Shown one piece after another: positions 1-64,000 of a DNA stretch of 64,000 nt. The DNA comes from Perna viridis. Lineage: Eukaryota. The DNA is taken from contig CM074517.1 in the NCBI GenBank assembly GCA_037379345.1, positions 18,786,001-18,850,000 of the forward strand, given 5' to 3'. Below the pieces are notes generated by a model, which saw nothing but the letters and a program-made list of their open reading frames with translations, made no database searches and had not been told where the DNA came from. Every line of letters begins with the position of its first letter. Position 1 is the first letter of the stretch. A program made the position numbers and the translations under genes.

Positions 1-7
1 TAATTTT

Positions 8-703
8 AACAAGAAGTTGTCTAATAATTTTGACTCAAGAAGACTTTGGTAGGACTTATCATAAGGATCATTACCTGGCCTAAGAGATAAAAATGAAAAT
101 TAGACCACAAAATATCTCATTATGCTGAACACTTTTACTCTATGTCAGAATTTGAATCAGAATGGTTGTGGAGAAATATAATAGAAAATCTACAGTCTGA
201 CCCCTATGTTCTATTTTTAGTAACGGTGGCCATGTTTTTTATGGATAAAAAGTCTGATACCCCAAGGAACACTCATGCCAAGTTTGGTTCCAATTGGTCA
301 AATAGTGTGAGGGAAGAAGACTTTTTAAAGAAATAACACTAAAAATTGCAAGAAAACGTTAGAAAAGGGCAATAACTCCTACATGGCTTGGCAGATTAAA
401 ATGAAAATTTGATCACAGATCTCATCATGCTGAACACTTTTACCCATGTCAAAATTTGGCTTAACCTAGCAGTCTGACCCCTATGTTCTATTTTTAGTAA
501 CAGTAGCCATGTTTTTTGATGGATCAAAAATCTAAACAAAAATTTTGTGCAAGATACCATAAGGAACATCTATGCAAAGTTTCATATAATTCTTCTCAGT
601 AGTTTCAGAGAAGATTTTTGAAAAATAGTTAACAGATGACAACAACGACAGACGCCAAGTGATGGCAATAGCTCACTTGGCCTTTGGCCAGGTGAGCTAA
701 AAA
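8..703 (-). mobile_element. Non-autonomous Helentron/DINE-like element (HINE) with internal diverged repeats of about 280-300 bp
   Basis: Minus-strand 5' end TTTTTAGCTCACCTGGCC-AAA-GGCCAAGTGAGCT (13-bp hairpin, 670-698) followed by CGTCTGTCGTTGTTGTC. The block CAGTCTGACCCCTATGTTCTATTTTTAGTAAC occurs at about 194 and 470. Left boundary approximate. Confidence 0.7.
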
Positions 704-1245
704 TCTCAATGGTTTTATGATAATGTACATAACACATTCTTAGTACAGTTTTCCACATTTAGCCTTCATTACACTGAATGAATGTATTTCTGAGATACAA
801 AAAGATGTTCATAGTCCTCATTTGTCAACTTGATACAGGCTGATTATTCAATCAAGTTGAAAAAAACATTCAAACTATTTTTCATAGTAATTATTAATAT
901 CAAAACATTAAAAGTAAAAGAAAAAGTAATTTAACCCGAGTAAATTTAAAAATTAAATGGGCCATAATAAAATAAATTGAAAGAAATATAAACTAAATCC
1001 TTTTGGGAGTGAATACTGTATAGTGGGCAATTTTCATGGGGTGCTAATTTAGGTGTGTTCTAATGGTCTATCTAAGAACGCCAATATAAAATCAGCAAAA
1101 TATTCACTCAGAGCTTAGGTACTTAGAGCAGAGCTTAGCATCCGCCAAAATTAGAATCTGCAAAATTTTTGGCATAGTTTTTTCGTCAAAATCGCCAAAT
1201 TTTACACCTACTAATCAGTTAATTGTTTGAAATAGGCATTATTTT

Positions 1246-1426
1246 TTGGTTTACATTGGTTCTAAATGCATTGAAATTGATATGAAGGGACTTCAAAAGA
1301 TGGCTGGTTTAGACATGTTTCTGGTATATGAAGGGTTTGGTTTACATAAGTTTCCAATTTATGCAGGTATGGGTTTATATAGGTTTCTGGTATATTCAGG
1401 GTTTGGTTTAGACAGGTTTTTCTGTA
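1246..1426. repeat. Short relative of the 33-bp array, ending in a TIR-like GACAGGTTTTTCTGTA
   Basis: 3-4 diverged units GGTTTAGACAGGTTTCTGGTATATTCAGGGTTT. Confidence 0.7.
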
Positions 1427-2654
1427 CACAAATACTTATACATTCATCTTCTTCCGGTTTTCATCCTTTTTATTTTAGAACATTAAAATGCTACTTTTTA
1501 CATTCATACCATCTTCCTAAATGTTTTATCTAATATTACCTGAAACTACAGCAAGGAACAAACTGCATAAATAGAGAGCTTTGGACCTCAGACCATGAAT
1601 AATTTGAACCCTTGTAAAGGTAATGTTATTTTTTCAAACTTTAAATAAAGCATGACCATTCCTCCTAAGACTTAAAAGAATAAGGATGTCTAATATACCA
1701 CATGGAATCAAAAGGGTATTGGAATGGCAACAGGAAGAAATTGCCTTAATGTGCTTCATACTGTGACATGAAGAGACATCTTAGCTATGCTAAATATTCG
1801 GATGTAGAAACTTAGTTACTTAAGCATACTTGTCAGGGTCTAAGCAGCTCTACCATATCTGTACTATGGCCTAGTACTTTTCTGATTTGGATATGTACCT
1901 GACATACACCTTCACCTGATTTTAACAGAATAGTTTGCTACTCATTCTCACAGGAAAACTGTGTGTTAAACATCTAGTTTTGGGATGAGAAGCCTCAATA
2001 GGTATTTCTCAGGCTACTTAGTGTATCATCAGGACTGGTCCAATCTGGTCTTTTGTGGGACTTTATTTATAAAACATTACACAACTTGCCTAACTTTTCT
2101 CAATAAATAACAAGAAAATCTTCCCTCTTATTCAAATTCACTTTTAATGCCTTTGACATGAATAAAGAGCTTTCAACACAATTCAAATTTCACAAAAACC
2201 CTTTAGAATAGAAATGCAATTCATGTAAATGGCACTAAATTTTATTTACAAATATATGTCCTTGTGGGGTGAGCAAAATTGGCAAAATTCCAAGAAGATT
2301 TACAAATTAATTTAGAACAAAAATGATAGTATGGGATAACTTCCAAAATTAAATTCACATAACAATCAGCCAAAGTCATGTTTAATTTCTATATTCAAAG
2401 GATTAGTAAAGATATTTTTACCATGATTCCTAAAGCCAATATTTTTACAATTACTAATAATAACTAATCATTTCTGTAATAAAAGAACCACCAAGCTATG
2501 TAATGTATATTCATATCCCATTACTGAATATAGCCATGCCAACAAACTTTTAAAGACTGTCAAGGAAAGAGGACTGTGACTACAAATCATAGCTGAGAAA
2601 GTTCAATTAATCAATTAAGATAATATGTTCAATAAATATGATAGATTGTCTTAA

Positions 2655-2816
2655 GGTGGTAGACCTAAGGTAAGGGACACAACTCTTACAAATCATTGGT
2701 ATGTTTGTACTCAGCAATTTATATCAATCTTATGTAAGCATCAAAGTAACTTGGATTGATTTCATTCTGTTTCAAATGAAAGCTTGACAGGCTATGGTGA
2801 AATTGAATATGATACA
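2655..2816. mobile_element. Left part of the same Kolobok-like MITE
   Basis: TTAA|GGTGGTAGACCTAAGGTAAGGGACACAACTCTTACAAATCATTGG..., collinear with 44854-45015. Confidence 0.75.
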
Positions 2817-4279
2817 GGTAGGACACCACAATTAATTCCCTATGGTTTTTGTTGTATATGAATATAGTTTGCTAGTAGGTACCTTCCACATTTTTCATAT
2901 TTTTACTAGAAACTTATATGCTGAAGTTTTGCCTCTTATTGGTAGAAAATAGGTAAAAAATACATTGTAACATGGGATTTTTTTTTATTAATCAATTCTG
3001 ACTACAAGTTTGATTCGGTTCAGTAGAAGAAGGTTAAAATTAGGGACTTTTAACTAATTTCATATGTCATGTTTAGCCCATCATAATAAACTGAAGATTT
3101 TTTCCTCTACCTTGCACTTTTGACATTCTGATATTACACTTTGCACTTTGAATAAGAGTTATCTCACTTATTTTCTGAATAATAAAATTTCTTGTATATA
3201 TTCTGACATTTTGATAACTGCAATGCAAGGGATTTGTTTTCTTTGAATCCGTTTCAAGCCTTATATTCATTTATATTCATCTGTAGCAACAAAATACCTT
3301 GGTGAGTAAGATTACCCACACCATTAAAAATTGAGTAAGCTCTTGAGGAGTTTTCCTGGAAATAAAACCCTATGTGAGAAATGATAAAGTAACTGAAAGG
3401 TTCAACGACAAATCAAAATATCAGACTTAAGACTTTTCAACAATTACATACAATGAGTTATGAGAAAAGATCTATACAAGTTGTGTCATTTTTCACTTAT
3501 CTAAATACCCTCTATCTAAATATTATATCAACCAGGGATTTTAATTCACAACAAATTGTTCTATTAAAATCAAAAGGATTTATAAAGTGATATTTTATTT
3601 GACCAAATTACAATTCTATATCCCGACCTTTATATATGAAAAATGTAAATAAATCAGATTTACATCAATAATAGCTCAATATAGGATATTTCATAACTTG
3701 TTATACCAATGTTCATTATATACAACTCTCTCTTCAATGTTCCATGTACTATAGCAGCATAGTATTAATAAAAAAAAAAGCTTTAAAGTGCAATTTCTTC
3801 ACAAATCTACACAGTGTATGTATCATCAGAAGAACCACACTGGACAAAAGTTCATAAAAATAGGGTTAAATTTTATCCTTATGATTCAAAGGCCACAGAA
3901 CAAACAAATATAATCCTTGTAAGACAAAACCTGAAAAATTTGGAGATTATGGTAATTCCTTAAACATGCCTTTCCAAGGCTACAAGTTAAATGACATGAT
4001 TTGAAGATTGAACTTGAGTGTAATATAAATATTCATCAATAACTATCAAGATAGAGTCACTTTGGTTTACATCTCCAAAATATAAAGTCTACCTCAAAAC
4101 ATATCACTGTTTAAGAGTAGTTTTTGTATGTAATAAACCATGATTCAGCATTTTATTATTGAAGTCACCAGGACTCTGATTCATAAAGAATCTCAAATTG
4201 AGATTTTCCTCAAATCCTTCCTCAGTTCATATTTCTATCAATCAAATTGAAATTGAATATTTGAGGACAGACTCGTTAA

Positions 4280-4539
4280 TGAAACCCAGGCCCGGTTATT
4301 TAAAGCATATTTTAGTGTTTCTAGAAAAGCAGAGGACGCTTACCCTACCAGTGCACTAGGTCCATGCTCCCAGTTTTTAGTGGAGTCCAAGTTGCTCATT
4401 TACTTTTGTTACTTTGTATGTATGATTTTAGTTACTTTATGTTCTTTGTTGTGTATGTCTGTTTTCCATGTCTGGTCTTTGTCCCTGGATTACATTCTTT
4501 TGATTACCGCTATAACCTTGGTTCCCTTGATTACTCTTT
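4280..4539. repeat. Unclassified dispersed repeat, longest of three copies
   Basis: The right-hand ~90 bp (TGTTTTCCATGTCTGGTCTTTGTCCCTGGATTAC...CTTGGTTCCCTTGATTACTCTT) recurs at 28161 and 38696. Left boundary approximate. Confidence 0.75.
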
Positions 4540-4869
4540 AACAAATGAAGAAAAGTAAAATGCATCATCCCATTTTCTGTTTAAGTCAATATATATAAAC
4601 ACATGCAACTTGTAGTCATATGTCCTCCTTAGCTGCAAAAAAAAATAGAAGTGGAAAAGTCTTGTCAAATCTAAATGGTGGCACAATATGATCAACTACA
4701 ATCCCACAACATTTGAACAAAATCTGTCAAAAGGTTTCGAAGGAGTTGTGTCCACAAGTGTGACCAGAAGGACACAGGTATTTCTACATCGCCTTCCATG
4801 TAGCGAAGGGGGGAAAAAATTAAAGTACTTACACACCAAATGAATCAATAGTGAATGAAACCACTGCAG

Positions 4870-4873
<4 letters not shown>

Positions 4874-4910
<37 letters not shown>
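4874..4910. repeat. Poly(A)37 tract
   Basis: Direct read. Confidence 0.95.
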
Positions 4911-4911
<1 letters not shown>

Positions 4912-5491
4912 AGTTAAGAAGGCAAAATACATGTAAGGTACTAGTTAAAAAAATTGGCCCTTTACACAGTCATTAAAAGTCTGTATCTGTATCATTAATT
5001 ATTTATCATCCCATGTATTAGGTCCTTTAAAGGGTATCAACTGCTATGATAAGTGAAATCAATGAATCCAGATTACTTACTTGTGAATAGATTCAAAAAA
5101 GTAAACCAAGACTCAAGATAAGAAAAGAAAACAATCCTGTACAGCTATCTGCCCAATCAATATCTATAGAATTAGTAGAAATTTAGTAGGCTGCAACTGA
5201 AGGAGGTAACAACCTTAATAAATCAATGATAAAAAAAAAGGTCCAAACTTTGATCTTAATTAGCAATTATTTACTGTAACGAAGAATAGTATAGCATTCA
5301 TTAAACATCATATGATGAAGAAAATGTGTACTAAATTTCATTGTTATGTCATAGAATAAAGAGCTGCAATGTGAACATAAAGCTTGAACAAATGACAGAC
5401 AAACAGACCAACTGACACACGAGCCTTACACAAATTTTGACTATGAAACAAGTTTGAAAAGGCTGCCAGTATATGTTTATAAGGCCTTTAC

Positions 5492-5575
5492 CTGAAAGTT
5501 TTGGAGCTTTCCGTTTGACAGCAGATTTGGACCTTTTAGATGACTCATCTCTTCTTCTATCTTCTTCATCTGAAC
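5492..5575 (-). CDS. CEP350: CEP350 exon, 84 nt, phase 1-1: (G)SDEEDRRRDESSKRSKSAVKRKAPKLS
   Basis: Acceptor ttttttttccag, donor CAG|gtaaag, open frame. Last exon found in the window. Confidence 0.87.
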
Positions 5576-8500
5576 CTGGAAAAAAAACATAATTAACTTG
5601 ACTAGTTGATATTTAATATGAGTTGCCTATGAGGGACGAAGCTGTTTGTTCTCAAATAAAATATGACCTTGTTGATAATGCACCACTACATTTTTATATC
5701 GTTTGACCAACCGAAATATTTTAAGACTTCCTAAAACATGTGTGAGCCATTCATATTTCAGAAGATCGATATGTCTAGGATGTCGCCTTTGCTCTGTCTC
5801 TGTATCATTAAGGTTTCCCAATAGGTTTCCCAAGCAAATCAAGAAAACTTCCAAATTCAACACTGTCCAGCAAATAAAGAAAACTTCCAAATTTAACACT
5901 GCCCAGCTCACTGCTATTACCCAAGTACAGAAAAGTAAGGGATTAAAACTAGAGGAGGTCCATGACCTATCTTATTTTGAAAACACCACTTACATTTGGA
6001 TTACCCATGACCAGGACCATCCACAATTTTTATACCAATTGTCCAGAGAGGACTCCCAATTTTGATTGGATATGTCTTAAGCATCATGAGTGTGCATATT
6101 CATTATGCACATTTATTTTTTGTAAATGATGTGACCCCATCCACAAAAAAAAGATTTCTCATCCTGATGTGTGGTGTAATCAACAACTAAATGACTGAAT
6201 AGTCAAGTTCAGCAGTTTTGGTCAGTCTAAATCAAATTACATACATTTGCCTAGTGACAAAAGGTGCCTAAAAAGTTAGCTTAGATATAGGTCTTTTTTT
6301 AAATTATTGTATCGTCAAGTGGGTACTGTTTATGTGGGAAATGGGAATGCACCATTACTATAGCCAAGACTTCTGGCAAAGGTCAAACACAATTCTCAAT
6401 CTACATTAAACTTGGTTAGGCTCCAACAGATAATTTATATTGGGAAATCAGCCAATTTACAATTGTCAAATATCACCATTAAAACTTGTTTGCCCCGTTT
6501 TACATATAATTATCATCGATCTCTGAAAAATAACTTATCAGTCCTGTGTAACTTTCTAGACTGAAAATGTCTGGAATTTAAAGTCATAATCTTCACAAGA
6601 TTAATCTAATAAACAACACATTTACATATGATATAACACAGAAATGTTTAACTGCCCTGTTAAGTATATCAAATTCAATATTTGGCCATGCTGTAGTCAC
6701 ATGATTCTCGTATGTTTCTGATCCATATATTCACAGAAACCATATTGATTTCACGAGAACTTAGATTGTATACGACAAAGAAGGGCTTTAGCTTTCTCTA
6801 CTCTATATGCAACATTGTGTGATAGAAAAGCAGTTACTCGATGCATAACAAGCATAGAGAATAGAATAAAAATTTAAAATTGGATAAAAACATACCCATT
6901 TAAATGGAAAGCCACAATGATCACAAGCAAAGAAAAGATATAAATTCTTATTGAAAAGGTCAAAGGTCCAGTACATGGAGTTCATGTATGAATCTAGTTT
7001 TCCAAGAATCAAAATGAAGACAATTTTAGCAATGACCTTCACAACAAATTGCAACTTAGTCTTACATCACTATGACACTGTCCACAAGGTCAAAACACCA
7101 TTTATATTTCACTCTTATTTTGCTAAAACAACTCCAATAATAAAACTGTCAGTGATATTCAGATACAACAATGTCAAAAAGGAAATTTTATTGATTTCAA
7201 AAGATTTACAGCTTTATCTTCCTAGCACTTGCCAATCTTTAAAAATATTGCAACACCCAGGACAAGTCAAGGACAATAACTGACCAGGCAGCAGAATCAA
7301 TTACTATTATAAATAAGAATCAGGCAATAATAATGTGCACACCACTGGCACAGAATGATGCTTACAATATCTTGCTAAAGAATACAAATATGATGTTCCT
7401 AATCAAGTGAGAAGTGAAGTTAATTTTGGTACCGCTGTACTTCAATGTAAAGATGAAAAATAAAAACACAATGGGTAGTTCAATTGGATAAGCCTAAGCA
7501 TTCATCATCAAGTTGTATTTGTCACTGGTGAACAGAAGTGATGATTTATAAAATCATTGGTACAATCTGTCATGCTGAAACTGCTATAATAAAAATTCAT
7601 ACAACCAATGTCTTTTTATAAAAACCAACAGTCACCAGATCAAAGTTTTGCTAGCTTTTCAAGAAAATCTGTGTTATTTCTTCACAGTACACAAACCAGA
7701 TCATAGGAGAATTTTTTATCAATACATGTGATTTTAAAAAGTTCATGATAGATCTTTTGATGATGTACTGAAGTTGGCAACATCTGTGTGAAGAACTGTG
7801 ATGACCTTTGTCTCTAGATATCAATATAAACCAATAAAAGTTCAAAGAGCAATCTGATCCCTGTTAAAAATCTACTTTCTTTTACATTTGATGTAAAACA
7901 CTTTAATCTAGTAATGTTTTCATTTTTAATGCAATAGTTCTCATGTTATGGCCATATTGGTTAAGTTTATGTTTAGTAAAATTTGTGGGTATGAAAAAAA
8001 TGCCATATACACTTATGAAGCTGTTACTTAATGTGCCCAAATGACGACAGCAAGTCTACAAATATTTTAAAATTTAAAAAAAAAACAGACATGCATAACA
8101 CAACTTGAAGAATACTTCAACTGTAAATAATTGTATAGATCAAACGAGTTTTCATTGATCTTTCTTTTTCATACAGAACTATAATGGGAAGAAACTTAGT
8201 AAGCCTGAAGCTTGACAACCCTTTGGCTTCAGTAATGTTATCAATGATCAGTCATTTTCAAATATCAAAATACTTGAAAACAGTCATCTAATGCTTCAGC
8301 ATCGAAATATTGACTGTAACTTACCAGCATTTAAATCACTAAGTATTCTTCTGGTCTCCGCCGATAAAACTCTAGCCTTCTCCAACTCTATGTCTGTTGC
8401 AGTTTTTCTCTGTGGCAGCTCATTCTCCTCGACTCCACCTATGGCACCATCAGGTATTGATGAACCCTTATCATGGTCTGTCAAGAGAAAAAAATTCATG

Positions 8501-11500
8501 AAATAAACTGATTACACACATGGTTTTAAATGGCAAATTTCACTTGAAATACCAACAACTGCATTAACTGTACCACACTTTTAATAACATTTGCTCTGGG
8601 TATTATTAGATCTTGTGTTATCTTGCAAAGATACAGACTTCAGAACAAAGCTCTTACTCTTACTGTTCAATCATGGGTGAGAAATAGCAAAGCAATGTCA
8701 TAAAAGCAAAGTATAACCACAGTTCCAGGTAACATACCATATTCCCCCTCCCCAAGCCATTTCCTATTAATACATAACTTTAGGGTAAGATAGACTTCGA
8801 TCTATGAAGAGAGATGACTAATGAGTTGACCTCTTAACCTTGTACTGTTCTTGTGGCCTCAATAATAGATGCACAGCCTACAGGTCAGACTAGGGCAGGC
8901 TATTTAGCTAGGAAAAAGGTTATGATGTCAAAAACACCTACAAGCTTTACAATTTTATGACAAAGACTATTCTAAACTCAAATGTCAAACCTTTTCATTT
9001 CAAGACATTCAAATTCAATTTTTATAAACCATTTAATTGATCTATTATCAAAAAGATTAAGTTGTATAATAGGTGGCTTTTTGGTCCCTATATACTCCAG
9101 TGGAGATTAACAGCATGTTATAAAATTCTTTTTGACAGGTATATATAGTTATAAAAAAAGAGATGAGTTAGCGAATCCATGTTACAAAGAAAATGGACTT
9201 AAGTTAAGGGCAGAATGTGCGTCAAATTTCAATTATAGCAGAACTCTTATTTATCTAAATAATAAAGAGGTCTTTTGATTCTATCTTTTCAACATTATTT
9301 TTGACCTGAAATTAAATTTATCGTTTCAATCTAATAATTATATAATAAAAGTTTTTTCAATGTGATTATACCAGCCGAAAGGGTTTATAAAAAGAATCTA
9401 TTTAGTTAATACATTTAATTTGTGAAAATATTCAGTGGGTATTGTTATAGGCAGCCTAAGTGATAGGATCAAGGGAATGTACCATTTCATAGTTAGCTAA
9501 ATTGGACTTCTTATTATCAAGCAAAACAATCTATATATAGTATACGATGAATTCCTACAGTTATTCCTTACTATGACAGTTATGCTGCATAGTAAAATAT
9601 AGATACAATTAGATGTATTGTAAGTAAAGATCACTTATTGATACCCCCTGCATCCCATTTTGCATATGAAACATATACAGGGGTTGGGAAGGCAAGGGGC
9701 CATGAGGCATTTGCCTTTTCTAACAGAAAATGGCCTCTTCACATAAAATAAATGTATATGGTTTGTTAACAAATGGCCACTTCAAATTTAGAATACTTTT
9801 CCAAAATCCTAAAAATGACCCCTTCACAAAATTTTTTCCCAACTACTGCATATATGCATCATGAAATCCTAACTGCCATTCGGATGAAAAAGAAAATAGG
9901 TGGAAACTGGTATCATATGATAAATAGTATGGGAAAGTTTCATCAAATTCCATTGTGCAGTTTTCGAATGAGTGTTCTCACTTTATTACCTTGTTGGGAA
10001 GTCTGTGAAGTTCTCCTACTTTTAAGAGGTCCAAGTTCCCTCATAACTAACTCTTGTCCTGCTCGCCATGAAGATGTTGTGATGATTTCTACATCAGATA
10101 AAAAAAATTGAAAATTAGAAGAGAACTACATGCTACATTAAAAACAGGGCCTTTACTATATGGATACAACACCAAAAGAAAGTATTATTCAAATAATCCT
10201 TATATTTCTATGTTGTATCCTCTGCTCAAATCTTTATTGATCGTAAAGAACCAACAAATCTGTTGTGTGTTTCAAGGGGACAATGGCTAAAAGTCTTCGG
10301 CAAATATTTCGCTGACCCTTTGAAATTCAATGATGTCTATAGTATTGAACAAACTTTGATGAAAGTATAACAACCAAAGGCAAAATCATAGATAATTGAA
10401 GCACTGTCTAATTAACAATACCATTTTTTTTCTGTTTATTGGTCTCTTTCTTGTTAGCCTTGGCAATCACTCTAACAATTTTCTTATCCTTCTCTTCCTC
10501 GTCTTTATGGAATGGCTCTGAAAAAAAAAAAAAAAAAAAAAAAATTTTTACACTTTCAGGAAATCATGAAATAAGGTCCATGCATTAAAAACTCCTTAAC
10601 TTTAAATATTCGTTAAATGTCAATAGTGGCAGTGAAGTAAAATCGATGATTATCAAAGATGGAATTAAATTGAAAATCTTTAAAAGGTCAAAGGGCAATG
10701 TGACTTGAGGAAGTTGAAAGATGAAAGATCCCCAAAACTCCAAAATATTAAAGTGGAAAAGGGTCATAACTCCTTCTTAATGATTAATGCTATTTACACC
10801 ATAACTTACTTGACTTGTATATTACAGTCCAAAGCATTGTGTTAAAGTTTGATAAGATGGGTTGAGCAGTAAATTACCATAAAATAACAAGTACGACAGA
10901 ATAACAGAAAAATACATGGACACACTAAAGGACCACTCTATACCATGGGCATGAAAAAGGATAACCTAAAGAATAATTCACCAAGGAGACAAAGGCAAAC
11001 ACATGAAAAATTAGATAAATGGACCACAAATTCAACCACACAAAAAAAAAACAAAACAAAACAAAACAAAAAACAAAAAACAGGCACATATATCAGGTGC
11101 ACTAGTATGACAAAGGCAATTATTACATGTAATATAAACCACTCATCATATTTTTTTTTAATACTGAATTCCATAGCCGCTTTGAACTAAGTATCCTCGA
11201 ACTTCACACCTACAAAGAATTTGTAATCAACAAAACATATCTAAGACATTCTTATGTAAGTTGTAACTTGAAGAGATATTAATATCAGTTTGAAGAACTT
11301 CTTAATTGAATTGATTTCTGTAATTTATAGTACATGAAAGAACCAACTGGTCCAAACAATACAGACATGCACCTTTGTTACCAAGTGTATCAAGTTTCAT
11401 TCTGAGAATCCTCAAAAGTAACTTTTATTATATAATCAAAAGTTATCGAGTCTGTCATTAAAGATTAATAATTATAGGAAGAGATTTCAAGTATGTGGGA

Positions 11501-14500
11501 TAATAAAACAGGCAAATCGTATGATCCCAGCCAATACCGTTCTTTTGAAAACGCCATATAACAGCATGTAATAACATCAATTTTTGCAGTAGTCAATCCT
11601 GTTTTACACTTATAGAGATTTTAATTCTTCTAAGCTGTAGATAATCTATGAAAATTCATGCTGCATTGAACATGTTGTATTCATACATATAGCACAGTCA
11701 TCAGAGTTTCTCTGAATCTTTAAATAAAAACTTAAAAAAAAACCTATGGATTGTTTCCATGTTATGGATTTTTAAGTTAATGATATAGTTCTTACTAAAG
11801 CTGCGAACTAGATATGTCTCAAGGAGTAATGAACTATTAGATAAGTAAAACCTGTTATCCTCTGGAAGATACAATGTACATTATTTAATACTGAATTAGG
11901 CCACAACAGAAATTAATTGTAGAAGAAGGTACAGACTGAAATATTAGTTTCATGGTTGACGAGCAGAAATTGGTCATTGTAACATATATCCTGAAAAGTT
12001 GATTTCAGCATACTCAGGATGAAACATATAACAGGATGAGGCTCAGGAATTAGTGGCTATGATATTTCTTGTCTCAACAGGATGAGGCTCAGGAATTAGT
12101 GGCTATGATATTTCTTGTCTGAACAGCAAGTTTTTCTCCTAAGGAAAGTGTGAAAAACATTTTTAGATGTATTTTTGATGAGTTTGATTCTTAATAAAGA
12201 GTTTTTTTTTTTTACCTGGAGTCTTCTGGGATTTTACTGCAGGTTTCTTCTTTTTGTCTTTTTTCTTAGCATCTTTTATCGGTTTGACCTCTGTGTGTTT
12301 GTATTTGACCTCTGTTTCACTAAAACCTTAAATACATTGAAAGGTCAGATTATAGGTGACTACATAGAAAACCAAAGACTCAGTTTTGAACTTTGTGCTA
12401 TTTTTTTTAAATCTTATTTGACTATCACTACAAAAAGCATTATTAAAAACAGATATAAGATACATGAAAAAGAACACAACTACACTACATTCAATGAGAG
12501 CATAATTATTACACGTCTTAAACAAGTCTTTCCTCACTTCATTTTATGTACAGTCAAACCTGATATAGGGACCATCTCTATTCAGCAATATACTGTCTTA
12601 ACTATAATAAAAATATCCCCACGTAGAGCATTCTTTTTTTTTAAATGGACTTGTATATAAATACCACCTGTGACCATTGTTTTGCTCTACCTTGGAAGGC
12701 CACTTAACACAGGAATGTAGATTGTCTTCAGTACAAGTGAGTAACCTTTGTAACCTTGTCTTGAGTACAAGTAAGTAACCTCGGTAACCTTGTCTTGAGT
12801 ACAAGTAATTAACCTAGGTAACCTTGTCTTGAGTACAAGTAATTAACTTAGTTAACCTTGTGTTGAGTACAAGTAAGTAACCTAGGTAACTTCATCTTGA
12901 GTACAAGTAACCTAGGTAACCTTGTCTTGAGTACAAGTAAGTAACCTAGGTAACCTGATCTTGAGTACAAGTAAGTAACTTAGGTAACTGCTGAGCAAAA
13001 ACAAGTCTTGGCACACTTCCATGTCATTTGACAGCTAGCAATGTGCCAATTCTGGAAAGTACATCTGTAGTTAAACAAACCAATGAAGACTGGCATACCA
13101 TAACTTTATAACAACCAGTTTTATTTGATATATTTGTGGTTGCAAAAGGAAGCCAGCCAAACACATAAAAAATAAAGGAAATTATCAAAAATTAAGCACA
13201 AATGAAGATATTAATGAGGAAGTTATAAGATAGTCTTTCATAAAGGCAAGCTAGACTCTAAATCCTAGGCCTACCACAGTCAATAAGGCATTCTATAGAA
13301 AACAACAGAATTAGCATGGAAACATTGGAGACACACAACCACATATTCTTTGAAGATGTCTTAATGTGATGCTAATCTAGTTAATGAAAGGAAACAGCTT
13401 TCATTAGATGTCGTGTATTCTACCTGATTACTCATAGAATGACAAGTTCATGTAACCAGATTAAAATCCATTCAATGTTATTTATTGCAGCACCATTAGC
13501 TATTTCTAATGTTACTGTCACAAAAAATTACTATCCGATGTAATCAGAATATCAATTGCCAAGGCTCTAATTTCTGAATTATTTTGTCTTTTTTTCTCAA
13601 TTAAGTTCGTCTTTTGCCAGGTATTGAAAAAAAATGGCTATTACAATCCAACTTAAAAGTAAATTGAGATGTAACTGATTGAATGATTTCTAGGGTTATC
13701 AATAAGGCTCTTTTTTATCTGCAACCAGAGTTTGCATTTACAAAAACCATTAAACAGTATTTTTGTTACACAGGAAAATCTTTGAAAACAGGCTATTTTT
13801 TCCTTAGTAGAACTATTTCAAAATTTCAAACAAGGTTTCCCAAAAAATACAATTACGTACATCATTTTTAACACACAAGTTGATTAATAAATACCTTTGT
13901 AAGTTGGAGCTGGTGGTGCTGCAGCTACTTTTCTTTTTGGGTGTTTGTCTATACCATCCATTGGAAAGTCATGTGATCTAGCATGGACTGGATCATTATC
14001 ATTATGTAGTGCCCTGTGAGGTTCCAAGTTAAAATTCATATCTGCACCACCAAATGCATAACTGTCTCCATTCTCTTTATTTTCTAAAAAAAAAAAACAA
14101 TAATAAAAGGTACATTATTAATTAATTGGTTTTTTTTTTAAATAAAAGTTTATAAACACATCCACATGGAGCAGCGACTGAATAAGGTTATTCTGTGGAA
14201 CATTTTAGGGACACTGAGAAGACAAAAATAATAGCTTTCTTAACAAAACCACATGACGATTCCGTGCAATACTTCTTCAGTAGGTGCTTTTAACTTGTTA
14301 GCTCATAGACAAAACAATTCAATTTCAATACACTTTAAATTCTTAACTTTTCACCAGCCAAAATAGTTTTTACTACTTGTCTAGGAAGAAATGACTGAAA
14401 GCAGACTGTTTTACTAAGAATCAAGAGGTTAAATTTTGTATCATCAAAACTCATATCTTCCTTATGCAGTTCTGACATGAGCACCAACTTCACTATATTA

Positions 14501-17500
14501 AAGTATGGTTGGACAAATGTGTACCTGACCAGATTCATGTGACATTTGATTTAAACACATAAATGAATTTAAGCCCAAATATCAACAGTCCAAACAAACA
14601 TACAAGTACAGTGAAGTGTTTCTTTGCGATTCAGCACTTTTAAACTTGACTCTCTTAATATTTTTGACTTAAAAAATGATTTTCAAACACAACAAATATA
14701 AATATAGCTTTTTTACAATAGTTATGGGATGTCCATTTCAAACAAGTCAAACATGAACCATATAAGTACAAAACAAAACATCAACATTAAACCACGATTC
14801 CACCAATTCTTTGATACCTATAAATAGGTAAAACCAGATTGTCTTTGCCAATACTTTAAGTATTAAAAGTACAAACTCAGTGCAAACAGGAAACCAGAAG
14901 TAGTGAAATATTTTAATAAGTCTTTCGTTGCCAAGTCAAAATGACAGTGGTTCTCATGTTTGCTTGCTACAGATTAAACTCCAAAAATAAAAATAGGACA
15001 TTAATGAAACATGAAGTGACAGCCCATCATGTATAATGTTGAAAAAAGGTGGATGGCAAAATTTTCAAAATGGCTTAACTCGAAAACTACATTTTAGACT
15101 TTTGCTGATGGGCATTCAACTTTTCGGAGGTATAACATAATATCTTGCCAATTTATGTAGTGGGGTATAAAAACCCACCAAAACATCCAAAAAAACAGAT
15201 TGTTGAGATAATTGTTCATTCAGTCTTCAGTACATTAGATGTATATAAAGTTCTTTCCAATCATCCTTATGCTGATGTTACAGTAAAAATGCTTAAAAAA
15301 TGAATATGCTTTATCAGCATCTTCATAGATACTGTCTGATGTTTTCTATTTCAGTAAACTCTCCCAATGCTGAAAAAAATATTGACAATTTCCCATGGGG
15401 TTACAAAAAATGGACTCTGATGTTGCAGATAAACAAGGTTAGGCCAGTTTTGAACATCTTGACATAAAATGACATCTGTCTGGACATCAAAACTCATTAT
15501 TCTGCATACAGTAAAACCTGTCTTAAATAACTTTTCAGTGGAGATTAGTCGTGGTCACATATGACAGGTGGTCTTTATAAAAAGGTTAATTTTACATAGA
15601 ATGCACTGCATAAGGATACTTTATTAACTGTCTTTTAAGACAAGTCATTGAAGCTAAAGAGGGGGGTCTCTAAGACAGATTTGACTGTACATCTATCCCT
15701 ATTCTTTTGTGATGGTTATCAAAGTGCTGAGTGGATGCAATTAAAAATGATATCCATTTGTCAAATATATTCAGACAATAAGTCAAGATAAAAATGAGAT
15801 GACAGAATAAAAACAAATCAGAAAACAAATGTCAAAAGAGAATCTTTAGTTTACACAGTACATGTATATGTATTTCAGCATACAGGGATGTGTGAAATAT
15901 TTGTTTTGACTGCTTAACTTAACATGAGTAGAAATAATTGCATAACAGTTTAATAGGAACAAAATACATATCTTTACAGTAATTGTGGAAAGCCTTTAGT
16001 TTTTCAGTGGCTATGTCCCCAATTAGTAAGCATATGAGTAAGATCATGGTCCAGTATGATTGATATAAAATAAAATTACCAATGCTCATCTCCAAAGCCC
16101 TAAAACAAACGTAATGAAGGAAATCCTCAATAACCAAGCAAACTTTCCAAAAGAGGAAAAAATAACCAAATCAGGAATACTTTAGTATTTTATCAGCAAA
16201 ATGCACTTAAAAAAATAAGGTTCAAAGGTATGGTTTTTAAGGATATAAACATGTCTGAAGTCATGCCTTATCTTTACGAAAATCATACTAACATACATTC
16301 CAAAAGTCTCTAATTTTACCTTCTTTAGACTATAAATCCCATCAGTTTCTATAATCCTTTTCTAAGCAGTTGACAAGTGTGTACCATGCAATAACTGTTG
16401 TAAAATTCTCAAAATGTTTGTAAATAATTATTGTACAAGGCCCATAATTAACTGGGCATTTTAACCATCGTATAATAAACCTATTGGTTGTGAACAAACA
16501 CGCTCCTGTTAAGATTCCACCCAACTACAACACTGTTTATTGTCAATGAATTAGTACACTACTGAAATATTTGACTTTTCTTTTGTAGAGAGGGGTAAGT
16601 GAACAATTCTAAAGTCTATATTATTGACTGAGGACCGGTATATACCTAATGGACTTAATGTCAATATTGGTTAATCTTTTTCCCAAACCATTTACACACA
16701 ACTTTCTTACAAGTTCAATGTTATTTACAACCGATCAACCAATCACCCTTGAAAATATTCATTCAACCAAAACAACCAATTCCATAGCTCTAATACTTCA
16801 TAATGACATGTCAGTATAATTTTTTTATTACACTGTGACAAAAGCGATGCTTTCTATGAATAAATATATGCAGTACATTGTGTAAAGTAATACGTCAATA
16901 GTCAATGCAAGCTTAATGTTAAAATATACATTTAAAATTCATTTAAAACATGCCTTTCTGCTAACCAAATTAATTCCATTTTTATACAGGATAACCTTGC
17001 CATATATTAACATGCATCACTGAAGTCTAAAGGTTTCCATTAACATGAGATATAAAGGACAGATTCCCTGACAAAAAAATAACATGCCCCAGCATTCTTA
17101 GCTGATCTGAGGTATATTTTACATTTTGCCAAACTTTGAATAACAAATAGATGTTCTCCATCATAAAAACCCATTAAACCTCAAGTATCTGTGTACACAT
17201 AGAATATCTTAAGCTGAATCATTACTACTAAAGGTTGTAATTCAAAGTTGACCTCGAGAAAATCAAAGTTGGAAGAAATTTAATCTACATTAAGCCGAAG
17301 GTTGCATGAGTAACCTTAGAAAATAATTTTGTAGGTGTAGTTTTTGATTGATAAGACCCAGTTAACACAGTGTTCAATATTTATATATTTAAATTTGTAG
17401 AAATCTTGAAAATTAAACATGATTTTCCAGAGAAATCACGCTATAGAACAATTAGTACAGTGTGGTACCACTGAGGACATGAGAGGAAAGATTTTATCAC

Positions 17501-20500
17501 ATAATATCATCTATTTAAGGTAAAGTTTTTGAACAACCGTGATTTGGTATAAATTAAGAATGAAGAAAACAAAAATACAGTGTTTTACTCTAAACAGTGT
17601 TGACAAATCAATTATCCTCCTTTAAAAAAAAAAATTTCATGTCATTAAAAATAGTTTATTCTTTACTTTGAACTTTAATTAACTATTCACATTTTAATTC
17701 AAGCCCAAATATATAACACTGGTAGCTTCTATCACTTTAGAGACTTCTTGGGGATGCAGCATCAACAATGTCCTATCTAAGTAGGTAATTCCAAAGTTAT
17801 TGTTTAAATCTTTTAGACAGGTGCAGAGCAGATGTTCTCAGAAATCCCTTATATTCCCATTAGTTGAGACATTACCTACAAGAACATGGTGGTACACCAT
17901 AAAAAGGTTACTTTTTGAGTACAAGAAGCCCAACCCCTCTTAGGCAAAGCCTAAAATTATATTTTATCAAAGAACATTAGTGAGCAAGGTTACAATACCA
18001 AACATAAATACATTTGCACTCAATGGAATAATTTCAGTCCCTATACCCAAACAAAAAGTGGTCAGCCCCATGACTGATTTCTGTTAACATCAATACCATC
18101 CAAGCTTTTTATAGCTAACCAACAATTTACCAAAGTTTGAATGAAATCAGTATAAAATAGAGCCACCCTCCAGGCAACAAGCCTAAATCATTAATCTTTT
18201 ATTAAGTCCCCTCCCAAAAAAGTGGTCCTCTTTAACAAATTACTTTTTGAGTACAAGAAGCCCAACCCCTCTTAGGCAAAGCCTAAAATTATATTTTATC
18301 AAAGAACATTAGTGAGCAAGGTTACAATACCAAACATAAATACATTTGCACTCAATGGAATAATTTCAGTCCCTATACCCAAACAAAAAGTGGTCAGCCC
18401 CATGACTGATTTCTGTTAACATCAATACTATCCAAGCTTTTTATAGCTAACCAACAATTTACCAAAGTTTGAATGAAATCAGTATAACATAGAGCCACCC
18501 TCCAGGCAACAAGCCTAAATCATTAATCTTTTATTAAGTCCCCTCCCAAAAGAGTGGTCCTCTTTAACAAATTTCTGTGAAAACCAATTCCATCCAAGTT
18601 TTAAAAGATACCATTCATTCATCAAATTTTGAATGAAACCATCAAAAAAAAAAATAAAATAAAATAAAATTGAGCCTCTATTCAGAGCCTAAATCTTTTT
18701 TTTTTTTTTTACTGAGTCTCCCTCCCAAAAAAGTTTTCTGTAAAAAAATCCCATTCAAGACTTTATTGCTAGTATCCTAAGTTTGAATGAAATCAGTTAA
18801 GAACTGAGGCATTATCCAGGCAACAATAACTTATGGCAAACAGATGGGTCAAAAACATTATACTTCTGTAACTTTGCTCCACTTCAAACCACTGTCACAT
18901 GTTTTACTTCATCACATATTGTAACCTACCCAAACGAGACCAACTACACTTTGTACTGTTCTTGTTTATTTGTCAATTCTTTTTTAATTAAGACATTTTT
19001 ATCAGGTGCTCATTACATGTATTCATATATATGTAAATGTAATGATAAGTAAATAAAATACAATGGCCATCACCTCCTGTATCAAAAGGTTAGTGTCAAA
19101 ATTTATACTACCGGTATATAACATGTTTATTACCTGGGTGTAATCATTTTCTTTACTATAATAAATAAATAGGCGTAGTCCAGAATATGCTTTACTGTCT
19201 AGCTTCAATAATAATAACCCTATTTTTATGAGTAAACGGTTTTCCGTTATGGAAATAGACTGTATGTAGGTCCTGTTCTATTAATGGTAGTGTAAAGGAT
19301 TGAAATTAAATATCTTGAATCCCCTATATGAAAAAAAAACCTGAAATGTGAAACTTAGTGAAGACCTCCCTCACAGTAAAATCCAAATAAATCATGTAAA
19401 ATTTAAAATATGTATAGCTAAAATTGGCATGTCTTTGAGACAACTTAAAATTTTTACACTACCTCACATGGTATGATACTTCCATGTTGTATCAAGGTCA
19501 AGGCTGTCATTGTTAGCTGACTGATTTTCAAGAACAGCGTAATAATATGTCGCTAAGCAAGGCTACCTATGTATTTTAGAAAATCAACCAGAAACAGATT
19601 CAAATGAATTGTCTTTGTCTCCGCTGTTACGTAATTAAGTCATAACCAATTCAATTTACAATCAAACTAATTCATTCAATAATAACAGGAACAATAAACT
19701 GCCACTTAATTAATCTATGTAACAATGCTACAGCTGATAAACAAAGGCAGCTACAACAGAATCACAAACCATCCCGCAGTAGGCCATCCTCGTTTTTTTT
19801 TACTGTGATCATCTTGTTTCATTTAAAAAAAATGTGATTATATAGTTACGTAACTTGCAGTTGGAACTAAATGTAAAGGAAATGTAACAAAGGAGTATTG
19901 TGGAATATCAAAAAGTGTTAATATCATTTCCATGTATTCAAATGACAAACATTTGGGACCAAAATACATATACTTTAATACAACTGGTTTTTTTTTTCTC
20001 TCCCTCTTGCTTTTAGACACATTCATCTGATGTGAATAGTTCAAAAGCATTATCTATATTGATATTAGCCATCAGATAATGGTTCTTAACCATAGAAGTT
20101 AACTGTCCTGACAACCAAAGCACAATGCTTCATGATTTTTAACAGTATAAAATTATATCCTGTCTCACAATCATTTCAAACATCTAAAGAATGCACAATA
20201 AATACTTGAAAAACTTTTTTTTCTCATAAGTCCAGCAATTCATTAATATGACTGTATACTTCATTCAATGTAAAATTAGCTATTTTTTTCTTTATAAAAA
20301 ACATTAAAAAAGTCTTTAATTTAAATCAATATTGGTTAAGAATTCAATAGTGGAGGCTTTTAGTGCATTTGTTCTTCAGAAAATTGCAATGCAGTACATG
20401 TATCAACCTTTTCAGTACATAGTAGTTAGTCTACACAATGAGAACAAGACACACATATCTGTCATTAAAAATTGACATGGCTTATTTCCATTTTCAAAGC

Positions 20501-23500
20501 TTCGAAAGAGAAATTCTGCTTAAAACTGTATAAAAAACCTGCATATTGTCATTCATTTAAATTGCAAATTTGTAATACATGGTGTGACTATAAAATACCT
20601 TAACTGACTAGCACTACAATTAATATTTACAAGAAATAAGGTGTTCTTACCAAAATCTTATACATGTAAATAATGCTACTTAAACATGAAATCACCACAA
20701 AAAATGAAAAGATTACATGAAAACAACGCTTAAAGCCCTTTCAAGCAACATCATGACAATATGTTTTATGTTGTTGGAAAACTAAATTATAAATGATGTG
20801 ACCACAAAAAGCTTCACTGCAAACTTGTCTAAGACAGTAAAGACAAGTGTACAGACAGACAGACTGAAAATCTTTATCCTATGATTTTTTGGCATCATCC
20901 ATGTCATAAAATATTAAGTTAGAAGAAATGAAAGAAGGTATTTCTTTCAAAACAGTACTAGTAAATCAAACAGTAATCCCAGCACACAGTGCATGTAAAC
21001 TGCAGATAATTTAATGTCTTTATACAAAATCCCTATCTAGGTTCAAATAATGTCTCAAACTTTCAGGACAATTTAACACCTTGCACTTGAAGTATTGACA
21101 GATAGTGAAAAAACAACTTTTCAAAAAGATTTACAATGAGCAAAGTTCAAAGTGATATTCTACTAAGGAACTACTTTTTTGATTGGAAGGATATAATAAA
21201 TGTAAGGGGCTATGCCCATTAATTTGATCAGATACCACAAAGATCAATATCAGACCAGATAAGTAATGACAGATGCATCATAAAAATTACTGCATAATCT
21301 AGGCCTTTCAGTAAGTGGCAGCACAAAGAACTCATAACCTATCAAAGTTCTACTTGATACCTCCTGAATCATAGAATGGTCTAGAAAATTACCTCATACA
21401 TAAAGGAAAGTACCTGTTGTCTCAGAAAATAGGAAAGTACCTGATGTCACAGAATATAGTGAAGTATTGATACCTGTTGTCTCAGAAAATAAGAAATCTG
21501 TGAGTGATAGCCTCGTTTTTAATCACAATATAAAGAGAATAATCATTGTCCTCAGTAAACAGGAAGTTGTTGAATTTTTACACACAAAAAAATCCAAAAC
21601 ATGGCATACCTGCAGGAAGAGTGTGTTAAATTTCAAACTGCTGTGATGAATAGTTGCTGAGAATTCTGTGATGGAAACAAGTGTTAAAGAAAAACAGACA
21701 AGGGTCAAGAGTGGGAGTAAAATAAGAAAGAGTTTTTTTTCTAAAAAAATAACCAATTACCTGTTGTCTAAAAAATTGGCAAGTACATATTGTGTCAGAA
21801 GATAAAAAGTACTCGTCTCAAAACAATAGGCAAGTACCTGTTGTGTCAGAAGATAGAAATTACTTGTTGTCTCAAAAAATTAGGCAAGTTCATATTTGTC
21901 AGAAGTTAAAATGTACATGTTGTCTAAAAAAACAGGCAAGTACATATTGTGCCAGAAGACAGAAAGTACTTGTCTAAAAAAATAGACAATTACATATTTT
22001 GTCAGAAGATAGAAAGTACTTGTTGTCTCAAAAAAATACAGAATTCAAATTACTATATCAGTTTCAATGTGAACTTTCTGACACTAAGTTCTGAACAGGT
22101 ATTTGACCTATGAATAAAGCACATAGGGAGAAACAATTGGCCGCCAAGGATCTGTTGCCTATTACAGAATTATTTCAAATTTAAACTGGTGAAAAGAATG
22201 TAATACAGATCCAAATTGTATTCTATCATTAAACTTTACTTAGCTGTTGTTGGCATAAAGCCTGCTTACCAATATCAAATTGTTAGAACTATTTTTCAGT
22301 TACATTGAAAAGAAATGACAAATTAATCATTATCTTTTTAAACTGACAGTACAAATATTCAGCTATCAAATTCTAAAACTTTCTATGATATCTGTAAACT
22401 TCTCAGAATTCATTACTATAAAATCAGGTTTTAATTTAAGGGCTCTAATTAAGTTTCCATGATCTGTCACATCACGTTTTAAGTCATTGAGATCTTTATT
22501 TCAAAATTTTACATCATTAACTCCACCAATTTTCCCAAGAAAAAATAACAATCCTGCTAAAAGTACCGTAATGATTTTTTTCCTAAAAATAATTTTTCCT
22601 CAAAAGAGATCATCAATGAGACATATAGGAAATATGTAATTAGTCACTATAATGTCTTATAATGAACGTGTTGCTGTACTCCTCTGTGTAGAAACACAGT
22701 GGACAAAACAAAAGCTAGGACTTTATAGCTTGAGTATATGTCTGATGCAGGGGTTCAAATTAACAGTGGTCTGAATTCTGGGACTCTCAACTTTATAATG
22801 TTTTTTTACCTAGGTCTTGGGCCATTATTATCTCATACACTGACACTTAATTAAAGACTTCTCATTTTCCTAAAGAGGACCTTTGATTGAAAATTTGAAG
22901 AAGTCCTGGACCTATCACTCTTGAAAGCAAATTTGTACCCCTGCTTCTGGATTTTAAAATGTGTTTGGTGTAAGATTAGGTGCTTTGGTTTACTAAGCTT
23001 CAAATACAATGGGACATTAAAATGTCTTGTTTAGATTATTCAGGGTTCAGTTTAGACAGGTTTCTTGTTTATACAAGATTCAGTTCAGACCAGTTTCTGG
23101 TTTATTCAGGGTTCAGTTTAGACAGGTTTCTGGTTTATTCGGGGTTCAGTTCAGACTGGTTTCTGATTTATTCGGGGTTCAGTTCAGACCAGTTTCTGGT
23201 TTATTCAGGGTTCAATTTAGACAGATTTTGGGTTTATTCAGGGTTCAGTTTAGACAGTTTCTGGTTTATTCAGGGTTCAGTTTAGACAGGTTTCTGGTTT
23301 ATTAAAGGTTCAGTTTAGACAGGTTTCTGGTTTATTCTGGGTTCAGTTCAGACCAGTTTCTGGTTAATTTGGGGTTCAGTTCAGACCAGTTTCTGGTTTA
23401 TTTGGGGTTCAGTTCAGACTGGTTTCTGCTTTAATCGGGGTTCAGTTTAGACAGGTTTCTGGTTCATTCGGGATTCAGTTTAGACAGGTTTCACAACAGA

Positions 23501-26500
23501 CCTGAGACAAAAGACTACCTAAGGAACTTTAATTTGATTATGACAGAACATCCAACTATATGTCTGATTGAGACTTGCAAATAACAATGATTCCTTAAAC
23601 AAATCAAGACTAAGTTTGTAACTATGATAAGCCATACATATTCTGGGTTGATTTTTACAGACTTCAAAGCAGTTATTTACTTTGAAACATATAGTCATTA
23701 GTTTATTCCTTATTTCTGCAAAATGTTGAAAATCTTCAGAGAACACAACAGCAAGATAAAACATACCCAAATCATTATTAGGCCAAATTAAAAATGATGT
23801 GTGTTTCCTATTACCCAACCCACTCTGTTTTTCAGTTTTTTTGTAATTTTAATAAGCACTGTTAAAGTCATTATATTTCTCCCATGTACTCAATATAAAA
23901 AAGAGTAAAAAAAAACCAAACAAACAAACAAACAAAAAACAATCTTTCTACCCCATTTTTATCAAAGGTGAAATAGGAAAAACACATCTTTTTTTGGCCT
24001 TTTACAATTTATTCCACACTCATCAAAATAAAAAGTAATACTTACATTCAATACAGTGACATTTTAAATATCTAATATACTCCCCACAATACATTCATTA
24101 TAATTGAATTGTATTGTACCATGCAAAAACTAATTTCTAATCATAAATTACACCTCTCAAGATCAGAACTAACAAAACACTGAGAAACTTTAGACAGTTT
24201 GAGCCTCAAATATTCAATATCTTTTTTAAATTTACTGCTTATTAATGCTAAATGTTGTAGAAATTATCATGACCTTATGATCTTTCCAATTGTAATAGGA
24301 CAACCTATACTGTTTACTGATGACAACTCACAATGAACTAGAAAGTGATACTCAAGATGGCTTTATATGAAAGATATGTACTAGATTATATGAGACAAAT
24401 TCAGGAGTTCTATACTAGTTCTGTGTAGAATGTACGAGTACTTAATAAGACACCTGCGTCTGTTCGAATTAATAGAATGCTATTGAATTCTCAATTGAAA
24501 TCATTGACAATATTTTTGCTCAAGTACACATGAATGCAACACAAATAAACAATTTTAAATGTACCAAAATTAAATATTTTTGTATGTTGATAACCTCAGG
24601 AGACACATATCCAATACTCATATTTATTACCCTTAAAGAAAGAGCCATGAAGTTGAGAATTCCAATTCTTCTTGTCAACAAAAAAAGGGTGAATTTTGTA
24701 TTCCTATCAGAAGACAGGGCTCACTAGACAGGGCTCACTAAGAGACAACCATCATATTTTTGGTCTAGAAATATTTTTCTCTTTCTCTTTTTGAATAACA
24801 TAAAAAAATTGTATTGCAAACCTTTCAATCTAAGAGATGTTTGCCCTACACAGAAATCTTGCAAAGAATAATTGTTCTAAGACTTCCAATACAAAACCTG
24901 CATCAAAAAGCAGGGGGATCCAGAACTTTGGAAGGAAGAGGTTGATCTAGGCTATTATTTACACATTTTTGCCCAAATTTTGCACTAAATTACCAAATTT
25001 GTCAACAAAAGGTAGTTCTGAACCCAGGACCCCCTCTCAAACACCGGAAACTCAACAAACTATCTAAACCAATGAAATAAATGGCAGATAATGTTATAAA
25101 TGTCACCAATAAAATGATCCCACCTTAACTCTTTTCCCTTAGATTTGCCATAACATGCTAATAAAGTCTGAGAACCAGACCACAATGTTGTTTACACATA
25201 TCTCTCTATCAAAGATACTGGCTGGTCAGCCACCTTTTAAGACTATTCTTTGTTTGTCAAGATATAAACAACAAACATGAAAACTCAGTAATAACTTGCG
25301 AGAAATTACATTTTGGTGTTTGTTCAAAGATCTTGACCACATGAACATCCATTTTTGCCACTTGAAAGCTCTTTAATCAATTAAGCACAAAATTGATACT
25401 TCAATGACTTATTCAACAGCTTTGTAATAAGATTGAAATGAAAATAAAAGGACCATGCACAAAATCCCCAGTGTATCAGAATTGGTTTAACAAGGATTAA
25501 ACCTTTGATGTTGTTCTAGCTATAAAAATATACAATGAGTTAAACTGCATGAGGTTTCAATTATAAATAATATTCTGAACACAGTGGCTGGTTCTAAAAA
25601 AATTTAATCAAAATTAAATGGCAACTTCCCAAATAACTGAGAATGTTCCCCTTTTTTAGGAACCCCAAAAATAAGTACTAAATTGTATTTGCTACAGAGC
25701 ATATATTATAAAAAAGGACACCTTCAAGAAAAATAATTTAAACAGTGCAAGGACAATAAAAAAAAAATAAAAGGCTAGTCATGGTAACAGACAAGATGAA
25801 ATATTCTAAACAAATCAATATCAAGCTCCATAAAGGCATATACAAAAATGTATCGAGCATTTAAAACTAAATTGAATAAATTGGATATACAAATTAATTT
25901 TGAAAAAGGCTGGAATAATGGCACTCAGAAATTCAATATAACAAATCTAATCAATACTACCGCCTACCTTAATACAAAAACAAATCTCAAACTTTGTAAG
26001 GATATATCCAAAAAAACACTGTTCAATTAATTCATATAGCAAACAATTATATATCGAAAATCATAAATCCAAAGAATTTCTAAACAAAAATGGTTCCGTA
26101 AGCAGAAAATATCACTTCATTATAATATAAACATAAATGCGAAATGAATTTTATAAATAATAATTTTAAACAGGTAAACGTATATATTGGCAGTCAGGTG
26201 AATAAAAGTCTTGGCATTTGATCATAAATGTACAGTACTGTATTAACAATCTGATATTGAACCACCATACAAAAGAAGCCCATATAAACTTATCTGTCCC
26301 ATGAATGTATTTAAATCATAAACTTTAAAGGTGTTGAACTTTATAACAGTACTTGCTAAATTGTACCATATGTATATATGTAAAGAATTTAATGGTCTGT
26401 ACCCATTTGGAAATTAAAATCCTCTGAAATCATTGCACACCCATATTGTAGGGTTGAGGGTTTTCAACATTTTACAGAATAATATGGTCTATTATAACAA

Positions 26501-29500
26501 TAAATAAATCCCTAAATCTTTGCAAGGGTTCAAATGATGATGGCCCCACAAATAAAAAAAAGAGAAAGGTCCTCGGTAAGAGTAAATGTCAAGTACGGTA
26601 GGACCAGGACCAAGGTAACTAAAATTTCAATGGTCCTCCATCAGAAATGGTACCAGACTTCAAACCAGTATTAATTTGATCCCCTGCTTTGCACACCAAT
26701 CGTGAGTATTTTAGATTTTCAACTGTATAAGGGAAGTTACATTGAAATCTTTGTATAATCTTTACATACTTCAACCAAAATAGTCTAGTAGCAAGAGTAA
26801 ATTACCTAACTAATCATACTCATCTCTATATACCAAATCCTGCTCATGGATCAAGATAATTGAAATTAAAGAACCTTACGTATCATGGTGAATTCAACTA
26901 CTAAAAATCATGTCAATATCTGCAAGCCTTATGAAAAAAGTCCAGAAAACTGTTATTTCTGTGAAATTTGTTAAGTTCAAGGCCCCATACTTTTGGTAAA
27001 AATCATTGGAGCAGAACAAAACATAAACTTGACCTGTACTTATCATGGTGAACTTATATATCAAAAATCATGTCAATATCTTCAAGTGTATAGAAAAAAG
27101 TCCAGAAACCTGTTATTTCTGTGAATTTTGTTAAGTTCAAGGCCCATAATTTTGGTAAAAATCATCAGAGTGGAACGAAAGTTAAACTAGATCTGTAACT
27201 TATCATGGTGAACTTATATACCAAAAAATCACGTCAATATCTGCAAGTGTTTAGAAAGTGTGGAAAACTGAAGATGGACTGACAGACGGGTCAAAAACAT
27301 TATGCCCTTTGAAACTTTGTTGCATGGGGTATAAAAAAGGTCAATACTGCGGTATATAGCAAATAGAGATAGAGTCCAGTTTTCTCATTGAAGAGTTTAA
27401 TTTTTGGATTGAAAGAACTTCACTGTAATATCCCTGTGCTCTTCCTTTTTTAAAAGATATTTTTTATCTGTTTATTTATTCACCTTCATGAAAACATTGA
27501 CTTTTGAAAATATCAACAGCCATTGTCCCTTTCAATGATGAGGCATACTTGGTTGCTCAAAGTCAGAAAATAAATGTTCAATGAAGAAGTTTGAATACAC
27601 TGAATATGTATCATTGCCTTTTAAATGTGAAAATTTTGTGAGATGACTTCTAATAAAGTTGCAAATGTAGTATTACCATTCATGAATTTGAATTTCTTCT
27701 AAACCATCTATTTAGACTTACACATTGAACTGAACAAGTAAAGCTGATATTTATAAACTGTCATGCATTGGATGAATAAACACATTTAACCAAATCACTG
27801 TTTGCAAATACCATGAAACATCAGATACAAATTGAATTGAAGACTTTGGATCTGCTCTACAGGCGTCAGTTTCACAAAAAGTCGTAAGTATGAAATTGAT
27901 CGTAAATCATGACGTCACAATGCTATTTTAGTTTATGATGTCATTACTTACGATCAACTTTACACTTACGACTTTTTGTGAAATCGATACCTGATGTCTA
28001 CTAAGCCTTCTTGATCAACACTGTACTTAGCAAATGAAGTTTGTGGGATAAGCAGCCAAAGGTCTATAGAGTGCCTGTATGAACTTTTCTGCTTGTCGGG
28101 ATGAGTATTGAAGCTTGGGACATCAAACCATTGATATATTCTTAATTTATAGTCTTTGCTGTGTTTGTTTGTTTTCCATGTCTGGTCTTTGTCTCTGTAT
28201 TACATTTTCTTGATTTCCACTAGAATCTTGGTTCCCTTGAATACTCTTTGACATAATATGTATAAAGCTATTCTCAGAAGATATAGGCCAATCATTCATT
28301 CATAATTAAGAAGACAAGCATCAATAACCAAGAACTTCATATATGTCTTCTGTACATGTTACACTAGTACATGAAGTTAATAAGGCAAGATGTAAAAATA
28401 TTTCTGTTTACCATAGCCCATGTGCTCACAAAAAAAAAATTGAGTCGGTAGGTAAGTAAATAATCTTAATTTTAATGTACAAATTATTATCATCAAGAAT
28501 AAGATTAAGAATTTAAGAATGCACCAGAAATGATATGTTCTAAAACATAATTAGTTCAGTATGAGACCAGACATATTCCAAGTGCTTTCTAAAGGTCTGT
28601 TAAACATATATTTAGGCCAAAAAAAAAAAAAATGTCTGTTTCGGGTTTCCCAACCGACCCTAATTTTTTCTCCTGACCCTAATACATTTTTTTGTCCAAA
28701 ATTGACAAAATTGGGAATTTCTGCTGATTTCCAGTATAATACTGATCACTTCTGATAAAACCAAAAGTACGTTAAAAACCAGGTCACAATAGCGTTTGAA
28801 TAGGAGACTTATTTATATCACATAAATAAAGTGTACTTATATTTTGTTCAAAATTCCTACAAAAAATAAGTGTATTGTAATAAAAGTCATGATTAATAGG
28901 TGTGTATGTAAAAAATTAAACTTTCTACTTAAAACCATACACTTTCATGACTTAAACATGATGCTATTTAACAAATATAGGCTCAACTTTAATCGAGAAA
29001 AAATAAAATGAAAAAAAAAAAAAAAAATGAAAATGCCTACCTACCCACCCTATTTTTGGGAGGAATGTAACCCTAAACAGACATAATTTTTTTTGGCCTT
29101 ATTATTCAGCATATCATTCGCTTATAATGCAAGCTTGTATTATTAAACTGTGCTAAATTTAAATCATGCAACAATATGAAAGTTTTGCACTGTGAAAGTA
29201 TTACAACACTGCCCTCCTTACATTTGGAATACTTCTGTATACTGGGGGGTAATTTATCTCATGGCCAATTTCACTTTATCTCTATTTTGAATAAAATTCT
29301 TTAAAGCAAGGGAGAAGAAAAAATAAACGCAGATCCTTTAAAATAGCAAGGTCAATCCAAGAGTCTTGAGTTGCCTTCACACCTACACTATCACACACCA
29401 GAGGATATAATTTATCGCTAGATTTTAATTTCAAATCCATTTACAAAACAGCATTTAAAACCTTAATTAGTGACACATGCATTCTAATTTCAGATTTCCA

Positions 29501-32500
29501 ACCATACCAATCCAATATAAACATGAAATTATGCATGTATCTATGGGAAAATTACTAACTCCACGGCATTTACAAAGAACATTCATACATAGTGGAGATA
29601 ATTTCTGACAATAACGGGTATCAATTCCTCTACTATTTGCAGATGGGTGAATTACTTAACAGTAATTTGTCATCGCGTGGGTATATAGAAAATAAATGCG
29701 AATTCTTTCCTAGAATTTCAGGTGATTTATTTAAATTTCATATAACCTTATAGCAATATAATTTAAACAAATATTTCAATGGCAGGCACAAAACAGCAGT
29801 AAAAAGAGGATACTAATATACTTTCATAACTTAAATGTATTAAAACAACTAATTGGGGGGGGGGGTTTAGTGATGCTCAAGACGATGTGACAGTGAGACA
29901 ATTTTGTCATGAACCATTTACACAGACAACATTGTGTAATGAATGCTGTCTAGAAAGAGCCCTATAAATTGTCAAGATGACAAACACTGAAATTGAATCA
30001 AAATTTACTCCCCAACTTCCTTGATGCATAACGATATCCTTTCAAAATCAATTATCTCAATGTGACCGACTTTAAAGGAACCTAATTTATTTAATTTAAA
30101 AGATTTCAGTTCAGAAATAATTTGAAAATGCATTGAAGTCAAAATTTCTCGGTAATCAAAATCATATCTAATTTCTAAAAGGGTGTTTCCCAAACACACT
30201 TAAAGTAGACTCGAGGATGAAGAGCTTTAACAAAGTTTTGTTGTAATATGTTGTCGTTTTTTTTTCATTTCTTTATCTAATTCTTAACTGAATTTATGAA
30301 ATGCATCGTGAAAAAAAACATAATTTAAAAAAAGTAATTTTTAATCAAAATTTCATAATCATATTTCTATATATCAATATAAACCAAAGTTTAAAGATGA
30401 AAGGTAATATGTTTGGATCAATATAATGTATTTTTAACAAATTAAATGTTTAAAGCTATACATTATAAAATTGATAAATATTAGTACAGTGTGGCCTACT
30501 TGAACTTATCAGTGTACATAAATGCATTTTTCAATTTAACCAATCTTAATAGAAATAATTACAAGTTATGTTTTGTATTAAAAATATAAAGACAATTCAT
30601 CATGTAGGATATGTAATAAATTATAATTTTTTAGATAGATATGTACACACTAAATAACCTGTGAAGCAGCATATTTTTAAAGTGTGCACCACAGGTATAT
30701 AGACAAAATGTATAAGTCATTCCATATAATTTGGTTTTAGTATCAAAATTTAACGATTAAGTACCAGTCCATGTAAAATTCAGACAGTGCCAACATTAAA
30801 GTGATTCATGGTGAAGAAAAACCCACCGAACAAATGATACTTATTCAATTTACATATGTTATATTTTTACGTAACAATGTCCTTTCCATATTCAGAATTG
30901 TATTTTTGAGAAAACCATACATTTATCTCTCACTAAAATCTACTAAATCAAACGAAATCAAGAACAATAACTCTTGCTAAGAGTCAGTTTCATGTACAAT
31001 CTATATAAGTTTTATCTCAAAAGTGCAACGTTCAAATGAAAAAACTAAGACTGGTAATTTGATCAGTAACTATTTCTGAACAAGATATAATAGTGATTTC
31101 AGTGGGTTTTTAAAATTTGTGAATCATCTCCTGTCTGGTTTTTTATAAAGACTGATACTTAAATCATCAAAAACAGCTGATGCCACACACTCACAACAAA
31201 ATTTTGTCCATGAGATGATAGATGGAATTTTTTATCCAATCAGAAAGTGTGTTACTTCTGATATTAAATTACAATAACTAGTCATAACAGAAAAGAATAG
31301 AAGGGAACAAGTTACAGGCAAAACCAATCTGGCTCTCTAACAGGATTAAAAAGATCTCATATTACAACTGATAGCACTAAAATAACTGCTAGTCAATAAA
31401 AACAAATTAGCAACACAATAACTAAAAGAAATGTGTCCATATAACAAAGAATACGTCAGCCATATCTAATACTTAAAGGAGCATAACATGGAACTGATAT
31501 GTGAGTAAACACCCTCACAAACAGATTATCATACTGAACCTAACATAGTTACATTCCAATGAAACATTACAAATATTTGAGTTCAGGAAAAAAAAGAGGA
31601 AAAAACAAAAGCAATGACGCCATACAACAAGAAAATTAATGACCAAGCCAAAAAAACAAAGATGTACAGCAAATATGACGCTGATATACCAGTACAGAGA
31701 AAGTCTTTCACATGGTACAACACATCACAATGAAGTTGAATATCAAAATTGAAATTGTACCCATGCAGATATGTGTGTGCTCTAAAAGCATCTAATAGAT
31801 AGTAGATAGGCGACCAAGCCAAAAGTGTGATCAACTTGACAACAATTCATGATAAATACCGAATTTCAATATATTCCCATCAAGAAAGATGAAGATCTGT
31901 GTGAAAAAAAATTATGAGACAAATGCATGCATATTATTCAAGACATCAGCAAAACTGAATGGCCTAACATCTCAAGAGAAATTTCAATCATATCAAAAGA
32001 TGAAAAAAGTGTGAATTGGCCACACAACACAAAGCAAACTGACAAGATACTTGCAATCACGATACCAGGCAAACTGACAAGATACTTGGCAATCACAAAA
32101 CTAGGCAAACTGACAAGATACTTGCAGTCAGGACACCAGGCAAACTGACAAGATACTTGGTAATCACAAAACCAGGCAAACTGACAAGATACTTGTAGTC
32201 ACAACACCAGGCAAACTGACAAGATACTTGGCAATCACAAAACCAGGCAAACTGAAAAGACACTTGGCAATCACAACACCAGGCAAACTGACAAGATACT
32301 TGCAGTCACAATACCAGGCCAACTGACAAGATACTTGGCAATCACAAAACCAGGCAAACTGAAAAGACACTTGGCAATCACAACACCAGGCAAACTGACA
32401 AGATACTTGCAGTCACAATACCAGGCCAACTGACAAGATACTTGGCAATCACAAAACCAGGCAAACTGAAAAGACACTTGGCAATCACAACACCAGGCAA

Positions 32501-35500
32501 ACTGACAAGATACTTGCAGTCACAATACCAGGCAAACTGACAAAATACTTGGCAATTACAACACCAGGCAAACAGACAGGATACATAACTGCATGAATAA
32601 ACTAATTTACATAGGGCACATTCAAAACCCAAGACTCAAAATGACTAAGTCTTCCTTATTGGAAGGATACATGTATTGAAGAAAATTCACCTATGTTCTC
32701 AAAACCTTGAATAAGTTTCTATACATATAACAGATTGAAAAGAAGTTATACACTAGAGTACTAAAGTTAAACACATAAATATCAGCCTTTACTTTTATGA
32801 CTATTGGCATGTCGTACTATCAAACAGAAAAATTCTGAGGTCTCTTTTTCACTTTTTATACATTATATCTTACACAAACAAGACTTAAGGCTGAGATATG
32901 GCTATATAGTGATAAGGTGCTGGTAGTTACATGTGGATCAGAATATCAATGATTGAAAAAAATTTTACTTTTAAATAAACAAACTTTAATGGTATGCTTG
33001 TTAATCAAACATTTGGCACTCTTGATGTTTGTTGAATTTTTGTCCAAATCGACATAGGTACGTCTCTATACTTTGATGTGAGGCCATGCCAAATTGCAGG
33101 GTTTAAGCTTAGAAGTAATACATGATAAGGGCAAATCTTGGCCACAAAGCTACCTGTTCAATTATATTACCTTAAAATAGAAAGAAAAAACTCTGCTATT
33201 CAAGGTATGTTGTATTCTTTAAAAAAGATGTCTAAATAATAGTAATTATACCAAAGGAGATATAACTAAAAACCGGAGGAATAATTTATGACGACAATGC
33301 ATGTGTACCTGTATTGAGTTCTATCAATAGTGTGATCTCCTATTATACAAGAAATAGAAACGTCTCCTTTATTGTCAAACATTGGTTCTTACAAACATTT
33401 CCACCATACGCTATAATCAATTAGTATTCCTGCACTAACATTAGAAGTTGGATTAAAGATATGATAGAGACCAAATAACACTGTATAGGTATGGGATCAA
33501 ATTTAGTCCAGAATAGTTTTTAAAAGTTCATACCAAAAACAGACATTCATTCACATGATACTTAAAAAAAGTGCATGAGAGTAAAATATCCCATTTTTGG
33601 TCCGAATATATTCCAAGTACATGCATGGAGCCTTTAAGTAATGAATAAACCTCTGAGAGTTTTATATTATTTCAATACTGAAAAGACACTCAAATCAAAG
33701 AGATGCAAAAAAATCAGTTGAGAATTTTCCAATACTTAGATCTTTCAATCTGAATTGATTAAAACCCTATGAATAAACTGTTAACTTTTCATACACACAA
33801 TGTCTGTACTCATGCTATTCACACACTATCTTACCTCTCACCATGCCTACTATATCTTACCTCTAGGAGAAGCTTTCTGTTGTTGCCTTTTGATCTTCTC
33901 TTTGATTTTTGCCAGACCTCCTGTAAAAAAATACAAAATAATAGTATAATGAACAACTATCATTTAGTCCTCTATCAATCCAATCTATGCTCTTTGCCAG
34001 GAGAAATTAATGGAGAGGACTGTTAAGGGATTCAACGAAAACTGGAGCAAACCCGGGAGTTGTGCATAAGAGGTTTCAACAGATACACCTAAAACTGAAA
34101 AGATGAAAAAGCTCACTTTTAAGTCCTCTGACAAAAATACACTCATTCATGCTCATCTTCAATCCTATAAAACTTCATAAAAATCCTTAGAGTAGTTTTG
34201 GAGGAGTTGTAATTACAATGGATGGACAACAGACAGACAGATTCCTTCTTTCCTTATTTAGTTTGCAGAGGGTACAGAAAGTAAATATGCTATAGTGTGG
34301 TGTACACTGTACTCCAATATTAGTCCTACACATTATTTTGTTAACCTGAAGGAACAGCTTTAAATTTGAGGGCATGTAACAAGCACATTCTCAGAAGATC
34401 AAGGACAAACTTAGAACTATATTCCATGAAAACAATCACTTACAAACATAACGTTAAAAAAATGATCTCAAAATTTTTCATTCTCACTAAAGACCCCCAA
34501 CTTAAAACTACACACAAATGCTGCCAATGTCAGAACTGTATGCTGACAACTTCTGAGAATAAGATGTGAGATGGGTTCTGTATATGTGTTAAGTGGGATC
34601 AATCTACTTTCAATTAAAACCACAATAAACCTCAATAATTCATGTCTGAATAAATCTTAAAGTAAATTTCTGTTGAAGGAATCAAAAGAGTTCTAACATC
34701 ATTTTCTTCTCAAAAGATTTTACAAATATTTGCACAAACTTCAAGTCTGAATATGAAAATTAAACTTTGATTGCATTTCTCTCTTCAATGTTTACTTTTG
34801 CATATTAACAATCGGCATGTAAGACTGACCTATATCGTAATATTACTTTTCTTTCAAATCATTCCATGCAGTTGTGAATTTCTATTTCTAGGTAGTATAA
34901 TAGGTATCAATTTCCATTTACACGCTAAAAACCCTATTAGAAAACACTTCATATGCTTTTAGAAAAACATGCTTCTAAATATACAAATTTTTTAAATCAA
35001 TCAAGAACCAATCATTCAGAACATTAACTTCTTTATTTAAAAATAAGAGGAATTACAAGTCTCAATATCTGAAACATGATAGTACCTCCATTCATTGGCC
35101 TCCTGATTTTATAGTGACTGGAAACTTGTTGATTTGTAAGTTAAAATTCATTTCAAATTTCATGTCAGGCTTAATACATGTAGATGTAGAGATATCAGAA
35201 GAAACAAATAGAAAATGTTTATCAAAGGTTCAATCCTTCAGAAAGCCTTATAAACAACATAATATACAGCACTTTCTGGGAAAACAAACATCACAGGAAT
35301 CATTTAGAGAGACTAAAGACACATTTAAGCTGCTTAGGATCAATCTCATATAAGCATCAAAGTGATTTCATACTGTTTCAAATGAAAGTTTGATTGGCTT
35401 TGGTGAAATTGAATATAATACAAACATATAACTGATTTCAAGAGTTATGTCTCTTACCCTAGGTCTATCTCCTTAAACCTAGAAGAGTTGTTGTTGGCTT

Positions 35501-38500
35501 AGCCCATAAACAACTGCTTGAATATGAAACACCTATATATAGTTTGTGTCAAGAAAACTAAGCTTAGCAGATTTGGTCTGCTAAGTACACTTAGTATCAC
35601 AAACTGTTTCTACAATTTTATAATAAACGCCTTTAATTTAAATGCAATTTGACAAAAAAGATGAAATTACTTAAACGATATCTTCAAATTAGATCACCAT
35701 ACTGTAGATTATTTCATTATTATTTGAGAAGGAATAACTATGTAGGTCACAGTAACTCTAGTCATAGTGGCTGACTTATATAATATCTGTTTAATACATC
35801 ATCAGTATGCATTTTATATGCATGCATAATTTTCTCCATCAAACAATCTAACAAAGCGTGTCATTGTGTGCTTTTCTTAATTTACTTTGTGTTGACTTTC
35901 TTTCCTTTTGAATTGAAATGAATAAGTGTATTCATCAGCTTCAGTAAGATATTGACAGATATTTTGTACTAACACTGGCGGTCAACTTGGTGCATTTAGG
36001 AATGTTGTTCATGTGCAGTTGAACTTTTAACCACAGTGTTTTAGAGGCCCTTATATGAAGCAGGTGCAACCTGTAAGAGGACAAAGTTGAATATAACGAG
36101 ATATATTTAAAAATCATCTTGTCACCCCACTTTATTTTTCCCACTCTTCTAATAAGTGAGACCTGTTTTACAAAGTGTTCATACTGGTTACCTTCTGGGA
36201 AAGCCAGAAAGGCCAACTCAGAAACGAAAAAGTATCTGAATTTGAATAATAATTGAAGACCATATGTTCTTTCAATATTTAAATTCATTTTTGCTTTAAA
36301 TAATGTGTGTATCTCCCCATAAAGTTCAAAGGAGTAAAACTCCTACAAAATTCAGTGGGTAAAAAGTTCCCAGTAATATAAACAACTACATATCATGTCC
36401 TAACTACCTACCAAGCATGAAATATGATGAAGTAGAATCCTAGGAATTACACTTATATAAGTATGATGAGCAGACAAACAAACAGATGGACAGGGCAAAT
36501 ACAATATGCCTCCTAACTAAAGTGTGTGGGTCATAAATCTACCTCGCTAGCAGTATGCAGTGCTTAAAAAAATTTTTTGGCATAAGGGAAGTCCATAAAA
36601 CAAATGGCAATATCATGACAAAAACAGGAAAGCTGGAAACCACTACAATGGTCCTGACTTGGTACAAGAATTTCTGTTAGAAATAGTAGGTTAAAAAGAG
36701 TTTTATAGTGGACCAAACCTTTGACCTCATTACGTTCAATTGTTACCAGTAAATTGCAGTACAAACAGGCAGAATAAAATTGCCACTGAAAAAAGTAAAA
36801 TTAGTAGTCAAAACATTAACAAAGATATATTGATGATATTATGAAAATCCATCATCTACGATATCCTTGTCACAAACAGAATGTTTATCAATAAGATCTT
36901 GATATAAAAAATAAAACTTTTTCAAAGTACATTTCATTTTTTCCTCATTTATATTATTCCATATTTAAAAAAATAAAAATGTTACTTTTCCCTGTTGATA
37001 CATTTAAAAAATAATTTGTTCAGGAGACATACTTTGTAAAACTTCTGCTTGTTTCCAAATCCTTGCCAAATGATGCACTTCTCTTTATATCTATTTTCAA
37101 TATTTATTAGTGATATAATTCGAATAAAATATGTTTAAACTAAAATAAAATATGATGAGAAATTTTGCTCAGTTGTAAAAATACCAAAAACCTCTCATAA
37201 GGAAAACACTTAAATGAATAAATCTACATAATTAAATGCCTTTCAACAGTTCCACATTTGAGATATATATATATAAGTAGTTATAACAAGTCAGTTTCCA
37301 CCCATGTGTAACATGATAGAACAGAGTACTGTTACTACAGATACAAATCTGTAGGAATTTAATCAAAAATAGAATTATAAATTTTTACTGCCACTTTAGA
37401 ACTTATTCTTTTTCTAAATCAAACTGTCATACATTGTATATCTTAAGAAATGTTTGTTTTTTATACTATTCAAGTACTAAAGATGAAAACTAGGGAGTTT
37501 ATAAATCAGTTAATGAATTCCATTGAATCTTTGAATTGGCTACCTATGTTTTAAAGTATTCAATATGAACCTTAGTTCTCTTTATTTTCTTCCCATCCTG
37601 ACTTATTTGCATTTCTATAAACGTTGTCTCGAAACAGAGTTTTTTCTGACCCTTCCAAGATCAATTTATTAAAATGACTGAGAGTTTTCCATTCAGTACG
37701 GTTGGCAAAACATACATTACCAACAGTTTTAAGATATTTATGTACATAAATGCTGACTAGCAAACTTAGTATTTTAATATGATAAACAGATATTCATATA
37801 TAGAAAATTACTTGTCTATGAAAGGAAAACTGTTTCAACAACAAAAAAAAACACTTTTAATCTTGTATCATTTATCAGAATTTGAAGTTACAGTAACCTT
37901 GGAAATGATTGCTATTAAGTTTTTAATTGACACATACATGTAACTCAATGACTTGCAATCACAATATTTAAAACTTGCAATATGAATTTTTTTTGGCATT
38001 ACTTAAGCATAGTCCATTTCAATAGCATTCCAATTTGTTCTGAATGACAATTTCAATAATTTATTAATTTAAAGGAACTCTTCCTTGACACATTAATGAG
38101 TGACATTTAGAATTCCTGCTTCAAAGACAACTTCACCAAACTAATGACCAATATTTACATCTTTAAATAATAATCATCATAACACCAATACCATAAAACA
38201 TTTATCAGAATTTTAATTGGTCTATGCTACTCCATTACAAACCAACAAACCCTGATATAAATTATCTTCCATCACAACCTGATCCACAATGTCAATACTT
38301 GATTACAATGACATAACCAGAGAACAATTCTAATTAAATGCATCAATAGATATGGTTTTTAAACTGCATTTAACTTCAGCTGTATCAGTTGTTATCAGCA
38401 GGTTCTTCCAATATACTAATTGTATTTTTCTGTCTCACACAACTGACTATTGAACAACTCTCCATGACAAGAACTTTTTTCCTTGTTAAAACCATGAGCT

Positions 38501-41500
38501 ACTTGGTATCCACAAATAAGGCCTTCATTCAAGGCTGAACTGCTTGCTACTATGAGTATGTTCGAGTATAATGAATGAAGTCCTGTATACTAATATAACA
38601 TACAATACAAGTTCATGGTAATACTCTGGATATTAACCAGAAAGCAAGGTCTGTAAACAACATTCCAATAACTGTTAAACTTACAAGTAGCTGTAGTGTG
38701 TCTGTTTTCTATGTCTGGTCTTTGCCCCTGAATTACGTTTTTTTTTTATTTCCACTAGATTCTCGGTTTCCTTGATTACTCTTGCAATGATAAAAGCATC
38801 ATAATTTCTGAACATGAAGTTGCAAGCATTGTTGTCCTAAGTATACCAAAACTCATGCAGGAAGCTGATATGGAATAGCAACCTAAAAAGGTTAAAACAT
38901 ATGCCCTATCTATACACATAAGTATATTTTCCTCATGATCACACCCATACTCTAACCGGCCCATATATTACTGTAACAAATCCTGTTACTATATCATTTG
39001 TAGAACAGAAATAAGCCCCTAAAATATCCCATCAGTAATAAAACAGGCTAGAAAATTCACTGTCAGTACAATCTGTTAAAGATAGTAGTGTGGCAAACTG
39101 TTGAAGTGTTCAACTTAACTTTCAAAGAAAGATCTTATCACACAAAAAGCAGCAATTACATTGATACTGTTCATGCTTATAGAGTAAGAAGTCACGAAAG
39201 CAGGTTTTATCGAGTCTTTAATAAACGGTTTTGAACACACCAATGATTTCAATTAAAATGGTTTGTACTTCATGTACTACCAGTGAAAATGAAATACCAC
39301 AGGACCGATGGACATGTCTGGTAAAAATGGCTTTTTTTTTTTTAGTTCCCCAAATAGAAGAAAAGTTCAAAATATGAGATGTGGTCTGTTGACCTCTAAA
39401 CCAATTTCGCAAACACTGTACTACATGTAGATGTATAGTAAAAATTACAATGTACATTTACTATGATTGAACTTTGATGCAAAGAGAAACAAACAACAAT
39501 GAACTTCAAGAATCCATGTTACATGAAAGAGGTTAACACTTCTCTCAATTCATTCACAAATTCCCAGGAAACCATACATTTTGTCTACTATTCTGCTTTA
39601 TATAAATGGACAAATAATCCAAAAGACTTGAGCTGATATACTATTCTTTGATTCAAACATGATCTACAACAGTAGTTTATTAACCAAGTTTACAAACACT
39701 TTATCTGATCACTACTACCAAACTACAACATATTTCTGAATGACTTATGAATTATTATACTGTCAGAAGAGAAACAAGAAAGGGAATTCTCCTTGTCAAT
39801 ATAAAATAGAGTCCACGGACACCAAAGTTGTGAAATACCACTTAACACTTCACTAAAGTTGTTCAAACACCAGTTAAGCCCTTGTCTAATGATAAATCTG
39901 TCTTAAAGTGACTTAAGATTGACTGTTGTTCAGCTGCACTATGACTCTACATAAAATTGGAGGCACTATTGAATTCTTCTATAGTTCTAAACATAGACAC
40001 CTCATTTGTAAAGGCTAAATCAAAAATTCAACTTCACTCAAATGTCCTCCAGAAATACTCTGACACTGCCAAATAGAACTAAGCTGTATTTCTGATGCGA
40101 TTGACACAGCTTACATAAAAACTTCTTCATCATGCACTGGGGCCAACTCTAGAGTCAAACTGATTCTTTGTAAGTGTGTATAATTCAAACAAAGTATGAC
40201 TTCTGGTTGGATTTACTCAATGGATAACATTAGATCTTAAATAAATCAAATACAACATTGTCATGTGAAAAGAAAACAGTTAATATTGCCAGTATAGACA
40301 TGTTCCAAAATAAACATATTACACATTATACTTTTCTACTACTTTCTCTTTCAATCAATTAAAAAATATGGGAATCTGAAGTAAGGTACAAAAGGAAACT
40401 AATCAGCTTGATCTTATAACATGATATTTTAGAACTGAAGCCTTATTATAGTGTATTCCACCCTTTACCTATACCCAGAAAATCAGGGTCTTTTTACATC
40501 AATTCATATTACCAAATATCAAATTTTTCTATGACACAAAATGAAACCCACTGCATGTCTACTTACTACAGATCAAGTCTACATGGAGATCACAATCCAG
40601 AATCATTAAAATGATCAAATCATTTAAAACTTACGTAATGCCCACGCCCCTTGTCTTCCATAACTTTAACCTAATCTTTTCAATAAGTAATGGCATGCAA
40701 TAACTTCTCTGCATTCACGTCAACAAATAGTTGTCTTTGACATTCCAAATATACAATAAAACTTTAATCATGTTCATTCAGTCACAGACTGGGTGGTGGA
40801 GTTTAGTACTCCCCTTATATCCTATAGAAAATCACACGAGCAATTTATACATGAAAAATGTCAAGAGTTAAATTTAATATTTTACTCATAAGTGATATTA
40901 AATCCAGCCTTTCTTGTATATTGAGAAACCCGGGGTAACAAATTCATTATACATCAAATTATTCAGCAGGAGTGGGATGAAAGTATAAAACTTAACAGAC
41001 TTTCAGTCCTACAAGCCAAATGACATGTACTTTAAATAAAAATAGCTTAAAATAATGTGAGACCACTAACTTCAATTCTTATGGTTTTTGTCTGACACGT
41101 AAGAATCTTTTAAGGAGTTCCCTGGTGACAATATACTTGTAACTTTAAATTTTCTGTACTCCATCTTTTTTAAAAATACTAGATGTGCTGGTGACAATAT
41201 ATTGGTAACTTTAAATTTTTCAGATTCATTTCACCTAGCCATGACCTCACATACTAGGAGCAAGCGCTTCCATAGGACCATCAAGACAGTTTTAGAAACA
41301 GGAAGAGGATGGCCAATAAACTTACAGTAGAAGGGTTGTCATGATAATTGCATTAGGTTAACCAAAAACTATATAATTTGCCTGATTCATAATAGGAGCG
41401 GTTATATCTACCAAGAGAAGAACAGAAAAAAAATCCAACAAACATGTCAGACAACTCTAACAGCCTCAAGTCACAACAAATAATCAAGTACAAAGAAATG

Positions 41501-44500
41501 ACAACAAATAATCCAATGCATACAACAACAATGCAATTAAATATTCAAGACACTACTCCATTAGCAAATGACAATTTCATGGTGTTTCCATGATATGGCA
41601 TCAGGCTGATTGAACCAAGACAATACAAAGCCTTCTGATTACAGCTACAAAGACATTTCCATAACTATTACAACACAATCAATGTTTGCTAATCATTTAT
41701 AAAGAAATGAATGACAAAAGATAAGGACATAACAATTCCATTTTCATTTTATGCTTCCACAGACAATGAACTAATTTCCGCTATTCATTTATTAAAAAAA
41801 ACTCATTAATCACAGAATGAAAAATAACTACAAATATTTTCAGTACTGATCACTTCTGATTGGACAGAAAAACATACAAATATGTATCAATGATTTATAG
41901 GCAGAGAGTTTAATACTTTTTGCCCATTTCTTCTTTTGAAAGTGAGCAATATTTTACATGTACTTTGTGACTATAATGACAGTTTAATTGCTTTTGCCAA
42001 ACTCAAGCTGATGCATTTCATGCTATGTCATTCTAAGAATACTCCCACTCAACCATTTAGGGTAAACAGGAAGTAGATAAGCACAGAATCTGGTAAGAAG
42101 TTATCATACAAAAGCAATACACTAAATATCTGAGGGTTCCCTCAAATAGAAGCTAAGAATTTTTTCTTAAGTGTATAACAGACGGACGGACAAGGTGTGA
42201 CAATATGGTCCATCAAAAGCATTTGACAAGTGACATAATATAATGCTTTTTTAAAATCTGAAATGAGAACTCAATTAAATTTATAAAACTCATTGATGAT
42301 AATATTGGCAATGTTGGTAGGTAATAAAACACAAAGACTCTATAACTAACCTGTAGTTGCTGGGGCCACATGTTCATACATTAGACTTGCATTGCAGAGA
42401 AGGCAAAATATTCTCTAGGTAAACTACTGGTATTTACTTAGTCAATATTTGCTGTTATATTACATTTTCTATATAGATACCTTTAATTAAACCAATTCTA
42501 TAATTCTAAACCAAACCAATAATTCCATAAACTTGATAAATTACTATCTGAATTCAATTAGTGTTAACTCTTGTTTCATTATTCAAGTTCATTGAGTTTT
42601 TCCCTTTATACAGATGAATTGACCATGAACCCCTACAAATACAATTCATGTTCGCTTAAATATTGCCCATTTAATTCAGATTTAGCTTGAATGAACTAAA
42701 CCAGTTATGCTGTAAGTTGCTGTTCTTTGTGACCTTTGGGTCATTAAACTGTAACTTATAAATGCATGGATTTTGAAAATTTGAACTAGAAAGCAAGCTC
42801 ATTAACCTTCATATCCGTTAATGAAAAAATAATCCCTAAATGATAAAAGATAAATTGGACTATCTTTTTTTTTAAAAGTAACAAAATTTTAACCCCTGAT
42901 AGATTATTACCTTCTGTTTGAAAGAAAATTCAAACCATTGCTATAGCATGGTCATTGACATGTTCATCTTTCTATTTCTTTATTTCCTTAGGACCATCAA
43001 TGGCTCAAGCCAAAGGTCAAACTCATTGTTACTAAATATAAAACTTACCTATTAAACATGAAGAACCTTTAAAAAAAGATGATATGCTCAAAGAATTGCT
43101 CATACAAGAAAAAGGAATTTATGTGAATTTAGCAGAATACTTCGCAATTATACTCATCACGAACTCAACACAATGTAGGAACTATCTTGTATGAAAACAA
43201 ACATTGAATACACTGTATTCTGATTCACTTACACTTCTCCTTTCTAGAATTTTACGCTTTATTTTTATCTTGTTTACTTAACCAGGAAAATCTACAATGA
43301 AAAGGGCCTATTTGTTTCCATACTGCTTAAAAAATATGCGACAGTATCATTAATGACATCATTCTTTACAAATAGATACATCAATTTTCCTTTTATACTC
43401 ATAGACACTAAATGGGAATTATAAATGCAGATCTAGTATAAAGGTTTCTTCATTTAGGAAACTAATTCTTTCTGTTTTATGAGAAAAAAAAACAGTTGAT
43501 ACTAGCATTAACTTACTTGACTAAAGATAAGTTACTGGAGTGCTCAGGGTTTAATACTATTCCAGGAAGACAGAAAGTAGCTACATACATTTGTTAAAGC
43601 TGTTTTTTTTTCTTTTTACAAATGAACAAAATAAATCAAATTTATCTAATATTTTCAAAGCACTATAACAGAGTATGGAGCTTAGAATAGATCTTCATTA
43701 TATCTACCAGACTACCTTGACAGTATCCGACAAAATAATGAGAAGTCACTTAATAAATGACCAGTTGCTTTCCATTAAAAAAATTTACTATATGGGATTT
43801 TTTTATTGAAGGTGCAGAGTTAATTCCAGACTGTGCCGCAGATATTTTATGTATGGCGCATAAAAAGTGCTGCATGTTGGCCCTATGGGTGCACAGTATT
43901 CCGAAGGTCAATCTCTAAATTTCTGAATTTTTATCAGTTCAATGTCCAGACACACTTCCATAATTTACAGCGTCAATGGCCTTGACTGTTTCTTAGTAAA
44001 CAGGAAAAACAAAAGTTAAAAATTTCTAGGCATGCGGTTAAAAACGACTTCAAGAAACCGTGGGCGGTGCCACGGGACACAGTCGATTCCCCTGATCCTG
44101 CTGATGTCACCCAATAAATATGGATACAGGCCTGCGAATCTGGTGAATTTTGAGTAAAATGGAAAATTGAATGTCCATGGGCTTGGGTAGGATGTGATCC
44201 TTATAAGAACAGAAAGATTCTAAGTGGTCCTGCAACATCAAAATGAATGACAATTTGAATCAGCAGAATGCTATTATAAATAATCAACATCAACATCTAC
44301 TAGTATCTTTTTATTCATTAATGGAGGCCTCTCACCTACATTGTACATGTAATGATGAAACAGTTAAGTGTATACAAACAACTAATTTATTGGTAGAATG
44401 TCTTCTTTTATGTAAAAATGACCCCTTTTATAAAGCCATACTGGCCTCTTTTTTTCTAAGAATGACCCCTGTTTTACTGTTAATTTTTGTACCTTCTGCA

Positions 44501-47500
44501 ATTTTCTGGAATGAACAATGAAAGTGGTATACATTTTCCTCACTATCCAGATGTATAGGACCCCAACCAGAATGGAACTCAGGTCTTAATTCAAACTTGG
44601 AATTCTGAAATCACCATCACACTGTGCAGAATAACTTGTTCCATAATCCTTAGATAGAAACATTTTTGGGCCAAATATTACTGAATTATCCTATTGGAAA
44701 GTGGTAATAACCCAATTCTGCTGAATGTCACAAGTTTAACAATGGAACAACTCACAAAGCTACAAATAATCAAGGGAATGAAAGAATGTAGAATGCTCAA
44801 TGTGGCTCTGTAGACCAGGATCCGATATCAGTTACTGTATTTGCATTCATTAAGGAGGTAGAACTAGGGTAAGGGACACAACTTTTACAAATCATTGGAA
44901 TGTTTGTATTCACCATTTTACAACAATTTCATGGAAACATCAAAGTAACTTGGATTGACTTCATTCTGTTTCAAAGAAAAGCTTGAAAGGATTTGGTGAT
45001 ATTGAATATGACACAAACATATCACTGATTTCAAGAGTTATGTCCCGTACCCTATCACCTTATGGAAACTATTGTATGTTGGTTTCTTAAGAGTACCCAC
45101 AAAACCCATGAAAATTGGTACCCCACTATTATAATGAAACAGTAAAATCACTATATACCCTCTTTTTCTTTTACTCCAGTAGCATTTATTCATTAGCCCT
45201 GTGCAGGTCCGGGTGTGAAAAGAATAGGCCTGCAGCAGCGCTAAGCTTGTCGTAAAAGGCGACTAAATAGTGCTCAGAACCCTAGCCAGGGGCTAGGGCG
45301 CTCTGCCCACTGAGCAACTGGGATGTGTGCCCCAGGTGGTGGAATGGGGTACCCCTGGCGTGTTACATGCTGGGGTTGTCAGGCTATAATACGGAAAACC
45401 TGACCACAAACCATAGTGGTGCACCGTGTTGGGAAAGATGCCACATTCCTCGCACGTTAAAGAACCCTACTGTGGTATTCTCCCAGAGTAGGAACCATAG
45501 AGCTCCGCCACAGGAGGCTAAATTGCCCAACCCTACCCACCTCTCCCTATTTCCAGTGGCAATCAAAATTTGTCGACCCCATTGTCCTTGTATCCCATCC
45601 CTTTTTCATTTCATTATCATTTCATGTTCATTTTATCATCAATTTCATGTTCATCGTCTGAATATAGCTGAAATATTGCTGCTCGGACGTTAAACCCCAA
45701 CAAACAAACAAACAAATTTATTCATTAAAACCATATTCTTAACTAGACCTACCGTTGGCTGAGCTGTATTGGTACCATTTAACAAGCCCATTCATGTTCA
45801 CACTGAACTGCCAAAACAACCCACTTTTAATACTGCTCTACTGACAGTAAGCTCCAATGAGGCAGTAAAATACAGCTCAACGGTTCAGATTATTAGGTCA
45901 TAAATCATCTTCATGGTGAAACTGTCCATTTTTATTACTTTCCTTGTGACAAAAAAGGTAAGAAGTTTTTTTTTCTCTGACAATAAAATTTTCTCAGAGG
46001 AATAAAAGTAGACCAGAATAACACAAGGTCTTACCTGTCATGACCCTCTACAAAATTCCTTAAAAATTATAAATGGCTTTGAGTTTATCTGTAAAATCGA
46101 TGTCCTATCATTGAACCAATTATCTTGTCAAATTTTTCCAATTGATCTGTTTTAATACAACAATATGGCGAGCAGGATAAGTCTAGAATGATGCATTGGA
46201 GTGATGAAAGGGAACTTTGGAAATGACCATTGATTTGTGGAAATCTAGTTGTCTCAAAGACAATTGAACCCACTGAGATACTTCAGTTCATGTAAACAAA
46301 AGTAGAAAAAGGCCATAAATAGAAATTTTCTGAGTCTATAGAGAAATAAAATAAGTTATGAATGAATGAAAAGCTTGAGTAAAAGAAATAATCTGATGAG
46401 TATTAAGCATTGCTGGATTTAGGTTATTCATAACATGTATCAAAATCAACCAATAAGCCTTTGATGTTCTCTGTAGGTTAAATTGAAGTCTAAAAACCAT
46501 AAACGATTACACCATCTCAAGAAAAACAAAACGGTATATAGAAAATAAAACAATTTCAAAACTGCACAACCACCACCTCTCAAATCCAAAAGAACCATAT
46601 TCAAGTAGTGTACATTGACTAGACCTAGAATTTCCTGAAGACAGAATTACATTCACTTACCAGAGAAAGATGACTATTAAAGGGCAGCTGAACCTGTTGA
46701 CCTTTTTAGTATTATACTTTACCCAATCCTCCTGTCAATACATCGATAAACTCTTAGCTATAATTAGACCTAAGAACCTTTTCTTGGAGCATGAAAAACA
46801 TATAATAGCAAAAAATAAAATCAATGTGTTATTGATATATCTGAATACATCCATAAACATACATAGTCTCCAAACATTTCCAAAAGTCTCATTGCTAAAA
46901 GTCCAAGCTGCAATCACAGACCTGTATCAAAACAGTAAGCAAGATTCATGATGCCAATCCTAATTTTACTGGTTTTAGCCCATATTATTATATGGATAAA
47001 AATTCAAATACATGTACATGTAACAATTCACTGATCACTAAATTTTAAAATTTATGTAGAAAATAGCAATACATCACTTAAAACTTTTTTCGGCTCTTCT
47101 AACCAAATTTTTGTTCTTCAGTCTTCAATTATTTAATTAATCTTATTAGTGTTTATTGTCATATAAGATTTTGAAGGAATGAACATTTTTATTAAATTAT
47201 TTCACTTCAAAGAATAAAACAATACCTAGATTGCAAAGGGACATTTTCCAAGTAAAAATTTAAATGCTTTTAATAATACTTGTATGCTAGATAATACATG
47301 TAATAAAATCTGTAATCAACAAAATAGATACCTGTATGAACTTAAAAGAATTGTGACGCAGAAAAATTCAAATCTTTATTTTTTTATTTAAAAGTATCCA
47401 GTAAAATAGCTTTGGCAAAATTTTTAATTAAGTCAGCAGGTATTCCAGTAAGGCAAAATTCATAAGTATCAATACTTAAAAAAGCAAAATACAGGTGCAA

Positions 47501-50500
47501 TCAAACAATAAATTGTGAATTACCTGAAGTTTTAAAAGTAAAATCCTGAAATCCAAAACTCATTCAAAAGTATCTAGTATCAAAGGAAGTTTTTACAATA
47601 TTTTTCACTATGGACATTCCCAGGGACATCATGTTAACATTAACAGATTTCAATACATACAACCAATATATCTTCTATAACAATACTGGTTCCTGACATG
47701 GGATTGATTTTACTCTGCAGGATGACAGTGTTCAGTTAATAATGTAATGAATTAATTCCTGATGCAATTATTTCACTGCTTGCAATGATAATGGGACAGT
47801 ATTGTTTCACTCTGAAAGCGAAAATAGTAATCCATCATATTTATATATAAGGGGAAGGACAAACACTAAATATTCTATCAGATTAATGACACAAGACACA
47901 AGGCCAAATTCATGAAAGACTTTATCCAACAATTAATTGATGGTATGAACTAACAACAATGTATTGAAGTTTAATCCAACAATAGTATAAATGAACTTTA
48001 AACAAGATAACACAAGAAAACCTGTGAGCAAATCACTTAAGGATACACCCAGCTTCCCATCTATAAACTATATGCTTAAAATATTTAAAAAAAAAAAAAA
48101 TGTCAAACAGGAAGTTAAAATCCCTAGAGCCTAAAATCCAATTCCACAATATGGCACACCCATGTAAAGCTTCTGTGAAAATATCAAGTGGCTGTGTGAT
48201 CAGTTGTTGCAGTGTTTACAGAAAACTATTACAAAAAAAGGTGTAAAGGGATAAACAGACAAACAGACTTCATGGAAACCAAGATCACTATATACCTCCT
48301 GCTTCCAAAACTGGGGTAAACGATTTACCTAAGGACAAAAGTAATCAGCTGGCATTTCAGATTGGATTATTGATGTGTTCATATAATAAATAGATGTAAA
48401 ATAACATGTGCATTGTATGCAAACAAACAGTGTAATGGTTGCTTGGCAGATTGACAACAAGTTGTGTATGTTCAGTAAATAAAAGTTTTTATCACTGGAG
48501 GCAGCTAGCAACATATAAAGTGAGCTTCACTGGTTATAACAAAAGTACTTGTGTGTTTAAATTCACAGAAAAGCCAATTCAATTATAACAATGTATATAA
48601 TAATAAAGTTTTGCATTATATCATCATGGACTATTGAATAACTATTTTTGTTGGAACACCTCATTATTTTCTCCTGAAATAAATCTAAGGTCCAGGTAGT
48701 TAAGCTGACAAATTTTGACCTACAACCTCCAACTTATGACAACCAACTTGACATACTACAGTTTAATTATACCACCTTCTACAGCAGTCAATGTCCCATA
48801 ACTTTAAATGAAAATTTAAAGAGCAAAGAAATTCCAATTAAGACAAACATACTTCCAAAATAAAAATTATTGTGAGTTTGTCTACAGTTATGGGTACAGA
48901 GGGCACTATACTGGAACAAATCAGTCAAAAACTAGCATGTTAAAACATCTTAGGGTTTTCATCTTATCACTAGATATTTTTAATTCAATTTCACCATAAC
49001 CATAAAATAAAATCTGTAAATGAAAATTAACTATGCATTGCACATGTTGGATGAGACACCTACATGTATAAACAAATACCGGTAATCATTATATATTGAC
49101 TAAATCTTTATATACGTTGTATAAAACTACCAGAAACATATAATTATATATTTGGGCCTAATCATGATAGGCTTCAATTTATGTCAATAGTCACAAGTGG
49201 GTGAAAAAAAATTACCTTTGAATTCTCTCAAAAATCTAGGCAACAAGATAGTAGGAAGGATCAAAGACAATTTAACATCGCCTGATAAATCAAAAACCAA
49301 CTTGACAAATACAATGACATGGAAGAAAGTACACTTTACATGTGTGTTAAAATCCTCATCTCTTATAAACTTAACATGATTTTGTCATAAAATTTAATTA
49401 CCTAACCATACCCATTCATATATGAAACTTTTATGAGAAACAACTTGGAGTCCATATTTGTTAACTTTTCTGGTTAAAATCTTTTATTTCCAAAGTTTTT
49501 TTTTTCCTGTTGTAAGACTCCCAGACTATAAGTATTTAGATAAACTGGTCAAATTCTTAAATTTGCACTGAACAAACTAATTAAACATACAAGTGCTGAT
49601 TTTTAAACTCAATTTTATTTCTTTTCAATGATATATTATTTGTCCTATCCATTTGCATGTCTCAGATTAAAGATCTTAGGCCTACATACATTTGTACAAC
49701 GCATGATCTTTACCAAACACACCCACATTAAATTACAAACTTCAGTCCACAACACCTTTACTTTCTGATTTGAAGCTGCTCAACTATTTAGAATCTGCTT
49801 TCATAAAAATTATGCTCAATATGAAACACCTCCATCACACTATTTATGTCATTTTGTCAGAATGCTGTTTTGTTTTGAAAAAAAAATGCCTTTCTCCCCT
49901 ACCAGTAGTAGTATAATTTTTCTTTAAGTCTTTATTCTTGAAAAAAAAACTTTCTGTTGAGATTCAGGTCTAATGGGAAAATGTCAGAAAAAGGGAGTTT
50001 AATTCCTGGAACTATAGTACATTTCAATTCAATATAATGATGATTCCTAAGCTCTTCCATTCTAACTTGAATTATCATTTCAATAATTCTGATCATTTAG
50101 TGGTCTATCCAATAAATCATTTTACATAACATTTTGACAACGCTATAAACAAGTTAAATGTGTTAAAAAGACACCATTATTAAGATTGAGCATAAGATCA
50201 AAATACATGTACATCAATATTACAGTATAGGTGAGTTTTCAAATCAAGTGATGAACTTACATTTCAAATAAGAAATATAACACAGAAAAAAAAACTAAGT
50301 GCTTGTCACAGAGAGGTCCATGCTAAATGGTTCAGAAGCACTGATAAATTCATCATACTTTGTGTGGAGAATATACATTATATCCCCAATTTGTTTTGAT
50401 CATATTCTAAAGAATAGATTTGCTAATCAGTGCCACTTATATATAGGCCACTATCAAGTAAAAAGGACATTGAAAAAAAAAAGAAGTTTTTTGGCATTTT

Positions 50501-53500
50501 TAAATATTCTCAAAGAATACACTGAATTTCTACTTATATTCCTAAACTTGACACACTGTAGAACAATTAGATAAAACTTAAATTATTTGGCATTTTGCCA
50601 AAAACCACAACAAATATATAAACTGTGTTATTCTGAAAAATGATTTTTTCTTAAATTAAAAAAAAATCTTTAATTCCTTCACTCTATAAATACATAATCA
50701 TTGTCAAAGAATATCAGAATAATTTCACATATCATTATAGTTATAGTGAGAACTCTCTAATGACTTAAACATTAAGGATATGAGTTAAGTACTACACAGA
50801 AAAACCTGGTAAGCTATTCCATGATCTACTATGAAGAAATAATAGAATATAATCTCCTTAACTCAGAAACCAGTTAAAATCACAATAGTTTAGGAACTGT
50901 GTCACTGGTTAATCTATTCCGTAACAAAATATTTGAAAAAGAGATAGGAATAATTAATGAATAAGCACATTTTCCTACTAATGGGTCGATCAGTGGGATA
51001 TATCACCAATGATTTAAGAAAAAAATATACATTTGTACAGCTCTCGGCAACTTAGAATTTATTTTGACTTTAAGCTTCAGGTCACTTTGTGCAATAAAAA
51101 TTAGATTCATTTATTTTATTTGTAACATTTAAATTGAATTTTAACATTGTGAATCACAAAATCTAATTATTTATTGGTAGTTTAGAAAAGATTTCATTAT
51201 GATATATTACGTAATAGATTTAGTTTTTACAACAGATCTACTAAAACCTTATTAAATGGTTTAACAGCCTAATGGAAGGAGAAAAAAAAATCTTAATTCA
51301 TTGGCAATAACCACAGTGGATAAGGTTAGAAGCAGTTACATTATCTTCCAGGATTATCTTATAAATGCTATGCATTATTACCTTAAGCAAGTATAAATTC
51401 ATTCATACTGCAACTGTTCTATTTGAGCAGTCAAAATGCATTGATCATATATTTACAAGTGATATATGATTACTGACTGACTGTAACTTTTCAATTAAGA
51501 TGTCTCAAATGTTGTATTGATTTTGAAGATGCCAGGATGATGACTGCTTTGAATAAAAAAATGTTGCTTTCCTTAAAAAACTTCATTTTTCGTTAAAAAT
51601 TTTGTTGCAGTATACACAAAAGCAGTGCACTTACTTAACAAAAACTTTGGTGAAAGTGCTATACACAGCCTCACATTTTCCCTCAGTACTAAGCCTCATT
51701 TCTATATCAGTTTTATGTCAAATCATTGTACTGTTATTGTTAATATAAAAAAATCAGTGAAACTTATTTTGGTAAGGTTTATTTTCTTGTTCATGAAAAA
51801 TATTGTTAATATATAATTTAAACAACTGAAACGTAGATTCAAACTTTAGTATATGGTCAAGTAGTTGCAGGAAAAAGTTACGAAAAAGTTGTGACAGACA
51901 GATGGACAAAAACCATATCACACTTTGGAGCTGTGGTTTAATAAATTCCCAAAATAGTTCATACTGGAAAACATGGCATTTTTTTCAAAATTTTTCACAA
52001 AGTAATCTCATGACCTAACTGGTATTAAATACCGGATATATGGAATGGAACTATGTCAACATATTCAGTAATTACAAAACAGGCTAACATCAAAACTCTA
52101 TTACATGTACTACATTGCAATATCGACAAAGCATAAAACATTTCTAAAGTGACAAGACCCTTACAACTTATCAATAGGCCTTTTCAAAAGATTTTAATGA
52201 AATGTTTCACACATAATTAAATTGACTCCCACCATCCTGTCAAGCTCACCCAAAATAATACTTTATTTTTTATCTTCTCTACTTAAAGTTTTTGACAGAT
52301 TAATACAGTAGATGATATTTCTGTCACTAATTTTTACATTCTTTGGCAACATGTATATTTTTTATTGATGTCTTGTTAATCTCCTTTAAGAACTAACAAA
52401 CACTTTATATGTTAGTCAAAATCAGGGAGGTGAAGTCAGCTTACTCAATCCATCTCTATTTCTTTTAACTAGAACTGCAAAACCAAGTTTTAGCTATGTA
52501 TGGTGTTTCTAGTAACAATTAAACAACATAGAAAATCCAAGGCATTGACACATAAAATGTAATATATAATCTTTGAACTATATAGTACTATAATTTGGAA
52601 ACATACAGTAATAGTTGGCACAAAGTAAAATTAATCCCAACATTTCTTTGTTTTGTTCCAATGTAATGTTAAAATCATTATGATGTCAGAAAAAAAGAGA
52701 GGATTTTGCTACATCAAAAGTAGATGACTCAATATATGTTCAAAGTTCCCTAACAAATCAACTAAATTAGGATCCAATCAAAGAGTTATTTCCCTTTATT
52801 TCAAAGTTTCTAGAGCTTTCTATACAATCATTCATGACAGACTAATTTTTGTATTAAAGGTCTTTTGAAAATTTCGAAAATTAAACTGCCACAAAATATT
52901 CAGTATTTTAATGCATTAAGTCGAAACAAACCTATCCCTACAGATATTGTAATGAAATGATAAATATAAATCATCGATAAAAGGCGACATGATGTACCAG
53001 AAGGCATGGTGGGAGGAAATAATATACATGACATTAATTTCCATTTCCAGCAAGGAATTACAACATGGATAAATTTAACTTCATAACAATTAATGAACCT
53101 CCCTGATTGTAATCATGATGATAGGAAGCAGTTTTGTAGTGTTAACATTAATCCTGTAGCAACAAAACCCTGTACTTCTATTGACATGAATTCCAGCCAT
53201 AATAGCAGAGAATGAAAGGCCATATCTATAGATGGTTAACTAAAAACCAGGTCACCACGACATTATCCCAGGATTTAATTACTCTAGTCTATCCTAATTA
53301 CACATCTTTTATAGTAGTCTCATCTAAAATCTATATGGATTTTTTCCAAAGCTATTTTCATAATTAAGAATTAATTGAAGAGGACAAAAAAATTTGTAAG
53401 ATCATGTTTTGGACAAACAAACTAATTTGTTGTAAAGGAAGCATGGCAAAGCTTAGATACAAAACCATTTGGAATGGCTGTTTGGTACAATCTCCTGATA

Positions 53501-56265
53501 TTAATGAGTAAACATTCTAATATAAAACAAACATTTAAAAAGACTTATCACATAAAAAAATAAATTACCAATTAATTCTGACCAAAGTTAGCTTTCAATG
53601 AGGTCATAAATCACTTCAAATAATGATTTACTTCTTAACAATAATAAATTTCATTTATAGCCATAGTTTTTCATTTTCATTTCTTACACATGTTTAAGGC
53701 CATAAAAATTATATGCAAGTTTCCTGCAACCTACCTATACTATCTTTTTTTGTGCCTAACCATAACATTTTATGACCATTTTGGCTCAAGCACAGTCAAA
53801 GTCTAGATAGTTTCTCCATTAACTCATTGTTAAATACTTTTGAAAAATAAAAAATTTTCCATACCTACCTATCCAACTTATTTGTTACTGCTGGCAGGAA
53901 ACAAGAGTTATCATTTACATTGGCCTTATTTATAAATAATGCTAGCATAAATATATGGTAACAATGAATACACTTAAAATCCCCCTACCTTCCTATGGCA
54001 CCATTTAAAAGCCTACTGTAAAATATAAACTACCAAAGACACACTCTAAACACAAAAAGAAAAGACTAGAATCCAAAGGGAACTAGCCAATATTGTTATT
54101 TAATATTATGTCTGCCATACTTGTAGCAGATTATTATGATTCTGTCAGAGATTTTTAACATTTCTTATTTAACACTTTGAATGTGTAAAAGCAAGTAATT
54201 CACACATTTATAAATAAGTAGGAGTATCCTCTGAATTCAATCAATGACAACTATACTCATACATAGTTGATAGTTTGCCATTTTAACTACTAGTACAGTA
54301 GATATGATGCTATTCAACAGCCATTGTCAGTATTACACCAATCGAGCACATGACACACACAAAATAATAAATCTACAATTCTAAGTTAACAATAGGTTAT
54401 AAAATATAATTATAAAAAGTCCTTGACCCTTACCTTCACCAATGTCCTTGATACTCTTCTTGAACTTTCTTTTGGGTATATCATCAGATTGTGCTGAGTC
54501 AGTAGAACCCGTCTCCCACTGTCTGTCATTCTCAGCAGTTTTACAATCATAATTGCCATCCTTATTAGAAGTAGTCCCCTGATAATGCGTAGAGTGTTTA
54601 CTGGAAGATGAGGATTTCGAGGCTGCAGGCACCATAACATCAACATGGGTCAATCTATTTTCTGACCCCACACGTCTTTGGTCATGTGCCACTTGAGAGG
54701 TAGGTTCGTTGAGAAATCGGATTTCAGTTTCCCTGATGGCTCTTGTGTCTGTTAGTGTATTTTGCATGGTATTAGAAGGTGAGTTTGGACGTATGTAAGT
54801 TGTATTTATAGGCCCTGGGGGTAAATCGGTGTATGTACCATCAGGATTTATCTCCCTTTGTTCTTGACGCTCTCTGAAGTCCACTCTTTTATTTCCTGTT
54901 GTATCATCGTTTTCATCATCTGAAAAATCAAGAGATTTAATGTCACACACAGTGAAGCAGATATGTTGTTGTTAGCAAGTTCCATTCAAACGATTTACAA
55001 ACATGGAACTTGTTAAACATTAATTAGCAAATAATCTATGCATTTCTGGATAAGAGCATTTGTTCAATTGATTAAGCCTTCTTTGTACTCTTCCATCATG
55101 CTGATTTAGAGAATGCAACAGTAAAGTGAAACTAAAAAGTGCACAGGGTCAACAAGAAGTAGCAACCACTAACTTTAAAGCATTAAAGTATTTCATAAAA
55201 CTTTGGTATGATCAAGATTTGAACCTTACATATCATGCATTTAAGGAACATGAGCTACCACTGCATCACTGAGTAAGTAGGGTAGATTCTTTGAGCAACA
55301 ATAAAAACCTTACCTTTTCTAATGACTTTTCTTTGTTCTCTGTTTCTCATTATATTACTTCTTCCATAATTGTCCACAACAGCCTGTAAAAATAAACAGT
55401 TTTACCACTATAACACCATACATCCATAAATATATCATATCAACATGACCACATCAAGAACAATTCTTGTGAATGCATGATAAATCATAGAACCAAATGT
55501 AAATGCTCCATCTTTCAAAACTATTTGCATGAAGATTTACATATTTTCCAATCATTTTGAAATCAATAGCACTTGTACCTAATAGAGTTCCACCATGAAA
55601 TGAGAAATGAAAAAAAAATCGTTCAAATTTTTAAACAATGCATCAATAGCCATAGAAAGGCCCCATAAAGTCTTAAAGAAAAACAATTGTCACATTTTAA
55701 TAACTACTTCAGAGATGTTATTGTAAAATAAAGTTTAAAAATATTGATTTCATTTCAAAGTAAATACAAGATATTAAAAAATTATTTATCTCAGGTATCC
55801 TGTAGGTATAAATGGACGCAGAGTTTCAGGAGTAAAATTCAATAAAATGCAATTACAGTTAGAGTTAAAACCAATACAGAATAAAAGTGAATGTTCGACA
55901 ATGTATACTTTTAAGTGATTTGTATAAGATTATTGGATTAAGTAAAAATAACAATGAAATAATCTATTTCTATAATGAACATCGAAGCATGTTATATTAT
56001 GTGCCTGTGTTAGAAGGACTCAGCTCCAATTAAGTCTGAATTTGACCTAGTCTTATTTTGAGGTCTGCCATAAACATATGACAACAACCAATATTTGTTA
56101 TTGTTTACTCCAATACATGTATAACCCCTGCAAAGAAGGGCAAATGGGCCCAAAGTAAAACAGCTTGAGCACCTAGTCAAAATTTTACTTGCATATATAG
56201 CTAACTTTTGGAGAATTATTTACATAACAAATACAAAATGATCTTTTCACCGACTTTCATAAACT

Positions 56266-56304
<39 letters not shown>

Positions 56305-58218
56305 ACTTGTAATAGTTCTTTTAATGATTTTTTTTTCACGACATGACAGTGCAAAATGAATGAAGCCAACAAGAACTTACCCCAGATGGGAATTCATTTA
56401 GGTTTGGGTTTTCCATGAGGGAGCTATAATTTCTAACACTGGGATTCCCTGTTTCATTCAAATACAGAGGTGAACTGTGCATATCTCCCATTCTCTGCTC
56501 CATCTTCCTTAACTAAAAAATAACATTTCACATGTTACGAATCATTAACAATCATAATACGAATCATTCACAATCATAAACTTTCAAACTGTCAAAAGTT
56601 TGTAGGTTAATAGTCTTTGTGGTTGATGTAATTCTCAGACACCATGAAGCAATGTATGTTAACCTTACACAGCTACTGTAGATAAATGGCAATGACCTGT
56701 CCCTTGCTGCCATTTTTGCAAGCAATAGAACAATGGACAATCTGTATCAGTGGTAAAAATTTGCAATGCACAGAAATCCAAATGCTAGCTGACCTTGAAT
56801 GTTGCTTATCAAATTTTGAAGAAGGTCTATTCAAATATATAATGCATTTGAAAACAAATCATTCTATTTTTCTATATATTTATTCCTATAACAGTTGGGC
56901 CATATTTTCTGTGATTCTCCTACGCCTACTAACACAGACAATATACATGTAATCTACATCATATCATCATTATAAATTTCATTTAAATGCATACTGCTAA
57001 ATATTGCAATAATGTAGCGTAAACCAAGACTTGCTATAATTCCCTCTGTAATATATATATATTGTATTCCCTCTGTCATATATTTTTGTTTAAAATACAT
57101 CATATCATTTATTCATTATCCATCAGTGATATAGAGATGTAGTGTGAATAATTAAAGGTGTAGATTTTTAAATTTGAATACAGAGACTTGTAGCAAGTTA
57201 GCATAAACCTAATCAAATTTCAGTAAGCAGTTAGACTTTAAATATGACCTCTAGTCTAAAGCCACAAGAATGTAGACATAGCTCATAAAATTGTGCTATA
57301 TCTATTCAAGTTAGCCAAAGCATTCAAACTGCAGTAATGATTTTCTTCTCTAAAAATGTTTCATGGTTTTAAAATGATAATCAAGCAACATTCATCATGA
57401 ATTTTAAGTACAAAGCAAGGATTCAAAATAACTTAACATTGGCCACTGAGTTATTATAATTTTTAGTGTTTTCCTAAAATTGTTTTCTTGTCTCACTTTA
57501 ATCTTCATGGTGTAAATTCACTTTCTTTATTGAAAATAGAGCTACAGAATAAAGGGAATAGTTACTTTTAACCAAATATACTAATAAATGATGATTCATC
57601 AACAGGTCCACAAATGCAGGTGCTCCAGCTACAGAACACAGTGCACCTAATTATATGCTTTAACACCATTGTAATGCACTGTACATTAAATCAACAGATT
57701 AATTTCACAACCAAATGAAGCAAACAGAAAGACACAAATGAGGAGAATGAACAAAACAAACCATTCAAGGACACAGTGTCAATGTTACATTTAACTCAAT
57801 CAGTTGTCACTAAAACAGAGCACCGAGTTGGAAAAAAATATTCCCGATTAATTAGCCACAAACATGGGTGATACACATCAATAATATAATAACGTAAATA
57901 CCTAACTTACCTGTACCTCTTATAATAAGTAATCTTTGTACGTTCAATCAGAATTTAAATTGATTAAAACCTTAGTAAGCCTAGTATAGCCTTATTGATT
58001 ATATTGGATTTTTTTTTTATTTGTTAACTAAATACAAGTGTTAAACAGTGCACTTTTTTTTATCAGAAATTACTACAACTCTTGTTTTCCTTTAAGAATA
58101 TTTTGAACACCTAATCCTTAACAGGCATGCCCCACACTGACAATACATTGATAAAATTCCTTAGTTAAATATACCTCTGATCTGACTTTGCCAACATTGT
58201 TCCATGCTCTTGCTATTT
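5492..58218 (-). CDS. CEP350: Partial multi-exon gene, centrosome-associated protein 350 (CEP350/CAP350) ortholog, N-terminal region; join of 58175-58218, 56381-56512, 55314-55383, 54434-54919, 33861-33920, 13895-14083, 12216-12326, 10422-10517, 9990-10088, 8325-8477, 5492-5575
   Basis: All 11 exons have AG/GT boundaries and compatible phases, giving a stop-free 1524-nt frame. Collinear motifs EIARAWNNVGKVRSELRKMEQRM, EIRFLNE, LAKIKEKIKRQ, KRKVAAAPPAPTYKGFSETE and IITTSSWRAGQELVMRELGP match, from memory, vertebrate CEP350 DITTSWDALSQTKAALRHIENKL, VRFLND, LEKLKERIRKQ, VRKVATAPPAPAYKGFNPSET and LISTSSWRDGQKLVKKILGP. No database search was run. Confidence 0.87.
8325..8477 (-). CDS. CEP350: CEP350 exon, 153 nt, phase 1-1: (D)HDKGSSIPDGAIGGVEENELPQRKTATDIELEKARVLSAETRRILSDLNA(G)
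   Basis: Core of ORF 8296..8499. Acceptor tttttctcttgacag, donor CTG|gtaagt. Confidence 0.9.
9678..9848. mobile_element. hAT-like MITE
   Basis: TIR CAGGGGTTGGGAA / TTCCCAACTACTG; repeated AAATGGCC/AAATGACC; CATATA on both flanks. Confidence 0.6.
9990..10088 (-). CDS. CEP350: CEP350 exon, 99 nt, phase 1-1: (E)IITTSSWRAGQELVMRELGPLKSRRTSQTSQQ(D)
   Basis: Acceptor tttttttatctgatgtag, donor AAG|gtaata. Carries the conserved TSSWRxGQxLV...LGP motif. Confidence 0.92.
10422..10517 (-). CDS. CEP350: CEP350 exon, 96 nt, phase 1-1: (E)PFHKDEEEKDKKIVRVIAKANKKETNKQKKN(E)
   Basis: Acceptor is a long T-run plus cag, donor ATG|gtattg, open frame. Confidence 0.87.
12030..12126. repeat. Tandem duplication, 46-bp period
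   Basis: AACAGGATGAGGCTCAGGAATTAGTGGCTATGATATTTCTTGTCT at 12030 and 12076. Confidence 0.95.
12216..12326 (-). CDS. CEP350: CEP350 exon, 111 nt, phase 1-1: (G)FSETEVKYKHTEVKPIKDAKKKDKKKKPAVKSQKTP(E)
   Basis: Donor CAG|gtaaaa. I chose the acceptor tatttaag because it completes YKGF; an in-frame CAG acceptor 15 nt downstream (exon edge 12311) is also possible. Confidence 0.82.
12549..12722. mobile_element. Degenerate MITE related to 15509-15687
   Basis: Left end TACAGTCAAACCTG; internal ACCACCTGTGACCA; decayed right end GGCCACTTAACACAGG. Confidence 0.55.
12722..12989. repeat. 34-bp minisatellite, about 8 units
   Basis: Consensus TTGTCTTGAGTACAAGTAAGTAACCTAGGTAACC. Confidence 0.95.
13895..14083 (-). 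CDS. CEP350: CEP350 exon, 189 nt, phase 1-1: (E)NKENGDSYAFGG...KHPKRKVAAAPPAPTYK(G)
   Basis: T-run acceptor, donor AAG|gtattt. Carries the RKVAxAPPAPxYKG signature. Confidence 0.92.
15509..15687. mobile_element. 179-bp MITE, Tc1/mariner (pogo/Tigger-like) type
   Basis: TIR CAGTAAAACCTGTCTTA / TAAGACAGATTTGACTG (2 mismatches), flanked by TA on both sides. Confidence 0.85.
17815..18880 (-). mobile_element. Degenerate HINE-like element with about 165-bp subrepeats
   Basis: Recurring CCCTCCCAAAAAAGT, CCATCCAAGCTTTT and AAGTTTGAATGAAATCAG. Ends in CAAACAGATGGGTCAAAAACATTAT, matching the end of the 26800-27338 element. Boundaries approximate. Confidence 0.55.
17908..18571. repeat. Near-perfect tandem duplication, 2 x 332 bp
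   Basis: TTACTTTTTGAGTACAAGAAGCCC starts at 17908 and 18240. I saw only three substitutions between the copies. Confidence 0.95.
21405..22035. repeat. Degenerate ~29-bp minisatellite in two blocks (about 21405-21495 and 21757-22035)
   Basis: Recurring AAGTACCTGTTGTCTCAGAAAATAGG and AAGTACATATTGTGTCAGAAGATAG, alternating in the second block. Confidence 0.8.
22748..22943. mobile_element. hAT-like MITE (CAGGGG termini)
   Basis: TIR CAGGGGTTCAAATT / AATTTGTACCCCTG; no clear TSD. Confidence 0.65.
23039..23492. repeat. 33-bp minisatellite, about 14 units, at the end of a MITE-like element
   Basis: Consensus TTCAGGGTTCAGTTTAGACAGGTTTCTGGTTTA. Confidence 0.95.
23781..23999. mobile_element. 219-bp PIF/Harbinger-like MITE
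   Basis: TIR GGCCAAATTAAAAATGATGTGTGTTTCCTATT / AATAGGAAAAACACATCTTTTTTTGGCC; flanks TTA / TTT. Confidence 0.75.
26523..26686. mobile_element. hAT-like MITE, same TIR family as 22748-22943
   Basis: CAAGGGTTCAAAT / ATTTGATCCCCTG; internal GGTCC/GGACC motifs; CTTTG on both flanks. Confidence 0.65.
26800..27338 (-). mobile_element. HINE-like element carrying a 160-bp tandem array (about 2.7 units)
   Basis: TATCATGGTGAA recurs at 26881, 27041 and 27201. The end reads GACTGACAGACGGG...TTATGCCC...GGGGTATAAAAAA, i.e. a DINE-like TTTTATACCCC / inverted repeat / GTCY end on the minus strand. Confidence 0.75.
27860..27993. mobile_element. 134-bp foldback (palindromic) MITE
   Basis: Arms CAGG..TTTCACAAAAAGTCGTAAGT..AAATTGATCGTAA..ATGACGTCA and TGATGTCAT..TTACGATCAACTT..ACTTACGACTTTTTGTGAAA..CCTG pair over about 60 bp. 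Confidence 0.85.
28161..28249. repeat. Truncated copy of the 4280-4539 repeat
   Basis: Direct sequence similarity; same right end. Confidence 0.75.
28615..29098. mobile_element. 484-bp PIF/Harbinger-like MITE
   Basis: TIR GGCC(A)nTGTCTGTTTCGGGTT / AACCCTAAACAGACATAA(T)nGGCC with 3-bp TTA flanks on both sides. Confidence 0.85.
32021..32578. repeat. 35/36-bp minisatellite (about 15 units) with a 107-bp higher-order repeat
   Basis: Unit CCAGGCAAACTGACAAGATACTTG(G)CAATCACAAAA. The ORF track repeats at 32164, 32271 and 32378, confirming the 107-bp period. Confidence 0.95.
33861..33920 (-). CDS. CEP350: CEP350 exon, 60 nt, phase 1-1: (G)GLAKIKEKIKRQQQKASPR(E)
   Basis: Acceptor tattttttacag, donor GAG|gtaaga. 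Short coiled-coil motif similar to CEP350 LEKLKERIRKQ (from memory). Confidence 0.87.
35340..35472. mobile_element. Right part of the same Kolobok-like MITE
   Basis: ...TGATTTCAAGAGTTATGTCTCTTACCCTAGGTCTATCTCC|TTAA, which is close to the reverse complement of the left end at 2655. Confidence 0.75.
38696..38783. repeat. Truncated copy of the 4280-4539 repeat
   Basis: Direct sequence similarity; same right end. Confidence 0.7.
44854..45059. mobile_element. TTAA-targeting MITE with GG...CC termini (Kolobok-like), near-complete copy
   Basis: TTAA|GGAGGTAGAACTAGGGTAAGGGACACAACT ... AGTTATGTCCCGTACCCTATCACC|TTAT. Two more copies occur in the window. Confidence 0.75.
45196..45298 (+). ncRNA. Structured RNA head of the retroposon (candidate ribozyme)
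   Basis: Stems: TGCAGGTC 45202-09 / GGCCTGCA 45227-34; AGCGCTA 45237-43 / TAGTGCT 45268-74; GTCGT 45249-53 / GCGAC 45259-63; CCCTAGCC 45280-87 / GGCTAGGG 45291-98. Possible pseudoknot GCCC 45196-99 / GGGT 45211-14. Confidence 0.55.
45196..45715 (+). mobile_element. Full-length 520-bp SINE-like non-autonomous retroposon: structured non-tRNA head, Deu/Nin-like middle domain, LINE-like tail ending in (CAAA)n
   Basis: Perfect 12-bp TSD ATTTATTCATTA (45184-45195 and 45716-45727). GC- and CpG-rich against the background. The 3' end ATATAGCTGAAATATTGCT...GACGTTAAAC-(CAAA)n resembles mollusc SINE tails shared with I/Nimb-clade LINEs. The middle GCACGTTAAAGAACCC...AGAGTAGG...GGCTAAATT resembles the Deu/Nin domain. 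Both resemblances are from memory. Confidence 0.9.
53698..53925. mobile_element. 228-bp degenerate PIF/Harbinger-like MITE
   Basis: GGCCA...GTTTCCTGC / GCAGGAAAC...TGGCC; flanks TAA / TTA; internal CCTACCTA motifs as in 28615-29098. Confidence 0.65.
54434..54919 (-). CDS. CEP350: CEP350 exon, 486 nt, phase 1-1: (D)DENDDTTGNKRVDF...EIRFLNEP...KKSIKDIGE(G)
   Basis: Core of ORF 54381..54950. Acceptor gatttttcag, donor AAG|gtaagg. Higher GC, hydrophilic disordered composition. Confidence 0.92.
55314..55383 (-). CDS. CEP350: CEP350 exon, 70 nt, phase 0-1: AVVDNYGRSNIMRNREQRKVIRK(D)
   Basis: Acceptor tttatttttacag, donor AAG|gtaagg. Its phases bridge the two neighbouring exons exactly. Confidence 0.87.
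56270..56301. repeat. Poly(A)32 tract
   Basis: Direct read. Confidence 0.95.
56381..56512 (-). CDS. CEP350: CEP350 exon, 132 nt, phase 0-0: LRKMEQRMGDMHSSPLYLNETGNPSVRNYSSLMENPNLNEFPSG
   Basis: Acceptor ttattttttag, donor GGG|gtaagt, open frame. Confidence 0.87.
58175..58218 (-). CDS. CEP350: CEP350 exon, 44 nt, phase 1-0: (E)IARAWNNVGKVRSE
   Basis: Acceptor tttcttttgtag, donor GAG|gtatat. Joins LRKMEQRM in frame and resembles the conserved CEP350 N-terminal helix. Confidence 0.8.
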
Positions 58219-58849
58219 CTACAAAAGAAAGCATACGATACTAAGGATGCTACTTCATATATAGACCATGTAGTAATCGCAAATTTTAACTGACATTATT
58301 ATTCAAATATATTTATACATATCAAGTTTTTTTTTATAATTCTTTTTCTTCAGACTATAGAAAGACTGAGAGGAAGTCTTAAGGTGGTCTTAACTATAAA
58401 GTTAGCCATCCAGTCAGACAAACCCTTAATGTTACATACACCCCACAAAAAGGTTTTCAAAAGTATGTTGTTATAAGTAGTCAAAAATTGACAAAAATGC
58501 TTACTTTGAAAGAGTAACAATCAATCACATCTTCAAGTATAGAACAATTAAACAAAAAAACAAAAACAAAAAAAGAAAAAAAAAAACTTTGCCGACATCT
58601 GATGTCAGATAAACTTTAGATTCTCTTTATTAAATGCTAAATGGCCAGTATTTCTCTATTTCTTCACTAGTTGTTGGGCTGATGAAAAGAACATCAAACA
58701 TTATCTAACATGAAGAACATTTAAGTTGGATATGTGTCCAAAAACAAAACAAAATTTCAGCGAAGGTCTGTCTGCTGATGGTGAATAATAAATCTCCATC
58801 AGAATTAGGCTATGTTCAACAGTTTTAGAATTATTTGCAAACAAACTGT

Positions 58850-59210
58850 ATTTTGTCCCTTATGTTCTATTTTTGGTAACAGTGGCCATGTTTTTTTACC
58901 AATCGAAATCCAATCGGTCATTTTGTGCAGGATAGCCTAAATAAAAAGTAATAGCAACTTTCATTAAATTCTGTACAGCTGGTTCTGAGGAGAAGATTTT
59001 TGAAAGTAATAACATTAAAAACAGCCAAAAAAGTGTCAAAAAAGGACAATAACTCCAACATGGGTCAACATATTTTCACCAAAATTCCATCACAGATAAG
59101 ATCTCATTATGATGAGCACTTTTACCAACGTTTCATCCAAATCCATACAGTAGATTCAGAGGAGACGATGTTGAGAATTGTTAATAACAAAAGACACCAA
59201 GTGAAAGCAA
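58850..59210 (-). mobile_element. Diverged fragment of the same repeat family as 8-703
   Basis: Shares TATGTTCTATTTTTGGTAACAGTGGCCATGTTTTTT, GAGGAGAAGATTTTT, GACAATAACTCC and GATCTCATTATGATGAGCACTTTTAC with 100-620. Boundaries approximate. Confidence 0.65.
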
Positions 59211-61497
59211 AAACATTCAAAGAGAGTACTACTCTGCATAACTGAAGTATGGAAGGGAGGGAGGACACCACTACCACTGTGTAACTCCTGACTTTACAGT
59301 GGAGGGGGAATGTTAATAACAAATTATCCAAGGTAAACGAAGCAGAAATTGGAAGTAAAAATTCAGTAAAAAGAGAATCATAACAGTAAGACCTTGATTT
59401 GAAAAACTGAAAAAATCAGGTCTGTAAATATTACAATTCCATAACAATCCAATAGCCTTCAGCTGACATTTTCATCCGAGTGGAGTTGTCTCTTTGACAT
59501 ACTCACAATACCCATTCTCCTTGTAATACTCAAAAACTATCACAAATTGAGGGCATTCAACTCATGACTCCAAAATGGTCCCTTAATAATCATATCATAA
59601 CTACACAGAAACACAACAATTCCCTGTGTTATTTGTTTTCCTCATCATGAGAAGAACTCCTACACTAAACAACTGTTAGGTCTAATGCAAGTAGCCAATA
59701 TCTACGTCTATGACTCAGAAATATCTCCAATAAACTCTCAATAAATAACAAATATGACTTTGCACCATTCTAAATTATGTAAAGTATAACATTAGGCAGC
59801 TCTTTATTATGCAATTCATAAATTGTTGTATATCTTTGAAGGGTCAGGAAAGTTACAAGAATTTCCCTGTTGACTTTATGGGAACAATCCATTTCAAGGA
59901 TATGCCGAGGATATGTTCTATAAGCACTCCATATATTATAACCGACTGGTTATGTCTGCATGCAACAAACCTATCTATTATCATCATCAAAACCCTTTTA
60001 TGGATAAAGAACTTCACAAGATTTACAAGAAAGTGTTGCCATACCGTGTATAATTCATATCAATTTAAAACAATGATTAATGGTAGTAAAGAAATAAATG
60101 ACTTTTTTCAAATGAACAATTGCAAAAATTCACCTTTCGCAAATACTACTGTTTAATGTAAGAGCAATCAGAATATAATATATTTTATGCTTTCACATTA
60201 TAATGTAATATGCAGTTCTACTATTACCCTTTTAATGAGTTTTTACAAGGACATCTAATTCAGAAAAAAAATTGAAGGTTAAGCATTCCATAATACAAGG
60301 AACTATCAAGGCTTCATGCCAAAAAATATTTTGAATGGTAAGTGACCTTAAATATACATGTACATGTATATTATGTCAAGGCCACTGTACCAGTTATTTT
60401 AGGGGTGCATACATAGATATGGTTTCTGTCTATTATTAAAGACTTTTGGAAAAGGTTAACACATTTTTTTTAATGTTTTCATGAAAATCAAACATCAGCG
60501 TTCTTGTCAAATATTTAAATCATGCTAATTTTGATCAAATAGGAACTGAAATCGAGATAAAGGTCAAATTGAAACATGAACTCTAAAAACAAGAAAATTC
60601 AAATATTTGATTTAGATGCATGATTAAAAAATCAAATATAAATCCTGTCTAGAATCTATCACAATTTATGTAGTCAACAAGAACACATAATTTCATTTGA
60701 TGTCCTGATGAGCTATAAATCAACTCCCTCATTTAAAGTATTACTCTCAAACTAATACATGTACATGTACAATGTATTCCTGAAGTCTTGAAAAAATTTA
60801 CAGACTACTATAAAAATGGAAAGCAAAATTAGAATTGCACTAGAGACACCATCTACACACAATCTCTATATTGATATTATTACAGTTCATAGCATAGTAA
60901 TCCAAATACAAAAATGTGCAGGTCATATAGATAAAATTACTGCATAGCACATCATCATGGGAAAGCACTGAGAATGAAAATAAGTGAACAAATATCCATT
61001 TTATTTTCAGATAAAATGTGGCTATATTTTTTAGTCCCTTCAAGTAAATGTTAGATGAATTCCGAACTGAATTTGACATGACTACTATGACAAATAATCA
61101 TACATTAATATAATACTGCACAATCTAGTAACATCAATCAATAAAGTCCATGGCAATCATACTGCAGCACTTTAATCACATTTAATAACTAGAGATCTAC
61201 AAAAAACCGGACAAATACTACAATATAGACACCATGAACAAGCCCATGAGAAAATAACTTTCACATTGAGAAGCTGAATAATTCAGTCTTTACTCATCCT
61301 TATTCAAATTAGAAAAGTATAACAAATGGACTACAGAAACACATGCTAGTATATGTACAGTAGTTAACTAGAAAATGATTCTGTACAAACAGTATTAGTG
61401 ATTGAGCTGTTTAGCTTCCAGACTATGTAAATACATGTATGCGGTTTAAAAACAAAGGCTTTGTTCAATTTCTGTACAGTATTGCAAGCTGTGTAAA

Positions 61498-61589
61498 GTG
61501 GTCTTGTAAGGTAAGCTGTCTCCACATGTGGTATTGCAAGGTAAGCTGTGTCCACATGTGGTCTTGCAAGGTAAGCTTTGTCCACATGT
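61498..61589. repeat. 30-bp tandem repeat x3
   Basis: GTGGTCTTGCAAGGTAAGCTGTGTCCACAT. Confidence 0.95.
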
Positions 61590-62753
61590 AAAACAAATAC
61601 CAGCTATAGATTGGTCCCCTTAAGTTATGGAATAAGTGTACATATATTAAAATGACAGCATTCAGAGTATGGCTTTCTACAAAACATGTAGTAATGTACC
61701 TGGACATAAACAACTTTTACCCAATAAAACTACCAGTCAAATAGTTGTGTGGACACATAACACAATAAATTGTTCTTCATATTCATCAAAACTATAAATT
61801 GAAATCTGAAAAGCCAATAAGAAAACCAAAGCAAACAATGGCTGTGACAGAACCAACAAGTTTTCATAAGAGGTTGTAAAACTTTAGTGTTTAATGAAAA
61901 TCCTAGGTTGAAATGGTCTGACAAATAAGATGAAAAAAGAAAACATTTTGATTCAAACAAATATGAATTTTCAGGCTTAGTATACAAAGGATGGTCAGAT
62001 TCTACTGACATGCAAGGCTTACAAGCATTGAACTTATACAGCTGATTACTTATGGGATTGTGTTTGTTCAACAATGAAAGTATGAAAAAAAAACAGGAAC
62101 TGAAAAACAGACTGGGTAAGACTGAACATAAAATTATTACTGAAGGGTCTTTCCTACCTTTTCCCTAAGAAAATATGAAAATTATGTTCCACTAATGAAG
62201 AACATCACAATATTGACACTGCAAGCCCCAGATTTTCCATATAACAGCAATTTTACCTACTATATTAAACAAGGTCAAGAACATATTTTTCGACAAATTT
62301 TACTTGTACATGTGCAAATCTTACTTTTATCAACATTGCACAGGCCAGACCATGATTTTACCACCCCAAACCCAAATATACAGTCTAAGTAAACCAAACA
62401 TGTTCTTAACTATGAAATAATTTAATTTCAGATGTAACACCCTTTATCTATCATCTCATAGACCAAATTTTGTGACTGTTATGTCATCAACATTGTTTGC
62501 TGCTTTACTCCTTAAATTTTGATACTAAAATTGAATTATAAGGAATGACTGTGATATTTTTTCGTTCTATTTGAAATAAACTCAATTACCCGTGATGCTA
62601 TCCAGGTTATTTAGTGTGCACCAAGTGATTGAAGTTATTTCCTCATAGACTGAAAAAAATATAATGATCATTCCTTAAATAATTGTCAGCTTAGGTTAAT
62701 TATCATTTCAACTTAAAGAACTTTGACCACAGTAAATATACATGTGCATATAC

Positions 62754-62768
62754 CTCTGTCAAGTTCTC
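62754..62768 (-). CDS. CEP350: Candidate 15-nt microexon of CEP350 (GELDRE), phase 1-1
   Basis: Sense strand reads ttctttcactttttataaagcag|GAGAACTTGACAGAG|gtatat, with a long pyrimidine tract upstream. It joins the next exon in frame to give ELDREIARAW. Confidence 0.5.
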
Positions 62769-64000
62769 CTGCTTTATAAAAAGTGAAAGAACGTTATATG
62801 AACAAGTACAAAGAAGTAAAATATAGCAAAATATTTAAAACAGACAGACAGACATAAGAAGAAAACAATTATGCCTCTTCAGAAATGACTGAAACTAACT
62901 TACATTTAAACTGGCTATAATTTCACCAAAACCATTACAGGTCTGGCTCATTTCAATCTACATATATGTAGTATCAAATGAAAAATTAGATAGAATATTT
63001 TATAAATTCTTTTAATAATGTATAAAATATACCTTAAATTTAATACTATACCTTATTAATTCATCAAAATTAATCGTATGATAATAAATCCAGGCACATA
63101 TAAATCACACAAGTTAAAATAGTGAACAGTATGTGAAGCAATATCTGATGAAAACGAAAAAGAGATATAAAAAAAACTCCCAATACTTATAAATATATAT
63201 ACAACTCAAACACACACAAAAGTTTAGAATGTGAATGTATAAATAGAAAAGGAACCTATTAAAGGTACACCATACTAAAGGACTTTGAAATACAGGCTTG
63301 TTAGGACTTGTTATATAGTACAGTAATTCTATTAAAACAGTGTAAAATCATAACTGGAGATTTAAATGCACATACACTTTGTTTCAAGACTCTAGTGCAA
63401 CAATAAGATTACTAACAAGATTTACATATAAATCAGAGACTATACAAAGTGCCATTCTCTGTTCAAATTTATCTCTACAACATATTTTTGATAATGGTTT
63501 TTAAGAATTTTTTTGCTGTGATCTTGAAATTTAACTTTAACCACTTATAAACACACAGGGGGAGAGGTTTAAACTAATAGTTTAACACAACAATATTGAT
63601 CCTATTATAATTGGGTCATAAGTTAAGCCCTTAGAAATATTCCAATTCAAACAGTTAACCTTAACAATGCTAGCCTTTACCACGTTACACACAGCTGGAC
63701 ATGAAGGATCAAAACAAATCAATCATAACTTTAACAAAATCATTCAGAAGTCAGTTTCTTTCTAGTTTTTAGTAGCAAATTTTTTTTTGTTTCCAAAATT
63801 ATATAAAACCTTTCCATTGTGTTGGTGTTTGAAAGTTGCACACCTCAACTAAAAATATGAAAACAAAGAAAAAACAAAATGAAACACTCTTTAATATTAT
63901 CTAGACAAAAGTTAAGAAAAAATCAAACAATTCCACCACAGTGTTGATACCAACAGATGCCCAGGTTATACTATAACACATCTGTCAATGGGGCGTCATA

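What the first reader, a model, noticed from the sequence alone, without database searches (positions are those of the whole stretch)
45196..45298. Retroposon that starts with a pseudoknotted RNA instead of a tRNA head: candidate undescribed self-processing ribozyme
Seen: the 12-bp TSD fixes the 5' end at G45196, and the structure begins at that base. An 8-bp stem (45202-09/45227-34) has a loop GGGT that can pair back with the terminal GCCC, forming a pseudoknot; the loop ends in AGAATA. Next comes a 7-bp stem (45237-43/45268-74) enclosing an AGCTT/TAAA internal loop and the hairpin GTCGT-AAAAG-GCGAC. I see no A box or B box. Established: some non-LTR elements lacking their own promoter are released from host transcripts by 5' ribozymes (HDV-like in R2 and RTE, twister in some RTEs, hammerheads in Penelope elements and retrozymes). 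This fold fits none of them: no CTGANGA/GAAA core, no twister GGTCCCAAGCCC, and only about 5 nt where HDV needs P3-L3-P1. Unverified recollection: repeats in other molluscs and arthropods start with the same AGAATAGG and GCTTGTCGTAAGAGGCGACTAA cores but different stem sequences, which would be covariation. Inference: a conserved catalytic or 5'-end-defining RNA motif used by a LINE/SINE system.
Basis: partly seen in the sequence, partly recalled or inferred. Interest (0 to 1): 0.9.

Follow-up and report, generated by a model that had tools for sequence, protein, structure and literature searches.

The report
Folded LINE-derived head of a SINE
The first 80 bases of this very abundant short retroposon are a known "LINE-promoter" head that turns out to be a conserved double-pseudoknot RNA, also found in the 3' ends of unrelated RNA viruses, so it more likely fixes and protects the RNA's 5' end than cuts itself.

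Summary
Window 45196-45715 is a 520-bp SINE flanked by a 12-bp target-site duplication. It belongs to a family with thousands of copies that nearly all start at G45196. Its head matches no tRNA, 5S or 7SL RNA and no Rfam ribozyme.

The conserved module is 45196-45275. It is a tandem double pseudoknot, not one pseudoknot plus an internal-loop hairpin. Compensating changes support helices b, c and d in more than 100 copies from many retroposon families; helix a varies little.

The head is not undescribed as sequence. It fits the "LP-SINE" head of Matetovici et al. 2016, which derives from LINE 5' UTRs and was proposed to be a promoter. I found no description of the fold.

The same module lies just after the last ORF in toti-like, tombus/noda-like and tetravirus-like RNA virus contigs, once as a tandem pair. 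That argues against obligatory self-cleavage. It favours an exonuclease-blocking, 5'-end-defining RNA (about 0.4) over a ribozyme (about 0.15). Neither is tested.

Other follow-ups of this scan reached similar readings on other copies in this genome.

The parts
45184..45195 (+). 5' target-site duplication ATTTATTCATTA
   Evidence: Exact 12-nt direct repeat with 45716-45727.
45196..45715 (+). 520-bp SINE (LP-SINE type): structured head, body, LINE-like tail ending in (AACA)n
   Evidence: Full-length copies at 90-100% identity in all 30 loci fetched. More than 2140 candidate head copies in the genome. TSD statistics.
45196..45275 (+). Conserved 80-nt RNA module (double pseudoknot): the 'LP head'
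   Evidence: Covariance model R1 matches 45196-45275 (50 bits). The same module is found in 110 hits from metagenome and own-genome loci and in RNA-virus contigs.
45198..45201 (+). Helix a, 5' strand (CCTG); pairs with 45210-45213 (CGGG) inside the loop of helix b, forming pseudoknot 1
   Evidence: Other families have CCCCG/CGGGG, CCCC/GGGG, CGCCC/GGGCG and GCCG/CGGC. Pair 6/17 of A3 is GC in 41 rows and CG in 7. This is the weakest helix, at 67% paired, partly because of a one-column register shift.
45210..45213 (+). Helix a, 3' strand
   Evidence: As for the 5' strand of helix a.
45203..45208 (+). Helix b, 5' strand (GCAGGT); pairs with 45228-45233 (GCCTGC)
   Evidence: Compensatory variants: GCGGG/CCCGC, ACGGG/CCCGT, GTGGGT/ACCCAC, TATAGTG/CACTATA, GTGATGG/CCATCAC and GTAGCAC/GTGCTAC. 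All 6 pairs change on both sides.
45221..45227 (+). Near-invariant loop segment AGAATAG, immediately 5' of the 3' strand of helix b
   Evidence: Conserved in nearly all families. The loop 5' of it tolerates insertions of about 12 to about 60 nt.
45228..45233 (+). Helix b, 3' strand
   Evidence: As for the 5' strand of helix b.
45234..45236 (+). Helix c, 5' strand (AGC); pairs with 45245-45247 (GCT), forming the stem of pseudoknot 2
   Evidence: Other families have TCCG/CGGA, CTCG/CGAG, TGTA/TGCA and CGTA/TGCG. Helix c was not part of the covariance model, yet it is 82% paired with CG/GC/UA/AU swaps.
45245..45247 (+). Helix c, 3' strand
   Evidence: As for the 5' strand of helix c.
45237..45243 (+). 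Helix d, 5' strand (AGCGCTA), lying in the loop of helix c; pairs with 45268-45274 (TAGTGCT)
   Evidence: Variants: CCTGG/CCAGG, CCAGG/CCTGG, CCTCCT/AGGAGG, CCCAT/ATGGG, TTCCCC/GGGGAA and ATCTT/AAGAT. 93% paired. Column 134/171 is UA 60, AU 23, CG 10.
45249..45263 (+). Hairpin e: GTCGT-AAAAG-GCGAC
   Evidence: Invariant in every hit, but it was the search pattern, so its conservation comes partly from how the hits were collected. Loop variants AAAAG, AAGAG and ACAAG occur. The closing U.G pair points to structure in the sense RNA strand.
45264..45267 (+). Conserved TAAA linker between hairpin e and the 3' strand of helix d
   Evidence: Nearly invariant in A1 and A3.
45268..45274 (+). Helix d, 3' strand
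   Evidence: As for the 5' strand of helix d.
45280..45298 (+). Family-specific hairpin CCCTAGCC-AGG-GGCTAGGG; part of the SINE but not of the conserved module
   Evidence: Present in own-genome copies. Absent downstream of the module in the other families.
45602..45606 (+). TTTTT run in the sense strand of the SINE body (element position 407)
   Evidence: 102 of 132 copies have a T run of 4 or more here. Such a run is a Pol III terminator (established knowledge), which argues against Pol III transcription of the whole element.
45661..45666 (+). AATATA hexamer about 35 nt before the (AACA)n tail
   Evidence: PMC4758252 reports the same variant polyadenylation hexamer upstream of the tail repeats of Haliotis/Ostrea LP-SINEs.
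45716..45727 (+). 3' target-site duplication

Best explanation
Shown:
- 45196-45715 is a young, very abundant, TSD-flanked SINE.
- Its first 80 nt (45196-45275) are a mobile RNA module of the kind described as the LINE-derived 'LP' head.
- In the sense RNA the module folds into two tandem H-type pseudoknots. The order is a, b, a', an A-rich loop ending in AGAAUAG, b', c, d, c', U, hairpin e, UAAA, d'.
- Helix a starts 1-2 nt from the RNA's 5' end, and helix b runs straight into helix c.
- The same fold lies at the 5' terminus of several unrelated retroposon families. It also lies just downstream of the last ORF in RNA-virus contigs of several unrelated kinds.

Inferred mechanism:
- The element has no Pol III promoter of its own. 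It is transcribed by Pol II, either from an internal LINE-type promoter or as part of host read-through transcripts.
- The compact pseudoknot block acts like a viral exoribonuclease-resistant RNA. A 5'-to-3' exonuclease (Xrn1/Xrn2) trims upstream sequence and stalls at the base of helix a.
- This leaves a stable RNA whose 5' end is G45196, and the partner LINE copies that RNA to its end.
- In the viruses the same block would yield nuclease-resistant 3' UTR fragments.
For: - Uniform 5' end. The TSD abuts nt 1 in 35 of 50 copies. In families A, B, C, D, E and G the flanks diverge directly upstream of helix a.
- Fold supported by covariation. In A3, 84% of cells are paired, against 34-44% with partners slid. 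The covariation score is 0.248, against 0.127 +/- 0.006 in shuffles (0 of 500 reach it) and 0.02-0.06 slid. Helix c, which was not in the model, is 82% paired.
- Virus-only set: 95.8% paired, and 11 of 16 pairs change on both sides.
- The invariant U.G pair in hairpin e fits structure in the sense RNA.
- Viral location. The module lies on the coding strand after the last ORF, 65-120 nt from the contig end. It occurs in L216 (RdRP_4), L222 (RdRP_3), L218 (RdRP_3 plus nodavirus capsid), L213/L221 (tetravirus-type Peptidase_A21 capsid) and L211 (tombus-type coat; two tandem copies). From established knowledge, viral xrRNAs sit at the start of 3' UTRs, often in tandem, and use pseudoknots that sequester the 5' end (see PMC12397905 abstract).
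- Evidence against Pol III: no A or B box or tRNA, and a T5 run at element position 407 in most copies.
- In family D the module sits upstream of a tRNA-derived part that has A and B boxes. A Pol III start there would not include the module.
- The module is carried by different LINE clades and by SINEs (PMC4758252). That points to a function independent of any particular reverse transcriptase.
Against: - No nuclease-resistance assay exists.
- The module matches no Rfam xrRNA family.
- A ring around the 5' end, the defining feature of xrRNAs, cannot be inferred from secondary structure.
- Helix a, which matters most for this model, shows the least covariation.
- Hairpin e is sequence-invariant, which suggests a specific protein or tertiary partner that this model does not explain.
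- The RNA-level data held here are assembled contigs only, so they cannot show 5' ends.
- I could not find a LINE with this head in the window's own genome.
Confidence: 0.4

Rival explanations
1. Self-cleaving ribozyme of a new class. The double pseudoknot cleaves the phosphodiester just 5' of G45196 and so releases the retroposon from read-through transcripts. HDV-like ribozymes do this in R2, RTE and L1Tc, and twister variants do it in Perere-3.
For: - The module lies at the exact 5' terminus in many families, with the terminal nucleotides inside a pseudoknot.
- It has many conserved unpaired nucleotides: AGAAUAG, UAAA and the AARAG loop.
- It is swapped between LINE clades and SINEs, as known 5' ribozymes are (PMC4758252; PMC5786205; PMC8501958).
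- The element has no promoter of the Pol III kind.
Against: - The module matches no known class. There is no Rfam hit in eight families. There is no P3/L3 and no invariant C as in HDV, no CUGANGA/GAAA core, and its topology differs from twister.
- It sits on the coding strand in the 3' untranslated ends of linear RNA virus genomes, once in tandem. Efficient self-cleavage there would sever the genome's 3' end.
- Virus contigs, and contigs from runs guessed to be RNA, run uncut through the module's 5' edge.
Confidence: 0.15
2. Host-factor or translation element. The fold binds a host protein such as a translation initiation factor (as viral 3' cap-independent translation enhancers do) or another RNP component. 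In this reading the fold recruits ribosomes or factors to uncapped LINE and viral RNAs, and SINEs keep it so that they stay close to nascent LINE protein.
For: - The module occurs in LINE 5' UTRs (PMC4758252) and in viral 3' UTRs, the two places where cap-independent translation elements are known (established knowledge for Tombusviridae).
- Hairpin e is invariant in sequence, which suggests sequence-specific recognition.
Against: - SINEs are not translated.
- This reading does not explain why the retroposon's 5' end coincides with the first nucleotide of the fold in every family.
- The viruses carrying the module use different translation strategies.
Confidence: 0.2
3. Internal Pol II promoter acting as DNA, as proposed for LP-SINEs, with the RNA fold incidental or secondary.
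For: - The authors who described LP-SINEs proposed it.
- Insect I-type and jockey-type LINEs have internal promoters in their first about 100 bp (established knowledge).
- An AATATA hexamer lies before the tail.
- 5' ends are precise.
Against: - Compensatory base changes preserve pairing in helices b, c and d, including flips such as UA/AU and CG/GC. A duplex-DNA promoter does not require this.
- The module also sits in the 3' UTRs of RNA viruses, which have no DNA stage.
- No systematic extra G, the signature of reverse-transcribed caps, is seen at the 5' junction.
- A promoter role could still coexist with an RNA role, as in L1Tc Pr77.
Confidence: 0.1
4. Substrate mimic for a host endonuclease. 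Helices a and b stack to about 11-12 bp and imitate a tRNA acceptor/T-arm, so that RNase P or a similar enzyme cuts just 5' of helix a.
For: - Together a and b are 10-13 bp in all families, followed by a single-stranded 3' continuation.
- The 5' end lies 0-1 nt before helix a.
- Pseudoknotted tRNA-like structures are known RNase P substrates (established knowledge for plant-virus tRNA-like structures).
Against: - No tRNA model matches.
- The second pseudoknot and hairpin e have no role in this model.
- In viral 3' UTRs such a cut would sever the genome, as for the ribozyme reading.
Confidence: 0.06

Closest known systems
LP-SINEs ('LINE promoter' SINEs) of gastropods and bivalves; pectinoid MESC SINEs with a LINE-derived 5' end (Matetovici et al. 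2016, PMC4758252)
   Same: Both are TSD-flanked short retroposons with 3' tandem repeats and no small-RNA head. Their first about 70 bp are shared with the start of LINE 5' UTRs of different clades (Nimb, RTE). They are reported in scallops, oysters, abalone, Littorina and a fruit fly. The scallop element in the paper is 520 bp long, as here. An AATATA hexamer lies before the tail. The head can sit upstream of, or replace, a tRNA-derived head, as I saw in family D.
   Different: The paper treats the head as sequence and as a putative promoter. It describes no RNA fold, covariation or viral copies. I could not align this head to the Repbase LINEs it names. The scallop MESC SINE is said to have an 88-bp CT-rich stretch after the head, which this copy lacks, so this may be another LP-SINE family.
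HDV-like ribozymes at the 5' ends of R2, RTE, LOA and L1Tc (Pr77) retrotransposons
   Same: Both are about 70-80 nt modules at the extreme 5' end. Both are pseudoknotted, with the first nucleotides inside the fold. Both are shared between LINE clades and their non-autonomous derivatives. In L1Tc the module is combined with promoter activity.
   Different: This module has no P3/L3, no P1.1, no catalytic C in a J4/2-like strand and no Rfam match. Its two pseudoknots are in tandem rather than nested.
Twister variants at the 5' end of Perere-3 (Schistosoma mansoni; PMC8501958)
   Same: Both sit at the start of a non-LTR element with the TSD directly adjacent. Both contain a hairpin whose loop pairs downstream.
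   Different: The order of helices differs. The twister core is absent, and the twister models give no hit.
Viral exoribonuclease-resistant RNAs (flavivirus classes 1 and 2; plant-virus class 3)
   Same: Both are compact pseudoknotted folds that involve the element's own 5' end. Both lie at the start of viral 3' UTRs and are sometimes in tandem. Both define the 5' end of a stable RNA.
   Different: There is no sequence or covariance-model similarity. The architecture differs: two H-type pseudoknots plus a hairpin, rather than a three-way junction or a single stem-loop. Resistance is untested. No xrRNA is known in cellular retroposons (own knowledge).
s2m, a mobile stem-loop of viral 3' UTRs (own knowledge, not checked here)
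   Same: Both are small, highly conserved RNA elements that hop between unrelated RNA virus families.
   Different: The sequence and fold differ. s2m is not known as a retroposon 5' end.

Membership tests
LP-SINE (Matetovici et al. 2016) | Short non-autonomous retroposon with variable TSDs and a 3' tandem-repeat tail | tested here: met
   12-bp TSD and (AACA)n tail. 50 of 75 copies have a TSD of 9 bp or more.
LP-SINE (Matetovici et al. 2016) | Head homologous to the first about 68-70 bp of LINE 5' UTRs (Nimb-17_LMi, I-3_DR, RTE-9_CPB) | not testable with these tools
   The Repbase sequences and the paper's figures are not held. Indirect support: the same module precedes, by 237 nt, an open frame of more than 281 aa on L115. 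Atlas neighbours of that frame include PRE_C2HC/DUF4780 clusters at score 0.88, which is a lead only.
LP-SINE (Matetovici et al. 2016) | Head not derived from tRNA, 5S or 7SL RNA | tested here: met
   ARAGORN finds none. Rfam finds nothing at E<=10.
HDV-like ribozyme | Nested double pseudoknot with P1, P1.1, P2, P3/L3 and P4, and a catalytic C in J4/2 | tested here: not met
   Only 1-2 nt lie between the 5' strand of b and a', where P3/L3 should be. The strand before b' is AGAAUAG, with no conserved C. No Rfam HDV-type hit.
Hammerhead ribozyme | CUGANGA and GAAA core around three stems | tested here: not met
   The core is absent from 45196-45298. No Rfam hit.
Twister, twister-sister, pistol and hatchet ribozymes | Match to the family's covariance model | tested here: not met
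   No hit at E<=10 in the window or at E<=5 in seven other families. For twister, the helix order a b a' b' c d c' e e' d' also differs from its published topology.
tRNA-derived (Pol III) SINE | A and B boxes in the head, and no internal Pol III terminator | tested here: not met
   No tRNA-like hit. A T5 run at element position 407 is kept as T4 or longer in 102 of 132 copies.
Exoribonuclease-resistant RNA (xrRNA) | Pseudoknotted fold that involves its own 5' end | tested here: met
   Helix a pairs nt 3-6 with the loop of helix b. Covariation in helix a is limited.
Exoribonuclease-resistant RNA (xrRNA) | Lies in viral 3' UTRs or intergenic regions, often in tandem | tested here: met
   Five RNA-virus-like contig groups carry it after the last ORF, and L211 has two copies.
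Exoribonuclease-resistant RNA (xrRNA) | Stops Xrn1 in vitro; ring topology around the 5' end | not testable with these tools
   This needs an enzyme assay and a 3D structure.
Exoribonuclease-resistant RNA (xrRNA) | Match to a described xrRNA family model | tested here: not met
   No Rfam hit.

The most novel reading that the evidence does not exclude
The module is a new class of 5'-end-defining RNA, shared horizontally between LINE/SINE retroposons of several animal phyla and unrelated invertebrate RNA viruses. It would be either a new exoribonuclease-resistant fold or a new self-cleaving ribozyme. As an xrRNA it would be the first found as a working part of cellular mobile elements. It would also explain how promoter-less retroposons obtain exact 5' ends from read-through transcripts.
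Probability: 0.5. Interest if true: 0.85.

Novelty: new variant of a known kind. Interest (0 to 1): 0.68.

Why it matters
How SINEs and LINEs without a Pol III head obtain a precise 5' end is only partly understood. The known answers are internal promoters and 5' ribozymes. This head was described in 2016 as a LINE-derived sequence of unknown function. Here it proves to be an about 80-nt double-pseudoknot RNA kept by compensatory changes across many retroposon families, and also present in the 3' ends of unrelated RNA viruses.

That sharing points to a self-contained function directed at the host cell, such as nuclease blocking, cleavage or factor binding. Simple assays can test it. A positive result would add a new RNA class and link retroposon biology to viral strategies for making non-coding RNA.

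Tried and rejected
- **Small-RNA origin of the head.** ARAGORN and Rfam (tRNA, 5S, 7SL, snRNA, Y, vault) gave nothing.
- **Known ribozyme classes.** Rfam gave nothing in the window or in seven other families. Threading by hand onto HDV and twister topologies failed.
- **A LINE with this head in the window's own genome.** Three pattern searches found only copies of this one SINE family.
- **LINE ORFs downstream of the module in metagenome contigs.**
  - Only L115 has a convincing adjacent open frame. Pfam gives nothing above its cut-off for it.
  - L113 has an RT-tail-like piece 3.3 kb downstream, but no intact ORFs between.
- **RNA evidence for 5' ends.**
  - All runs offered are assembled contigs whose kind is only guessed.
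  - Laying four of them shows the SINE at very high word depth. Contigs run on upstream of 45195-97 into diverse flanks, and one contig bridges this locus's junction.
  - Contigs cannot show RNA starts, so there is no verdict on cleavage or stalling.
- **Extra G at the 5' junction as a cap signature.** It is not seen; the extra nucleotides are mixed. This is weak evidence either way.
- **Literature search for the motif strings.** Neither the DNA nor the RNA spelling was found in any paper. No follow-up of 'LP-SINE' or 'Nimb-17_LMi' was found.
- **Antisense tRNA-like look of 45268-45325.** Covariance models do not support it.
- **Automatic helix parse.** It mis-assigned some families (E, L055, D), so I relied on the alignments instead.
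Full report
**1. What is in the window**

- The sequence 45184-45195 (ATTTATTCATTA) recurs exactly at 45716-45727.
- Between the two copies lies a 520-bp element that ends in (AACA)n.
- A search of the window's own 723-Mb genome with 45196-45298 gave 2140 candidates, and the 40 scored were 98-100% identical.
- BLAST of the whole element against the 30 loci fetched shows many full-length copies per locus at 82-100% identity, nearly all starting at query position 1 or 2.
- On 90 own-genome loci, 94 of 160 copies that reach position 400 start at position 1-2.
- Of 75 distinct near-full copies, 50 have a TSD of 9 bp or more. The TSD abuts nt 1 in 35, includes nt 1 in 5, and leaves 1-3 mixed extra nucleotides in 10.
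- The element is therefore a young, highly successful SINE with a sharply defined 5' end at G45196.

**2. What the head is not**

- ARAGORN finds no tRNA on either strand.
- Rfam 15 at E<=10 finds no tRNA, 5S, 7SL, snRNA or ribozyme family in 44000-47000. It finds none when only 45190-45350 is given, which relaxes the filters.
- The SINE body carries TTTTT at element position 407. This is kept as a run of four or more T in 102 of 132 copies. Such a run terminates Pol III about 110 nt before the tail.

**3. It has been described as sequence**

Matetovici et al. 2016 (PMC4758252) report 'LP-SINEs'.
- These are TSD-flanked short retroposons of scallops, oysters, abalone and Littorina, plus one fruit fly.
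- Their first about 68-70 bp are homologous to the first bases of the 5' UTRs of LINEs from different clades: Nimb-17_LMi of a locust, I-3_DR of zebrafish and RTE-9_CPB of a turtle.
- The scallop element they describe is 520 bp long.
- They propose that the fragment is a promoter, possibly for Pol II. They mention L1Tc Pr77 (promoter plus HDV-like ribozyme) as an analogy and ask for experiments.
- They note AATATA as a variant polyadenylation hexamer before the tail. This copy has AATATA at 45661-66.

I could not align the head to their sequences, because the figures and Repbase entries are not held. Membership therefore rests on architecture. Their scallop MESC SINE has a CT-rich 88 bp after the head, which this copy lacks, so this may be a different LP-SINE family. 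No later paper in the library takes up these names, and none contains the motif strings.

**4. The module is widespread and its stems covary**

- One scan of metagenome contigs with the 17-nt core of the hairpin found at least 120 contigs.
- Read in register, they fall into several families with the same plan but different stem sequences.
- In families A, B, C, D, E and G, the flanks diverge directly upstream of the first helix.
- A covariance model of three nested helices (R1) recovered 110 instances, including the window's copy at 45196-45275.

The plan is: N, a, U, b, 1-2 nt, a', a variable loop ending in AGAAUAG, b', c, about 3 nt, d, 1 nt, c', U, hairpin e (GUCGU-AARAG-GCGAC), UAAA, d'. 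This makes two H-type pseudoknots in tandem, with b' running straight into c.

In window coordinates:
- a: 45198-201 with 45210-13
- b: 45203-08 with 45228-33
- c: 45234-36 with 45245-47
- d: 45237-43 with 45268-74
- e: 45249-53 with 45259-63

The loop before AGAAUAG tolerates insertions of about 12 nt (family C) and about 60 nt (family E).

**5. Counts on the 110-row alignment**

| Measure | Structure | Partners slid 1-3 columns | Shuffles |
|---|---|---|---|
| Cells paired | 84.0% | 34-44% | 75.6% |
| Cells changed on both sides | 218 | 53-85 | 82 +/- 12 |
| Covariation score | 0.248 | 0.02-0.06 | 0.127 (0 of 500 reach it) |

- Helix c was not in the model, so the alignment could not lean towards it. 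It is 82% paired and shows UA/AU/CG and CG/GC/UA swaps.
- Helix d is 93% paired (UA 60, AU 23, CG 10 at one pair).
- Helix b shows CG 43, UA 17, AU 7 at one pair.
- Within the window's own genome, subfamilies carry TGCAGG/CCTGCA, TGCGGG/CCCGCA and TACGGG/CCCGTA.

Caveats:
- Many rows are decayed genomic copies, and CpG decay can mimic some changes.
- Helix a varies little and is only 67% paired, partly because of a one-column register shift in some families.
- Hairpin e is invariant because it was the search pattern.
- The closing U.G pair of e fits structure in the sense RNA.

**6. Context in other retroposons**

- In family D the module is followed at once by a tRNA-derived part with recognisable A and B boxes. 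This is the arrangement reported for scallop MESC SINEs. A Pol III start there would lie downstream of the module, yet the copies begin at the module.
- On L115 the module is followed after 237 nt by an open frame of more than 281 aa that runs to the contig end. Pfam gives nothing above its cut-off. Atlas neighbours are arthropod proteins and include PRE_C2HC/DUF4780 clusters at score 0.88. This is a lead that the frame is a LINE ORF1, no more.
- In the window's own genome, all pattern hits were this one SINE family.

**7. The module is also in RNA viruses**

A note from another follow-up of this scan said so, and I tested it.
- The same 17-mer occurs in 13 IMG/VR contigs.
- Model R1 finds the whole module in seven of the 13 contigs.
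- Six of them are RNA-virus-like by Pfam:
  - L216: two overlapping ORFs, the second with RdRP_4
  - L222: RdRP_3
  - L218: RdRP_3 plus a nodavirus-type capsid
  - L213 and L221: one sequence, with a tetravirus-type Peptidase_A21 capsid
  - L211: a tombusvirus-type coat S domain
- In all of these the module is on the coding strand, just after the last ORF, 65-120 nt from the contig's 3' end.
- L211 has a second copy directly downstream of the first.
- Their helix b sequences are unlike the retroposon ones: TATAGTG/CACTATA, GTGATGG/CCATCAC and GTAGCAC/GTGCTAC.
- In this set 95.8% of cells pair and 11 of 16 pairs change on both sides.
- A seventh copy lies in a 212-kb DNA-virus record (L215), upstream of a 1056-aa ORF.
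- The remaining six contigs hold only the hairpin and look like chance matches.

**8. What it most likely does**

- The covariation and the viral copies show that the module works as RNA. A purely DNA-level promoter cannot be the whole story, although a promoter role may coexist.
- The module travels with different LINE clades, with SINEs and with viruses, so its function should not depend on a particular reverse transcriptase.
- In every retroposon family the element starts 0-1 nt before helix a, which points to definition of the 5' end.
- A self-cleaving ribozyme would do that. But the module matches no known class, and it sits uncut in the 3' untranslated ends of linear RNA virus genomes, once in tandem. 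There, efficient cleavage would cut off the 3' end.
- Viral exoribonuclease-resistant RNAs have this location, this tendency to duplicate and this habit of burying their own 5' end in a pseudoknot (established knowledge; abstract of PMC12397905).
- I therefore rate an xrRNA-like block that stops 5'-to-3' trimming at G45196 as the single most likely mechanism, at about 0.4.
- The others are a new ribozyme at about 0.15, a factor-binding or translation element at about 0.2, promoter only at about 0.1 and a host-endonuclease mimic at about 0.06.
- None of these was tested. The runs available are assembled contigs whose RNA status is only guessed. They show the SINE at high depth, with contigs running on into varied upstream flanks, and that cannot decide the matter.

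**9. Verdict**

- The ribozyme reading is possible but is no longer the favourite.
- Four other follow-ups of this scan, on other copies of the same family in this genome, came to compatible readings. My scores rest on the tests above.

Noticed in passing
window 44977-45042: A hairpin about 150 nt upstream of the SINE gives a weak match to the mir-2 precursor family on both strands (23.9 bits, E=0.18, gathering score 45.5). The would-be mature arm differs from the miR-2 seed. It is probably a chance palindrome.
   Followed up: no
window 45268-45325, minus strand: Read in reverse complement, this stretch looks by eye like a tRNA D-arm/A box (GCTCAGTGGGCAGAGC) followed by a B-box-like GGTTCTGAGC. 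ARAGORN and Rfam do not support a tRNA here. It could be a relic of an inverted tRNA-SINE head, or chance.
   Followed up: partly
window 45449-45461 and 45682-45694: Two near-identical boxes, CTCGCACGTTAAA and CTCGGACGTTAAA, lie in the SINE body and just before the tail (family D4). From memory only, ACGUUAAAC is also the centre of the plant-virus 'coremin' Xrn1-stalling motif. This was not checked.
   Followed up: no
L064:1371-1516: Two copies of the module lie head to tail in one metagenome contig. The second starts where the first ends. L211 (virus-like) likewise has two copies in tandem.
   Followed up: partly
L215:1077-1148: A full copy of the module sits in a record of a 212,482-bp DNA virus, about 120 nt upstream of a 1056-aa ORF with a NAGPA domain. 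From memory, the record length matches invertebrate iridescent virus 6; this was not checked. It is unknown whether the module is a 5' or 3' UTR element there, or a retroposon fragment.
   Followed up: partly
L085, L087, L102, L121, L146 (family F): A repeat family keeps only the 3' two thirds of the module, from AGAATAG on. This part is embedded in a longer conserved element without helices a and b. Either the second pseudoknot can work alone, or this is a relic.
   Followed up: no
L209 and L210 (own genome, C2:49.26 and 49.46 Mb): In these loci the head is intact up to about position 73 and then continues into unrelated sequence shared by both loci. This may be another element that uses the same head.
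   Followed up: no
L055:1714-1872: A long perfect-looking hairpin matches several unrelated miRNA precursor models on both strands, all below their gathering scores. It is probably an inverted repeat or MITE in that contig.
   Followed up: no
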